From Dicyema japonicum (lineage: Eukaryota; Animalia; Dicyemida): DNA of 64,000 bases. Each line of letters begins with the position of its first letter. Within the stretch, counting starts at the first letter, position 1. Below are positions 1-64,000 of this stretch, piece by piece. The translations under genes were made by a program, and so were the position numbers. Under the pieces are notes generated by a model, which worked only from the letters and a program-made list of their open reading frames with translations, searched no databases and was not told the DNA's origin. The stretch is taken from positions 682,001 through 746,000 of the forward strand of contig RDEW01000003.1 of assembly GCA_011109175.1 (NCBI GenBank). Reading direction: 5' to 3'.

Positions 1-620
1 AACGTACTGAGGTAAGGCCTTTGTGTTTCCCGTGTATTCCATGGATTCTTTTAAGTACTAGCCGGGCGACCACAAGTTTATGATCGCTACTTGTTTCAAG
101 TCCACCGTAAGATCTCGAGTCCTGTAGGAGGGCCTTCTGATGTTGCTTGCAGATAATATAGTCGATCTGATTGTATATATTGACTGTGTTTCCAGATTTG
201 CCTTTTCTGGTACCAACCCACGTGGTCCTGTGTCTTGCCGGGTGCTTGAAACAAGTGTTGCATATGAGTAGGTTGAATGCCGTGCAAAATTGTATTAATG
301 CCTCTCCGGGGATGTTACGGCGGTTTCTACCGTGGGATCCAATACACGTTTCACCAGGTCTTGCTTTTCCGGCCCTGGCGTTCCAGTCCCCGGCGACAAA
401 AAGAAAGTAAGAGGATGAAAGTGAGTTGTACACACTTGTGAGAGTAGAGTAAAACGTATCCAGTTCTTCGATATTCGTTGATACACGTGCTCCGGTTGGG
501 GCATATACATTTATGTTTTTTTTGAAGATCTCTCTTCTTTCTGGTGGTGTCATATAGATCCCATCTTACTGAGGAGACATCCAATTTTTTTGGCCGGCAT
601 TCAATCGGATCCATCTCTAT
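1..620 (-). mobile_element. RTE-clade non-LTR retrotransposon, apurinic endonuclease (APE) fragment
   Basis: Manual translation gives INVYAPT...FVAGDWNARAG...NTCFKHPARHRTTW...NQIDYIIC...SDHKLVVARL, typical RTE APE motifs; frameshifted. Confidence 0.8.
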
Positions 621-1189
621 TTCACTTGCTGACTATTTTCGCTCCCTGATGAGTTTCTGGAATCGACCTTTAGCTTCCCAGAAATTGCCTCTGGATTCAC
701 TGTGCTTGGATGAAGGCTTTACTGGAACATCACGTGTCAAAGTCACGGGATTAGTTATTTTGCTTTACCCTTGGGTTAAATTCAACTAAAGTCTTTAGTA
801 TCCTTATCGATCCATGACTCAGCAGGTGGGACGAGAAAATCAGATAGTTTATAATATTGGCACGTGTGAAATTGTAATAAACATAATATGGTCGAAAGCC
901 GAAATCCGATTTTCAATAATTGTCAAAAAATTAAAATAAATCAATTTTTTTCAAAACGATAAAAACTAATCACAGTTAACTATTTTTAGCTGTCTATAAT
1001 TAACTTTCGTCACTGAACCTTTTTTATGTTGAACGTATATAACTCAAATCGTCAAATTGTTTCAGTGGCACTGCGAAATTTGAAAACATTGCTGTCATTT
1101 ACCACTTACAAATAATGCATCTTTTAATTCTGCAAATCTCCTTTCGACAAAACGAGGCATTATGTCTACAATTATTTGTCTGGTTAATT

Positions 1190-1845
1190 TCTCGAAGCAA
1201 TTAGTTCGCATTTCTTCTGTGCCCTGTTGGTGTTGTCACAAACTTTGGCGTCTGTCAACTACTTTGAGATAAAGCTTTCCGTTAATTATAATACAATTTT
1301 CAGTTTTCTTTTTTGTCGCGTACTCTTAACTTTCGTAATATTTACATTAATATATTGCAAAGATATCCTTGTGAGTTGATCGAAAAATCTATCAGTTTTC
1401 TAGCAGACTTAATCCTTTCAATGAGTATGATTGAAACGTGTCGTTCACAATAGGTAACATGACAATTGATCGCACGTTAGTATTTCTCAAAAAAAACTTG
1501 AAGAATTACAAAATAAAATTTCTCGAGCAATAGTTCGCATTTCTTCTGTGCCTGTTGGTGTTATCACAAACTTGTGGCGTCTGTCAACTACTTTGAGATA
1601 AAGCTTTCCGTTAATTATAATACAATTTTCATTTTTCTTTTTTGTCGGTACTTCTTAACTTTTGTAATATTTACATTAATATATTACAAGATATCCTTGT
1701 GAGTTGATCGTAAATCTATCAGTATTTTTTCTAGCAGACTTAATCCTTTCAATGAGCATGATTGAGCGTGTCGTCACAATAGGTAACATGACAATTGATC
1801 GCACGTTAGTATTTCTAAAAAACTTGAAGAATTACAAAATAAAAT
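1190..1845. repeat. Tandem duplication of a ~330 bp unit
   Basis: Units ~1190-1520 and ~1521-1845 both begin tctcga(a)gcaat(t)agttcgcatttcttctgtgcc and end ...gaagaattacaaaataaaat. Confidence 0.85.
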
Positions 1846-2829
1846 CAATAAAAGTTTAACTTTATTGATCTAAAAAATTAAATTTTGAATTTTTTAGCCT
1901 AGCTAACAGTATCGGATCGCGAATAGGAAAAATGATGGGATAGCTCAATGAGCCCTTGCAATCGTCAGTAGAAATGCGTTCTCAATCATGAGAGCAGCCA
2001 GTTATTGATAACTGTTAGTTGCCTTTAATTGGCTTAATATATAATTTTTATAATCCTGCTGAGGTAATTGAGTGGCTTTTTCACCTGACAAATTCCAGAG
2101 AAATCCTTTGGAACAGCCACTCGGTTTCCCGACGTTGGATACCATGGACCCAAGCGATCTTAGGAAAGATACCATTTTGGGCCCAAAGACTTTGCTCGTC
2201 TTGACGACTACGGGCTGTACATAGAATCTTGTTGAGAGGTTGTCATATTCTCTTATTTTTTTAATTCTCGAAAGTTCGAGCAGTCACTCCAGCTTTTTAA
2301 AGCGGAGCCTGAAAGTCTGAGAAAAAATGTCGGTGCAGGACCCATCCTAAATCTTGCACTTCCCTGAGAGAAAGGGAAGATTATTTAAAACAGCATTTAT
2401 TAACTTTTGATGCAACTTAAAAAACAGCTTTCCACCTCTAAGCTGCATTGCACATTAAAAGTTAATAAAATTCCTGACAACTCATATACGTGAAGATGCA
2501 ATGTCATATTTGAAATCCACATATAAGAATTACCTTCGGGTTTAAGACAACAACCACATGCTCCTCAGTAGCACACATCTCAAATCTTCTAATGAATATG
2601 CAGGACCATTAAATTTGTATTTTAAAAATAAAACCTTAATTGAAAAATATGAGCATGCGGACAGAAACGAGACACTGAGTATGATTGACAGTTATAAAGA
2701 CACTAAAAAATTTAGTTCAGTATAAACTATTTTTTTTAATTTTTATAGATTTTGGGTCACCAAAATATGAGAAACGCTGATCTTAAAGGACTCACACGTA
2801 ACAAAAAGAAATAAGTTAAGAGCAGAATA

Positions 2830-2945
2830 AGTTAGAGGTTCAATTAGACAAGGCGCTCTCGGAGTTGTTTCAGCAACCAGAATCGAACCTGCCTGAGGAG
2901 GCTGGCGAACAGGCAGGCGAGGAAGGTTGTTGATTAAATATATTA
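2830..2945 (+). repeat. Interspersed repeat family D (short 3' copy)
   Basis: Homologous to 14920-15200 and 50160-50250 (ggttcaatt.gaca.ggcgctctc..agttgttt.agcaaccagaatcgaacctgcctgagga). Confidence 0.7.
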
Positions 2946-2984
2946 ACTTTTTTATCGTTTGTTAAATAAAGTGGGATTAAAAAT

Positions 2985-3207
2985 TTCCAAAGACCAAGGG
3001 TAACCGAACTAACTAGCTCCTCGATCCTGACTCGTTCCAGCATTTCAGAACTTGTCATTAGGTAACGACATTGTCCCCAGGAAAGAATTGTTGGATCCTC
3101 TTGATGATGGCCAGGCATTGGGAGCATCCTCAGTAAGGTGGATCCAGTGACGCTAAGGAAGGAAAATAATTTTGACAAACTATTCACGTAGCACCACATG
3201 GCGCCAC
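2985..3207 (-). mobile_element. Non-autonomous SINE-like element, family A (copy 1)
   Basis: ~220 bp, three homologous copies in the window; begins gtggcgccatgtggtgc, has a structured core, ends gttacccttggtctttg followed by AT-rich sequence. Confidence 0.75.
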
Positions 3208-3674
3208 ACGTTTTGATAATTAATCGAGAAATGATGCAAAGAAATGAGTATTGTTACTTCTTTTTGTTGCGTGAGCCCATGAAAAAATCCTGTCAGCAGT
3301 GATGAACTACCATGATGGCTTCACTCGTCAATACAAAAAACATCGTAGATGGGTGGAACTTCTATTTAAACCAGTGACCATCTGGATTTTGTCCGGAACG
3401 TCTGAAATTAGAATTATTTATTTAGAACCCCGGGATCAGCAAAAAGAAAAAAAGAAAAAACGTCAGACATATGTAATCCCGGTTCCCGTAATCAATTGAG
3501 CCATCCAACGTCTTTGGTCTTCCATTGTTCCCGCAATCCTGCAGAGGAATCCGGTTGGGAAAGAGATCTTTTTAACCAATCGGGTTTCTTTAAAATTTAT
3601 TATTTTATTTATTTTTGTTTTTAATAATAAATAAATTAAATTAAAAATGAATAAATTCAATTTGAATAATCGGC

Positions 3675-4078
3675 ATGGTTTTTATGTTCGCACGTAGTCT
3701 TTTACGCATGATGGGGAGAACCGTCAAAATTAGTTCACCTCACGGAAAAACTTTATATCAGCAAATGGTATTTCGATGGGGATATCTTAGAATAAATCTT
3801 TGCTGCAAAGTCCGAGGGTTTTTCTGTGCTCCGCTGGAACAAATAGGGAAATTGTAAAAGAGAAGGTTTTCCAGGCTTTATATGAATTCGATAAAATTGA
3901 GAGAGACAAAGTCACTTTGGATTCACACTTTGTGAACGACTTGGGGTTGGACTCTCTGGATCAGGTCGAAGTTATAATGAAGATGGAGGAGGTCTTTAAA
4001 TATGAGATTCCTGATCAAGATGCCGAACAACTACATACTCCCGGTGATGTTATCGAGTATGTCCTTAACAAATCATGA
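3675..4078 (+). CDS. NDUFAB1: Mitochondrial acyl carrier protein, two exons (3675-3767, 3791-4078), ~126 aa
   Basis: DLGLDSLDQVEVIM phosphopantetheine motif and EIPDQDAE. A 23-nt GT-AG intron (3768-3790) joins a basic transit-like N-terminus in frame. Confidence 0.9.
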
Positions 4079-4142
4079 CTTTTTGTTCTTCCCTGTTAGC
4101 TCTTTGTTTTAATCTTCTTAATTTTATTAAATTAAAATTATT

Positions 4143-4365
4143 TACAAAGACCAATGGTAACCAAACTAACTAACTCCTCGCTCCTGACTTGCTCCAGCAT
4201 TTCAGAACTTGTCACTAGGTAACGACGCTGTCCTCGGGGAAGAATTGTTGGATCCTCTTGATGCCGGCCAAGCATTGGGCGCCTCCTCAGTAAGGTCCAT
4301 TGACGCAAGCGAAAAGAAGGAAAATAATTTTGACAAACTATTCACGTAGCACCACATGGCGCCAC
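4143..4365 (-). mobile_element. Family A SINE-like element (copy 2)
   Basis: Homologous to 2985-3207 over its full length, with a small deletion in the core. Confidence 0.75.
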
Positions 4366-4954
4366 GTGATGATCATCGATTACACATGATGCCACATTAG
4401 ATAATATTGTTCGTTATCTCAGCTATAATCGATTAGCACATGCCATGTCTCAGTGGGAAAGATTTAGAACTTGGATTGTTCTCGTCAGTAGGGTTTTCTT
4501 AGTTTTAATTATTCTTTCAATCAATAAATAGCTTTACTGTTTTTGTCAAGAAGGCCGATTCAGTAGAAGGAGCAACACTGCTAGTCGTCCTTCAGAAGGA
4601 TTTGTAACAACTCGATTCCGTCGACTACCTGGACTCGTTGACACCCTATAACAGAGAAGCGTGGAAGAGATTGATATTTAATTTTGCTTCTTTTACTTCA
4701 CATGCGGCTCTCGTGAAAGTGCTGATAATAATTAATGGATTGAGCCATTTGGGTTTATGGTACCTGGCTCCCGAAGATGCTTGTAGGAGAGAGTAGATCT
4801 GTTTACTTTTTTTTACAATTTTGCCTGTTTGTCTTTCATTTAAGTTTGAAGGAGAAATCAAGTTGAAATAAACAATGAACTTATCCTAACTTTCTGAAAA
4901 TCTTTTTAAAGAATTAAGAAACTTGGACGCTTAGCTACACTAAAAAGCCACGAC

Positions 4955-5065
4955 GCACGTGAGACCCGGTGGCTCCTCCAGTTGATCTCTGTTGCAATCG
5001 TGAGAAGCAACGCAACGTCGATAATGTCGGGGGGTCCACTTTGGATGGATGGCCGTGTTAATTAA
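4955..5065 (+). mobile_element. CRE-clade retrotransposon 3' remnant
   Basis: RETRWLLQLISVAIVRSNATSIM resembles the CRE C-terminus; second copy at 31815-31920 (-). Confidence 0.55.
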
Positions 5066-5529
5066 TTATCTTAATTATTTTCATTAATAAAATATTTAAA
5101 TTAATGGAATACTTGGCCACGTGGATTCCATTATGTGTCAATAAATGACAAGTTCAGCAAAATACCCTAATCTGATTAAAAATCACTACTATTGGGGGAG
5201 ATAAGCTATTCCGTAAATAGAAAATCAGTCAACTTAAGAATCAAACTCGATTATAGCCATTGGTTAGCTTGTTGGGGGATTGAGTCGTTGGTATACATTT
5301 ATTGCGGGAAAATGTCTTTATGGCTGATTTAATCCTCATCCCCGTTTTCTCGTGTGAGTATACTAAGTCAGAGGAGAGGAGATTTTTGGCTGCTTTAAGT
5401 CCTCCATTTATTTTATTTTTTAAGGAGAAAGCATGTTGACCTTAAAATAAACACGAATTGTCCGTTGTTTATACGAATTCTCTGAAGTTCGTTTTAATTG
5501 AATAATTGGCAGCACCTCAAGATCTTGCT

Positions 5530-6090
5530 CGAATGGTCTTTCTCTGAAGCCTTAAAGCATGGGATTCATGGAGGATAAAGTTATTGGTTGGATGCCTGGC
5601 CAATCCCTCGAGTCGGGACTTTTCTCGACAATGAGAGCCTTCGCATTGACATTTTATCCCGCCTTGGTCTGGATGTGAGGCACATTGATGTCAATATTGG
5701 GAGATGATTAATTGAAAAGGAATTCACTTCCACTCCTGCAAGAAGAGCTCAGGAAAATATCCAGACACACGGCACTAAATGATATTATTTGAAACTGGTG
5801 GGTTCCATTCTACCATCGAACTTGTTGGACTTGATCTGGGAGATGGGAGAAGACCAGACGAGATGATGATCTTCCGTTTCATTCCAATTGCCTTTAAGAC
5901 TTTGGGTGTGGTCGGGCCTGTCATCAGAGGTGTCCTCCGAGAAAGTAGAATCGCAATCTCGTCTGGGAGATCCTTGGGGGTGTTGGTTCCCCGAATTGAA
6001 TTATTCGTGACAATACTCACTGTCTCTTGGCAGTTGGTTTGTTTCTTCTGTCTAACAATTTATTGGGGTGCTGATTCCATTATGCTCGTC
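5530..6090 (-). mobile_element. Decayed LINE endonuclease/linker remnant
   Basis: INHLPILTSM resembles the APE SDHLP motif; broken frames. Confidence 0.3.
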
Positions 6091-6769
6091 AGTAAACGAC
6101 AAGTTCAAAAAAATAACCTACTTTAGTTAAATCATTGCTTTAAACAAAAATGGTCTATGCCGTAATGAGAAAAGCGGTCAACTCGTCAAGTAGTCGAGTG
6201 GTAGTATAGCTCTAGTCCTCTAAATACAAAAAAATGGGGGATTCGAGATACGCGAGGCTTCAAAAACTGATGAAAAGGTGGATCATGTTAGGAATTTAAT
6301 AGTATCCGGTACCAAGCCTTGAGTTGGTGGTGGGGGACTCTGACTGTAGTCCCCTTTAATTGTACAAGAAAATCATGAGATTATTAATTCTTTAAAGAAT
6401 AATGATTGAGGAGATCCATTTTACATACGTTTACATTCTGGCAGTCTCGTCAGGAATGACGCTCAAGACTGACTTTTAGTCAAAGTCGTTTGACTACTCT
6501 CTAATTTCTAGAAGTTGTAATAATGAAAAGGTGATAAATACTAAGAGGTTCTTCTTTAGGGTGATTATATGGGAGTACCGTGAAGATTAAAACCACAACA
6601 ACTGGAATACTATTAAACTAACATAATTTGATTCAATATCTGTTAAGTCATGCAAGTGCTTTGTCCAGCACGATAGAGTTTGTCGAAACAGTCAATTTTT
6701 TACTGTCCCCACTATTAGTTATTAATTTTATTAATTTCCATGATAATTGTTTGCTACCAGGCACCCTTT

Positions 6770-6890
6770 ATGCTTGAACCATTAGGCCTTTGACGGCGTG
6801 ACGGAAAATGACCCAAATGGGGTGATCATCTTCCCCTTTGAACCTAGGGAACCTCTTGTCTGGTAAGTCACTTGCACCGACTCTTTATAT
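6770..6890 (+). mobile_element. CRE-clade restriction-like endonuclease remnant
   Basis: LEPLGL*RRDGK*PNGVIIFPFEPREPLVW*VTC matches the [19 protein letters not shown]...K.LVWD.TC motif. Confidence 0.6.
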
Positions 6891-7975
6891 ATGAAAATTG
6901 TGACGTCATTTGATCCACCTGTCTAAAGAGACACTCATCGCCTGGCCTGCATATAAAAAAGATCACACCTTTCTCTAGTAACTGGAGGGTTCTCTTAATG
7001 GCGGATATGGAGGGACTGGAAAGTGTAAGTTTTATTCTGACATGGTAACTGGGATCACACTCTTTTTCTTTCTTTTTAATCGGGAGATCATGAAGAATAA
7101 ATGCAGATTATCTTCTGAACAACTCTTGATCACCCCACGTATTTCAATTGTCCATAGGAAAATAATATATCATTCCAAAACTAAGCCATAGCTGCAGTCT
7201 CTTGAATTCAAATAAAATCTCATTTAAAATTAATGATATCTTGGAATGAATACATCTCCCTTCGCTGGCCTGATTTTTACTCTTTTAAGGTTTACTCTTT
7301 GGTAAGCCCAGCACAATATCATAACTAGGGCATTTTTTATGGCAACTAAAATTTCAAAAAATGGAATATATAACATCTAAAAATGAATTCGTCATTCAAT
7401 AGTGTGTGAAGTTGCAGTATAGTTTAGATAAACTTTGATAAAGAAAATTGTTTTATTTTTAATTACACAAACACTCAACAACTACTAGAGGTTCCTTTCG
7501 AGAAAGGTTGACCGCTCTCATACTTAATAATCCAGCTCCTTTCTCTAATATCCTTCTTCATCCGATATGTTCAGCAGGGTCAGTGATCTGCTTCCAAGAT
7601 AAACAACATATTCTTCAATATGCCTGGCCCTAATTCTTATTAAACTGGCATATATTAATAAAAATGACCCTTGCATGAAAAATGTAATTTTATGGCAAAA
7701 AATTGCCCCAGTGATAACATAAAAATTGTCAACCTTTATGGTGCTTTCTTCGGTAGTCATTGTGTCTTGGAGATAAGAAACGCTGATGTGCTGACTCCAA
7801 AGATCCCGTGCAAGCTGGTCTTTTTTGTGACTGGATTTCAGTCCTCTTTTGTTAAAGCTTCCGAGAGAGAATGTGGAAGACGTTGTGAGCCACGAAAAAG
7901 GCATCTGTGCAAGAGAGGCACGTCACCACCTCAACAAAAAATGGCATTATTTATTTAACCCAAGAACACCAATAG

Positions 7976-10070
7976 TTAATTTAATTGTAGTAAACTAATT
8001 AGGTGATCCCGGCCGCCCCCATCAGGTCTCTCATCTTTTTCCGGTGGACCTTCCGAGATCCAACACAGCTTCTCTGAGGACGGGAGGGTTTTGAAAGAAT
8101 ACAAGAGGGTGATATAAAATCTTCTAGTAAGACCCAATCCATTAGAGCATTGTAGGAAGTTGGATTTTCGACACAGAGCGGCGAATCCCTTCCCATTTTG
8201 TCCGATAAGGTCTTCCAGAGAGGTGGGTGTGAGACTGACTGTTCTCACGAGCTTGCCGATAGTTGTAGCTGATAGGGACTGAATGTCACTGATTTTCTGT
8301 TTGTTCGTCCGGGGTAGGTTGATTCCCCAAGACGCACAGGCGTAGCTGATAGATGGCTCAATGAATTGTTTATGTAGTAGTTTCAATGCTGGGAAAGGGG
8401 TTCTGATGCCACCAAAAATAGATTTCATCAAACCAATCTTTCTTGAGCAGGTTCCGGATATATATTCGACATGAGAGAAAAAGGTCATGTGCGTGTCAAA
8501 GGCGACTCCTAAGATTTTCAATTTCTTCGTAAAAGGTATTTTAGTTTGGTTGATAAATAAATCAACGGTCATTCTTCCAAGACGTTTGTCTGAGGTAAAT
8601 AGGGATGTGGAGGACTTCTCAGGAGATATATCAAGTCTGTTGGAGATTAACCAATTTTGAATCACGTGTAGTTGTTTTTGAACTCTTTCTAAGGCTTTTA
8701 GGAGATCCTGGTCACGGGATCCAATTAGAATGTCATCAGCATAGGAGAGGAGAAGATCGTCTTTATCAACTGATCGTGGCAAATCGGACATAAAAAGGTT
8801 AAATAAGGGGGGACAAAGGAGAGTCTTTCGGAACACAATTGGGAAGTAGTCTCGAAAGTGATTTGGTCCCATCCATACAAACCCGGGCCCTTCTCCCGCT
8901 GAGGAAATTCGAAAGTCAGAGTTTTAGATTGGGGTTAATGGAGAGTCCAAATAATTTCCTGGTTAAGATTTTCCTGGAGACAGAGTCAAAGGCTTTACGC
9001 AGATCCACAGAGCAGACGATGGTTTTGAGGTGACGAGGACTTGAGTTGAAGCCATCAAGGATAAATTGATTGAGAGAAGTAAGGTGGGTGGACGTTGAAT
9101 AGAACTTTCTGAAGCCATGTTGAGAGGAACTGAAGGGAAGGGACGGGGAAATGAGATCAAGTACCAGTTTTTCCAATAATTTTGAAAATGAACATAATAG
9201 AGAAATTGGTCGGTATGAGGCGGGATTGTTTTTGTCCTTGCCAGGTTTTGGTATTGGGCGTATGTGGGAAAGTTTCCAAATCGTAGGGATGGAATTCATG
9301 TTCAAAGAATAGTTAAAAATACGGGAGATTACCCCAATAGTAACCGGTCCAAGGTGTTTAAGAAGTATTGAAAGGATGCCATCTGGACCACAAGAGCGGG
9401 AGGGATTAATCATCTTCAAGCTTTCGAATACGTTTGAATGAAAAATAAAGGTGATCGGCGGGATTCTTTTAGGTCTCATCGAGAACAAAGAGGGTCCATC
9501 CATTTTCTTGAATGTTTTGTGACTTATACCGGTATAATACTTTATTAGTTTATTTAAGCTGTGTTGGTCTGTCTTTTTTTCGAGGTGGAGTTTTCTTTAG
9601 GCCAAGTCTTTTTATTGCATTCCGGACCATCTGGGCAGATTTATGAAAAGGGAGAGAGCAGATTCGCTTTTCCCACTTGTTTGCTTCAGCCCTTCTGATC
9701 CTTCTTGAAATTTCATCATTGAGAGACTTTGTCTGGGATTTCTGTCCCGGGAGGGGAGGTACGTGTTTTTCAAGCGGTTTTTTTCTCTGATTAGTGATTT
9801 GGTATTCTGATCCAAAATTCGTTGTAGTATTTGAACCTTCCACGAGGGATGAATCTACTACGAGCATCAAGAATTATTTTGTTCAAATGGTCGACGGCCT
9901 CATCAATAGAACAGAATATGTTCAAGTCGAAGCAAAGTAGAGCCTGGTCAACATGTTTTGAGTAGCCGTCCCGATTTGCTTTTTTGTAGTTGAATTTAAA
10001 ATAATTTATAGAGTTTGTTCTAAATATTAAATTACTGAAATTCTCACACAAAATTTATTACATAGTACAG
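7976..10070 (-). mobile_element. L2/CR1-like LINE reverse transcriptase, 5'-truncated and frameshifted
   Basis: GPDGILSILLKHLG, YRPISLLCSFSKLLEK, DLRKAFDSV, LLLSYADDILI, KILGVAFD. Confidence 0.9.
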
Positions 10071-10199
10071 TATAGACGTCTAGTCCACCATTGAATCTAC
10101 TTTTCTCTAGTCCACCTTTAGACCACTTATAGTGAAGTCAAGCGGGACCACAATTTTAAATCAATAAAAGAATAAATCTGCCTTCGACTTTAATTTTGA

Positions 10200-11830
10200 A
10201 TTTTATTATTATTATTATTAAGCACTTTCCCGATGCCATGGGTCATGACAAAGCTTTGCAGAACAGGAAACAATAAGAGTTATTAAATTCATACATTTCC
10301 CTCTGTCCTAGGCAACGTCTCGAAAGGCGTCAAGGTCATCCCCGTCTTTTAATTGTTTCCCCACTGTCCGAAGGTCTCTATCCAGCGTAACGGGGAGAGT
10401 ATTTCTCGGATCCTTCCTGAAACGAGGTCCGTCAGCTTCGAAATAGTCCTCCGTGACAGAATTTGTTGGTGCCTCCAAATCCATTCTTAGAATGTGTCCA
10501 AATAGTCTCCACCTGCATGCCGTTATTTCTAGTGAGATAGGTTTGCTTGATGTCCTGGTAGCATTCATGTCGAGAGAAATGAAATCCACGTCATCCGCAT
10601 AAGCCACCACATCGATTTTTTGCTTCATAGTATGGTTTTAGCTCCCTCAATGCATCTTCCATGTATATGAAAAATAGTATGGGAGATAACGGATCCCCTT
10701 GAGGTGTCCCAGATATTGTTTCAAATGGCTTAGAGCACTTGTCCCGTACCCTGACCGATAGGTAAGTTTCTGATAAAGTACCCCTATCATCCAAGAAGAG
10801 GATTCGTCAAGGAATTCTGTGAGGACAAGCATCAATTTCTGACGAATGATTGAGTCAAAAGGTATTGACAAATCGATTCCAAGAATGTCGCGTTTTTGAA
10901 TTTTTGAATAGTAGAACAACGCCGTCTATGGCTCCAAACAATGTCAGAAGTCGATCTTCCTTCACGAAAACCGCTATGGAAAGCGGATATAAATAGTTCC
11001 GTACCAGGCTTTATTTTTTGTAGAGTAATAATTGTCAGTACTTTCCATATGTTTCATAAAGATTACTGGCCTGGGGTTCTCCACTTTTTCTTGAGCTTTG
11101 TTCGGTTTTTGGACAGGAATCTGTATCCTTCGTCCCAGGTGAAAATGGTCGTTTGTTTTAAAAATTACGTTGAACAGATCCGCAATAAGTACATGTAGGT
11201 TTTCACTTCCATACTTAAGTAGTTCTGGTTCTAGCCCATCTGGTCCTGGACATTTATTGTTTTTAAGCTTAGCGCATGCTCTTTGAACTTCTTCAGGAGT
11301 TATTTCCAACTCTAATTTCTTGGGATGGCCAGTAAATGCTGCAATTCCGTTGCTTTCTGAATTAATTTCTTAAAGTGGCCGGCAATTAGTTTTGCAGTCT
11401 GTTATCCGTCTGCCATTTTCGTCGTTTATGATTTGAGGTTGTCTGCGTTTGCCCCCACAGAGTAATCTAATCGCCTCATAGTACCTTCCATTGTCCTTCA
11501 GATCTACAAGTGCCTTGATATGTTCCTCAGTCTCGTTCCTTGACATAGTGGAAACGTACTTTCTGATTTTCTTCTTGAAATTTGTTCTTTCACGACTAAG
11601 CTCTGCTTTGATGTGCTTGTCTTCAGTGTTTAAGTATTGAAGCCAAATAGATTTTTGTTACTTCACAAGGAGTGATATCTCAGTTGTTTCACTTAGTGAT
11701 GTGCTGACAGTTTCTATGTATAGAAGTTGTTCCTCCGCTGCTCCCCGTATTGATTCTTGTATTTGTTTCCAGAGTTTGGGGATTTCTTGATTTATTTCAA
11801 AACAGCTCATCTCAATTGTATATTTTTGAA
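10200..11830 (-). mobile_element. RTE-clade LINE, 5'-truncated, with (TAA)n tail
   Basis: KCPGPDGLEPELLKYG, GTPQGDPLSP, VAYADDVDF, RWRLFGHILRM; ttattattattatta tail at ~10200. Confidence 0.9.
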
Positions 11831-11844
11831 GATTGAGGTCATTT

Positions 11845-12132
11845 ATGCCGAGAAAGAAGTTAAAGTAGACAACTAATTAAATGTATTCAGTTTCTACAGA
11901 AACAGAGTCCATCAGGAATCAACATAAAAGGTAAAAGACGTCAATAGTTGCCAGTTGTGGGACCACTCCAATGGAGTGGAGGAGAGCAAATGATCCTTTT
12001 TCGTGCCGGCCTGGCAATGGGCGCCACCTAGACAGATGGATCACATGACGCCACTCTAATAGGAAGAAAGAGGAAAAACAGACGAACAAAACAAACTTCA
12101 ACCAATTAGCTACGAAGCACCACATGGCGCAC
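11845..12132 (-). mobile_element. Non-autonomous SINE-like element, family B (copy 1)
   Basis: ~290 bp; homologous copies at 59327-59640 and 62380-62640. Confidence 0.75.
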
Positions 12133-12134
12133 GG

Positions 12135-12680
12135 TAAAACCAAACTAACTATCACGTTCCACGAAAATCCTCATCCTTTCCCGGTGCTTCTCCCTCGTGC
12201 CTACAAAAGCTCGTACTGGGCGGCTGACTGTATTTGCAGGGCCACCTTTCCAAATGCCGGAATTTAATTTTATAAGGGACTCCAGAGTAGTCGGTCCGGT
12301 TCTGTGTCTCCCACGAGTCCACTGCTCCGTGACTCTGAAAGCTTTCTTTTATACGTCCTAGATTTTCTTAGTATTCGTTCATAATAATGAAGGTTCCCAC
12401 GAAGAACACGCGTAGGAGAAGCATGGTTCAATGTATTGTTTGTAGATATTCATAAAGACCGGGTGGGTACCGGTCTTCCATATTCCAGATGAACATTTCA
12501 ATACATTGATTTTCTTCTCGAACTTCAGAACAATGTTTACCACGTGTGGTGACAAACATAAGTACGTATCCAGTGTCACGCCCAGGATCTTTTGACATTT
12601 GCTGAAGGGGATTTCAACGTTGTCCAATTTTAAGGTGACAGTCTTCTTCCCCAACCTTTTGTCCGAAGTAAACATAAACG
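12135..12680 (-). mobile_element. L2-like LINE 3' fragment
   Basis: FTSDKRLG...KILGVTLD...IEPCFSYACSSW, paralogous to the 7976-8872 ORF. Confidence 0.75.
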
Positions 12681-12935
12681 TGACTTTCTGGAATTTACCG
12701 TGAGTCGGTTCTTCATTACCCAGGCGTTGAGTCGGTCCAGGTTGAGGTCATCAGTGCTTTTTTTATTCAGATTAATTTAAATTTAAACTAAATTAAAAAA
12801 AAATTAAACTAAATTTTATATTTAACCTTTGAGACTTAGTGGTTTCTGCAAGGACTAGAGTGAATTTGAAAAGATTATACCACAATTTAATTTTTATGTA
12901 GCAACCATTATTGAAATAACTGTTTTTGACCATAA

Positions 12936-13360
12936 ATGAATATTTTTGTGGATGTAGAAAGAGGTGGTACCAATACAACTGTATTAGTTTTCGATTATAA
13001 AGGAAATGTTTTATCACAAATTTAGGAAGACTGTCAAACAATTGGGTATTAATAATAATTAACCAAAGCATATTGTATGAGAATTACTCAGAGTTTGGAA
13101 AGTTATAGCATTGTTAATGATACCGTGGAGTCAATTTATACAGCAAAACCAAATGGTAGTCCTCTCTAATATTTATAGGTGGGATATCTCTGAAACACGA
13201 TCAAATTGTCTTTTACTGACGGAAAGTGGAAATGAAATCAACTCTGGAGGTTGTGGAAATTTATTGGGAGAACAAGGATCTGGTTGAGCTAACTGATCTT
13301 CTCTGACTATTTTATGAGGAATACAATGTCTCTAGGATTGCTTCTATTGCAGTTAAAGAC
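12936..13360 (+). pseudogene. NAGK: N-acetylglucosamine kinase (BadF/BadG family) remnant
   Basis: MNIFVDVERGGTNTTVLV...LSNNW; IVNDTVESIYTA.PNG / 23-nt intron / ...SNCLLL...GGCGNLLGEQGS...IASIAVK. Contains a stop, frameshifts, Gly substitutions and a large internal deletion. Confidence 0.65.
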
Positions 13361-13974
13361 AAAAACAAAAAATTATGTGATCCCACGAATTCCAATAGGG
13401 CTCTCAGCTTGTCCCGGTGGTCTTCCCTCGATCCAACACAAGCACGCAGTGGACGAGTGAATTAAAACTCACTAATGAGAAAATGAATTATTTTGAAATT
13501 TGAATTCTCTGCATCTGCAATATTTGCCAATATTAGTCATGTCAACTTGTTGGAGGATATATGCATATTTTGTTTAATACGATAGTGGAGATATCTGTTT
13601 AAATGTACTAACACTGGCTTGTGATTGAATATTACATGGGCTTTCAAAAATTACATTTGCATACTTTATTACCTACGTCTGAGTAAACCTGGTTCGTCTA
13701 CGATGTGGGCACCACTCCTATCTACCAACATACGATATCCTCTGTCTCTTTTGCAACCTCTACGTGTTGACAACAAACCACCTATTTGAATGTCATGAAC
13801 TAGCACAACGTTCATCTACAATACCGGGACTGACCGATCTATGGGAGCGACTAGCATTTGCTGCGACATACTTAGTAGCTGCTGACCTCCTACAAGTTAG
13901 TGAGGCTGGGGTTACTTAACTAACAAACTTACCACTTACAAAATAGTTTCTGTTGAAGAAACTGTTCAATATTA

Positions 13975-14170
13975 GAGACGATTAAGTAATGACCGGATCA
14001 TCGGGAGCCGTTGGTCCAATGACGGCTGAGTTCTTGCGAGAACTCGGAGGATTGCTTGCAAGAAAGAAAAGGGATCAACGAGAAGGGTTATGGCTAAGAC
14101 AAAAGATTGGAATAGCCATACTCCGAGGGAACTCGTTCGCAATCCACGGAGCAGGCTTCCTCAACTGACA
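13975..14170 (+). mobile_element. CRE-clade 3' remnant
   Basis: GAVGPMTAEFLRELGGLLA...REGLWLRQKIGIAILRGNSFAI; same family as 53740-54100. Confidence 0.7.
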
Positions 14171-14171
14171 T

Positions 14172-14560
14172 TTAGTTAGTTAAGAGCTCTTTCGCGTGGC
14201 CCTAAAAGGGGTTCGCTTGAGCCATGTTTTGCAGCCATCCTCCTCGCCCACGCCATCTTGTTCCTGGCCCTCATTCGAACATCATACAGATCGTCCGCTG
14301 TCACCAATTTACGACTATTTTGTTCGTAGTCATCTTTTAAGCAGGTTGGAAGTGTGTTTCTTGATCTGCCTCGAAATCCGCGACTTCCGTCGTAGCAGAA
14401 ATATTCTTCCATTATTCTGTTACATGGCGTAGTCGGGTCCAGTCTGAGGATATGTCCAAATAGTCGCCATCTCGATAAAATAACATCGGTGCTGAGTGGT
14501 CTGGATTTACATCGTGAATATAGATTTTCAACTGACATTTGTTTAATTGTTAAAAAAAAT
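14172..14560 (-). mobile_element. RTE LINE 3' fragment with (TAAC)n tail
   Basis: RWRLFGHILRLD...GRSRNTLPTCL; tail ttagttagtt; a short copy of the same end lies at 61750-61820. Confidence 0.75.
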
Positions 14561-14919
14561 TTTGTTTAAAAAAAAAAGTAAATAGATATCTAAGAATTAA
14601 ATATGCCGGAAAATAATAAAATGGCAGATTATTACAAGTATAATCATACTAGCTATAATTTCATTCGTTCCGTTTTTGTATGATCCGAGATACTAGTCTC
14701 TCTCACCCTCTTCTATTGGATGCCAGACTTGCAGACTGATGAGGTTTTCACTGTCCTTTAGTACCTTGTTTACTGGTCTCAAATCTCCATTAAAGACTTC
14801 GGGAAACGTTATACGTGGACGGCCTCTAAACTTTTCCCAGATGTTTAAAGTAATTCTTCCATGATGATGTTTGCTGCCGTATCTCCTTAGTTTTGAATTT
14901 ATGATTCTGTTTGATAAAA

Positions 14920-15200
14920 TAACTCTGAGAGCGCCTTGTTCAATTGTACCTTCTTCCCATATGGCATCTTCGGGTTCTTCCTCCTATACTCCAATGTCAG
15001 GCTCTCTAGGGTCCGCTTTAGTATAGTCGACTGTAGATAGGCCTAGAGTCTCCTATGTACCCTCAACTGTTTTAGATAACCCTGTGGTACTTTGTTGCAA
15101 TTCCTTCCCACCTCCATGAAAAGTGGATGGTGTCGGCCTTTTCTTTTTACGAACGACGAACCCTATCCAAGACCGACTATGATTATCCCCCAAAATAATA
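14920..15200 (-). repeat. Interspersed repeat family D (copy)
   Basis: Homologous to 50230-50420 and 2830-2945. Confidence 0.65.
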
Positions 15201-15476
15201 TAAATGTGATCGGTACTAAAATCACTGAACTACGCCGTTTTATTAAATCTAATTCTTAGATATTTATTTATTTTAATAAAAACTCTAGAGATCTTTCCCT
15301 TGGTGCTGTCATCGCCTGGACATCATTTGTTAGGTCCAGTAATCTTCCCTTCAGAAAAGGATTAAATCAACACACGTAAAACCATAATACAGTCCGACCT
15401 CGATTTGAAACAACAAATTGTGATCATTTCGATAAAGTTTTAAACATTCTCTTTTCAAATTCTCTTTATTTTAATA

Positions 15477-17222
15477 TGTCGCGAGCCACAGACGTCACTT
15501 TTGTCAGCTGTCACAACTGTCATTTTAATTATTCATCTTTTATAATAAGGAGAATTAAGTCTATCACAGGAAAATCATATTTGTAATCACTTTTTGTATA
15601 ATTATGGACAAAAAACCTTGACTTTATATTTCGGAACTGTCTTTACCTTTTGATTCTGTTAAATCAGCAATATTATCTACACTTTCAAGGTCGTCTTCAC
15701 CATCTGTCTTCGTTACACTATTTTCGACAATGGTGTTGTGGCCCGGAATCCCTCGATATTTCAGAAACGGACTAACACCTACAAAAAATAAAAGCACAAA
15801 TTTACCTGTGGATGAGTGAGGCGTTTGATTGTATAAAAACAATGCCTTTCGAATGTGTTTATCCACTCTTTCTTGTCATACGAAGGCATCATTTTTGATA
15901 AACTCCGTGTCATTGTCTGGTTGAATCTTTCAACAATCCCTTGATTCTGGGATTGGTATGTCTCCCATGGATTTGGATAATTCTGTAATCCTGAGACAAA
16001 TTTTTGATATGAGCGTTCTTGAACTCTGTGCCGTTGTCGGATTGTAGGAACCTACAAGGGCCATAATCCATGAAAATTTCTTCTAGTTTGTTGGCCACTT
16101 CGATTCCACTTTTATTTTCCAAGTTCCTTGTAAATCCATATTTCGAATAGACGTCTATAACTGACAACAACCAAGAAAAATGATCATTTTGATTCTCAAA
16201 TCTGCAATAATAACTAATAAACTTAAACCTTTTAAGATCAATTTGAAATCTCTCATTAGGCAAATCAGCAAAAATATGACTTAAAACGTCATATTGTTTG
16301 AGAGGCACTGCAAACTTGCAAACATTGCAGTCTTTTAAAACTTAACAATTAACAGTTCTTATGATACCGCAAAATTTCCTATGACAAAGCGCATCCATAG
16401 CGTTATGTCTACAGTGATTTGTCTGGTGAATCTCCTGAGGAATAGTCCTCATTTCTTCTTTACTAGTTAAGGGTATCACAAGTTTGTTAAGTACGTTAAC
16501 AGTTTCAAATATAGCTTTTCATCAATAACAATAAAATTTTCAGCTTTCTTTTTTATTCGGTACCTCATTTGTTTCGCAATATTCACATCTTTATCATTAA
16601 GGACGGAATTTAGAAGTTGGTACTCTTCATTATCTTTGACAACAGTCTTGTACTAGGCATCAGGTCAAAGTGACGAAATTTTCTATCGTGGATTAATAAT
16701 AATAATAACAGCCTTTTTCACGGAGCCGTGGTATTAGCTCCGCATAGGCAGGACACACACTTTATTTAAGTAAAGAACAGTTAATTTTAACTAATCGTAG
16801 AACCAAGGAATGATCTTCACTTCTTTTTTTCTTTTGAGTGTCCTTTCTAGACAATCCAGTTCCGCAGTGAGTATTCACTGATGACGGCGTCACTCGTCAA
16901 ACCCTTTCCGCATCGTAGATGCGTGGAACCTTCCACCAGGTGAAGAGCAGCGAGATTCTAACCCGTAGCCTAAGCCACTTAAGCCCGACACCTAACCACT
17001 AAGCCACCCGGTGGATTATCATTTTATATTCAATAAATAGTTAGCCAGACTAAAATTAGAGTAAATTTTTGATAAAATAATAATTATTAATATTATAGTA
17101 GAATTAATTTATATTGGAATATAATAATTTATAAAAATAGAAAAAATTATAATATTGATTAAATTTTAATTAAAATGACAGTAGATGACAGCTGTCAAAG
17201 GTAACGTCTGTGGCTCGCGACA
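15477..17222 (-). mobile_element. Ginger-like (retroviral-integrase-type) DNA transposon with ~55 bp terminal inverted repeats
   Basis: TIRs at 15477-15530 and 17168-17222 (TGT...ACA termini); integrase core ERFQIDL...VIDVYSKY...LQSDNGTEF; upstream H..C/CxxC zinc motif; frameshifted. Confidence 0.8.
16696..17010 (-). mobile_element. tRNA-derived SINE (copy 1) inserted in the Ginger-like element
   Basis: Box A TGGCTTAGTGG, degenerate box B GGTTAGAATC, (TTA)n tail, 8-bp TSD GTGGATTA at 16688-16695 and 17011-17018. Confidence 0.85.
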
Positions 17223-17513
17223 ATTCCTATTTTCACGGTCCTAGTACTCTATTTCACACATATTTTTCAAGCATGAATGACCTCAAATAATCAATATCCT
17301 TGGATCTTATACTCCTCACTAAATGCATACTCAATGAATTATCAATTTTACTATTGTTGTACCAAAAGATTGTTCGCCAGTGGGGAGGCGCCTATCCATA
17401 ACTCCCAGTTTAAGGGGGTGATCAGTTCCTCGAATACGTTAGAGTAGAGAGTTTTAAAGAATTCAGATATCTGTTCGATTAATTGTTAGTGTTAAAGGTT
17501 ATTTTTTAAATTG

Positions 17514-19284
17514 TTAGTGTAATCCGAAAAGAGTTATTATTAGTAAGCTAAATAATGAAGTCACAGCTGCATCAGAGTTCCCTGGCGCTTCTGTTGTAAT
17601 AGTGGTAGTTGAGGTAGTGGTTTCTTAAAATGACATCATTTTTAACCTTTTTTCGTATTCGAGTGAGCTTCGGGTTTGAGGCTCTTACATTTCACCAAGA
17701 ACTTCAAATTGCACGATTTCGATTCTAAATCGAAGAGTAGGCCAGTTGCACAACTTTGAACGTTTACCGTACTTCCAATTTGTGCACAATTAATGAATTT
17801 CGTGCAGCCATCCAACGGAGCAAATCCGATACTTTTGCAGATGTTATCTAAATTATATTCTTAAAAAACTTTGATCAGTCACTGCTACACCAGAGTTGGG
17901 AGATACAGTTGATTTGGTCGATGTTGTGTCGTCAGAAGTTGATCTAGTGTCCTCATTTGTCTCCCAATCCTTGACTTATACGAAAAATTACAATTCCAGG
18001 ATAAATATTGAGTTCCTTGTGGATTGCCCCGATCAGAGGACTTTTTCCATTGTGACACTCTTTTCCGGTAAAATCGTCGAAATCTAATGTCCGCACAAAT
18101 ATTCCAGCTAATCCGTTGTCTTTTACATATTTTGCCTGAAATTTAAAATTTGAGCAACTTTTTCGTGAATGCTTCTGATGGTCTCGTATCCTAGCCAATA
18201 ATTATCTTTTACTCCATGTGCCGCTTTTGGGTGTCGTTCCAAACATTTTTGTATCCTTCATTACAATACTAAATTTAATTAAATTATAAAACTTCGAGAT
18301 ATGACAAAATCCCACTGTTGTTCAGAACATGCCCCTAGGAGTTCCCCCAACGTTTACATCTCCAACACGTGGATTGTTGTTTTAGTTTTAAATCCTTGAG
18401 CATACGTAGGGATCCCTATGAGGATCTTCGACAATGGAGCTCCTTGACTGTGCCAATATCTCACAGCAAAGTCCTAAACTAAAGATTTTAAAAACTGTGC
18501 AGAATTGGTCTTTCCCATTCAAGCAGTATAATCCACTATGATGACCAACGACACGTGAAAATTTACCATAAAAATCATAAGTCATGATGTTAATGTAATC
18601 GAGGTATCTATTTCGGCTCAGTAAGCACAGTTACTTGGAAACACTTGGAATGTCGTAGGAGAATGAAGCTTTCCTTCCTAGCAGAAACTGTGGCAATCAG
18701 CAAATATGTTTCTGAACTATTCCGTTTGAATTCTTCACTCAAAGCCTAATATTATTTTTATTCACTACTTTCATCATTCGAGTATAGTTTTCCTTATCAT
18801 TTGGGTATTCCCAGTCAACGTCAATTCCATCAAAATTGTATTTTTTGAGATAACTCTTTGTATTTTTGGCGAATAATTTGCTGTTCTCTTCATTACTTGA
18901 GATTAATTGGAATTCATTAAGGAGTTTTCCATCCCCCGACTGACAAGAGGACTTTTAAATTTGGATTGATGTTCTTTAGTGAAGTGACCTTTCTAAAGTT
19001 GTCAAATCCGTCTATTTTTAATTCATTTATAATGCCTGGCAAATCAGACCAATTATTAGACGGGACGGGAGTCAAAGTCTGAGCGTCAATATTGGCAAAA
19101 GCATAGATTATATGTGTACAGAGGTATGGATACATGTACTTGGCATCGTACTTGGCATTCCCTTTTTTGTAAACAGCCCAATTTGTGTAGTAGCATGCTA
19201 AATTTTTTCTAAAATTCAATATACTTGATACCATTTTGGATTGTTATGTTAAAGAGGAAAATCTAAAATTAGAATGTTAACCAT
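17514..19284 (-). CDS. GH18 chitinase with C-terminal CBM14, Thr-rich linker and hydrophobic GPI-like tail; multi-exon, with apparent indels
   Basis: CYYTNW, LCTHIIYAFA, KVLLSVGGW, catalytic FDGIDVDWEYP, MTYDFYG, LDFDDFTG; CBM14-like CTKFINC...CATGLLFD...C; boundaries approximate. Confidence 0.85.
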
Positions 19285-21349
19285 CAAATTACAGTTAATA
19301 TGTTAAAAAGAGAAAATGGCATTTTGACTAATTTTAAAAGAAAAATTTTATTGAAATATGATTAGCCAGTTTAAAAACTAATTTTTGTTAATATTAATTA
19401 AATTAAAAATTTAATTTTTAATAATAAATTTACTTTTTAATACATTTCCAGTTGATCTTTATTGAGATTTCTGTTTTTATTGGCCTCACCACGTAAAATT
19501 TTATCAGGCTATCGCGCGGCTTGCAGGACTGAGGAAGGGAGAGCCTAGAATGACACGATAACTCTTACATAACATTTGGTTCCCGATTATGAGGAGTAAC
19601 TGCCATTGTGTGTCAATGTCCGTAGGCCATAATGGGGGCCCGATCATAAAAAAATTTGAGTTAATTTTAACTGTTTTCAGTGGTCATAAATATACTCGAT
19701 TAAACAAATAATCAGGATGCAATTATTTTGGATTAATTTAACAATTATGCATTTTTAGAATTTTTCAGTTATCTTAATTAATTATGGATTTCATTAAAAT
19801 TTATTTTAACTTAATTTTCCTGAAAATAATTACAGGAAACATTCGAGAATTGATAGTGATTCCCTTGATTCTCCCTAAGATTTGAACTCAGAGATGCTGC
19901 ATCAGATTCTTCCTTTTCGAATGTTCTCGTGTTCGATATCGTCTGAGTCCATAGAAAGGGGGAAAGTTTCATCCACCATTAGGAGATAAAGACTTTGAGT
20001 ATACTAGAACTATGCATAGTGCACATGGACCCAGAAAGAATGAAAAAAATACAGCGAGAATTTGGTTTGACGATTATCCTAAATTTCTATATTTTGATTT
20101 AGAATCGTTTATTGTAAAACAATTAAGTTATTCCAGTCTCGCGAATTAGTAGTGGCACCAGTGATTGTCTTTTTCCGACTTTACCCTCAACTCAAGAACT
20201 TTTGACAGTTTCTTCAATCACCTCAGCTGCTTTTATTGTGGTTTTTTCGCATTGAGGTCACCAATCTGGAACCTTTTTGAAGCATTTGTAGAGGCAACCA
20301 AGAGCAATCCGTCAGGTCCTGTAATCTTCCCTGCAGTTCCTCCTTCAAAAGGATTATAGCAACGCATGTAAAACCATAATACAGTCCGACCTTGATTTGG
20401 AACACCAAGCGTTTCAAAAACCGAGTTTGTTCCAAAAATTGACGTTTTAACTTAAAAGTTATAAAATAATTATAACTTTATGAAATAATAATGTATAAAA
20501 AAACTTACCTCCGCCTCGTGAGCTCCCGCCTCAAAAGTTAAGAATAACGAAAGGACCCTGAGATACTAAGAGCAAATGAGATTTGTGAGAGTCTGCGTAT
20601 TGTGGATATATTTTTGAAGTCATAGATGTAGTCGAAGTCACCCTTGTATTGGTGACTTGGTTGTGATTTAAAATGGGTTTAAAAAACTTTAGAAAAAATA
20701 GAGAATTTTTTTTGTTCTCTTTTTTATTTGTTCGGAAAAAAATGGATTTAATTACGCACCAAAATATAGGGAGTTTTAATTTTTTTAAAAGGCTAAAGTT
20801 AAGTTTGTATTTTTAAAATTCTATTTTTGTTAAAAAAATTGATCATTCAATAGAAAAAATCGAGACCTGTTTTTTATTTGTATCGCTTTAATCACCGGAC
20901 TAGAAACCGTAAAATTGATGAGTTAAACTAGATAGGCCTCAGTTTCCATTTACGGGGTATCTTTGAATGGTCCTGTCAAAGTAAAGTCGATTTTCAATGA
21001 TCGTATAGAAAATTCTTAGGTGACTGTATTTTGCCAATGATAACTTGAAAAGGTTAGATTGACTACAACAGCAGTACTAAATAGTTAATTGGTAAGAAAG
21101 TTTGGTATGGTGTACCTTTATTGTACGGAATGTCTACTAATCGTAATAATGGATCAAAGTCAATACCTTCCTTTTCGTAAGCACGGACAAAGTGACGGAC
21201 AGTGGGGCAAATAAGTCATAGCACACATCATTTTTCTTAATTTGACATTTTATAATGATAACTTTTTCTATTTAGTTTATCACACTACATAATATTGCAT
21301 TATTTTTAACACATTTTTTATTAATAAAAAAATTATTTAAAATAAAATT

Positions 21350-23400
21350 ATAAATAACTAGGACGACAAAATGACGAAGGCGCTACCTCTGATAATCTCC
21401 ATCTCAAGCCTCTGCCTCAACCAGAGTCCCTCCCGTGGCTCACATCTTTTTGAGGCGAGTTTGCTTCCAATGCTGGAGAGAAAGGCGTCCGTCATTGCTC
21501 CCACGATTCCAGTTGTCTCCAAAGCAATAAGGGTGAAATAGTATTGGTCTTCACGGGATTCGTATTTGCAGATCTTCTTGGGCTCTGCCTGGTCCGCTGC
21601 GTCTCCAAGAGAGTGCGTCGCCGTCAGCGATCTGGCCCCTAAGAAGGTGTCCACACACGTTGCGTCGAAGACGAGTGATTTTCCGTGAGAGTATGGTAAT
21701 AACGTCATGCCATCCGTCATCATCCTTTCGCCTCTGTCTAAGCCAAAACATTCCAATTGGGCCGATAATCCCTCAACCTTGATTGCTCGAGAAAGGATGT
21801 ATTTGAATGCTGCGTGACTCGGCGCTCGACTAGCACTTCGTTAGCAAGAGAGTGGATGTAAGTCCTTAGTAACAACGTCCCAGCCGCAACTGCATATGTG
21901 TTTCAGACATATGTTTAGTCATAGGCGCAGTGCCACCCCTATCCTCAGGCTGTTTTCGTCAAGGAGGGTCCCCAGATGTGGAAACGGTAGGGCTTCGAGC
22001 CAAACTCCATTTCCGCAATGTGCGGCCGACTTAATAATTGCTAGTCGGTGTTGGTTGGCGCTTGTCTTAGCAGCCTCCAGAGTGCTCATACATACAGTTG
22101 AGTCCAACTCTTCTGGCAAGCAAAGTTCGACCGGAATTCCAAGACCAACTCTCCCCACAGCTTGCTAACTCTATCATGCTCCGAATCCAAGGTATGTCCA
22201 GTTGCGTTACGTAGGACTGCTTGGACTAAGCGACTGCAGCTCTCAAAAGATGATAGTAGGCAGGGCGCCCTCTCCGGGCAGTGAATTTAGCAGCAAGCCT
22301 TCGAAAGTATTTACCGATCGCTATTGAGCTGACACCTCCATCTCCTTAGACACCTCTATTAATGCCAATAGATGTCCATAAAAAGAAGATCTCTAGCAAA
22401 TTTTGGAATATCACCATTAACTATTCGAGTGAGCAGCCAGGTGATAGACGTTAACTTCAGCAGTAGCTTCGGAAGTTAAGTCCTTTACATGGCTTGGGCA
22501 CTAGCCGTTCAGACCTCCGCAGCTATTGGGAGCAAAAGACTTTATTCCACGCACTACTTCAAATTCCGTGGGAGTAAATGACAGGAGGTCTTCTGGCATT
22601 GTCAAGTTCCGCTGGATCGGTGGTGGAGCAGGGTGCTTCCTTCTCAGTAACTCCAAGACTGTTCGGCACGGCTTCGACAGTGATTTGTATCAAGACACTA
22701 ACTACTCTTACAGCTGCGCGAACGTCCCCTTCCATCAGTTTTCGGTTCACTCTCTCTTGACAACTGTTTACGCCTAAGTACTTGCTCAGGCTCGATTCCT
22801 GAGTCTTGCTGCGTTGAAGTGGCCAAAAAAGGTAAAAGCATTCTTCTTGATATTTGAGGCCAGTGATCCGTTGTGAGCTTGCTCTGAGGCAGAAATTCCT
22901 AGAGTCATAGATTCAAAGCTCAGTAGACGTATCCAAGAGGCCTGGTCGCTGGTACTGATGGCTTTATAAATTAATGACGTGAGGCATTCAGCAGCGGGAA
23001 TTCGAGCGGCCTTTGGTAACCTCAGTGGAATCCGTCTACTTTTCCGACTCTCCGATAGGCGTAACAAAAAGGGTTCGATTTGTCCAGAATAAGAGGGATG
23101 ACTGAATTCAGCCGGAAGACGGCACCGAGCGGGGTCGGCTCGGCATCCATACAGTATGCGCAGTCCCATTTGTATAGAGATCTCGCAGCCAATTTCGACA
23201 TTCGGACACACCCGAGGTGGAAAAATCTCCCGCAAGATGTGCAATTCAACCCGTACTTCCTCGCGTTGCAATATCCACAAGACACGCACTGCTCTTTCGA
23301 TCTCGCAGGTAGAAGTAGTATTTCTTCGAATGTAACGTGATCCATAGATGGACAGTGAACAGAGTCAGACTTGGCCTGATTAGCTTTCTGCATGTACTTT
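21350..23400 (-). mobile_element. CRE-clade non-LTR retrotransposon with an N-terminal PHD finger; RT core deleted
   Basis: C4HC3 (CVSC...CTSCGRFFHLGC...WDCAYC); IPLRLPKAAR; WLEALP..LG..LD..SLRIGVALRLG; DG.TLLPY..GKSLVFDATCVDT; WLRQRL..IIRG. Confidence 0.8.
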
Positions 23401-23716
23401 TCTGATTTTCCTTTCTTTTTCTCTTCTTCTTATCACCACAACGACCACAACAAGTAGAATGTCAAAAAAAATTTTCTATTATTATTTTCATGAATTTCAA
23501 ATAAATATCATTAAAAATGCACTTTAACTGAAAAATGTCAAATTTTATGTGGAAAAAAGTGATGGGACTATCAAAGAAATATGGATTTTTTCTGCAATAA
23601 GATATGAATGATTATTTTTGGTAGCTTCTTTTTTCTTTGAAATGATATTAAAATTGATTAATAGATTCTGATTAGTATAAATACACTTTCATTTTTCGCT
23701 TGTTATTAAAATTATC

Positions 23717-23910
23717 ATGTCGACGAGAAAAGAGCATGGACCTAAGACAACGAGTTGTAACGACCAAAGAGGTAAAAGTTATGGAGAGATTTCTAAATTG
23801 TTGACATTACCATAAAGTACTGTTCGAATATTATCACCCGATGGAAACAACACGGAACTGTTATTAATCCACCAAGATCAGGTGCTCCGAGGAAAATATT
23901 TCAACGTTCT
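23717..23910 (+). mobile_element. Tc1-like transposase N-terminal HTH remnant
   Basis: GKSYGEISKLLTLP*STV..IITRWKQHGTVINPPRSGAPRKI. Confidence 0.7.
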
Positions 23911-24087
23911 TGCTCATTAATTCTGCCGAATGTACAGCAGCGAATTTTAAACCAGGGACTTTTTGCCCTGCACTTATAACACTGCGTCATCTCGCTATAA
24001 TAACGATAAATGAACTCAACAGAAATATGAATAATTAGTGATAAGAATAGTAATTAAACTGCAGGTGTATCTGATAACTGGATCTTT

Positions 24088-25942
24088 TTAACTGGGCGGT
24101 TTAACCAGCGAGCACATGGCTTGAAGATATTCAGATTGTACTTCTAAAAGTAATCATTCAATTAACATAGGCGTAGATTGTGTATCCAATCGCGTGGATG
24201 GGGATTGGGAGAATGCAGAGAAGGGACAAGAAAATATTCGCTCCGCGGGAGACTGGTGTGGTTGCAGTGTCGGCGGGAACGTAGTGGATGTATTTGGAAA
24301 TCAGCATAAGCTATTTATGAAGATCAATGTTTTACCACGGCAGAAGCGGGGGTAACAAAAATAAACATCGTCTTCCAAAGGTACCCCGATTTCCTTCCAG
24401 TCATCAATTCGACTTCTTTAGCGAAATTTCTATAATCTTTAAATATAATTTGAAATATAACCGTAAACGTATATTAAGCATACTATCTCGAAGATGCCGA
24501 CCCACAGAAACCCAGAACTCGAGCCACTATCATATATGTCTATGTAATAGAATCCCCCCTATTGTAAATATCACAAAGATGCCTGAAATGTCATTGGAAG
24601 GCCGCAGAGGAAGCTAACCAAACATGATATTCCTCTAACAATGACACTTGTTGTCCTTGAAGCGTTCGGAAACAGGTAGTTTTCAATGGGAGCGACAAAT
24701 CCTTCCACTAACGAAATCTAAAATGTCCTCATTCCACCAACCATCGTCCCAAAGCCCAAGCAAAACATCATCAAATAAAATAAGGCTGCCCAAAACTGAG
24801 GAATTGGCAACGTCGCGATCGACGCTGGATAACTAATAAAAGCCAATGAAGACCCTGTGCTGTAATGTATTATGTCAACCATATTTTGTTACCGCACTGA
24901 CGTTGGTCTTTGCTAAATAAGCCAAGTGACCAGTCGCAGCGAAAATGGCAAACCCAGAATAAAGGGATGTTATGCTGTTGAGGGAACCAACAATTAGGGT
25001 ATCAACCAAGAAGTTGTTGTTGTATTTGTTGAAGCTAGCCAATGTTATTATTGCCCCCGAACAGGTCGCTGATGAGAAGAATATCTGATTTGCGGCTTCT
25101 TCCCAAATCTAAATATGAAAATAAATTTCACCTTGATTCTCGTGATTTGAGAAATGTCCGGATTTAAGTAAAATTTAATCCCCTCCTTAGATCCCTTAAG
25201 AGTCAATCCTTTGATGAGTAAAACAGTCATAATTACGTAAGGCAGCACTGCAGTGACATAGGTAATCTAAGATTAGAGTTTCCTCACTTTTCCGATTGAC
25301 TTTACAGACTTGATTACGCATAAAAATACCAAAGTCCAGGAGACAAAGTAGGTCACACACAGTCCCGGAATAATGTACCCCCGATATTCTATGGAGCTCG
25401 TCAACTGTATAATTTCATTGCTAACTGTTATATAACCATTACTAGAAAAACTGCTTCGAACTACTCCCACTCGTGCCTAATTTGAGATACTTAAAGATAC
25501 AATTCACATTCCATGAGTTGTTACAGGTCGTCCAAGGCAATGTCTTTCGGAAGGAGTAGTACAGGTACTCAATGAATTGGGAGACGAGGACATTGTAATA
25601 TAACCCAATCATCCAACCGATAATTGCACCGGAATATCCAACTCCTAAATATGCCGTTGAAATTGCCACCTCTAAATATGGGAGAAATATCCCAGCAGCA
25701 GACGCAATCTAATCCAGTGAACTGACCTAAGCCCACCTCCAAGTAAATCATCGGATAACCAATGATGATTAAGCTCATAATATATGGAATCAGGAACGCA
25801 CCTATATATTGGAATATTTCTAACCTCCCCCAAACTTGAAGCACAAGTAAGGAAATCTCCAAATATTACCCAATCCAACAGCGAACGACAGCAGTGATAA
25901 TGTAAATTCAACTCTTTTTGCCCAATTCATTTTCTGGCCCAT
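24088..25942 (-). CDS. SLC6 sodium:neurotransmitter symporter, ~10 micro-introns; 3' end approximate, with at least two apparent indels
   Basis: [75 protein letters not shown] after removing 21-25 nt introns. Confidence 0.9.
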
Positions 25943-28257
25943 TCTGATTTACAGTTTCCAATAATTTAGTGCAAATATATTTATAGTAATGTGGTCTATT
26001 GCATAAGAATTCTCATAAAACCCATTAAGATAACAAAATTGTGGAAATTTGACTTAAAATCAATTTATTTTTATCTTATTGATATTGCTTCAAACATTAC
26101 CGACAATGGCTTATCAAACGATTTTATCTTCAAAGACGGATTATTAGTGATGGGAGGTGAGCTGGGGACATACGGACATAGCTCTGATGCACTATAGTCT
26201 AAGGTTATCTCCTCAGGGTTGATGCAACCTCTCGTAGCTGGACTCTGGAAACATCATAAAGCAGAAGTTTTAAAATATGAGGGCATACAACAATGTCTGC
26301 GTTCGATTTCCATGTGGATAAATTGGGAGAGCAAGTTAATAACACTCTGTTTTGAGGGGGAACAGTGAATTAGACATTTATTCTCTAAATTTCCTGATAA
26401 TGAAAACAAAATAGAGTAATCCTAAAAAACATGAAATTTCCAAATTTATCATTTCGTCAATTATTTTTCTTTTGTTGTAGATTGTAAATGATGATGTTAT
26501 AAGCCACGATTGTTGAAATTATTATGACAATCTGACGCAACAACAATCAAATGCAAAAATAGTGAGATATTTATGGGATTACTCATGGTGATTACCCACC
26601 GGGAGTTAACATTCTTAATGACACTTGGGTTGTCTTAAGGTAAAATTTTGCGGTCTAAAAATATCAATTGGCTTTATCTATTGTTGTGACAATATGAGTA
26701 TAATTTAGGCTTAAAATTCTGGAATGTCAGTATTTTAAACCTTTTTTTGTATAGTTCCTATGAAAAAAATCGTCCCTGTCAAAAATTTATCGCTTCCCCA
26801 TAATAACTATAGTAATGTTATATTAGGTCGATTTTTGTCAATAAAGTCAAAAATTTACATGTTCTTTAAAATTGTTTAAAACTTATAAAAAGTGATTTTA
26901 AAAAATATATTGTATAAATCAAAAGTTATAAAATCAAAAAAGTCAAAATTTTGGGCAACGTAAAAAAATAAAAATTTAAATTTTTAGGTCAATAAAGTCA
27001 AAAAATTTTTATTGATTTATATTTTTAATTTATTTTTCGAGTTTTTGAATAAAATACTAACGTGTTAAATTCCGTTCAGTCAGGAAGGTCATCAACATCA
27101 ACTTTACACCGCGTTCAATCAAGAAGGTTATTGATAAGGTTAAGATTTTTATATCTTTTTTACTTCCTTCTATGCAAAATTGTAGACAATTCATGCCAAA
27201 GGTAAGTTTATCGAAGCTATTTTTGAGTTTTTTACATGCATTTATTATAGAATTGAAAAAAATTGGATTCATTTACGAAATCGATGCAGATAAATGTGAA
27301 TAAGCAAATAAATTTCATTAAAATTGGCTATTTACCCAAAATAATTCTGATCAGAAGGGGAAATTGTCTTGAAATTGTTGAATATTATTGTAAAAATATT
27401 TTTGAATTAAAAAATAACAATAAAATTGTATTTCAATATCGATTTATGTGGAATCAAAATTTGGATTTTTAAAGTCAATTTTTAGGTCAAAATTTCGGAT
27501 TCAAAACATTTCCCTATTTATAATTAGTAATTTTATTAAAAGATCTTAAAATTTTCAAATGCTGTATTTTTTGTGGTTTATGTTTTTTATGTGCTATTTT
27601 TTAAATTTTAACTGCTATAAAAATTGTTCTAGTAATTAAAAAATTGGCCCTTCGGACTAATAAAATTCTCTGGTTTCCTGATATAGTTTGACTTCCGACC
27701 AATGAGATGTTCACGTAACTTTGCTATTTTGAGGAACTCGTCAATTAACTTTTAAAATAGATCTTTAAGGATACTTAAAGCTGTCTATAAAGCTTCACCT
27801 GTTTGCACTAAGAAATAATGTTAATGAAAATTAATGTGATATATCAGTTCTTGTGGTTACAACGTTTGCAACATAAAATAGACTAAATTCTATTTTCTAA
27901 ACAAAAGAATAATTGTGGGTGATTATTATTGACCCAGTAATGGGTATTTTCAGAAAAACTAAAGAATGTTTCCTAATGGTAATTTGTGATCGCACAATGG
28001 TAACACATACCAAAGCGATAAAATACAACGTGGCAGTTGACTCAACACATATATGGACTGTTGGCGAGTATATTTGACAAACAGTCTTCAAGATATAGGT
28101 TCTCTTAAAATTTTCTGGGGACCACGTTAAGAAACACTGATCTAGACAGTTTATTCGCCTAGTTTATGTGGAGGCAGAAACAACATAATGAATTCTACGC
28201 AATATTGTAGTAATACGGAATTTTTGGTATTAATAAATTAAAAATTAAATTATAATT

Positions 28258-28470
28258 ATTCCAAAGACCAAGGGTAACAAACTAACTAACTCCTTGATCC
28301 TGACTCGTTCCAGCATCCAGAACTTGTCTCCAGGTAACGACATTGTCCCCCGGAGAAGAATAGTTGGATCCTCTTGATGCTGGCTAGGCATTGGGCGTCT
28401 CCTCAGTAAGGTTGATCCAATTACGACATCGGAAGAAAAATAATTTATGACCAACTAGCCACATAGCACC
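28258..28470 (-). mobile_element. Family A SINE-like element (copy 3)
   Basis: Homologous to 2985-3207. Confidence 0.7.
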
Positions 28471-28879
28471 AATTTAAAAAAATTAAATATTCGTAAGGGA
28501 AAAAATTAATATTTCTAATTAAAAATTACAATTCAGTAAACCCCCATTAATCCAAAGTTCAGTAATCCGAATTTTTTTGATGAGTCACAAAATTGACCAA
28601 GTTACAGGCATTAATAAAGCGAAACTTCCACAATCCGAAGGACATTAATTAAAAATTTAGGATTAGTTCATTCCGTTTTTATTATACTTATACTTTTAAA
28701 TGAATTTACATTTTAAATTTAAAATTTTACAGTCCCACATTGTTAGAAAGAGTCCGAAATTTTTATTGCACAGAAAAGAAAAAATCTCATAGATATTATC
28801 CCATATTGTGAAATAAAAAATGAACCTTTATTTAGGAATTTCGACACTTTCAAAAAATCTTAAAAACCTGTGAAACTTG

Positions 28880-29455
28880 GAAAACTGTGAAACTATAGTT
28901 AACAAGTCAAGAACTCCAAGTGGTAAGCATCATCAACTTGATGATCCACTTGTTGAATGGATTCCAAGGATCGATGCAATCAATGGTTTTATTACTGAAG
29001 ATATCATTTCGAAAGCTAAGATATTTTATAAAAAGCTTGGAATCAGTGATCTTGAATTTAGTAAATGCTAGACAGATTTAAAGGAAGTTTAATCATATAC
29101 TTAAAATTTTTCATGAAGGAGATAACAGCTTAACACAAGATGAACTTAATTAGAATAGACGAAATATGATTAGTTAAACGAGGTTGACCCTGACGTATTG
29201 CTAAAAATGGATGAAACTGGACTCTTTTTTCAATCTTTCCCTTTAGAAACAATTTCAACTAAAGATAGAATAGGTATAAAGCAATCGAAAGTGAGGATCA
29301 TTATAGCTCTGTGCTAACGCAACTGGAACAATAAAAATTAAACCTTTTATATTGGGTATAGTAAAAGGTCAAGATGTTTAAAAAATTTAGATTTTGAAAA
29401 TTATTGTACTATGCAAATAAAAGTGATGACAACAGAGCTTTTTAATGTTTTCATC
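28880..29455 (+). mobile_element. pogo/Tigger-like transposase, 5' part (CENP-B HTH plus start of DDE_1)
   Basis: LDDPLVEWI...KAKIFYKKLG..LEFS; MDETGLFF; KQSKVRI; ANATG..K.KPF..G..K..RC(F/L)KN; decayed. Confidence 0.75.
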
Positions 29456-29465
29456 AGTCATCTTA

Positions 29466-30281
29466 TTATTAAGGCACTTTCACGAAAGCCATAATGATTA
29501 TAGCCCCGCATGTGCAACACTCAAAGAAACAATATTTATAGTTAGTCTTTTCCATCTTCCTCTGTCGAATGCGAGTGATCTCAATTCGTCCAGGTCGTCT
29601 CCCGTCTTTAGATTTTTTCTCACACGATTTAAGTTTTTGTTTAAGGCTATCGAAAGTGTCGATCTAGATCGTCAGCGGAAGGGTTTTTCGCAACTGTCAA
29701 AGTAATCTTCCATCGCTTTGTTAGCGGGTGCGTCCGGGTTCATTCTTAGTACATGCCCAAATAGCCTCCACCGGGCGTCTATCACATCCTTGCGGATGTA
29801 AGAACACATACACTTGTTGTAGATACCAGTGGTTGATATTCTACGTGGCCACTCCATTTCGAGTAAGTTTCTTAGTTGCCTTCTATGGAACGAATCCAGT
29901 TTCCAATAGTTTCGTTGAAAACTTTCCCCATGTCCCAGCTTATACAGAAGGATCGTTTCACAAACGCGTTGTAAAGCCTGCATCTGATGTCAATTCAAGT
30001 CCGTTGGCCCTTAGCCATCCTTTCTTCAGTTTAGCCCATTGTTGCATTTGCCAGTTTTTCCTCCTTAGTATATCTTCAGCGTCTCCTAGTAGAGAGCCGA
30101 GCTTATTAGTACGTCTCCATCTTTCATGAGTAATATCGTCTTCTCTTTTGATTTCCGTAATTTCAGTTTTGTTAACATTTACGCTGAGAAACCATTTCTC
30201 AAGCTCCGCAGGTGCATTTTCTAGCAGGTGTTGGAGTGCGGTCACGTCCCGTGATACAAAATCCACATCATCGCATAAGAT
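29466..30281 (-). mobile_element. RTE LINE 3' part, starting at the YADD motif
   Basis: YA(D)DVDFVS, LSVNVNKTE, KLGSLLG, RWRLFGHVLRM, ttattatt tail. Confidence 0.85.
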
Positions 30282-31556
30282 CAAATCAAATCAAATCAAA
30301 TTTATTCCAAAGTAAGGAGTTAATTAAAGGGATTTTAATCGTGTCCGCCTTTGCGGCCTGGACACTTCACACGTATCCCATCTCCATTGTAGTCGTCCAT
30401 TTAGTACGCATTGAGAAGCTGGTTACCCAACCTTACTTCGATATCTATTTTTACCGGCCTGACAAGGCTATTCTCTTCCTCGGAGAGGCTTTCATGTAAT
30501 TTCCTCCCCAGAGATATTTTTATCGCCGCTCGCCTTGTTTTCTCCAGGCGAGCGAGAATCCTTTCTCTCGAGGGAGTATAATACCATCCCTCGCATCCGT
30601 ATATCAGTCTTGGGAGAATCACAGTTCGGAAGATATAGAGCATTGTATCGGCGTCCAGCATAAGTTTTCTGGAGCAGAACATCGCTTGAACGGCCTTCTT
30701 CCTCCGCTCCTCGATGTCCTTCCGATACGATCCTCTTCCATCCACTGCAATCCCCAGGTATTTCAGGCTAGAGACTCTAGGTATCCGTAGCGTATACAAC
30801 TCTCTCTGGTGTCGACCCAGCCTGCATATTCGCAAGTAACTGGATTTTTCTGTGGATAGTTTCATCCCTGTCCTATCGCACCATGTCCGAACTCTGTCGA
30901 CAAAAGCCCCGATTCGTCGCTCAGAGATGTATGCCTTCAGAGATGAGTCTAGGATTAAGATGTCATCCGCATATATCATCAGCTTGGTCCTAACGTTTTG
31001 TGGAGAAGGAAAGTCTTCCATAAATATGTTGAATAATAGAGGGCTTTAGAATAGACCCCTGCGGCACTCCCCTTTTAAACAATATATCTTCGGAATATCT
31101 TCCACCAACCACCACGTTTGATATCCTCCCAGTCAACAGGTTCTTCAGCCATAAAAACATTTGTCTTGAAATTTTGATCGAACCAATTGACAGAATAAGG
31201 CCTCGTGCCATACACTGTCGAAAGCCTTAGAAATGTCAAGGCAGACAAGGCTCAACTGGCTCCTCTTCTCAAAAGCATTTGCAATCTCATAGTTTAGAGA
31301 GTGAATGCAATTTCCGCACGATCTCCCTGGCCGAAAACCCCATTGGTAACACTGTAGAAAATTAATCTTTTCTATATATTGATTCAATTTCTTGAAAATA
31401 ATCCGTTCCATAATCTTCGATGTAGAACAGATAAGGCTTATAGGCCTATAACTAAGAGGATCTTTCCTCTACTTTCCAGGTTTAGGGATTATCTTTACAA
31501 TTGAGTGCTTCCATAGTGAAGGGGAATGTCCGAGCTTGAAACTTGCGTTATACATC
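30282..31556 (-). mobile_element. Jockey/I-like LINE (LINE-H) copy 1, 3' half with (ATTTG)n tail
   Basis: QWGFRPGRS, LDISKAFDSVWH, GVPQGSIL, IYADDILI; near-identical to 43354-44650. Confidence 0.9.
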
Positions 31557-31814
31557 ATTATTTAATGATAATGAGATGCTCATCCATGAAGAAACTACTG
31601 AAGTGAAACCACTAAACAAGAATAAAATAGCATAAAAGTTAAGTGAAATTGAATAGAATCTTCTTGAGAACGTTGAAAACGAAAGGATGTCGTCCTTATT
31701 ACATCTATTAGAAGAATTAAAGCAAATATTAGAAATATAAAAAATAAACATGGGAATTGAATTTTATTTTTTATAGAATTTAATAACTCAAAAAAATCAA
31801 TAATGTAGTCAAAT

Positions 31815-31920
31815 TAACACAGCCAACCATCCAAAGTGAACCCCGCCGACAATATCGACGTCGTTGCTTTTCACGATTGCAGCAGAGATCAACTGGAGAA
31901 GCCACCGGGGTCTCACGTGC
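31815..31920 (-). mobile_element. CRE 3' remnant
   Basis: Homologous to 4955-5065. Confidence 0.55.
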
Positions 31921-31929
31921 GAAGATTGG

Positions 31930-32370
31930 AATTCACAAGGCATTCACTCACTCTCAAATATCTTCCCGCCCATCGTTAGAGCTTCTATACAAACATTTTG
32001 TTCTACCTAGCATCGAGTACGCATGTGCTGCATGGATTACCCCTTTATCAATATCAGCACAGAGCAAGCTGGAAGTTTCACAAAATCGATGTCTCAAGAT
32101 TCTATTGAGATCGTCAAAAAAGACGTCCACCTCGTTACTACGGAGAATACTAAACATCTTTCCAATCATGGAATATCTTACGGAACGTCAGTAGAACTTT
32201 TTCAAGATGGCAAAGTCTCTTGACCATTTCCTCGGGCCGCACAGCAAATTATATATGGACGCCAGCCCGAGAGATGAAAAAAAATCTTTTACGCTGTGGA
32301 GATTAATCCAGGACTCCAAAACTAACTGCAGGAAAAAGACTGGTATGGACACCGAGATCACTTAATTAGA
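31930..32370 (+). mobile_element. L2-like LINE C-terminal fragment
   Basis: LLYKHFVLPSIEYACAAW...LEVSQNRCLKIL; 3' gatcacttaattag is shared with other L2-like ends. Confidence 0.65.
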
Positions 32371-32958
32371 CGATACTTTTATCCTTTTCTCGTGATTTCT
32401 GGGTTAATAAAATAAATGAATTAATATTTCGTTCGTTAGGTCATATTTTATTTATAATTTTTAAAAAAAATAGTAGGGAAACTAGCGAGCCGATAAAATA
32501 GTCTCGCGAATCGTTCTGGCTAAGGCAACGAATCGGGATTGCCGCATTACGCAAAAAAAACATTAACAGGAATACCTAATACATTTGACCTGTTTCGCCC
32601 ATTCGTATACATTATTCAGGAAATAAGAAAATGGCAAGATATTTTTTACTTTTATGGATGAAATAAAATTTATGGATTCAATCAATTCCTCCAGGTCAAC
32701 TTCACTACAAACTTTCCCTTTTAGAAAATGTAGCCATAAACACCTCTAGGTTATCCCAATAGCCAAGCCAAAGACATAGCCAATTGGGGCTCGAGTCCAA
32801 AGAGGCCCGGTGATCAAATTATATATTGAAAAAAAACAAGTAAAATGCCATTGAAAGAAATCAAAAATGCGAAATTTAAACAGTTTTGTCCAGTATTTTT
32901 TGGAAATTTATGAAATGTCATGGAACAACCATTTTGGTAAAAAAAGTTTTACCATGTT

Positions 32959-33077
32959 AAATAAAATGCTTGGAAAATATAGAAACTTTTTTTTGTAATT
33001 AAAATAAAATGCTTGGAAATATAGAAACTTTTTTTTTTTGTAATTAAAATAAAATGCTTGGAAAATATAGAAACTTT
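32959..33077. repeat. ~44 bp tandem repeat, about 2.7 copies
   Basis: aaataaaatgcttggaaaatatagaaacttttttttgtaatt repeated. Confidence 0.85.
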
Positions 33078-33559
33078 AATGATAAAAATGTTAAAAATTA
33101 TTTGTGCTTTATTTCAATAAATTTGATTAAAATTAAGTTAGAAACATTACCCGAACTGAATTAATAAGGTCATCGAAGGGGCATCCAGTTCAGTCCTTCA
33201 CACGCGGAATGTTGAGATAAGTATGCGTTCTGACTGAAACTAAGGTACAGTTCAACAAACCAGATATTTTCGTATATAAGAATGAGATATTTCTAATCAA
33301 AGTGGGAACTGTTACATCTCTGAATCGCCTAAAACAAGTGGAAGTAGAAAACTATCACAATTACTACCTCCTTGCAATTGAAATTTCGCTTCTCTTGTCA
33401 AGTAAAGATTATCTCACTGGTTGTGACCTGGGATGAGTTTGAACAGGATCCGTGTGATATCAATTTATATCTTGAAAAAGGACATGCAAATGACATTAAA
33501 AATGTTAGAAATGCGAAGCAACTATTCTGGTAGAAAGAAGTCGTTCCATGCTAATAAAG

Positions 33560-34000
33560 TGGAAAACCTCAAACTGGTAATTATGATGTTTTTGAAAAAT
33601 ATTGGCCAATATAGCCCTACAAAGAATGGAGAGTCCGTAAATTATGGAAAAACTTTTGTGAGGGCAGATCGACCTCGTTTGTGTGTGGAGTCACAAGTTG
33701 AGGTGCCCAGCGGTCCAAAGATTCAAAGTGAGAACGACTATTCGTGAGTTTGACATGTCGAAAATTTTTGCCAATAGACAGAAATTGTTACAAGTTCTGG
33801 AGGACTTCCTTTACAGTTCCACAGTCAGACTGACTAGAAAACTCCTAACGGATACGAATTTGAATGTGAGAATCAGGGGTACCTCCTCAAGGGCACATTC
33901 CAAGGAGATTCATCATCCCTTCGGGACCTGGATACGTTCTTTGAAGGGGAAAAGACATCAATGGAGCACATAAGGGTCTTTTGATTCCGAGGTTTGCATT
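33560..34000 (+). mobile_element. RTE RT remnant
   Basis: FDMSKIFANRQKLLQVLEDFL..STVRLTRKLLTDTNLNVRIRG...QGDS. Confidence 0.6.
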
Positions 34001-34109
34001 GTAGGCCCTCATTGATAGATTTCATCAAGCATGAAAGGTGAGTAGTTGTAGAGTGACCCTTCTTAAAATCACGTTGGAAGCAAGCGTCCGGGAGGTAAGG
34101 TTTAATGAG

Positions 34110-35014
34110 TTTTTCAAGAATTTTTGAAGAGGGTCTTTAAGTGGCCGGTGAATCCTTTGGCCGTCCTGGTTTTAAGATTGGTCGCATATCGGCCAATTTT
34201 CATAGAGTATGGATGGAGTTCCTGCTAATGGAGAGGTTGAAAATTCGTGTGAGGTCCATGGCAGCATAAGGGCCAACCTTCTTGAATACTATAGTAGGGA
34301 TACCATCTGGACTGCTTGAGTAGGACGACTTTTGGTTTTGAATCATCTTCGCCACGACATCCATAGAAAGATTATTTGTGGTTGCGTCGGTGGAAGAAAT
34401 GGAGGACCCCCAATTTCTGATGAGGGATAAACTCACGGAAGAATAAACCTTCATAATCTTGTTTAAAAAGTTCTTGTTCTACAAGTCTTTGCAGGGAAGC
34501 GTCTTCAAAGAGTTTATGAAGCTCAGAAGAGTATTCCACATACTAGTGAGAAAGGACTGTTTGCTTAGGATGAACGTGAGGTTATTACAGTCCATCTCCT
34601 GTTTCACTTCGGCCTTGTTTCTGATCTCTCTCCAAAGCTCGAATCCTCACCCTGGTTTTCCAAGATTGAATTTGTAGGTTTTTTAAGCAATTTCTTTTCT
34701 TCGTAAATGAATCTTGATAAGTGTGATGAGTCCACTACCAGGGCGGTCACGTCGAAAAATGTTGTACCCGAGAAGGCAGGGTGTGTATTTAGGAAGATAG
34801 TCTTGTTTCTTGAAGTAAGCAAATGTCTCCCCTCTTATTCCGTTTATGCTTAGTTGTAAAAAAAAAAAGTTTTTGATAGGCAGGGGTTTGGATTTATATC
34901 TCCTTAGAGATATAAAGGACAATCTTTTTGGATTGGAAGGAATAAGGGATCATTTTTGTTTGTGAAGTAGATTCCACAACTTGTGTCACCAGAAACGTCG
35001 AACCACATGACGCG
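34110..35014 (-). mobile_element. L2-like LINE no. 2, 5' portion (structured leader, 2A-like motif, APE, start of RT), internally deleted
   Basis: LQLSINGIRG..CLLQETRL; SSPDGIPTIVFKKVGP..LTRIFNLS; RPILKPG. Confidence 0.75.
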
Positions 35015-35089
35015 TGCATAAGATCCATAAAATTCTTTAGATAACGGCAGCCACTTTCCAGCATCAAAATCAATATACAGTAAACCCTC

Positions 35090-35518
35090 ATTAATCCGAA
35101 CAAAAAAATTGGATGCCTTGGGATTGTGAAGGTAAAATACTAATTTCAGTGTAGTTAATATTTATGTTTTCATATAATAATCTCTCCATTTTAGCATCAA
35201 TAATTTCCTCGTCAACATTGCAATCTTCACGAAGAGTGACGATTTTGCTCTCGTCGAGCACTTCTGTTTGAGTTATTTTTTCCTCATTGGCAAGTTCTTC
35301 CAGTTCTTTTCGATATTCATTCAAACAGGATCTTGAATGATATCCTCATTAGTAAATGAATGAATACATTTAATTGTCCAGTCTTTTTGTTTATTGTGTC
35401 TTCTTTTTCTTGGTACGTGAGATAACATTATGGTGGCTTTCCGTGAATTCATAAAAATTCTTTTTCCAAATCAAGGGCTTCCATATAATCCAAAATAAGC
35501 TTTTTCCTACAATGATGC
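35090..35518 (-). mobile_element. pogo/Tigger-like transposase, 3' part (probable continuation of 28880-29455)
   Basis: KHHCRKKLILDYMEALD resembles the Tigger K.HYRK.L motif; acidic C-terminal region. Confidence 0.45.
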
Positions 35519-35519
35519 T

Positions 35520-35794
35520 TAAAGTTTTTGATTATTCCCGAATCCATGGTTGAAGATGAATGTGCTTGAGCAAATATTGGATGAATCGTCGGTTAGGATA
35601 ATCAGATTACTACTTGCGAACACAAGACTATCTGTGAGGACAGAAGGAACAACTTCCCGCAGTTTCAAAACAACGATTGGGACACCCCAGGGTGATTCCC
35701 TCTCCCCTTTACTATTCACCATATACCTTGAATCTGCACTCCGCGACCTCCGTAAATGCTATATAGAGACATAGAAGAGACATCTTATGCGGAT
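35520..35794 (+). mobile_element. RTE LINE 5' part, ending at the YAD motif
   Basis: VLEQILDESSVRIIRLLL...GTPQGDSLSPLLFTIYLE, ending atcttatgcggat. Confidence 0.8.
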
Positions 35795-38429
35795 TCCTTT
35801 TCCTTTTAAAAAAAAAATTCAGAATACAAGCGGATGGTTATTTCAAGAAAGACGAAAGTTTCAACAACGAAAATTGGAAACTCCTCTCGTCCTCCGGGGG
35901 CTACTACGGCTGAGTCATTCACTTTGAGAACAAGACGCCGCACAAGGCAGAACTTTCTAAACCTGCCAATGAACCAACGAAATACGACTCTTCAGATATG
36001 AATAAACCATCAAACGAACCAAATCCCACAGAAAACTTGTCCTTGCTGATAACAGTGAATTCCGCCACCAGTGCAATAAAGATTGCGAACACACTATACC
36101 TCTATGACCAATACGGATGCATGAAGATGAGCCACAGAGGATCGGGCTCCTTCCGTCTGGACTTCCGAGGCAACTCACACATGGCCACCTACATGGAGGC
36201 CATAAATGAGACCTGTCCCTTTGGTCTGGACAACCACCACTTTAGGGCAATCTCAACCAAACCATCTGAGATTGTCCTGAGGAACCTTCCGTTCTGGGTG
36301 AGGGAGGACGACCTGTTGGACTACCTACAGGAGATGGCTCCCTCAACTACGAAAGTAACCCGAATGTACAAAGGATCGCTGCCCATGCCAATGGCGAAGG
36401 CCACGATTAAGAGTAGACCGGAAGCCACATCGTTAATACGTTGTGGTTTCTACATTGGAGTGAACAAAATATCCTGTGAATGGAAGAGAAGAGGACCGCC
36501 GATCTGCTATAACTGTCAGCAGATAGGTCACTTTTCATACCAGTGCACAGGAAAACAAAGATGTCTACGTTGCGCGGGAGAACATGATATCTCCAAATGT
36601 ACTATGGATATGGATTCTAAACGGAAATGCATCAATTGTGGGTCTGCAAAACATGGGGCAAGGTATGAAGGATGCCCTGTGCTTGTGGAGACCAGGCGAA
36701 AGCTCATTCCCTAAATCCAAAAAGCAGATATGAAATCTATGAACGTCATAGACGACAAGGTTGAGACACTAACACGAAAAAGAATTATTGGTCCAAGTGT
36801 TAACAAGCCCTCTTCAGCTAATCTACCGAAGAAATCGGTTTGGCAAACCAAAGAAGAGATACCAGGAAGAATCAAAGAAGAACTATATGAAATTATTACA
36901 AGACTGAGAGAACTTAGTGTTACTTTGGGAGTGGATTTACGGGAAATGGTGGACCTGGCCATGGAGAGCCCGGGCCACCAAAAAGAAATCTGAAAAGAAT
37001 CCTAAAGTTAGTGCTGGTGAATGCCCGCTCCTTGGTGAAAAGGCATGATGAACTAGCACTACTTATGAGGACTGCCAAGGCAGATGTCTTGGTAGTCAAC
37101 GAGACGAAGATTCGAGAAGGAAGGCATTATATTCTGGAAGGATATGACTCAGTGGACATTCCATGGAAAGATGGAGCAGTTGCTGGAACAGGAACCTCAA
37201 TCTTCTTTCATAAACTATTGCAAACTCGAAACGACTGCATTATATCGGCCGACGATTCGGAATTCGTGTCTGTCGACGTGCAATGTGGTGGAACGTGGAT
37301 AACCGTGGGAGGGCTATATTCTAAGGACTTGGCCCGGTCCTCTGTGAAAATTGTCGAGTTCTTCGAAAGAAACCCAATGTCGATCCTGGTGGAGATTGAA
37401 CGCCAAGAACAGGACCTATGGATGTTATGGAAACAACAGGGACGGTCAACTACTAGCAGATTTGGTCGGGGAAATTGGAGTCGAAGTCTTAACGACCGAA
37501 GAACCTAACCATTTCTCATACTACGGGGGTGATATGCTGGGATTGGCCTTAGTATCTCCACAACTACTAGACCATGTAACAGGCCAAGGTTACTCTGGGA
37601 TATAGGGAGTGACCATATCCCTATGGAGATGACTATAAATCTGGAACCGGATATTATTGAAGACATTTTTCTGTATTATGATACCTCGTCGGTAGACTGG
37701 GAACATTATCGTCATTATTTATCGAAGAGTATGCTAATGAAGATTAATTATTCCTTTTCTACACATAATGACTTGGATGTTTTCAACCAAGATTTATCCA
37801 ATACTATTATGATGTATCTGCGATTATATGCAACCAAGGTTTACTCAAAAATCCTTCCGAAAACGAATCAGTCCTGCCCTCCTTCTATTCGGAGTCTTAT
37901 TCGCGAGAGGAATACTCTGAAGCGAAACACAGACGATGTGTGGACATGTGGGACAGGATAACTTTGAAAAATAATATCGATGCTATCCAAAAAGTTATAC
38001 AAAGAGCCTGGAAGTTGTATTCCGAAAACCAAGTTAGGAAAGCAGCCTCGAAAGTGCACTGAAAGAATCCTTGCTTTTGGAAATTGTACTCCAGACTGAC
38101 CAACAAAAATTTGAGAGCAAAGAACATTGTACTGGCGGATCAAGATGGAAGAACAATTCCCCTGGAAAGAGTACCGTCAGTATTCAGGAAACAATTAGAA
38201 AACATACAGGGAGTAGACCCAGTCAGTATTATATCTGAAAAATTCTCAGAAGATATATCTAGTTCTATGGATTACTCCATAGACGATCTGAATAGTATGG
38301 TAGAGGAAATCACCTTGGCAGAAGTCAAGACTGCTATACGGGAGTGCAAAAACAAGGCTCCTGGATTAGATAGCATTCCGATGACTATGTTTAAAGAAGG
38401 ATCCGATGAATTTCTATCTGTTCTACAAA
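35795..38429 (+). mobile_element. LINE-H copy 1, 5' half: gag-like ORF1 with three zinc knuckles and ORF2 APE
   Basis: CYNCQQIGHFSYQC, CLRCAGEHDISKC, CINCGSAKHGARYEGC; LVNARSL, VNETK, GSDHIP, KAPGLD. Confidence 0.9.
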
Positions 38430-39865
38430 CAGTCTTGACTTCTGCCAAAGTGATTTCCTCTACCATACTATTCAGATCGTCTACGGAGTAATCCATAGAG
38501 CTAGATATATCTTCTGAGAATTTTTCAGATATAATACTGACTGGGTCTACTCCCTGTATGTTTCTAATTGTTTCCTGAATACTGACGGTACTCTGTCCAG
38601 GGGAATTGTTCTTCCATCTTGATCCGCCAGTGCAATGTTCTTTGCTCTCAAATTTTTGTTGGTCAGTCTGGAGTACAATTTCCAGAAGCAAGGATTCTTC
38701 CGGTGCACTTTCGAGGCTGCTTTCCTAACTTGGTTTTCGGAATACAACTTCCAGGCTCTTTGTATAACTTTTTGGATAGCATCGATATTATTTTCAAAGT
38801 TATCCTGTCCCACATGTCCACACATCGTCTGTGTTTCGCCTTCAGAGTATTCCTCTCCGAATAAGACCCCGAATAGAGGGAGGGCAGGACTGATTCGTTT
38901 TCGGAAGGATTTTTGAGTAAATCTTCTTTGCATATAATCGCAGATACATCGTAATAGTATTGGATAACTCTTGGTTGAAAGAATCCAACTCATTATGTGT
39001 AGAAAAGGAATAATTAATCTTCTTAACATACTCTTCGATAAATAAATGACGATAATGTTCCCAGTCTACCGACAGGTATCATAATACAGAAAAATGTCTT
39101 CAATAATATCCGGTTCAAGATTTATGGTCATCTCCATAGGGATATGGTCACTCCCTATATCCCAGAGTAACCTTGGCCTGTTTACATGGTCTAGTAGTTG
39201 TGGAGATACTAAGGCCAATCCCAGCATATCACCCCCGTAGTATGAGAAGTGATTAGGTTCTTCGGTCGTTAAGACTTCGACTCCAATTTCCCCGACCAAA
39301 TCTGCTAGTAGTTGACCGTCCCTGTTGTTTCCATAGCATCCATAGGTCCTGTTCTTGGCGTTCAAATCTCCCACAAGGATCGACATTGGGTTTCTTTCGA
39401 AGAACTCGACAATTTTCACAGAGGACCGGGCCAAGTCCTTAGAATATAGCCCTCCCACGGTTATCCACGTTCCACCACATTGCACGTCGACAGACACGAA
39501 TTCCGAATCATCGGCCGATATAATGCAGCCGTTTCGAGTTTGCAATAGTTTATGAAAGAAGATTGAGGTTCCTGTTCCAGCAACTGCTCCAACTTTCCAT
39601 GGAATGTCCACTGAGTCATATCCTTCCAGAATATAATGCCTTCCTTCTCGAATCTTCGTCTCGTTGACTACCAAGACATCTGCCTTGGCAGTCCTCATAA
39701 GTAGTGCTAGTTCATCATGCCTTTTCACCAAGGAGCGGGCATTCACCAGCACTAACTTTAGGGTTCTTTTCAGATTTCTTTTTGGTGGCCCGGGCTCTCC
39801 ATGGCCAGGTCCACCATTTCCCGTAAATCCACTCCCATAGTAACACTAAGTTCTCTCAATCTTGT
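38430..39865 (-). mobile_element. LINE-H copy 2, inverted partial copy fused to the H2A promoter
   Basis: Reverse complement of the ORF1 end to ORF2 APE/linker region; joins aaactttagaaag (histone promoter) at 39866. Confidence 0.85.
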
Positions 39866-39967
39866 AAACTTTAGAAAGTATTGATTTTCTTATGCTAATT
39901 CTAAAAGTTTTTTCCGGAAGCACAATTTATAAACATAAGTACGAAAAAATTCAAAATTTTCAATAAA

Positions 39968-40330
39968 ATGTCTACTCGCGGTAAAGGTGGAAAAGTACGT
40001 ACAAAAGCGAAAAGCAAATCAGTTAGAGCAGGCTTGCAATTTCCAGTTGGTCGAATTCATAGATGCTTGAGAAGTGAGACCAGAATGCGAGTTGCAGTTG
40101 GTGCTGCTATCTATGTTGGAGCTGTAATGGAGTATCTATGTGCTGAAGTGCTGGAACTTTGTGGTAATACTGCACTCAAGGCTGCAAAGCGAAGGATCAA
40201 ACCTTGTCACCTGTCTGTCGCAATCAATGCCGATGACGAATTAAAAGAACTTACCCAAAATGCAATAATCTCTTGTGGAAGATACATCTGTCGCAAAAGT
40301 GCTGAACCCGCAAAACCTGCATCCACTTAA
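39968..40330 (+). CDS. H2A: Histone H2A, divergent, 120 aa
   Basis: [42 protein letters not shown]. Confidence 0.9.
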   Translation: MSTRGKGGKVRTKAKSKSVRAGLQFPVGRIHRCLRSETRMRVAVGAAIYVGAVMEYLCAEVLELCGNTALKAAKRRIKPCHLSVAINADDELKELTQNAIISCGRYICRKSAEPAKPAST

Positions 40331-41584
40331 CAATTTTATTAAATAAACCTTTACTTTAATTGACTCTTATCACTATAGTACTTGCTAGCAGAAATCTAAT
40401 TGATCCCTAAGTAATAAGACATCTGCCTTTATTTTGTCAAGATATCTATCGGAAAATTACTCCAAAGGAGTAAAACCCTATTGAAAAAATTAAACTTAAT
40501 TACTTACAAAAATTATCTTGCAAAAAGTTACATTATTACTAACCAACTGTAACCCTAGCTGACAAGTCTAGAACTATCTTGGAATGGAATTGCAATTGGA
40601 TAATCAAAAAACTAAATTAATTTAGTTAAAGGATAACAAGACTTACATAAACAAGAATAGTAGACAAATTTAATTAGACAAATCAATTTCTTCTCCAATG
40701 TATTTATAATTTCGTAGTTTAGTGAGTGGATACAATCTCCACATGATCTTCCCGGACGGAATCCAAATTGATTAGGTCGTAGAAAGTTGCTCCCCTCTAT
40801 ATACCGATTCAGTCTCTTAAATACAATAATCAGTCAATTACAAAGTTATTTTGAAAAAAGTTACATTATTACTAACCAACTGTAAGCCTAGCTGACTAAG
40901 TCAATATCTAGAACTATCTTAGAATGTAGCATTTAGGTAATCAAAAAAATAAATTAATTTAGTTAAAGGTTAACAAGGCTTACATAAACAAGAATAATAG
41001 ACAAATTTAATTTATAAAAACTAAAAAATAATCAATTATCAAATCTCCGCCCACGTGCGTCCAATTTTTAATCTGATTTCATATTTTAACGCGCAAAAGC
41101 AAGACGCGTTGAATGAACTTGGTTTGAGATCAATCAGCCGCAAAAACCTGGATTTTTGACCCCAATTTTTCGACAGCGATTAATTTAATTTTTATATTAA
41201 AATCAAATTGAAATAGTTTTTTTGTTTTTTAAACAGTGTCAAAATTAAAAATTTGTCACATTAAAAGAAAATGATATAGTTTTTTTTGTTTTTTAAACAG
41301 TGTCAAAATTAAAAATTTGTCTTATTTTTGTACTTGAGATTTATTTGGTTAGTTTGTTACATTGAAGTTGGGTTTTATAGGCTAAAGGTATTTTTAGCTA
41401 GTTGATAGAAACTGCGTATGATTAGAAATTCCCGTGAATTAACAATTTAAAACGACATTGCGTCTCAAAAACATTATCAATTAGGCTATAAGGATTGGAT
41501 TATCTTACTTTTTCCTAAATTTTGTCGGGATTAGGTTAATTTAAAAAAAAGAGACAAATTATATTTATTTGATTTATCGAAAAG

Positions 41585-41995
41585 TTATGTTTTTTCACCA
41601 CGAATTCTCCTTGCTAGGTGCATATCCTGTGGCATTATTGTTACTCGTTTTCCATGTATTGCACACAAATTACTATCCTCAAAAATCCCGACCAAATAAG
41701 TCTCTGCAGCCTCCTGAAGAGCAACAATGGCCGATGATTGGAAACGTAAATCTGTCTTCATAAATTGTGCTGCTTCTCTAACAACCCTTTGGAACGGTGT
41801 CTTTCGCAATAGAAGGTCAGTACTCTTTTGATATCTTCTGATCTCCCTCATTGCCACGACACCAGGACGAAAGCGATGTGGTTTCTTTACACCACCCAAT
41901 TGAGAAACTGACTTGCGTGCAGATTTAGCAGAAAGCTGTTTCCTTGGAACTTTTGCTCCAGTTGATTTTCTAGCAGTTTGTTTTGTTCGTGCCAT
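41585..41995 (-). CDS. H3: Histone H3, divergent, 136 aa
   Basis: [49 protein letters not shown]. Confidence 0.95.
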
Positions 41996-42363
41996 TATTT
42001 ATCAATGAAAATGAAAATTATCGATTTTTTTCTGCGATGTATTAATACTAACGTACGCTTAAATTTTTCGCTGAAGCACACCAATTTTGCAACAATACGA
42101 GAGAGCAAGTAATTTTTTTCCGGAAGCACAATTTGGAAAATTATCAAAACACAATTTTTTTTAAATTATCAAAGCATTATTTTAAGCAAAATTTTACCAC
42201 ATTAAAGTAGAAAAAAGCTTTTTACAAAATTTTAAAATTATCACTGTGTAATTAGAATTCATAAAAAACACTATTTATAGAAAGCTTCTTGAACCCTAAA
42301 ACGACTTAATTTATATCTCAGAATTTAATATAGATAAAAATTTATTTGTTTATTAAAAAAAAG

Positions 42364-42672
42364 TCATCCACCAAATCCATATATTGTTCTCCCTTGTCTT
42401 TTCAAGGCATAGACCACATCCATAGCAATCACAGTTTTTCTTTTAGCGTGTTCACAATAGGAAATGCAATCTCTTATAGTTCTCTCAATAAAGATCCTGA
42501 GGACACATCTTGTCTCCTCATAAATTTTGCCTGAGATCCTTCTCACACCTCCTCTACGACACAGTCTCCTAATTGCAGGCTTTGTGATCCCCTGAATGTT
42601 ATCGATCAGGATCTTTTTGAATCGCTTTGCACCTGACTTTCCTCCTTTTCCACCTTTACCACGTCCAGACAT
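42364..42672 (-). CDS. H4: Histone H4, divergent, 102 aa
   Basis: [56 protein letters not shown]. Confidence 0.95.
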
Positions 42673-42965
42673 TGCTTTGCGCTCCAAATTTGGCGTTTAT
42701 AAATTGACGACGCAAAAATTTTTCGCCGAAGCACAAATCGATAATATTAAAAGTTTTTCACGGAAGCACAAATCGATATTAAAGTGAAAATTGGAAAACA
42801 CACTAAAACGGACTTTTTAAATAGCGTTAAAATTAATAAAAAACGTTCTTATTGCGTTAAAATTAATAAAAAACATTCTTTTGTTAAGATTATGACACGT
42901 GGGCTATTTTTATGTAAGGAAAAAAATGTTAGAAAACAAGTTTTCTTTATTATATCAAGTAAAAA

Positions 42966-43333
42966 TCACTTAGTATTGGTATATTTGGTGACCGCCTTTG
43001 CCCCTTCGGTAATAGCATGCTTTGCTAATTCTCCAGGCAAAATCAAGCGTACTGCTGTTTGAATTTCTCTCGATGTGATAGTAGCTTTGCTATTATGCTG
43101 ACTAGATTGCAAGCTTCGTTCTTGATTTTTTCGTAAATGTCAAAAGTAAAGCTGTCCATAGCCATCATAGCTTTCTTTGACATCCCCAAATCAGTGTGGA
43201 CAGATTTCAAAATCCTCAGAATGTACAAATGATAGTTTTGGGATCGCTTTTTCTTTTTTCGTAAGGCACGTGTGGTGCTGCTAACTTTAACTGCCGCCCG
43301 TTTAGATCCTTTAGTACTCACTTTTTGAACCAT
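42966..43333 (-). CDS. H2B: Histone H2B with one apparent 1-nt deletion near 43110
   Basis: [23 protein letters not shown]; the shifted frame resumes [35 protein letters not shown]. Confidence 0.85.
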
Positions 43334-43353
43334 AGTTCTGAGAATCGAAAATT

Positions 43354-46300
43354 CAATCAAATCAAATCAAATCAAATTTATTCCAAAGTAAGTAAGGAGT
43401 CAATTAAAGGGATTTTTAACGTGTCCGCTTTGCGGCCTGGACACTTCCACATGTATGCCCATCTCCCATTGTAGTCGTCCATTTAGTACGTATTGAGAAG
43501 CTGGTTGCCCAACCTTGCTTCGATATCTATTTTAAACGGGCCTGACAAGGCTATTCTCTTCCTCTGCGAGAGGCTTTCATGTAATTTCCTCCCGCAAGAG
43601 ATATTTTTATCGCCGCTCGCCTTGTTTCTCCAGGCGAGCGAGAATCCTTTCTCTCGAGGGAGTATAATACCATCCCTCGCATCCATAATATCAGTCTTGG
43701 GAGAATCACAGTTTGGAAGATATAGAGCATTGTATCGGCGTCCAGCATAAGTTTTTCTGGAGCAGAACATCGCTTGAACGGCCTTCTTTCTCCGCTCCTC
43801 GATGTCCTTCCGGTACGATCCTCTCCATCCACTGCAATCCCAGGTATTTCAGGCTAGAGACCTCGGTATCCGTAGCGTATACATCTCTCTCTGGTGTCGA
43901 TCCAGCCTGCATATTCGCAAGTAACTGGATTTTTCTGTGGATAGTTTCATCCCTCTCCTATCGCACCATGTCCGAACTCTGTCGACAAAAAGCCCCGATT
44001 CGTCGCTCAGAGATGTAGGCCTTCAGAGATGAGTCTAGGATTAAGATGTCATCCGCATAAAATCATCAGCTTGGTCCTAACGTTTTGTGGAGAAGGAAAA
44101 TCTTCCATAAATACGTTGAATAATAGAGGGCTTAGAATAGATCCCTGCGGCACTCCCCTTTTTAAACAATATATCTTCGGAATATCTTCCACCAACCACC
44201 ACGTTTGATATTCTCGCCAGTCAACAGGTTCTTCAGGCCATAAGGAACATTTGCTTTGATATTTTGATCGAACCAGTTGACAGAATAGGGCCTCGTGCCA
44301 TACACTGTCGAAAGCCTTAGATATGTCAAGGCAGACAAGGCTCAACTTGGCTCCTCTTCTCAAAAGCATTTGCAATCTCATAATTTAGAGAGTAAATGCA
44401 ATTACCAGACACGATCTCCTGGCGCGAAAACCCCATTGGTAACACTGTAGAAAAATTACTCTTTTTCTATGTATTGATTCAATTTTCTTGAAAATAATCC
44501 GTTCCATAATCTTCGATGTAGAACAGATAAGGCTTATAGGCCTATAACTAAGAGGATCTTTCCTCGACTTTCCCAGGTTTAGGGATCATCTTTACAATTG
44601 ATGCTTCCATAGTGAAGGGGAATGTCCGAGCTTGAAACTGCGTTATACATCTTTTGTAGAACAGACAGAAATTCATCGGATCCTTCTTTAAACATAGTCA
44701 TCGGAATGCTATCAAACCAGGAGCCTTGTTTTTGCACTCCGTATAGCAGTCTTGACTTCTGCCAATGTGATTACCTCTACCATACTATTCAGATCGTTTA
44801 TGGAGTAAACCATAGACTAGATATATCTTCTAAGAATTTTTCAGATATAATACTAACTGGGTCTACTCCCTGTATGTTTTCTAATTGTTTCCTGAATTCT
44901 GAAGGTACTCTTTCCAGGGGAATTGTTCTTGCATCTTTATCCGCCAGTACAATGTTCTTTGCTCTCAAATTTTTGTTGGTCAGTCTGGAGTCAATTTCCA
45001 AATGCAAGGATTTTTCCAGTGCACTTTCGAGGCTGCTTTCCTAACTTGGTTTTCGGAATACAACTTCAAGGCTCTCTGTAGAACTTTTTGTATAGCATCG
45101 ATATTATTTTTCAAAGTTATCCTGTCCCACATGTCCACACATCGTCTGTGCTTCGCCTTCAGAGTATTCCTCTCGCGAATAAGACTCCGAATAGAGGGAG
45201 GGCAGGACTGATTCGTTTTCGGAAGGATTTTTGAGTAAATCTTCTTTGCATATAATCGCAGATACATCGTAATAGTATTGGATAGATCTTGGTTGAAAGA
45301 ATCCAACTCATTATGTGTAGAAAAGGAATAATTAATCTTCATTAACATACTCTTCGATAAATAATGACGATAATGTTCCCAGTCTACCGACGAGGTATCA
45401 TAATACAGAAAAATGTCTTCAATAATATCCGGTTCAAGATTTATGGTCATCTCCATAGGGATATGGTCACTCCCTATATCCCAGAGTAACCTTGGCCTGT
45501 TTACATGGTCTAGTAGTTGTGGAGATACTAAGGCCAATCCCAGCATATCACCCCCGTAGTATGAGAAGTGGTTAGGTTCTTCGGTCGTTAAGACTTCGAC
45601 TCCAATTTCCCCGACCAGATCTGCTAGTAGTTGACCGTCCCTGTTGTTTCCATAGCATCCATAGGTCCTGTTCTTGGCGTTCAAATCTCCCACAAGGATC
45701 GACATTGGGTTTCTTTCGAAGAACTCGACAATTTTCACAGAGGACCGGGCCAAGTCCTTAGAATATAGCCCTCCCACGGTTATCCACGTTCCACCACATT
45801 GCACGTCGACAGACACGAATTCCGAATCGTCGGCCGATATAATGCAGTCGTTTCGAGTTTGCAATAGTTTATGAAAGAAGATTGAGGTTCCTGTTCCAGC
45901 AACTGCTCCATCTTTCCATGGAATGTCCACTGAGTCATATCCTTCCAGAATATAATGCCTTCCTTCTCGAATCTTCGTCTCGTTGACTACCAAGACATCT
46001 GCCTTGGCAGTCCTCATAAGTAGTGCTAGTTCATCATGCCTTTTCACCAAGGAGCGGGCATTCACCAGCACTAACTTTAGGGTTCTTTTCAGATTTCTTT
46101 TTGGTGGCCCGGGCTCTCCATGGCCAGGTCCACCATTTCCCGTAAATCCACTCCCATAGTAACACTGAGTTCTCTCAATCTTGTGATAATTTCATACAGT
46201 TCTTCTTTGATTTTTCCTGGTATTTTTCCTCTGGTTTGCCATGCTGGTTTGTTTGGTAGATTATCTGCAGACGGCTTGTTAACACTTGGACCAACAGTTC

Positions 46301-47219
46301 TTTTTCGTGGTAGCGTCTCAACCTTGTTCGCCTATGTCGTTCATAGGTTTCACATCTGCTTTTTGGATTTGAGGAATGAGCTTTCGCCTGGCCTCCACAA
46401 GCACAGGGCATCCTTCATATCTCGCACCGTGTTTGGCAGACCCACAATTGATACATTTCCGTTCAGAATCCAAATTTATAGAACATTTGGAGATATCGTG
46501 TTCTCCCGCGCAACGTAGACATCTTTGCTTTCCTGTGCACTGGTATGAGAAGTGACCTATATGCTGACATTTATAACAGATCGGCGGTCCTCTTCTCTTC
46601 CACTCGCAGGATATTTTGTTCACTCCAATATAGAAACCACAACGTATTAACGATGTGGCTTCTGGTCTACTCTTAATCGTGGCCATCGCCATTGGCATGG
46701 GCCGCGATCCTTTGGACATTCGGGTCACTTTCGTAGTTGAGGGAGCCATTTCCTGTAGGTAGTCCAAGAGGTCGTCCTCCCTCACCCAGAACGGAAGGTT
46801 CCTCAGGACAATCTCAGATGGTTTGGCTGAGATTGCCCTAAAGTGGTGGTTGTCCAGACCAAAGGGACAGGTCTCATTTATGGCCTCCATGTAGGTGGCC
46901 ATGTGTGAGTTGTCTCGGAAGTCCAGACGGAAGGAGCCCGGTCCTCTGTGGCTCATCCTCATGCATCCGTGTTGGTCATAGAGGTATAGTGTGTTCGCAA
47001 TCCTTATTGCACTGGTGGCGGAATTCACTGTTATCAGCACGGACAAGTTTTCTGTGGGATTTGGTTCGTTTGATGGTTTCGTTGGTTCATTGGCAGGTTT
47101 AGGAGGTTCTGCCTTTTGCGGCGTCTTGTTTTCCAGAGCAAATGACTGAGCAGTAGTAGCCCCCGGGGGACGAGAGGAGTTTGCATTTTTCGTTGAAACT
47201 TTTGCTTTTCTTGAAACAC
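43354..47219 (-). mobile_element. LINE-H copy 3, near full-length Jockey/I-like LINE (ORF1 gag, ORF2 APE-RT, (ATTTG)n tail)
   Basis: ORF1 46318-47046 and upstream; ORF2 from 46071 through YADD to ~43480; flanked by cgaaaatt and cgaaaaaaaaaatt. Confidence 0.9.
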
Positions 47220-47230
47220 CGAAAAAAAAA

Positions 47231-47370
47231 ATTTGAATTTTTTCGTACTTATGTTTTCAAATTGTGCTTCCAGAATAAACTTTAGAAAGTATTGATTTTT
47301 CTTATGCTAATTCTAAAAGTTTTTCCGAAGCACAATTTAAAACATAAGTACGAAAAAATTGAAAATTTTC
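47231..47370. promoter_or_regulatory. Divergent H2B/H2A promoter with ~40 bp inverted arms
   Basis: 47231-47271 is the reverse complement of ~47325-47370 (GAAGCACAATTT.AAACATAAGTACGAAAAAATT). Confidence 0.65.
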
Positions 47371-47376
47371 AATAAA

Positions 47377-47740
47377 ATGTCTACTCGCGGTAAAGGTGGA
47401 AAAGTACGTACAAAAGCGAAAAGCAAATCAGTTAGAGCAGGCTTGCAATTTCCAGTTGGTCGAATTCATAGATGCTTGAGAAGTGAGACCAGAATGCGAG
47501 TTGCAGTTGGTGCTTGCCATCTACGTTGGAGCTGTAATGGAGTATCTATGTGCTGAAGTGCTGGAACTTTGTGGTAATACTGCACTCAAGGCTGCAAAGC
47601 GAAGGATCAAACCTTGTCACCTGTCTGTCGCAATCAATGCCGATGACGAATTAAAAGAACTTACCCAAAATGCAATAATCTCTTGCGGAAGATACATCTG
47701 TCGCAAAAGTGCTGAGCCCGCAAAACCAGCATCCACTTAA
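47377..47740 (+). CDS. H2A: Histone H2A copy 2, with an apparent +1 indel near 47515
   Basis: Nearly identical to 39968-40330; ggtgcttgcc versus ggtgctgct. Confidence 0.8.
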
Positions 47741-48114
47741 CAATTTTTATTAAATAAACCTTTACTTTAATTGACTCTTATCACTATAGTACTTGCTTGC
47801 CAGAAATCTATTGATCCCTAAGTAATAAGACATCTGCCTTCATTTTGTCAAGATATCTATCGGAAAATTACTCCAAAGGATTAAAACCCTATTGATAAAA
47901 TTGAAACTTAATTACTTACAAAAGTTATCTTGCAAAAAAGTTACATTATTACTAACCAACTGTAACCCTAGCTGACAAGTCAATATCTAGAACTATCTTG
48001 TAGCAATTGGATAATGAAAAAAAAACTAAATTAATTTAGTTAAAGGATAACAAGACTTATATAAACAAGAATAGTAGACAAATTTAATTAGACAAATCAA
48101 TTTCTTCTCCACTG

Positions 48115-48915
48115 TATTTGAGCGTCCATACGGATGCAGTGGTATCGGTCCATACGGATGCAGTGGTATCCTGGAAAATGGGGGGTTTAACCACTCCCAT
48201 CTTCGGCACCTCTAGCCGAACTAGTGTAGTTAGTCCTCCGAATACCTTTTCTTTCTTCTTTTCTTTCGGCACGTGCGCTCTGGATTGATTCGAGCCTGCA
48301 AAATGCTTTTTAGGGCACTTTGCGGTTTCTGGACCCGAATCATGCACGTTCTGCGGTTTGGCAAAACCGCAGACTTCTCTTTCTCCCTACTGTAGTCCAG
48401 CCTACAGTCATCGGGAGATGGTCCTCTTGTCGCACTTCGTTCGAGGGCAGGCACAGCCTGTTGGACCGCTGGCTGTGTGACGGATTCAGCCCTGCCCTCG
48501 GTTCTCGGTCTTGATTCTTTCAAGAGGCTGAGTCTTGCTCTCAACATCCATCCTCCTCGTCCCAGGCACAGCTTGTTCAACGCCGCTAGCTGTGGCTGGG
48601 ATGTTTTCCTCGGTCCTTGGATCCATTACAGGAGGCTGAGTCTTGCTCTCAACCTCCATCCTCCTCGGTGCAGGCACAGCTTGATCAACCGCTTGCTGTG
48701 TGGGGATGTCCGCTGCAGTGTGGAAAGCAGCCCTGCCATCGATCCCCATGTTGACTCTGAACGACAGAAGGATCGAGTCGCGAACGACCCTCCTGAGCTT
48801 CTCGATTCCTCGGACTCCTATAAAATACAGTCCAATAGGGGCTTATTTGTGAAGAGTCCTTGTACAACGTGGGCCGCTGTGTCGCAGACCACACGTGAGA
48901 TGTCCTCATAATCCT
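48115..48915 (-). mobile_element. LINE ORF1-like segment with three internal peptide repeats, joined to an APE piece
   Basis: LRRVVRDSILLSFRVNMGIDGRAAFHT is conserved with 55575-55810; QAVP..RRM.VESKTQP repeats; 48115-48185 matches APE at 57760-57815. Confidence 0.55.
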
Positions 48916-49045
48916 CAAGATTTCGTAAGGCACGTGTTGTGCTACTAACTTTAACTGCAGCTCTTTTAGATCCTTTTGTGCTAACTTTTTGAACCATAGT
49001 ATAAATCCGTTTAGATCCTTTTGTGCTAACTTTTTGAACCATAGT
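48915..49045 (-). pseudogene. H2B: H2B 5' fragment with a duplicated start
   Basis: [40 protein letters not shown], with synonymous differences from the 43333 copy. Confidence 0.8.
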
Positions 49046-49259
49046 TTTTTAAACAGTGTCAAAATTAAAAATTTGTCACATTAAAAGAAAATGATATAGT
49101 TTTTTGTTTTTTTAACAGTGTCAAAATTGTCTTATTTTTGTACTTAAGATTTATTTGGTTACTTTGTTAAATTGCAGTTGGGTTTTATAGGCTAAATACA
49201 CGCCAAATAAAATTCTAATGTTTTGAAAGGTTCGCCATATTGTAAAATAATTTTTTAAA

Positions 49260-49480
49260 GAGCCCTGGAGGAGTCTGCGGAATACCCCGCCATACTTGAA
49301 CCTGTTGGCCTGGACAAAGGAGATGGAAAACGTCCCGACGGGATCACAATTTTCCCATTTGAAAAGGGGAAACCTTTGGTCTGGGACGCTACTTGTGTCG
49401 ACATTTTGCCCGTCCAACATTGTCGGGAGCGTAGTAGACACACTGTATGCCGCGGAAAAAAACGATGAGGGCAAAGGAGA
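49260..49480 (+). mobile_element. CRE RLE remnant
   Basis: [36 protein letters not shown]. Confidence 0.8.
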
Positions 49481-49619
49481 AGAAACACGAAGCGCTTCGC
49501 GACCGATTCGTGTTTTATCCGATTTTTAAAATAAATAAAGTTTAAATAAATTTGTCAAAATTTGACTTTTATTAATAAATCTAATTATAATTAACTGGTG
49601 ACATAAGTATTAAACGAAC

Positions 49620-49900
49620 GAATTTATGGACTCCTTTCACAGAGACCAGCTTCAGCATATTTTCTCCTTCCATTGGAACCACTACAGACCGCCGTCAGGC
49701 ATTTTTTGAAAATGATCGATGAAGATAGCGATCCATGAGGCGAGATGGAGGCTGTTTCGACATCTACTTTGTCTGGATCTGGGGACCCTTCAAACGTGGC
49801 TAAAGTGGATTACTTTGTTATGGACATTCCGCTTTTTCCGATCGAACTAGACAACCCTTCTGGCGTGTTTTGGATACTATCATAAAAGAGAAGTTTCTTG
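49620..49900 (+). mobile_element. RTE 3' remnant
   Basis: SFHRDQLQHI...ARWRLFRHL..LDLG. Confidence 0.6.
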
Positions 49901-50159
49901 TAAGGCTTGACATCAAACTCGTCTGGTTCTAGGTAAATTCAGGTCACCAGGTTGGCAAGTTCCTAGATAGAAGAGGTCGAAATTTTAATTTTTTTATATT
50001 GGGTGATCCCGGCCTCTAAACAACCATCTCACTTTTGTTCGGTGTTCGATCTGATGCGCCTCCTGTGCGTTTGTGTTACTTGTGGAAACTTTGGAGGTGT
50101 CATTTTTGAATAACAGGATTAATAAAGATTTACCAACTTTATTTAGCCAACAATAAAAA

Positions 50160-50900
50160 GTTAATATATTTAATAATCAACAACTTTCCTCAGGCAGGTT
50201 CGATTCTGGTTGCTTAAACAACTTTGAGAGCGCCTGTCCAATTGAACCCTCTGCCCATGTGGCATCTCCGGGCTCTGCCTCCTATACTCCAGTGTCAGGC
50301 TCTCTAGGGTTAGTTTTAATACAGTGGAATGTAGATAGGCTCTGTCTGTCTCCAAGCAATCTTGGTACAGATCTGCTCCCTCCATATACTTGGTGGTCTG
50401 GCTCGTCCGTCAATTCCTCATAGGTGATCTGTGGTGCACACAGCACTAGGGAGATGTAACCCAGTGACCCTACTGGCTTAGCCTCTACCGCATAAGCCAC
50501 AGCTTTATTGATGCAGATTAACAATACTCCGTTAACCATACTATGAGGAATCTTGCGTGAAAATCTACGGTCCTCAATTGGGACATTTTCTGCTGCAACG
50601 AGATTCTGCGCAAAGACCTCACAAACATGCTTGAACTGCAACGTATCACAGCTCTGGTGCTCGTGCTCTCTTTGACAGTTGTGGTTATCTGGTCCCTGCC
50701 ACTTTAGACCAGTACCCTCTTTGCCTACAACCAGTTTCTTGAGTTCAATCACAGATATAGCAGTACTGAATCTGTCACTGCAGAGCTCCGCCAAATATGG
50801 CCAGCCATTCCAGGGCATTCGGGATAGCCTGCTACGTACCTCCAGGACTACCTGCCACGCCCATTCTTTCGGGCCAGCTGCCACAAAACTCTCGGATATA
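50160..50900 (-). mobile_element. Family D long copy with a 200-aa ORF, unclassified
   Basis: ORF 50282-50884; 3' part shared with 2830-2945 and 14920-15200. Confidence 0.4.
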
Positions 50901-51249
50901 GCAAGAATTATATTCTTACTATCTGGTAACGCAAGTGACCCTTCTCCTATTTTCTTTTCAACATTTTTACCAACTCGAGTGAGTTTTTACGCCACCGAAT
51001 CGAACGCACGTTGCATGTAATCATAAAATATAAATTATTATTTAAATAATTTTTAAATTTTATTTTCTAAAAATATGTTTTTCAGCACGTTGCTTCTTGT
51101 GGTGGTTTGGTTTTATTAGAAAATCTTGCTTATTTTTGTTAACAAATGCATAAATTCAATGATGTCTGGAATTGCCGTATGATTAGTTGATTACTATCTA
51201 CACTCTCTGAGAATTATGCATTTTGGTAGAGTTTAACAAAATGTTTCCT

Positions 51250-51480
51250 ATTACATAATGTATGTCGTGCAGGCCATCACAAACCAAGCATTTTCCCCTA
51301 GAGAAGGGGAAGACAGTCCAGACGTTTCTATCTCAACGATCCATGCCCACCGTTCCAGAGATGACGAGAATCCAACCGCCTCAAGAGAGCGCTTCACAAC
51401 CCCGTTGATAATGGCATACCTCGGGAACCGGTTACTTTTAAGAAGGCACGATAGCGGATGAAGCCTGCCGACCGACATTC
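51250..51480 (-). mobile_element. CRE remnant (zinc finger to RLE region)
   Basis: LHPLSCLLKSNRFPRYAIINGVVKRSLEAVG. Confidence 0.65.
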
Positions 51481-51750
51481 TTTAAAAGGGATCGAGGAGC
51501 AAATCGATTTATCGCGAGATCCTAGAGGCGAAATGGAGGCTGTTTAGACATATACTTCGTCTGGACCTGATGACCCGCTCAAACGTAGCTATGGAGGACT
51601 AATGTGTAATGGACGCTCCGCTTTTTGAGGTCGAACTAAGACAACTTTACCGACCATCCTTGATGAAGACCTTAAGGAAATCGGGAGAAGCCTCAATGAC
51701 GGAAAAGATCTTGACAGACTGCGAAATATGTAAGTAAGTAAGTACTAGTA
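51480..51750 (+). mobile_element. RTE 3' remnant with (GTAA)n tail
   Basis: ARWRLFRHILRLD...RTKTTLPTILDEDL; gtaagtaagtaag. Confidence 0.7.
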
Positions 51751-53739
51751 GTTTAATGGTCGATCAATCGTCCTCTCTAATAATAAATAAATCAGAAATA
51801 ATTTTGGATTCACGTGTAGATAAATTTGCCTTATCAGGCCTCTCAATGACATGTAATACTGCATTTTACGAGGAGCCGTATTATCTATTGCTCCTCCCAG
51901 TCAAGACACCCAATTAGAAAAAGTTGAAGAATAAATATCCGAAATTGTAAATTATAAGACTGGGAACGAGGTTTAACGCAGTCCGACTAATAAATAGAGA
52001 AAAAAGAACTAAACACATTACCTGCATGGCAATCGAGTTGGCAGAGGTTATCACAAAAACGTTAAATAAAGCTTTGAAGAAAGACTACGAACTAGATATT
52101 GGTAGCGGGTTGATTCATTCACCTACCGAAGCCAAGAAAACTAAAAGGACCTACATATAATCTGGAGGTCAATTATTATATTAACGACATTACGGAAAAC
52201 ATTATCCCTTAATGATGTCCAATTAATTTATGAACATTATCATCCTATGAGGTTCTTAATTTCCAAAGAAATGTCCACGCATTCCAGTATATAGTTAGCC
52301 ATCGACTCGTTTTCTTCGTTTGGTCTGTCCGTATATATTTATATCCACGAAATATAATGGGACTATTTTTAGCGAGTTTGACCTCGTAGATAAGTGCACT
52401 ATCAATGGTTTTTATTCTGCACATTCATATCCGAGGCTAATGTTGAATCCACTTGAATCTCACAAACTTGTTCGCAGTAATAATCTACATGGAATGTTCC
52501 TGAGTCTCTTAGTCCTTCTTAATTATATATTGACGACACATGTACAGCCACCTCATTATGCCTTCGTAGGTAATCGCTGTTTAGCATACGACCACAGTTT
52601 TTCGCAAAGTGGTCGACACTTTTCCTGGAAGAATTACAGAGCTATAACTGATATGGCTCCTCGGAAAGTGCGAATATTATTATTATTAAATGACTAGTAA
52701 CGCAAAATACTGCATTTATTCTTATTGAGCAATGATATCCTCTGATTCTCTTGGAGATAACGATTCAAACGGATTCATCAATTAATTCCACTGGAACACC
52801 ATTTCGTTCCATGGTGACGTGTTCTAAGAATCGCTTGGATTCATTAGTTATGATTGAGCTGTGCTTAACAAGCTAGGGGTTAAATAAATAAGATTTCAAT
52901 ATTAGGTTTTTTTAAACCTTTTTCCAACTCCCAACAGAGTCGTCAGAGATCAGAGATATGAGCATTTGAAAGTCAAGCTGCTTAAGCAGAGAGTCGTCTG
53001 TAATATAAATATGAGAGGCTTCTGAACCAATAAACCAACACCGACATTCCTGTTAGTCACTGGAAGTTGCGAATGAAGTGGTGCTTGAATCAATGCCCTC
53101 CCGTGGCGGGTATCACATTGACAGCGATAAATTCTGCATCAGTATCTCCAGCAGGCCTGGACTGAAGATTTGCTAACTCAAATTCGGAGCGGAAGTACTG
53201 TCATAGACATCACGCCCTTTCTTTCCGAAGAATTGCTGGACGATTCCAGAGACATAAGTCAATCTGTGTAAAAGGAAGAGTCTGTAATACTTATGAAATA
53301 ATCATCGGGTTTATACGTTGACATAACGTGATATACAGAGGCCACGAACACAGAAAATCTCATTTTATATATAGAAAAATTAATAGCTTGTAGTCACTTA
53401 GCTGGGTTACTATTATGTACGTTCTATTGTAATTTACTGGAATCGAAACCTAACTATTAATCTAACAACTAAGATGCTTAAACTTTAAATAAGGCAAAAT
53501 TTTTAACAAAATAAAAATGTTAAAACTTAGAAACTATCATAGGAGTGTCATCCACTTAACCAACAAAAATTATAGTAGGATTATTAATTAAAGTCAAATT
53601 GTGACTATTTTAAATAAATTTAATACATATATAATTTAAAAATTGTTTTATAATATGGCGAACCTATGAATACACATATATTAATCGGCATGCGCTTTCC
53701 TCGTTCTTGTGGTTGACTGCTTGTGTTCATTTTACTGTA

Positions 53740-54100
53740 TACGAGTTCCCTCGGAGTATGGCTATTCCAATCTTTTGTCTTAGCCATAAGCACTCTCGTA
53801 TATTCCTTTTCTTTCCGGCAATCAATCCTCCGAGTTCTCGCAAGAACTCAGCCGTCATTGGACCAACGGCTCCCGATGATTCGGTCGCAACAGGAGTAAA
53901 TCGGTAGCGATCCCCGAGGCAAGAATATTTTTTGATTTTGTAGGTTCCTCGCAGTCCAAGCAGCTGCTCCAGGTGTCTGAACCGATTTGAAAATATTCGT
54001 GCTTGAGAACGTGTCTACACAAGTTGCTTCCTAGACCAAAGATCTTCCAGACGTGAAGGGGAAAAGGATCATCCCGTCAGGTCTCTTTCCATTTTACTCT
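53740..54100 (-). mobile_element. CRE 3' remnant
   Basis: KRPDGMILFP...LV.EATCVDT...WLRQKIGIAILRGN; near-identical to 13975-14170. Confidence 0.75.
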
Positions 54101-55574
54101 ATTCGTCTGTTGTATTGTCAAACATTATATAATTGGATTCATCAAATAGTGCAGAAGGTTGTTATCAAAATGTCTAATATATATTTTATATTTTGTTAAC
54201 CTATGAATATGGATTATTTTTCACTATTTGATTTCTCCCTATTAATATTCTTTTGGCTATATTTCTTTTCAGTCTGTTTGTTCGAATTGTTATGGTCTGC
54301 ATCATGTCAAGAATATTTTTAGTAATTCAATTATTATTATTAAGGCACTTTTACGAAAGCTAGCATGTTTATAGTAACGCATGGGGAACACTCAAAACAA
54401 TATTTAGAGTTAATCTCCTCTGTCGAATGCAATCGATCTCAAATTGTCTGCTTGTCCGCAGTTTTGAGCTTTTTTTTCACCTGGTTTATATCAGTAATCC
54501 AATAAAATATATAATTCGAAGAGAAAAATAACATTTACTTCATTTTTTTCGAACTATATTGAATCTTCACTATCGATTTTTATTGTTTGAGCATTGATTT
54601 CGTTGCATAACCTATTTCATCTTTATCCTGGCTACCTTTTTGATTTTATACAAATTATTATCGACGATTTTTCTGTACTAAAAATATATATAATTCATAC
54701 TTTTTATAAAGGAGATAACCTTTCATTGTAATCAGCTACAAAGTCTGCCGCGTCTTGCCCGGGTTACTCATCTAGTGCTGGTAACATTTCACCTTTCAAA
54801 AGACATGTCACCTCCTGTTATTCAATCAATATTAATTGATTTTGAATCAAAGAATTTATTTTTTTAAAGCTATATTTAATTGACTCGACTCATGTTGACT
54901 ATTTTAACCTAACCTGAACGTGCCTTAATCTGTTATAAAAAATTAAATAAACCTCGATTGGATGTTTGACAAAAATTGAGTAATTTGACTTAGCTCTTCA
55001 TATGGAGATTCAAATCTTCTCAACATTAGCCATGGATTAGTTCCATAATCATTTAAAACGGGTATTTAAATTCATTAACTTGCATTTGAGAAATCATCCT
55101 TTTGGTTATATAATTCCTGAAAATTTTTTTTCTGTGTCTGAGGATTTCATCAATTATAATATTTACTTACTGATTCTCATCAACTACATTTTTACCTGAA
55201 ATAGAAAAATAATTGAATAAATTTTCTTCAGATATGTGTGTTTTTTTGATCGAATGTGTGTCAGGTGTTTTTTTGAAGTTCTTAATAATACTCTAGACAT
55301 CGGTTTTGTAACACTTTCAGTTAATATTGAATTCCATATTTCATAACGTTAGCCTTTTTTGTATATGATGATTACATTTTTGACATCCAAGATATTGATG
55401 GCCATAAAATTATTTTATGGAGTTATGGCTACTGGTTCCTGGATGTTCTTTTTCTTTGAATTTTTTTAGACAGTTTGATTGTATCATTAAATTAATTATA
55501 AATTCTTAACAATTCTGAAATATGAATATTCTTGAATTCGGTCTGTTATCCCATTGAAAACTTATGTCTCAAAT

Positions 55575-55810
55575 GTCTTCCTCCTCGTAGCAGGCACAGC
55601 ATGTTCAACCGCTGACTGTGGGGAAATGTCCGCTCCCGTGTGAAAAGCAGCCCTGCCATCGATCCCCATATTCACTCGGAAAGCCAGGAGGACCGAGTCG
55701 CGAACGACCAGCCTGAGTTTTTCCAAGCCTTTGACATCTCTAAAATAAATTCCAATAGAAGGTTTATTTGAGAAGAGTCACTGAACCACGCGTGAGACAT
55801 CCTCATATTC
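55575..55810 (-). repeat. Second copy of the ORF1-like segment at 48660-48915
   Basis: LRLVVRDSVLLAFRVNMGIDGRAAFHTGAD, conserved in frame. Confidence 0.65.
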
Positions 55811-56322
55811 GTCAATTCCTTTAATGCTTATATTTATTTCTCTCAGGACTAATAATAATTCCTATGGATAAAATCATTTATAACATAATGAACTCAAATC
55901 ATTTTCTCCATAAAGATATTATTTTAATCCTTATCGATATGTGTGAAAGAACCACATCAGCTAGTTCAACCAAAAAGATGTAGTCTCGATATTTTCTCTT
56001 TGTGTGGATATCTTGAAGCTTCTCATATTATAATGTAGAAGGATCTTTCTCTAAGGATCCATTTCATCAGTACGGCTGGAAGAAATCAAAAAGTTCATTT
56101 TTTCAAAGTTATAAACTGGACCATGTGGTAGGTATATTGGTTAAAATTGTAGAAAAATGTGTAACTTTCTGAAAAGAGCCTTAATTGGGTGGATTGGGAG
56201 GATCCGAATCAGAGAAGTGAGCTGGTGTAATAAGGATAATCCTTTTGAATCTGCTGGATGTGATTTAAACCAGGCTGAATAATCAGCATTAAAATCTCCA
56301 CACAATATCAGGTTTCCGAGCT

Positions 56323-57036
56323 GGAATGAATGAATGAAAAATTTTTATTAGGCAAAAACAAATAGTTAGAAATTAGGGAAGAACTAAACTAAGTACCCTT
56401 TCACCTCCTTGCGGCAGCGTTTTCGTGGCATCTTTTTGTCTTCCCCGTGCCTCCTTCTTTATCACATTTTCAGAATTTTTCTGATCTTCCTCGGGGTCCC
56501 TAAAATCAGGGTATCCTCTTTCGGGCAGCGGCGCTCTATAACACAATCCGAGGGAATGCCGTATTGCCCGCCGCCGAACTTCCTCAAGTTGGTGAGGCAC
56601 TTTTCGCGTTCCTCACTGCAATACCAGGAGTGCGCACCATAAGTGAGCATAGGCAGCACCATGTCGTTGAACACTTTGGCCCAGGCATCGCGACTCAGCT
56701 GAAAAGCCCTCAACGCTCCTAGTCTTTGCACAGCCCGCCTCTTAACGAGGGGGTGTGCTCCTCGAAACTACACTTGGAGTTGAATGTCACTCCAAGGTAG
56801 CTCGTCCGCCCAGTAACCTCTATACGTACCCCATAGATGGTTACTTTAGGTATTAAATTATTAGACCGCTTAGGGCGGCCAAAAACTAATAACTTGCATT
56901 TCTCAGGTCTCAGCCTAAGTTCTCTGCTCCCACACCAGCGTATGATTTCATTGACAGCTACTTGAATCCTCCGACACGCTACATCTGGTTTCCACGAGTG
57001 ATCCCAGAGTACTATGTCGTCGGCCGGGTGGGGGTC
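56323..57036 (-). mobile_element. Jockey/I-like LINE 3' fragment with (TTCA)n tail
   Basis: ADDIVLW...WCGSRELRLRPEKC...YLGVTF...VLPMLTYGAHSW. Confidence 0.8.
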
Positions 57037-57328
57037 GGTAGGTATATAGGTTAAAGTTCTAGAAAAATGTGTAACTTTCTCAAAAGAGCCTTAATTGGGT
57101 GGATTGGGATGATCCGAATCAGAGAAGTGAGCTGGTGTAATAAGGATAATCCTTTTGAATCTGAAGGATGTGATTTAAACCAGGCTGAATAATCAGCTTT
57201 AAAATCTTCACACAATATCAGGTTTCCGAGCTTGTTTAACTTGGTTAGGTTTAGAGAGAATCTTTTTGGGCAAGAAGATGGAGGAAGGACGTTGATGCTT
57301 GTAATGTTGAGAGTTTCGAATTCATTTT

Positions 57329-57646
57329 TAATAATAATAAAGCCTTTTCACGAGAGCCATAGTATTTATAGCTCTGCATAGGCAGGACACACACTTTATT
57401 TAAGTGAAGAACAGTTAATTTTAACTAATCGTAGAACCAAGGAATGATTTTCACTTCTTTTTTTCTTTTTCTTATGTGAGTTTTTTTTCTAGACAATCCA
57501 ATTCCGCAGTGAGTATCCACTGATGACGGCGTCACTCGTTAAACCCTTTCTGCATTGTAGAACCTTCCACCAGGTGAACAGCAGCAAGATTCGAACCCGT
57601 AGCCTAAGCCATTTAAGCCTGACACCTAACCACTATGCCACACGGC
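57329..57646 (-). mobile_element. tRNA-derived SINE (copy 2)
   Basis: Box A TGGCATAGTGG, box B GGTTCGAATC, (TTA)n tail; homologous to 16696-17010. Confidence 0.85.
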
Positions 57647-59326
57647 TATGCCCATTTGTAATTGATGCACCAAATATTTTTGTAGTCCCATCGTTTATTA
57701 GTGATTGTCCGTAAATCGAATGTTATCTCTTATAATGATGAGGAAACCCCTACCACGACGGTTTGAGCGGTCCATACGGATGCAGTGGTATCCTGGAAAA
57801 TGGGGGGTGGGTGATGATGGAGTAAGTCTGCTTTCTTGAAGTAAAATCAGGTCAATGTTCAGTTCTTTAATGAAAGACCGAATTTTGCTTTTAAATCCGT
57901 TGATGTTTATCTGTAGAATTGAGGTGGAGGTCCTAAATTAAGTTCAATGTCACCGGCGATAATTATCAGAAACCCATTCAGCCGAGGGGGATTAAAAAAG
58001 GGAAAGGCCGTCATCCGAAGATTCCTTCTTCGGATGGGAGGTAGTTAATGGTACTTTTCCGCGGTGCATTAAGTGCACCCTGAGCGCCTCCCAAACTTTC
58101 ATAACTAGTCGACCACATGACGCCACGTTTTAAACACATTAATTCAAAATAAATAACATAAATAAAAAATTATATTAATTTTTTATTTATTTTTGAGCCA
58201 TGTGTTTTAGACTCATGCATTAAATTATTTATAGAAAAAGCAAACTTCAATCTATATTTACCTTTTTAGTCACCATTTCTCAATCCAATTGAGAATGTAT
58301 TCAGCACGTGGATAAACTATTTTCCAGAGGAGGGCCTGAAATTATAAAAGAAGGTAGTTTTTTACCCTTAAAGATTGGTGACACTATAGAAAGTCACGTT
58401 AATGGTCGGGAAACCCTATAAATTAAATTTTAGTGAGGAAAATATTTTAAATCCCAAGACAGTCTTCTCTTTGATTTTTTAGGTCAATGATATCGAAAGT
58501 GAGGAATGAACGTCGGAAACAGAATGTTATCCAAAAGATTTTACTGGCAGTAGTGAGGGGAAACTCCAATTCCTTGGTTTTGTCTTGTTTTTTTAAATGC
58601 AATATTCAATTTACTAAATAAATACAATATTGAATTTTCTTTTCTAGAAACTGTCTATGTTGAAATATTAATTCTTAGATTGACAATTAACACGTGGTTG
58701 TATGTTTATTCAGTCAATTATTTCCAGAGATGCTATAATCCAGCAATGAGTCGTTAGTCACTTTGAAATTTATCTATGGGAATCTGACACTAAAGGTTGT
58801 AATGAGCCAATATATTTTTACGCTTTTTTGAAGTTTCTCGTTGTACTGCGTCGATATTCCATGTTTATTAAAAACTTGGTTAGTCTTTAGAGTCTTTTGG
58901 AGCACAACAGATTGAATGCAATGACTCTTTCATCCATCTTGATTGTCATTCAATGTTGAATATTTTCATCCTAAGAGACATATCAATGTGTCTTCACTAA
59001 AAAACTAATCTTAAAACTCTAGTCGGTTCACATTGATTTTTATCCTCCTCTTTGTCGCATTCTTTGAAAATGACGTTTGTAGTCTCAGTCTCGTTTGAAC
59101 ATTTGTAGTCTCATATTTGGTAATTATATGTTGATATCAGCCCCATGTGCCATATTGAATACGTGTACGTGTTTCCTTCGAATTTCCTTTGATTTCTATT
59201 TCTAAAACTAGCCAGTTCTTGATTTCCTATTGGGAGTTTTGAGTTGTTTAACCAAAATAGTTTTCATGTGTGTTAAGAGTATTTAAGCCTCTCAAATGAA
59301 ATTGAATCATTTGAAAATAGCCACAT

Positions 59327-59640
59327 GGTGCCACGTGGTGCTTCGTGTCTAATTGTTGAAGTTTCTGTTTGTTCTCCTGTTCCTTCTCTCTTCCTATTAG
59401 AGTGGCGTCATGTGATCCACTGTTTAGGTGTCGCCCAGTGCCTGGCTGGCACGAAAAAGGATCATTTGCTCTCCTCCACTCCACTGGAGGGGTTTCAACA
59501 ACTGCAACTATAGACGTCTATTACCCTTTATGCTGATTCCGGATGGACTCTGTTTCTGTAGAAGTAGTAACTGGATGCACTTAATTAGTTGTTTACTTTA
59601 ACTTCTTTCTCGGTGTATTTAGGGATAATAAATAAATGAA
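59327..59640 (+). mobile_element. Family B SINE-like element (copy 2)
   Basis: Homologous to 11845-12132; ends in an aataaataaa tail. Confidence 0.75.
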
Positions 59641-61749
59641 ATGACTACTTTGGCAAGTGAGTTGAGATTGAGTTTGGAAACCATGTTGAAAAGAGGTAAG
59701 TTTGATGGACGTATATATCTTTTAAGGAACAGTTTTTCCGAAACACCAGAAAGCACAGGGATAATAAAAAGTGTTCAATAAAAGGAAGGCAGGCTGGTCT
59801 TATTGATACTTACTCAAGATAATAAATTAAGGGAGATGTATAAAACAAGTTTCCTAGTTTTTTTTAGCCATACGTGTGTGTACGTGGGATTTAAGAGGAG
59901 TATTAGAATTTAAAGGTATTATTATCACCAACGATGCTCCCTACCAAGACAATCCTGGTTCAGCCAATTTCATTTTCATATGTAATCCTTCTCACCAAGT
60001 ATCTGGCGTATATGCAGTATCTCCCGATCACCTGGTTTAATCCTGATTAGAATGGAGACTAAAGATTATGTGCGTCTTATAACCAATTTATTGGTCGAAT
60101 GTTCAGGTGGTGATTTTTAAGCATTTCGAGACAACTCCATCCCTGGACACAACCAGATAATTTTACTTGACAATCGTAGAGAGAGAAAGCTCACTAGCGC
60201 TGGTAAATATTTTGTCAATGCTCATTCCTATTTGTTCCTTTATTTTTATAAACCCTGAATACACTAAGAAAAAAGTTAATAGTTAATGACTAATACTTTC
60301 CAGGTCACAAAAGTAGAAACCTTCTAATATCCCGTAAAGATCATGCAGTTGTGAGACTACTGATCCCCTTTAGTGCTGTCCAAGCAATAGGTGCTGCTTG
60401 AGACAGAAGGAACACATTATGCTACTCTTGTTGAACATGGAAAAAAGTACAGAAATGAGGAGAAATCTTCATAATTTATTTCTAATTATCCTGAGAATAT
60501 TAAATAATAAGCTAATTAATTCATAACTTGACCTATTTAACTATTCATTAAAATAAACATATTAATTAACTTTTTATTAAATCATTGTTAAATTTTAAAA
60601 TAATTTACATCTCACTTCATCGACGTGGATTAAGGTTCGAAGCAACTTTGTATGATAATACCAATAAAACCTTAAAGGTTCTCTAAATATCAATTGATCA
60701 AAAGTTTTTGAATAATTATTTATTTAGAAGATAATTAAGAAGGAAAGTAAAAAAATATCAATAATATAAATATTAAAAACATGATTAATTTTATTGTTTT
60801 AGGGTGGTTAACCAATTTAGCAATAATACATCAACTATTGACATATATTTCTAGTGGAGTATTGTGTCGTATTTCTGTTATTGAATTCAATCTTGCTGTT
60901 ATCAAAATGGTCGACGCTCAATTATTTTGCTAACTTCTAATCATCAGTATTACTTCAATAACAAGATTTCTACGATTGAATACAACAGTTGTCTTGGATA
61001 TTTCGTGTTCGAAAGCTACTTCGCAAACGAGATGTTCTTTCGCCCACATACACGTTACCTCCAAAATTGTTCTAAGACTTAGATGGCTACCTAAAAAACT
61101 AACAAAGCAGATCCTGTAAAATAACGCGGACAGAAAAACCCCGATCTTTTGGATATCAAAACTCTAATTTCGATTCTTTATTTAACGTTTGAGTGAGTCA
61201 ATTCTACTATAGTCATATTTCATTTCCATTGTATGTAAACCTGGAGTTAATTCAACCAAGTTCTATGATGGACGATCTACTACGAACTTTTTATGCTCGA
61301 ATTTCGAATAAAAATAATATAAATGGATTATACATTGAATTAAAATATTCTACCTTATATGTACCTGGAGAAGTTGTAGTTATCAATTCTGAGTGAATAT
61401 CAAAACATTTTACCTTTAGTTTTATATTTTATGTGAATGATAGCAAAGCTACGACAATTCCACAAATTACACAAATTGGATTATATATAATTTTTCTAAA
61501 TTTGTATTAAATGACTAAATATATGCGAGTATATTGTACTTCAAGTACCATGAGTTGTCACATAAAATTTTTGACTTTTTTAATTTGTGTTCAAACGTGT
61601 TGCTGGAATGTCTCCGAATCAAATTACACCCGAGTGCTAATGTCGGTTATTATAAGTAACCAATTCCAGTAAACATTGTATTATTATCTGTTTTTGATAA
61701 TTGAATTTTCATTTTTTTTTACGACTCCGTAATAAATGATATTTTTTTA

Positions 61750-61820
61750 GTTAGTTAAGAGCTCTTTCGCGAGCCCTAAGGGTTTTGCTTGAGCCACCCT
61801 TCGCCCACGCCATCTTGTTT
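61750..61820 (-). mobile_element. RTE 3' tail remnant
   Basis: Matches 14172-14270. Confidence 0.6.
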
Positions 61821-62379
61821 ATGCTTGACATTATTTTCATTGTACAATTTTATAGAGAATGAAAAAAAACAAATAATATGAAAATTTTTATTATTTTCGT
61901 ATCTTGCTAAAATTCACCATACAAGGAGCCGCATCGCTAATAATTATAGGTGGGAGGCCACCCTTCCAAAAGATGTAGAGGGTGGAAAGTTCAAACGGTT
62001 CTCTTTAGTGCATAACTTGCACCGGGCGCCACCACAACAACAGGTGAACCTCATGTCGCCACGCTAAAGTTCAGAATTATCTTCCTCGGTGATCTTGGAG
62101 TTAAATAAATAAAAATCGCTAATAAATAAAATCAGATTTGAAATTTTAATAGGAATTTGTCATTAGCGTCTCTTTGTTTGAACTATAACATTCAAATGTA
62201 CTGAATTTACATCTGATTTCACGATGTATAAAGTCTCTGGATTACAAATTTCCCAACAATTACATTTAATATTATTTTACATTAATGTTAATAATTATGT
62301 TTTATTTAAAAAAAAATTTATTTTTGAAATAGCACAGTGTCCTATTTTTTGTCTTAAATAAGGTAATTTCTATTAAAGT

Positions 62380-62640
62380 ATTAGAGTGGCCAGTAGCGTC
62401 ATGTGATCCACCTGTCTAGGTGACGACCAGTGCCAGGCCGGCATGAAAAAGGATCATTTGCTCTCTCCCACTCCACTGGAGTGGTTTCCACAACTGCATG
62501 TAATGGACGTCTTACCCTTTATGCTGATTCCGGATGGACTCTGTATAAGTGGAAACTGGATACATACACTTAATTAGTTGTTTTTACTTTAACTTCTTTT
62601 TCTTGGTGTATCCGGGGTTAATAAATAAATAAAATAATAA
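62380..62640 (+). mobile_element. Family B SINE-like element (copy 3, begins near the structured core)
   Basis: Homologous to 59395-59640; (TAAA)n tail. Confidence 0.75.
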
Positions 62641-63374
62641 ATAGGACAATTTCAGCCTTAATAATAATCATCTTATGACCAGTATGATTCCAGGTTTGTT
62701 AAAATAACAATTTCGTTTTATCGGACATCTGAAAACTTTGAGATTAATTGGGTTAATTTGTTTTGGACTAAATTATAATAATTATGTGAAACGTAATTAT
62801 GCTCAATTAGTGAATACAATAATTGGATTATTCTTTTCCTCACCCAAATCACCCTTTATTGATCAACTTCACAAAATCCACCCCATCACAGACAATTTAA
62901 ATGAAACTCTGAAGTTCCTCTCCCAAGTCTACATCCCAGAATATCCCTTTCAGTCTATGTGCAAATCCCCAAACAAATAAAAAATTATTATGACTAGAAA
63001 ATTTCCTGGCGAATATTCTAACAACAGCATTTTATTGAACTTTCCTCAAAGAAATAATTCAAACTAACACGTTTATTATTTTTATTATTATTTAAGGTGC
63101 CATTGCAAAAATATCTGATTTCCTCATTTCATCCACCGAATATAGGATCAATAAGGACATTAATGCTTAGTCTGATATGATATTACTTTTGAGTTTTTAC
63201 ATGCGTTTATTGTAGTGTGATAATATCAAATCTCCCTAGTCATCATTGTAGTGGTTGACTGATAAATTATATACTTTTGAGTATTTACCCCCCAACCTGG
63301 TCAAAGATCTTATTCTACTTGCAAAATACCACTTAATGTTCCAATTTCGTGTTTGTTTACAAATGAATTGCCAC

Positions 63375-63773
63375 TTAGTCAATAATATTCTGGTATGGCT
63401 CTACATAAAAATATAACTTCCCTTCATGTATGGCTCTTCTTCTTATTGTTTCCTCAGAATTTGACTCTGCCATCACCCACTTAGTTGATCTTGTATCGAA
63501 GAGTGTTTTGACTAACCACAGTCGAGCGTTTGTTATAACGTTAAACTTGACCCTCTGAGTGGGATATCTGAGCCTTCCGTGAATGAAACTTGACGTTCCA
63601 ATCATCATTATTGAATTACGGAACATTCCCTTTATTTGTCCGTAATGACACCGGTGGACCAACCCAGTTAAAAAATGTTCCAATAAAATTTTTACTTTTT
63701 TTATTAAATAGCGGAAAACTCCACAAGCAAACATAAAATTTAAATTATCAATAAACCATCGCGTTTTATTCAA
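63375..63773 (-). CDS. Possible exon(s) of an unknown gene
   Basis: 132-aa open frame in very AT-rich DNA; no recognisable motif. Confidence 0.2.
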   Translation of the reverse strand: MNKTRWFIDNLNFMFACGVFRYLIKKVKILLEHFLTGLVHRCHYGQIKGMFRNSIMMIGTSSFIHGRLRYPTQRVKFNVITNARLWLVKTLFDTRSTKWVMAESNSEETIRRRAIHEGKLYFYVEPYQNIID

Positions 63774-64000
63774 TCGGATTTATCTGAAATATGTTTGGTC
63801 AATTTAGTGAACCCGGGATGTCAATATTGTGTTGTTGAGTCAATATGGAAAAGATTTTCTCGTTTCGGATAGAACAATTTAATAAGCCAATAATGACAAA
63901 AATTAACAGTTACTGGCTGCTATCATAATTGAGCATATTTATGACAGTTTGCAAGAAAATGAGCTCAATTACGAGTTCCTTTCACTTCTATCATTTTTGA

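What the first reader, a model, noticed from the sequence alone, without database searches (positions are those of the whole stretch)
11991..12052. Candidate HDV-like pseudoknot ribozyme in SINE-like family B, shared by four retroelement families
Seen: on the minus strand the core parses as GGCGUCA (P1) UG UGAUCC (P2) AUCUGUCUAGG (P3/L3) UGGCGCC (P1') CAU UGCC-AGGCC-GGCA (P4) CGAAAAA (J4/2) GGAUCA (P2'). This is the P1-P2-P3-P1'-P4-P2' order of HDV-family ribozymes, with an A-rich J4/2. The same order recurs in the other B copies (59404-59464, 62395-62456), in family A, and at two LINE 5' ends, with different stem sequences that still pair. Established: HDV-like ribozymes cut the 5' ends of R2, RTE and L1Tc transcripts. 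Inference: this is a non-canonical self-cleaving RNA. Caveats: L3 lacks the usual UYCNCG and the G38G39 P1.1 pair (a conserved CA replaces it and could pair with a UG in L3), and in family B the candidate catalytic C may instead extend P4.
Basis: partly seen in the sequence, partly recalled or inferred. Interest (0 to 1): 0.9.

Follow-up and report, generated by a model that had tools for sequence, protein, structure and literature searches.

The report
HDV-shaped RNA knot in LINE/SINE repeats
A 62-base RNA module that folds in the helix order of hepatitis-delta-type self-cutting RNAs sits at the front of two jumping-gene (LINE) families and inside about ten thousand short repeats, but the genomic copies show that the RNAs which got copied had not been cut there.

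Summary
The scan had already found this module several times on other DNA of this genome.

The fold is real:
- P2 co-varies between seven module families.
- P4 is a hairpin of unrelated sequence in each family.
- 82-84% of the P1/P2/P3 cells pair, against 34-57% when partners are slid.

The module comes from the 5' ends of LINEs. There it follows a 3-10 nt leader and holds the start codon (nt 7-9) of an ORF that runs through a 2A peptide into the endonuclease. SINE-like family B is a retroposed element with target-site duplications. It carries a degenerate copy of the module as its head and an intact copy about 79 nt downstream.

Self-cleavage is not supported:
- No Rfam match.
- The canonical P1.1 and L3 core is absent.
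- In the B consensus the candidate catalytic C can pair into P4.
- About 94 of 100 sampled B copies keep their upstream sequence, and at most one could start at G1.
- About 42 of 47 LINE1-type copies keep the 'CGT' leader and none clearly starts at G1.

No RNA-seq run exists to map RNA ends. My best reading is an HDV-topology pseudoknot that works uncleaved, or cleaves only weakly.

The parts
11991..12052 (-). The module in the finding (family B, copy 1), as an HDV-type double pseudoknot. P1 5' strand 12046-12052; J1/2 12044-12045; P2 5' strand 12038-12043; P3/L3 12027-12037; P1' 12020-12026; CAU 12017-12019; P4 hairpin 12004-12016; J4/2 CGAAAAA 11997-12003; P2' 11991-11996.
   Evidence: CM hit at 11989-12060, 80.9 bits
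11892..12134 (-). The whole SINE-like family B copy that holds the module. Its head at about 12085-12134 is a degenerate second copy of the LINE 5' end (GCGCCATGTGGTGC...). A pyrimidine-rich spacer, the module, the body and a LINE-type tail follow. This copy lies in a duplicated segment and is cut short at both ends.
59404..59464 (+). Family B module, copy 2 (element about 59310-59650, flanked by the target-site duplication AAATGAAAT). It has one P1 mismatch and a 1-nt deletion in L3.
62395..62456 (+). Family B module, copy 3. The element is 5'-truncated or rearranged about 15 nt upstream of the module. P1 has two mismatches, and the J4/2 C has changed to U.
3090..3154 (-). Family A internal module (P2 UGGAUCC/GGAUCCA, J4/2 UCAAGA). 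The family A head (AAAACGTGTGGCGCCATGTGGTGC) lies about 50 nt upstream on the same strand, near 3205. Further A-type modules are at 4247-4315 (-), 28364-28435 (-), 6894-6967 (+) and 60359-60431 (-).
58047..58132 (-). 5' end of LINE family 1. A leader (TTAAAACGT) precedes the module, whose G1 is at 58124. The start codon is module nt 7-9 (58116-58118). In the family consensus the ORF continues through a DIELNPGP 2A motif into the AP endonuclease; this copy is decayed.
34945..35022 (-). 5' end of LINE family 2. The module's position 1 is at 35014. P1 is GCGUCA/UGGCGC in better copies, P2 is GGUUC/GGACC, and P4 is UUGUGG..UCACAA. ATG again sits at module nt 7-9.
61994..62068 (-). A further module family ('F') at the 5' end of a short element, with leader TTTAGCGT. 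P2 is GGUUC/GAACC. This copy has no C in J4/2 (UAAAGA).

Best explanation
The 62-nt segment is a conserved RNA module with the nested double-pseudoknot topology of HDV-family ribozymes.

Origin. It comes from the extreme 5' end of single-ORF, AP-endonuclease-type LINEs. There it follows a short leader and holds the start codon in J1/2, upstream of a 2A peptide. Non-autonomous elements copied it. Families A and B keep a degenerate copy as their head; its first ~25 nt are probably the promoter or start-site part, acting as DNA. They also keep an intact copy inside the element.

Function. In these elements the module most likely works uncleaved, as a cis-acting structured RNA signal of the LINE 5' end. 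I infer that it serves translation initiation and/or recognition by the LINE protein, and that the SINEs carry it to borrow that machinery. It may descend from an HDV-like ribozyme, or be a weak or regulated one. It does not define the 5' end of the RNAs that get retrotransposed.

Shown: the fold, its covariation, its position, the embedded start codon, and retention of upstream sequence in genomic copies. Inferred: the function as a translation or recognition signal, and the promoter role of the head.
For: Fold:
- P2 pairs best with its own family's partner (mean duplex energy -9.19 against -6.11 kcal/mol across families; 17 of 20,000 permutations do as well). In 6 of 7 families the partner lies directly after the A-rich J4/2.
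- P2 shows compensatory changes at five positions between families (for example A-U 36 rows against G-C 34 rows at one pair).
- P4 is a hairpin of unrelated sequence in all seven families.
- 82-84% of cells pair, against 34-57% with slid partners.

LINE origin and coding:
- Homology among 28 LINE1 copies begins 3-10 nt upstream of G1.
- In the majority sequence of 20 copies the first ATG is module nt 7-9, and the frame stays open through DIELNPGP into the endonuclease.

Not cleaved in the templates:
- About 42 of 47 LINE1-type copies genome-wide keep the 'CGT' leader; the other five have variant or mutated leaders and none clearly starts at G1.
- About 94 of 100 B-type copies keep the canonical 15 nt upstream, and at most 1 could begin at G1.
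- B copies have target-site duplications 15-22 nt upstream of the head, about 100 nt upstream of the internal module. 5'-truncated B copies with duplications do exist, so truncated RNAs can insert.

Core:
- P1.1 CC/GG and the L3 U..CG are missing.
- The B consensus pairs the would-be catalytic C into P4.
- No Rfam hit.

Precedents:
- Pr77/L1TcRz is both a promoter and a ribozyme.
- SIDER2 elements carry two such signatures.
- Some well-folding SIDER ribozymes are inactive (PMC3185411, PMC4035085).
Against: Several catalytic-type features are present:
- J4/2 begins with, or contains, C-R-R-A in 5 of 7 families (CGAA, CGGA, CAAA), as the published descriptor requires.
- G1 pairs with a pyrimidine, and in LINE1 this is the canonical G-U wobble.
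- Position -1 is U in nearly all families, the preferred base in HDV (PMC1874588).
- A 2-bp UG/CA substitute for P1.1 can be drawn in most families.

L1TcRz works with a single-pair P1.1, and its authors found the classical descriptor too restrictive. The LINE version might therefore cleave in vitro.

The genomic test only covers RNAs that were successfully copied. A cleaved fraction used for something else would be invisible to it.

The proposed role in translation or recognition is inference only. No protein-binding or translation data exist.
Confidence: 0.55

Rival explanations
1. It is an active, non-canonical HDV-like self-cleaving ribozyme that cuts 5' of G1. It would process LINE and SINE transcripts in the way R2, RTE and L1Tc ribozymes do.
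For: - The helix order, G1-Y pair, U at -1, C-R-R-A in J4/2 and A-rich J4/2 are all present.
- It is 5'-terminal in two LINE families.
- The same 5' fold + 2A + endonuclease layout occurs in L1Tc, whose 77-nt 5' end is a proven ribozyme.
- Ribozymes of that clade escape the classical descriptor.
Against: - The leader upstream of G1 is inherited in about 42 of 47 LINE1-type copies and none clearly starts at G1. The upstream SINE sequence is inherited in about 94% of B copies, with no pile-up of copies starting at G1.
- P1.1 CC/GG and the L3 U-G pair, which build the metal site, are absent.
- J4/2 is 6-8 nt long instead of 4.
- The B consensus sequesters the C.
- One family has no C in J4/2.
- No Rfam hit.
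Confidence: 0.18
2. The conserved thing is DNA, not RNA. The module would be an internal promoter or start-site element of the LINE (the 'LINE-promoter SINE' idea), and the RNA pairings would be incidental.
For: - Element 5' ends lie a fixed few bases upstream of the motif in at least five families.
- The A and B heads keep only the first ~25-45 nt and have lost P1'.
- Mollusc LP-SINEs with a ~70-bp LINE-derived head, a CT-rich spacer, target-site duplications and a polyA signal before 3' repeats were read this way (PMC4758252). B has the same layout.
Against: A DNA element explains neither compensatory changes in P2 nor the replacement of P4 by unrelated hairpins. It also does not explain why A and B keep an intact module about 50-80 nt inside the transcript, in addition to the head.
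Confidence: 0.17
3. There is no functional structure. The pairings would be chance complementarity in a SINE body, or remnants of tRNA-like pol III boxes (TAGCTAATTGG, GTGATCC).
For: - P1 is nearly invariant in sequence, so it carries little covariation.
- Part of the apparent P1 compensation can come from CpG decay on both strands.
- Nested MFE z-scores of single modules are unremarkable (-1.8 to +0.1).
Against: - The cognate-partner test for P2 gives 17 of 20,000 permutations.
- All seven P4 hairpins are at or below the 7th percentile of shuffles.
- Slid-partner controls pair at only 34-57%.
- The module is shared with protein-coding LINE 5' ends, not with tRNAs. Rfam reported no tRNA or other RNA-family match anywhere in the window.
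Confidence: 0.05

Closest known systems
Pr77 hallmark / L1TcRz of trypanosomatid L1Tc-ingi LINEs and their NARTc, RIME and SIDER derivatives (PMC3185411, PMC4035085)
   Same: - An HDV-topology fold fills the first ~77 nt of a single-ORF AP-endonuclease LINE that has a 2A peptide just before the endonuclease.
- The same hallmark heads the non-autonomous derivatives.
- SIDER2 carries two copies, one of them internal.
- The hallmark has two proposed roles, promoter and RNA.
- Some copies fold well but are inactive.
   Different: - L1Tc copies begin exactly at the cleavage site (+1). Here a 3-10 nt leader (15-22 nt in SINE B) is inherited.
- No sequence similarity was tested, because the Pr77 sequence was not at hand.
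- The host is an animal, probably a cephalopod according to earlier notes of this scan (not verified here).
- Cleavage is untested.
HDV-like ribozymes of R2, RTE, Baggins and other animal non-LTR elements, and the CPEB3/HDV core
   Same: - Helix order P1-P2-P3-P1'-P4-P2'.
- P1 of 6-7 bp starting with G paired to a pyrimidine.
- A short P3 (ACC/GGU here, GCC/GGC in HDV).
- C-R-R-A after P4.
- Position at LINE 5' ends.
- A proposed link to translation initiation (recalled from the literature, not read here).
   Different: - No C-C/G-G P1.1 and no U..C-G in L3.
- J4/2 is 6-8 nt long, against 4 in the canonical core.
- The start codon lies inside the fold.
- No Rfam model matches.
- Genomic copies argue against cleavage at G1.
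LP-SINEs ('LINE promoter' SINEs) of gastropods and bivalves (Matetovici et al. 2016, PMC4758252)
   Same: These are mollusc SINEs without a tRNA head. Their first ~70 bp derive from the 5' end of LINEs of different clades. In scallops a CT-rich region follows the head. They have variable target-site duplications, and their 3' tandem repeats are preceded by a polyA signal. Family B has all of these features.
   Different: That paper proposes only a promoter role and describes no RNA fold. Its sequences are in figures not held here, so homology with this module could not be tested. Here the intact module is internal and the head is a degenerate copy.

Membership tests
HDV-like self-cleaving ribozymes | Nested double pseudoknot with strand order P1-P2-P3-P1'-P4-P2' | tested here: met
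   The parse holds in seven module families. P2 is supported by the cognate-partner test. P4 hairpins are present in every family. Pairing is 82-84% against 34-57% with slid partners.
HDV-like self-cleaving ribozymes | G1 paired with a pyrimidine at the base of P1, with the cleavage site immediately 5' and U preferred at -1 | tested here: met
   G1-C in families B and A. G1-U wobble in LINE1. C1/A mismatch in LINE2, where P1 starts at G2. Position -1 is U in nearly all families. Descriptor from PMC6326823; the -1 preference from PMC1874588.
HDV-like self-cleaving ribozymes | P1.1: two C in L3 paired with two G directly after P1' | tested here: not met
   The bases after P1' are CA (B, A, LINE1, C), AA (LINE2) or CG (F), and L3 has no CC. 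A UG/CA or UU/AA substitute pair can be drawn in most families, but it is short enough to arise by chance.
HDV-like self-cleaving ribozymes | L3 with a conserved U...C-G (reverse U-G wobble that helps bind the catalytic metal) | tested here: not met
   L3 is UGUCUA in B, UUACUG(A) in A, an 11-15 nt loop in LINE1, GUUUCU in LINE2 and AGAAAC in C. L3 is not conserved between families.
HDV-like self-cleaving ribozymes | J4/2 = C-R-R-A with an unpaired catalytic C directly after P4 | tested here: inconclusive
   C-R-R-A is present in 5 of 7 families (CGAA in B and C, CGGA in LINE1, CAAA in LINE2 and D). However, J4/2 is 6-8 nt long, and the C is the second base in LINE1, LINE2 and D. It is paired with G36 in the B consensus, absent in F, and family A has CAAG.
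HDV-like self-cleaving ribozymes | [quoted passage not shown] | not testable with these tools
   No RNA run exists for this organism. The indirect genomic test speaks against it: leaders and heads upstream of G1 are inherited.
HDV-like self-cleaving ribozymes | Match to a curated family model (Rfam HDV, CPEB3, drz families) | tested here: not met
   No hit at gathering score in the whole window. No hit at E<=10 on 11600-12500, nor on a consensus-like LINE1 5' end.
Non-autonomous retroposon (SINE-like, LINE-mobilised) | High copy number, target-site duplications, a 3' tail with simple repeats, and no coding capacity | tested here: met
   More than 600 exact-motif copies. Target-site duplications of 7-18 bp in at least 12 of 28 copies. 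Tail ...GGTTAATAAATAAAT(AAAT)n. ATG-TGA inside the module.
LP-SINE (LINE-promoter-headed SINE, PMC4758252) | Head homologous to the ~70-bp 5' domain of Nimb-17_LMi / I-3_DR / RTE-9_CPB | not testable with these tools
   The reference sequences appear only in figures not held in the library. The layout (LINE-derived head, CT-rich spacer, duplications, polyA signal) matches.

The most novel reading that the evidence does not exclude
The HDV ribozyme fold has been kept here for a job other than cutting. Under this reading it is a 5'-terminal double pseudoknot that presents the LINE's start codon and/or is recognised by the LINE protein. About 10^4 SINE copies carry it internally to hijack that machinery, much as Alu mimics SRP RNA to reach the ribosome. 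If so, the 'LINE promoter' heads of mollusc SINEs would be RNA structural mimics as well as promoters.
Probability: 0.3. Interest if true: 0.7.

Novelty: new variant of a known kind. Interest (0 to 1): 0.5.

Why it matters
HDV-like folds at LINE 5' ends are usually read as 5'-processing ribozymes. This module is very abundant and clearly structured. It has that topology and part of the catalytic signature, yet thousands of genomic copies show that the transposing RNA was not cut at the predicted site.

If that holds, it is a natural example of a ribozyme scaffold reused, or kept silent, as a structural signal. It would also offer a structural explanation for why unrelated LINE clades and mollusc SINEs share a ~70-nt 5' domain.

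It is also a cheap target for experiment. A 62-76 nt RNA with natural variants (G-U against G-C at the cleavage pair, with or without the J4/2 C) is ready for cleavage, translation and retrotransposition assays.

Tried and rejected
- RNA read mapping. The look-up of sequencing runs found only four runs of one study, all kept as contigs and none recorded as RNA. Read laying was therefore not used, and RNA ends could not be mapped.
- A wider genome sample. I used genome-wide IUPAC pattern searches that print the matched upstream bases instead.
- Rfam at permissive thresholds gave only two chance hits elsewhere in the stretch (fstAT, CLRN1-AS1) and nothing from the HDV clan.
- LINE clade. A protein search with the 2A + endonuclease piece returned three unnamed proteins, so the clade (Ingi, CR1 or L2-like) stays open. 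The window copies have no long ORFs.
- Column-based covariation across all families. Families A and C are shifted by one base between J1/2 and J4/2, in both the MAFFT and the CM alignment, so their P2 cells count as broken. The cognate-partner test avoids this problem.
- An alternative cleavage site at the true 5' end of the elements. No complement to the leader exists downstream, so this was rejected.
- An alternative P1 using the head's GGCGCCA, which is a perfect complement of the internal P1'. This would make a ribozyme with a large J1/2 insert. It was rejected for the same reason as above: copies keep 15-22 nt upstream of the head.
- The Ruminski et al. 2011 paper is not held in the library. 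What I say about it comes from memory.

Full report
**1. The observation**

The segments are:
- P1: GGCGUCA, pairing with P1' UGGCGCC (7 pairs, one of them U-G)
- J1/2: UG
- P2: UGAUCC, pairing with P2' GGAUCA (6 Watson-Crick pairs)
- P3/L3: an 11-nt segment
- Linker after P1': CAU
- P4: UGCC-AGGCC-GGCA
- J4/2: CGAAAAA

The two other B copies (59404+, 62395+), family A (3154-) and the two LINE 5' ends (58124- and 35014-) all carry related modules. The scan had already noted this module many times on other DNA of this genome. I used those notes for coordinates and tested their claims myself.

**2. What the element is**

Family B is a retroposon of about 240-260 nt.
- BLAST against the assembly (G000, 67.5 Mb in 377 contigs) gave 1,663 first-look candidates.
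- The exact 15-mer that begins the module occurs 608 times, against 0 for the reversed control.
- A covariance model of the module finds 93 instances in 339 kb of local sequence and about 15,700 rough candidates genome-wide.
- At least 12 of 28 B copies show target-site duplications of 7-18 bp. These place the 5' end 15-22 nt upstream of the head motif GTGGCGCC.
- The 3' end is ...GGTTAATAAATAAAT(AAAT)n, a polyA signal followed by a short repeat.

The module is not at the 5' end of B. It starts about 79 nt after the head motif. The head (GCCGCGT-GGCGCCATGTGGTGCTTCGTG...) is a degenerate second copy of the LINE 5' end that has lost P1'. A pyrimidine-rich spacer follows it. Family A has the same plan.

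**3. Origin at LINE 5' ends**

Twenty-eight copies of LINE family 1 align from a leader (TT)AAAACGT directly upstream of G1, and homology stops 3-10 nt before G1. LINE family 2 begins about 4 nt before the module. At least three more short families (C, D, F) have the module at their 5' end, after a 7-nt leader TTAGCGT.

In a majority sequence of 20 LINE1 copies, the first ATG is module nt 7-9 (A7 of P1 plus J1/2). The frame then runs uninterrupted through a DIELNPGP 2A motif into the AP endonuclease (single copies). LINE2 has the ATG at the same place.

A 2A peptide immediately before the endonuclease of single-ORF non-LTR elements is known for L1Tc and Ingi (including an Aplysia Ingi) and for CR1, L2 and Rex1 elements (PMC3708506). 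I computed majority sequences only for the first 100-340 nt, to compare families.

**4. Is the fold real?**

Yes.
- **P2.** I took nt 8-16 of each of seven family sequences and the 40 nt downstream of P1'. The best duplex with the cognate partner averages -9.19 kcal/mol, against -6.11 for non-cognate partners, and only 17 of 20,000 permutations do as well. In six families the partner lies right after the A-rich stretch. Between families P2 reads UGAUCC/GGAUCA, UGGAUCC/GGAUCCA, UGGUCU/GGACCA, GGUUC/GGACC, UGGCUC/GAGCCA and GGUUC/GAACC. These differ by compensatory changes at five positions.
- **P4.** It is a hairpin of unrelated sequence in every family, each at or below the 7th percentile of shuffles.
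- **P3.** It is a short ACC/GGU stem that closes a loop of 6-15 nt.
- **P1.** It is mostly conserved in sequence, with a few changes that keep pairing (G-C, G-U or A-U at pair 1; U-G or U-A at pair 5; C-G to U-A at pair 3 in family C). Some of these could be CpG decay on both strands.
- **Pair counts.** On an unfitted MAFFT alignment, 82.1% of cells pair, against 34-53% with slid partners, but the covariation score is reached by 48 of 500 shuffles. On 88 distinct rows aligned to a model that contained P2 and P3 but not P1, 83.9% pair against 34-57%, and 0 of 500 shuffles reach the score. Much of that signal is one inherited event, A-U against G-C at one P2 pair.
- **Nested folds.** Nested MFE folding picks either P1+P4 or P2+P3+P4, depending on the family. 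That is what a pseudoknot would produce.

**5. Is it a ribozyme?**

*For.* The topology fits. G1 pairs with a pyrimidine, and in LINE1 this is the canonical G-U wobble. Position -1 is U. J4/2 contains C-R-R-A in five of seven families. The setting is 5'-terminal in LINEs, like L1Tc, whose first 77 nt are both promoter and ribozyme (PMC3185411).

*Against.*
- (a) No Rfam model matches, even at E<=10 on short stretches.
- (b) A published descriptor of the family fixes G1-Y, the C-C/G-G P1.1, U..C-G in L3, and C-R-R-A (PMC6326823). P1.1 and the L3 core are absent here, and L3 is not conserved between families.
- (c) J4/2 is 6-8 nt long. In the B consensus (CAG after P1') the G pairs with the would-be catalytic C. 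The designers of artificial HDV ribozymes deliberately avoided a similar G-C mispairing of this C. One family has no C at all.
- (d) The genomic copies are a record of the RNAs that were reverse-transcribed. Of 47 LINE1-type copies in the assembly, about 42 keep at least CGT upstream of G1. The other five have variant or mutated leaders, and none clearly begins at G1. Of 100 listed B-type copies, about 94 keep the canonical 15 nt of SINE sequence upstream, and at most one could begin at G1. 5'-truncated B copies with target-site duplications do exist, so truncated RNAs can insert. An efficient ribozyme would have left many copies starting at G1. L1Tc copies, by contrast, begin at the cleavage site.

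Kojima (PMC5786205) already pointed out that a ribozyme inside a SINE would cut off its head. In trypanosomatids some SIDER hallmarks that fold well are inactive (PMC4035085).

**6. Best reading**

The module is a conserved HDV-topology pseudoknot that comes from LINE 5' ends. It is not cut, or only weakly cut, in the RNAs that transpose.

Structure is maintained both in coding LINE contexts and in non-coding SINE contexts. B has ATG-TGA inside the module and A has lost the ATG, so the fold has an RNA-level role that is independent of coding. In the LINEs the fold holds the start codon, and the SINEs keep it together with a LINE-type tail. From this I infer a role in translation initiation and/or recognition by the LINE protein, which the SINEs exploit.

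The A and B heads retain the first ~25-45 nt without the rest of the fold, and element 5' ends lie at a fixed short distance upstream. This fits a separate, DNA-level promoter role, as proposed for mollusc LP-SINEs (PMC4758252) and shown for Pr77. These functional statements are inferences.

**7. Novelty**

HDV-like folds at LINE 5' ends, and in their short derivatives, are known. That includes a second, internal copy in SIDER2 elements. The paper library holds no report of such a fold in cephalopods or other molluscs, and the LP-SINE paper describes no RNA structure.

Three things are new here: the non-canonical core, the embedded start codon, and the genomic evidence that the fold persists without defining the RNA's 5' end. 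I rate it a new variant of a known kind, of moderate interest. The decisive cleavage and end-mapping experiments are simple, but they could not be done here because no RNA data exist for this organism.

Noticed in passing
window 57928-58118 (-); better copies L043:1507-2073:+ and L041:1652-2347:+: LINE family 1 encodes a leader peptide of about 57 aa. It starts at the ATG inside the pseudoknot and ends in a canonical 2A motif (GDIELNPGP) directly before the AP endonuclease. There is no ORF1. This is the L1Tc/Ingi-type layout. LINE2 has a degenerate version (DINPNP).
   Followed up: partly
window ~11400-12500 and ~34500-35070, against G000:C235:458815-462122 (L002) and C235:474793-478513 (L062/L063): The flanks of B copy 1 (95% identity over the whole 301-nt query, unique flank included) and the LINE2 5' region (88-95%) recur about 16 kb apart on contig C235. 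Part of this window is therefore a segmental duplication, and B copy 1 is not an independent insertion.
   Followed up: no
L014-L016 (G000:C290:515353-516072; also C371:3140-3609): Identical family B copies with identical flanks repeat every 468 bp. This is a tandem array that contains the SINE, not separate insertions.
   Followed up: no
window 44983-46191 (-): A 403-codon open stretch encodes an AP endonuclease and linker of a different, better-preserved LINE.
   Followed up: no
window 12085-12134 (-) and the B consensus head: The head's GGCGCCA is a perfect 7-bp complement of the internal module's P1' (UGGCGCC, a palindromic core). It could therefore compete with the module's own P1 strand, which has one U-G pair. 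This is a possible conformational switch within the SINE RNA.
   Followed up: partly
L059:49-723:-: About 1.1 kb downstream of a truncated LINE1 5' end lies a 225-codon open stretch that looks like the reverse transcriptase of an unrelated element (YLDD motif). It was not classified.
   Followed up: no

Follow-up and report, generated by a model that had tools for sequence, protein, structure and literature searches.

A LINE inserted in a histone H2B leader of Dicyema japonicum, and recurrence of its family at a mirror-image H2A site

A LINE of the family LINE-H separates a histone H2B gene from its promoter in the 64,000-nucleotide stretch of Dicyema japonicum DNA that we analyzed (contig RDEW01000003.1, positions 682,001 to 746,000; hereafter, the window). 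This element, copy 3, is flanked by an 8-bp target-site duplication, and the same family was found at the mirror-image nucleotide of an H2A leader on another contig, C343. We consider it probable that copy 3 is a genuine LINE-H retrotransposition product, that the family strongly but not obligatorily prefers this position of the histone leader, and that the occupied unit was later duplicated. The features of the window are listed in Table 1.

Table 1. Histone genes, promoter, LINE-H copies, and target-site duplications in the window
Feature	Position	Strand	Remarks
Histone H2B gene	42965-43334	-	ATG at 43334-43332; separated from promoter by copy 3; from translations and alignment
Bidirectional H2A/H2B promoter	47234-47376	.	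Inverted repeat of two arms
Histone H2A of occupied unit	47377-47740	+	1-nt insertion compared with intact copy 39968-40330
H2A promoter arm and intact H2A (39968-40330) of neighbouring unit	39865-40330	+	
H3	41585-41995	-	Same histone unit as copy-3 H2B
H4	42364-42687	-	Same histone unit as copy-3 H2B
LINE-H copy 3	43354-47219	-	3.9-kb non-LTR retrotransposon, same sense as H2B
Copy 3 ORF1 region	about 46300-47219	-	Three CCHC knuckles
Copy 3 APE endonuclease	about 44990-46160	-	Pfam, tblastn with relatives' ORFs
Copy 3 reverse transcriptase	about 43540-44990	-	Pfam, tblastn with relatives' ORFs
Copy 3 AATAAA and (GATTT)n tail	43354-43385	-	
3′ copy of copy 3 target-site duplication	43346-43353	-	AATTTTCG in element sense; belongs to H2B leader
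5′ copy of copy 3 target-site duplication	47220-47233	-	T-run grown from 4 to 10
Copy 2B	38430-39865	-	LINE-H positions equivalent to 44747-46184; mosaic
Copy 2A	35782-38429	+	5′ 2.6 kb of a separate LINE-H insertion
Copy 1	30272-31556	-	3′ 1.3 kb of the insertion of 2A; 3′ duplication 30272-30281

Copy 3 shared 96-97% DNA identity with the full-length copies L002-L004 and covered the same ends. Pfam analysis of its open reading frames detected a reverse transcriptase (RVT_1, E=1.8e-14, in the frame at 44049-44381) and an endonuclease (Exo_endo_phos_2, E=1.4e-9, 38.3 bits against a cut-off of 27.4), and a 641-aa reverse transcriptase fragment of L003 matched RVT_1 clusters in the protein atlas. 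Three Cys-His knuckles were legible in the translated LINE-H ORF1, in which the best single zf-CCHC stretch scored 18.6 bits, slightly below the cut-off of 20.8. Judging from these sequence features, LINE-H is a Jockey/CR1-like APE-type LINE; the nearest descriptively named protein-atlas cluster was 'RNA-directed DNA polymerase from transposon BS'. Like the Jockey/CR1/I group (Drosophila jockey, BS, and the I factor), LINE-H has an ORF1 with three CCHC knuckles and an ORF2 in which an N-terminal APE is followed by the reverse transcriptase. Similarly, many of its copies are 5′-truncated, and its duplications vary in length (8, 10, 12, 13, and 16 bp at five insertions). In contrast to that group, LINE-H copies end in a common (GATTT)n microsatellite instead of poly(A), and the four full-length heads have unrelated 5′ UTRs.

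Compared with L002-L004, window copy 2A, and L011, copy 3 lacks the leader/5′ UTR and the 'AT' of the ATGGTT start. Its ORF1 frame meets a stop 13 codons upstream, with no ATG between that stop and the element, and the open-frame map showed at least six frame changes. Frameshifts were set aside as proof of a pseudogene, because 1-nt indels are scattered over the H2B copies as well. The assembly merges PacBio and Illumina data, and such indels occurred even within histone genes; they were observed in four of seven aligned H2B copies (six C343 units and the window), and the window H2B has a 1-nt deletion relative to intact C343 copies. Copy 3 is broken and coding-dead, and any present-day benefit for copy 3 is therefore unsupported.

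The 5′ end of copy 3 falls within ORF1, flush with the H2B arm of the bidirectional promoter, whereas its tail ends at 43354, 19 nt from the H2B ATG. Self-matching indicated that the two promoter arms form an 81% inverted repeat. Each arm contains a GAAGCACAA box (47262-47270 on the minus strand and 47327-47335 on the plus strand) and a ACATAAGTACG element, and the box motif occurred seven times in the window against 0.49 expected. The empty site was observed as an uninterrupted leader in six paralogous units of C343, and two BLAST pieces overlap by 6 nt at this site. With copy 3 taken out, the H2B leader mirrors the H2A leader, as borne out by the C343 unit alignment. These results agree with the sequence-only reading of the window, which had described a LINE between H2B and H2A in the H2B sense, a tail 20 nt before the ATG, a 5′ end inside ORF1 without a 5′ UTR, flanks that look like a target-site duplication, and a mirrored leader upon removal of the element.

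A second event was observed at C343:122351-125142, where a 5′-truncated LINE-H lies before an H2A gene in the H2A sense. Its junction, ...GATTTG/AATTTTCAATAAAATG, is 13 nt before the H2A ATG, and the tail is joined at the exact mirror-image nucleotide of the H2A leader (AA/AATTTTC). This element is cut short at nt 1066, and its insertion shows GGA microhomology and a target deletion of ~39 bp. Because the promoter of that unit has its normal orientation, an origin by inversion of the arrangement seen in the window was rejected. At a third site, C343:149078, a 13-nt tail remnant lies between ~20-nt duplications in an H2B leader. At all three sites the junction reads G/AATTTTC, in the H2B leader for the window and C343:149078 and in the H2A leader for C343:122351, and every insertion has the same sense as the gene downstream of it. 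The tail/leader junction is identical over 17 nt between the window and C343:149078, and these two may therefore represent one event followed by deletion, leaving two independent events. A match on contig C2, seemingly with a LINE-H tail and an H2B head, was dropped because the exact junction is absent there.

A single insertion made by chance, without any preference for the target, and then multiplied along with its histone unit would be compatible with copy 3 and the copy-3-like part of copy 2B, which are one insertion duplicated with its unit, and with the location of most family copies elsewhere. However, the H2A-side copy of C343 is underivable from the window: it occupies the other arm in normal promoter orientation, differs in 5′ truncation, target deletion, and tail length, and has its 3′ junction on the mirror-equivalent nucleotide. 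There are ~16 such H2A/H2B leader sites in 67.5 Mb, for which about 5e-5 chance hits were estimated for 23 insertions. Recurrence at one base far beyond chance indicates preferential targeting, not one amplified accident, and we regard the chance origin as very improbable. The possibility, raised in the sequence-only reading, that only this duplicated unit carries a LINE-H copy likewise fails, given the independent C343:122351-125142 copy.

The preference of LINE-H for histone gene starts is marked, not exclusive, and the family is not histone-specific. Mapping of its insertion sites had been proposed as a check. The genome census yielded 25 3′ ends, about 23 of them independent; about 21 of these 23 have non-histone flanks, yet the histone leaders were hit again at the same nucleotide. 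The two ends within 20 nt of a histone ATG, out of about 23, do not amount to strict site specificity of the R1/R2/Tx1 type. Insertions elsewhere showed no target-site consensus, and some of them are grouped at different repeated sites (GGACGA...). A short motif alone was rejected as the cause of targeting, because the 12-mer around the insertion site occurs 55 times genome-wide, with only two occurrences in histone units, indicating that recognition must involve more than a short motif. Outside the loci read, occupancy of histone units was taken from coordinates only. As a separate point, retention bias in an insertion-tolerant tandem array could inflate an apparent preference.

Insertion without sequence targeting was also considered, in which accessible, nucleosome-free histone promoters and a safe-haven array would attract several LINE families alike. 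The absence of a consensus at LINE-H sites elsewhere fits this explanation, as does the finding that a LINE family only remotely related to LINE-H (23-40% amino-acid identity) likewise occupies histone 5′ ends, both within the same array and in the window. Nevertheless, accessibility predicts scatter over the ~170-bp intergenic region in both orientations, whereas all two to three LINE-H events are at one nucleotide and in sense, with a chance estimate of about 1e-4. Accessibility without targeting is thus an unlikely explanation.

Alternatively, RNA-target pairing could bring about homing, such that the read-through RNA of a leader-resident copy anneals to nicked leaders or to the mirror arm and recreates the junction. 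R1-type elements are positioned by downstream read-through sequence. The identity of the 17-nt junctions in the window and at C343:149078 would be expected from such homing, and the 3′ end of the element itself (AAATTTGATTTGA) is similar to the native leader (AAAATTTTCGATTTCAGA), although this resemblance is short and was spotted post hoc. However, no read-through copies with a 3′-transduced leader were found outside histone units, and we consider homing of this kind highly doubtful.

For targeted retrotransposition, which we favor, the following course is proposed. The endonuclease would nick the bottom strand of an H2B leader 2-3 nt into its transcribed part, at the boundary of AA and AATTTTCG. 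Reverse transcription of the (GATTT)n-tailed RNA would be primed from the nick, and a second-strand cut 8 bp off would generate the duplication. The cDNA would be joined slightly short of its 5′ end, which would account for the loss of the UTR and of the start codon's AT. As an outcome, the element stands in sense directly behind the H2B core promoter, and H2B is left 3.9 kb downstream without a promoter. The preferred position is one spot in a leader motif that the H2A and H2B genes possess as mirror images of each other; because of this symmetry, insertions lie in the sense of whichever gene is downstream. Extra recognition may be provided by a longer sequence, by an open or transcribed promoter state, or by pairing of the read-through 3′ RNA with the leader. 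Afterward, the occupied unit was duplicated and rearranged, giving rise to copy 2B.

Copy 2B resembles 2A over its first ~430 nt and copy 3 over its right-hand ~1 kb; the latter part showed about 0.8% substitutions relative to copy 3, compared with 3-6% among family members. Copy 2B abuts promoter position 47276 directly, and 46185-47275 is deleted. By sequence comparison, the copy-3-like part together with the H2A promoter fragment is assigned to the insertion of copy 3, duplicated with its unit. In copy 2A, a 5′ duplication (35782-35791) and a leader of 42 nt precede the ATG at 35834, and the body continues up to the breakpoint; copies 2A and 2B form an inverted repeat around a 96-nt loop. 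The breakpoint of copy 1 is equivalent to 44651, next to that of 2A at 44653. Copies 2A (35841-38429) and 1 (30280-31556) together make up one further element, which is flanked by a separate 10-bp duplication. The earlier suggestion that copy 2 occupies the same position upstream of the previous H2A therefore applies to the right-hand ~1 kb of 2B, the rest being the separate element shared with copy 1. Likewise, the choice it had offered between a histone-targeting LINE and one amplified insertion is answered in part on each side, with targeting as a preference and amplification for the copy-3-like part of 2B. The RTE named as the host of copy 1 was unconfirmed, as the flanks of copy 1 showed no Pfam match or reverse transcriptase similarity.

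Copy 3 is located downstream of the H2B promoter arm and in sense, and this geometry suggests that it would be transcribed from the H2B promoter, i.e., that the promoter was taken over. In another LINE family that has captured an H2B leader, this leader begins at CAAAATTTT; if this marks the start, RNA from the H2B promoter would include the insertion point. Among the six LINE-H heads in the assembly, none besides copy 3 has an H2B leader at its 5′ end, and none of the other five (three further insertions) has copy 3's 5′ junction; hence, nothing indicates that copy 3 ever acted as a source. The four independent full-length heads carry unrelated leaders of 37-46 nt, which were found nowhere else in the genome, whereas the sister subfamilies have a conserved TTCTACAG-repeat UTR. 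Comparison of these leaders with pieces of the H2B promoter or leader gave no significant match, with a best z of 3.3 over 27 comparisons. The ORF1 N-terminus (MVVSRKAKVSTK...) was also rejected as a captured H2B head, because local alignment with H2B tails gave z values of 0.6-1.8 against composition-preserving shuffles; furthermore, the sister subfamilies have the same ATGGTT start behind their native TTCTACAG-repeat UTR.

Site-preferring LINEs are known for rDNA, snRNA, tRNA, and spliced-leader genes, telomeres, and microsatellites; the target-specific ones include R1/R2 in 28S rDNA, the Tx1-group Keno, Mutsu, and Dewa in snRNA, 5S, and tRNA genes, and NeSL/CRE/SLACS in spliced-leader genes. 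LINE-H appears comparable to these in recurring at one nucleotide of a tandem, highly transcribed host gene. As in those elements, its orientation is fixed relative to the host transcript, host transcription can read in, and occupied and empty units lie side by side in the array. Unlike them, LINE-H targets the leader of a Pol II histone gene, and no strict recognition sequence is evident for its APE-type endonuclease. Only about 10% of LINE-H copies are located at the target, in contrast to nearly all R elements at theirs. A full-text literature search found no report of histone genes or leaders as a LINE target. If the proposed targeting is true, sense landing at the first transcribed histone bases would tie LINE expression to DNA replication, during which newly formed chromatin is open and nicking and repair of target DNA take place, and histone copies would be inactivated one by one within a redundant array. 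Dicyema japonicum, an animal of only about 30 cells with a genome that is half repeats, would thereby offer a testable case of niche choice by a multigene-family parasite.

The related histone-headed LINE family, one element of which lies in the window at about 48150-49060, has an ORF1 and ORF2 homologous to those of LINE-H at 23-40% amino-acid identity. In contrast to this family, LINE-H inserts in the untranslated leader, has no histone coding head, and retains the native ATGGTT start common to its sister subfamilies. LINE-H is a second, related lineage with a different mode, namely leader insertion rather than insertion at the coding start. We tentatively raise the possibility that LINE-H and the histone-headed LINEs form a histone-gene guild, which would nick replication-type histone genes at a defined position of the transcription start and exploit the S-phase histone promoter as its own transcription unit, the hypervariability of the H2B leaders in the array reflecting scars of repeated insertion and loss. 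Such a guild, if real, would be a Pol II counterpart of R2 in rDNA. LINE-H insertions also explain the varying lengths of histone units and the orphaned or broken-looking H2A, H2B, and H4 copies in the assembly.

A ~170-bp bidirectional promoter, built of two inverted arms that were 81% identical to each other by self-comparison, separates H2B and H2A in the normal histone unit. Both arms carry a GAAGCACAA box and a ACATAAGTACG element, and AAAATTTTC lies within the leader of each. The window contains seven copies of the box (0.49 expected), six of them inside histone spacers, and we regard it as a candidate histone-promoter box. A lone promoter-arm copy was also present at C312:11004-11055 (L052), with no histone gene adjoining. 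At least seven such units form a tandem array on contig C343, and C20 carries a more divergent cluster (71-80% identity). Furthermore, the H2A-H3 spacer holds a 55-codon reverse-transcriptase fragment (window 40675-40827, minus strand), 60-64% identical to that of the LINE-H family and found at the equivalent spot in all C343 units (e.g. L035:1027-1179), which is an old LINE remnant predating array amplification.

Histone genes, promoter boxes and LINE heads
Feature	Location	Strand	Remark
H3	window 41585-41995	-	
H4	window 42364-42687	-	
H2B	window 42965-43334	-	
H2A	window 47377-47740	+	
Second H2A	window 39968-40330		intact
GAAGCACAA in histone spacers	window 39917, 42123, 42728, 42763, 47262 (-), 47327		
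Stacked-H2B-head LINE, different family	window 48150-49060	-	ORF start is the heads, then unrelated ORF1-like body
LINE-H heads with unrelated leaders	L002:5371-5412; window 35792-35833; L011:1430-1500		

Copy 3 of LINE-H (43354-47219, minus strand) lies between H2B and H2A. In element sense, its flanks read ...AATT(T)10CG on the 5' side and AATTTTCG ATTCTCAGAACT ATG on the 3' side, placing the H2B ATG 19 nt beyond the tail end. Six C343 units show uninterrupted ...CAAAATTTTCG... at this place, and the two BLAST pieces of an empty-site unit overlap by 6 nt at the insertion point. These results therefore indicated a duplication of 8 bp whose upstream copy has an expanded T-run. Thus, the flanking duplication and the six empty sites confirmed the LINE in the H2B leader noted in the sequence-only reading, and the target-site duplication proposed there (43346-43353 and 47220-47233) is 8 bp long, with the T-run expanded in its upstream copy. 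Across all C343 units, indels lying exactly between AAAATTTTCG and ATG set the H2B leaders apart from one another, and the H2A leaders are invariant. After AAAATTTTCG, the H2B leader measures ~13 to 44 nt and is rich in short duplications (L032-L036, L055). Insertions repeatedly gained and lost may have left these hypervariable leaders as scars.

In copy 3, ORF1 contains three Cys-His knuckles, and the element further encodes an endonuclease of the APE type (Exo_endo_phos_2, 38.3 bits) and a reverse transcriptase (RVT_1, E=1.8e-14); AATAAA and a (GATTT)n tail close its 3' end. Its protein-atlas neighbours were RVT_1 LINE clusters, and the sole descriptive name among those shown was 'transposon BS', a Jockey-group label. 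The LINE-H 3' end occurs in ~25 genome copies at ≥81% identity, together with only six 5' heads. Loci L002-L004, three duplicates of a single insertion, align with copy 3 along its whole length (96-97% identity), and an uninterrupted ORF2 was found in none of nine inspected copies. Full-length relatives carry ATGGTTGTTTCAAG behind a 37-46-nt leader and copy 3 starts GGTGTTTCAAG, indicating that it lacks the UTR and the first two start-codon bases; the earlier description of an element beginning inside ORF1 therefore held. Upstream in the ORF1 frame, a stop lies 13 codons away with no ATG between. Copy 3 lacks a start codon and changes frame at least six times, although assembly indels may contribute to these changes. 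Its 5' junction was absent from every other LINE-H head in the genome, so copy 3 has no visible progeny. The full-length heads have unrelated leaders, each unique in the genome, before the same ATGGTT; the sister subfamilies L008, L026 and L030 instead have a conserved TTCTACAG-repeat UTR.

The window covers C223:682001-746000 of the 67.5-Mb D. japonicum assembly (377 scaffolds). This assembly merges Platanus (Illumina) and Falcon (PacBio RS II) contigs (PMC6736024), so 1-base indels in repeats should be read cautiously. H2B and H2A of the copy-3 unit each carry one 1-nt frameshift, as do several C343 copies having no LINE-H close by. Scattered 1-nt indels broke four of the seven aligned H2B copies (window, L033, L036, L055) and one H2A copy (window 47377-47740); the cause is either widespread pseudogenisation of the array or long-read errors left unpolished in its repeats.

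Self-comparison and flanks identified copy 1 (30280-31556, minus strand) as the 3' portion, and copy 2A (35841-38429, plus strand) as the 5' portion, of a single element, with breakpoints at equivalent positions 44651 and 44653 and a flanking 10-bp duplication, ATCTTATGCG (30272-30281 and 35782-35791). Together they represent an independent insertion, later split by inversion of ~31557-38429. Copy 2B (38430-39865) is an inverted repeat of 2A around a 96-nt loop; the near-palindrome spans window 36896-39867, with repeats 97.2% identical. Three-way alignment showed that 2B is a mosaic: over the first ~430 nt it sides with 2A at 18 sites against copy 3, and over the other ~1 kb it sides with copy 3 at 20 sites against 2A, with eight substitutions (~0.8%) separating it from copy 3 in that stretch. 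This switch is the signature of either a fold-back/template-switch rearrangement or a chimeric long-read join. Copy 2B adjoins promoter position 47276 directly, followed by intact H2A, a junction equal to the copy-3 arrangement minus 46185-47275. Hence, the copy-3-like part of 2B is the copy-3 insertion duplicated with its unit and then altered by fold-back type rearrangement or by local mis-assembly. The suggestion that "copy 2" (2A plus 2B) occupies the same position before the previous H2A accordingly applies to the copy-3-like part of 2B, but not to the remainder.

Amplification of one insertion with the histone unit accounts for 2B, but not for a LINE-H copy (96.5% identity) in unit C343:121972-125627, which lies in H2A sense between that gene and the promoter. 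The tail junction of this copy, ...GATTTG/AATTTTCAATAAA-ATG, mirrors the H2B junction ...GATTG/AATTTTCG. This element is truncated at nt 1066, with ~39 bp of the H2A arm deleted and GGA microhomology at the 5' junction; the promoter orientation is normal, the H2B side is empty and the junction occurs only once genome-wide. Neither inversion nor unequal exchange could generate this copy from the window insertion. At C343:149078, an H2B leader contains a 13-nt LINE-H tail between two ~20-nt leader copies, and the 17-nt tail/leader junction is identical to that of the window and found nowhere else in the genome; it records either a third insertion event with extreme truncation or a deletion from an ancestor that both sites share. 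With ~23 independent 3' ends and ~16 leader sites of ~20 nt in 2 x 67.5 Mb, ~5e-5 histone-leader insertions were estimated by chance against two (or three) observed. Given insertion in the 170-bp spacer, the estimated chance of the same nucleotide and sense orientation every time is ~1e-4. Histone sequence was absent from the flanks of near-full copies L002-L008, L010, L011, L013, L015-L018, L021 and L029, indicating a dispersed family. Therefore, the independent H2A-side copy supported the proposed targeting as a strong preference for histone leaders, but not as an exclusive one. No consensus unites the remaining characterised target sites, and of the 55 genomic occurrences of the 12-mer CAAAATTTTCGA just two are in histone units, so a short motif is not the whole determinant of targeting. 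Some other target sites recur, including GGACGA... adjoining a sister element's tail. In the 3' flanks of L002-L004, L006 and L017, the LINE-H tail abuts GGACGAAAAAGT or GGACGATTGC, immediately behind a sister LINE's tail (...AAATTTGTCTTGTCT), and these sites are a second recurrent LINE-H target. A full-text literature search of incomplete coverage found no report of LINEs targeting histone genes, which is absence of evidence only; the genome paper mentions only abundant LINE ORF2 copies (PMC6736024).

Two indirect arguments suggest that the insertion lies at the transcription start. The ACATAAGTACG element is 39 nt before ATG, equivalent in position to the clear TATA box of the C20 genes (35-41 nt before ATG). 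Furthermore, the H2B leader borne by a C343 member of another LINE family starts CAAAATTTTTGATTTAGACT-ATG and adjoins foreign sequence, indicating that H2B-promoter RNA includes the AAAATTTT motif; the LINE-H nick would fall 2-3 nt inside the transcribed leader. By geometry, the H2B arm would now have to fire into copy 3 in sense, making the proposed takeover of the H2B promoter plausible, if unproven. For copy 3, a dead copy, takeover would in any case have no present function.

A histone-headed LINE family was also found, with two stacked H2B heads in a window element (48921-49046; heads 49046-49007 and 49000-48921), an H2A-headed copy on C46 (L043), and four C343 units whose H4 gene it interrupts after 106 nt. 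Its ORF1 and ORF2 were only 23-40% identical to those of LINE-H, indicating that LINE-H forms a second lineage, related to the first but differing in mode. Whereas the histone-headed LINEs are fused to histone codons, LINE-H inserts in the untranslated leader while retaining an ATGGTT start of its own, common to the sister subfamilies behind their TTCTACAG-repeat UTR.
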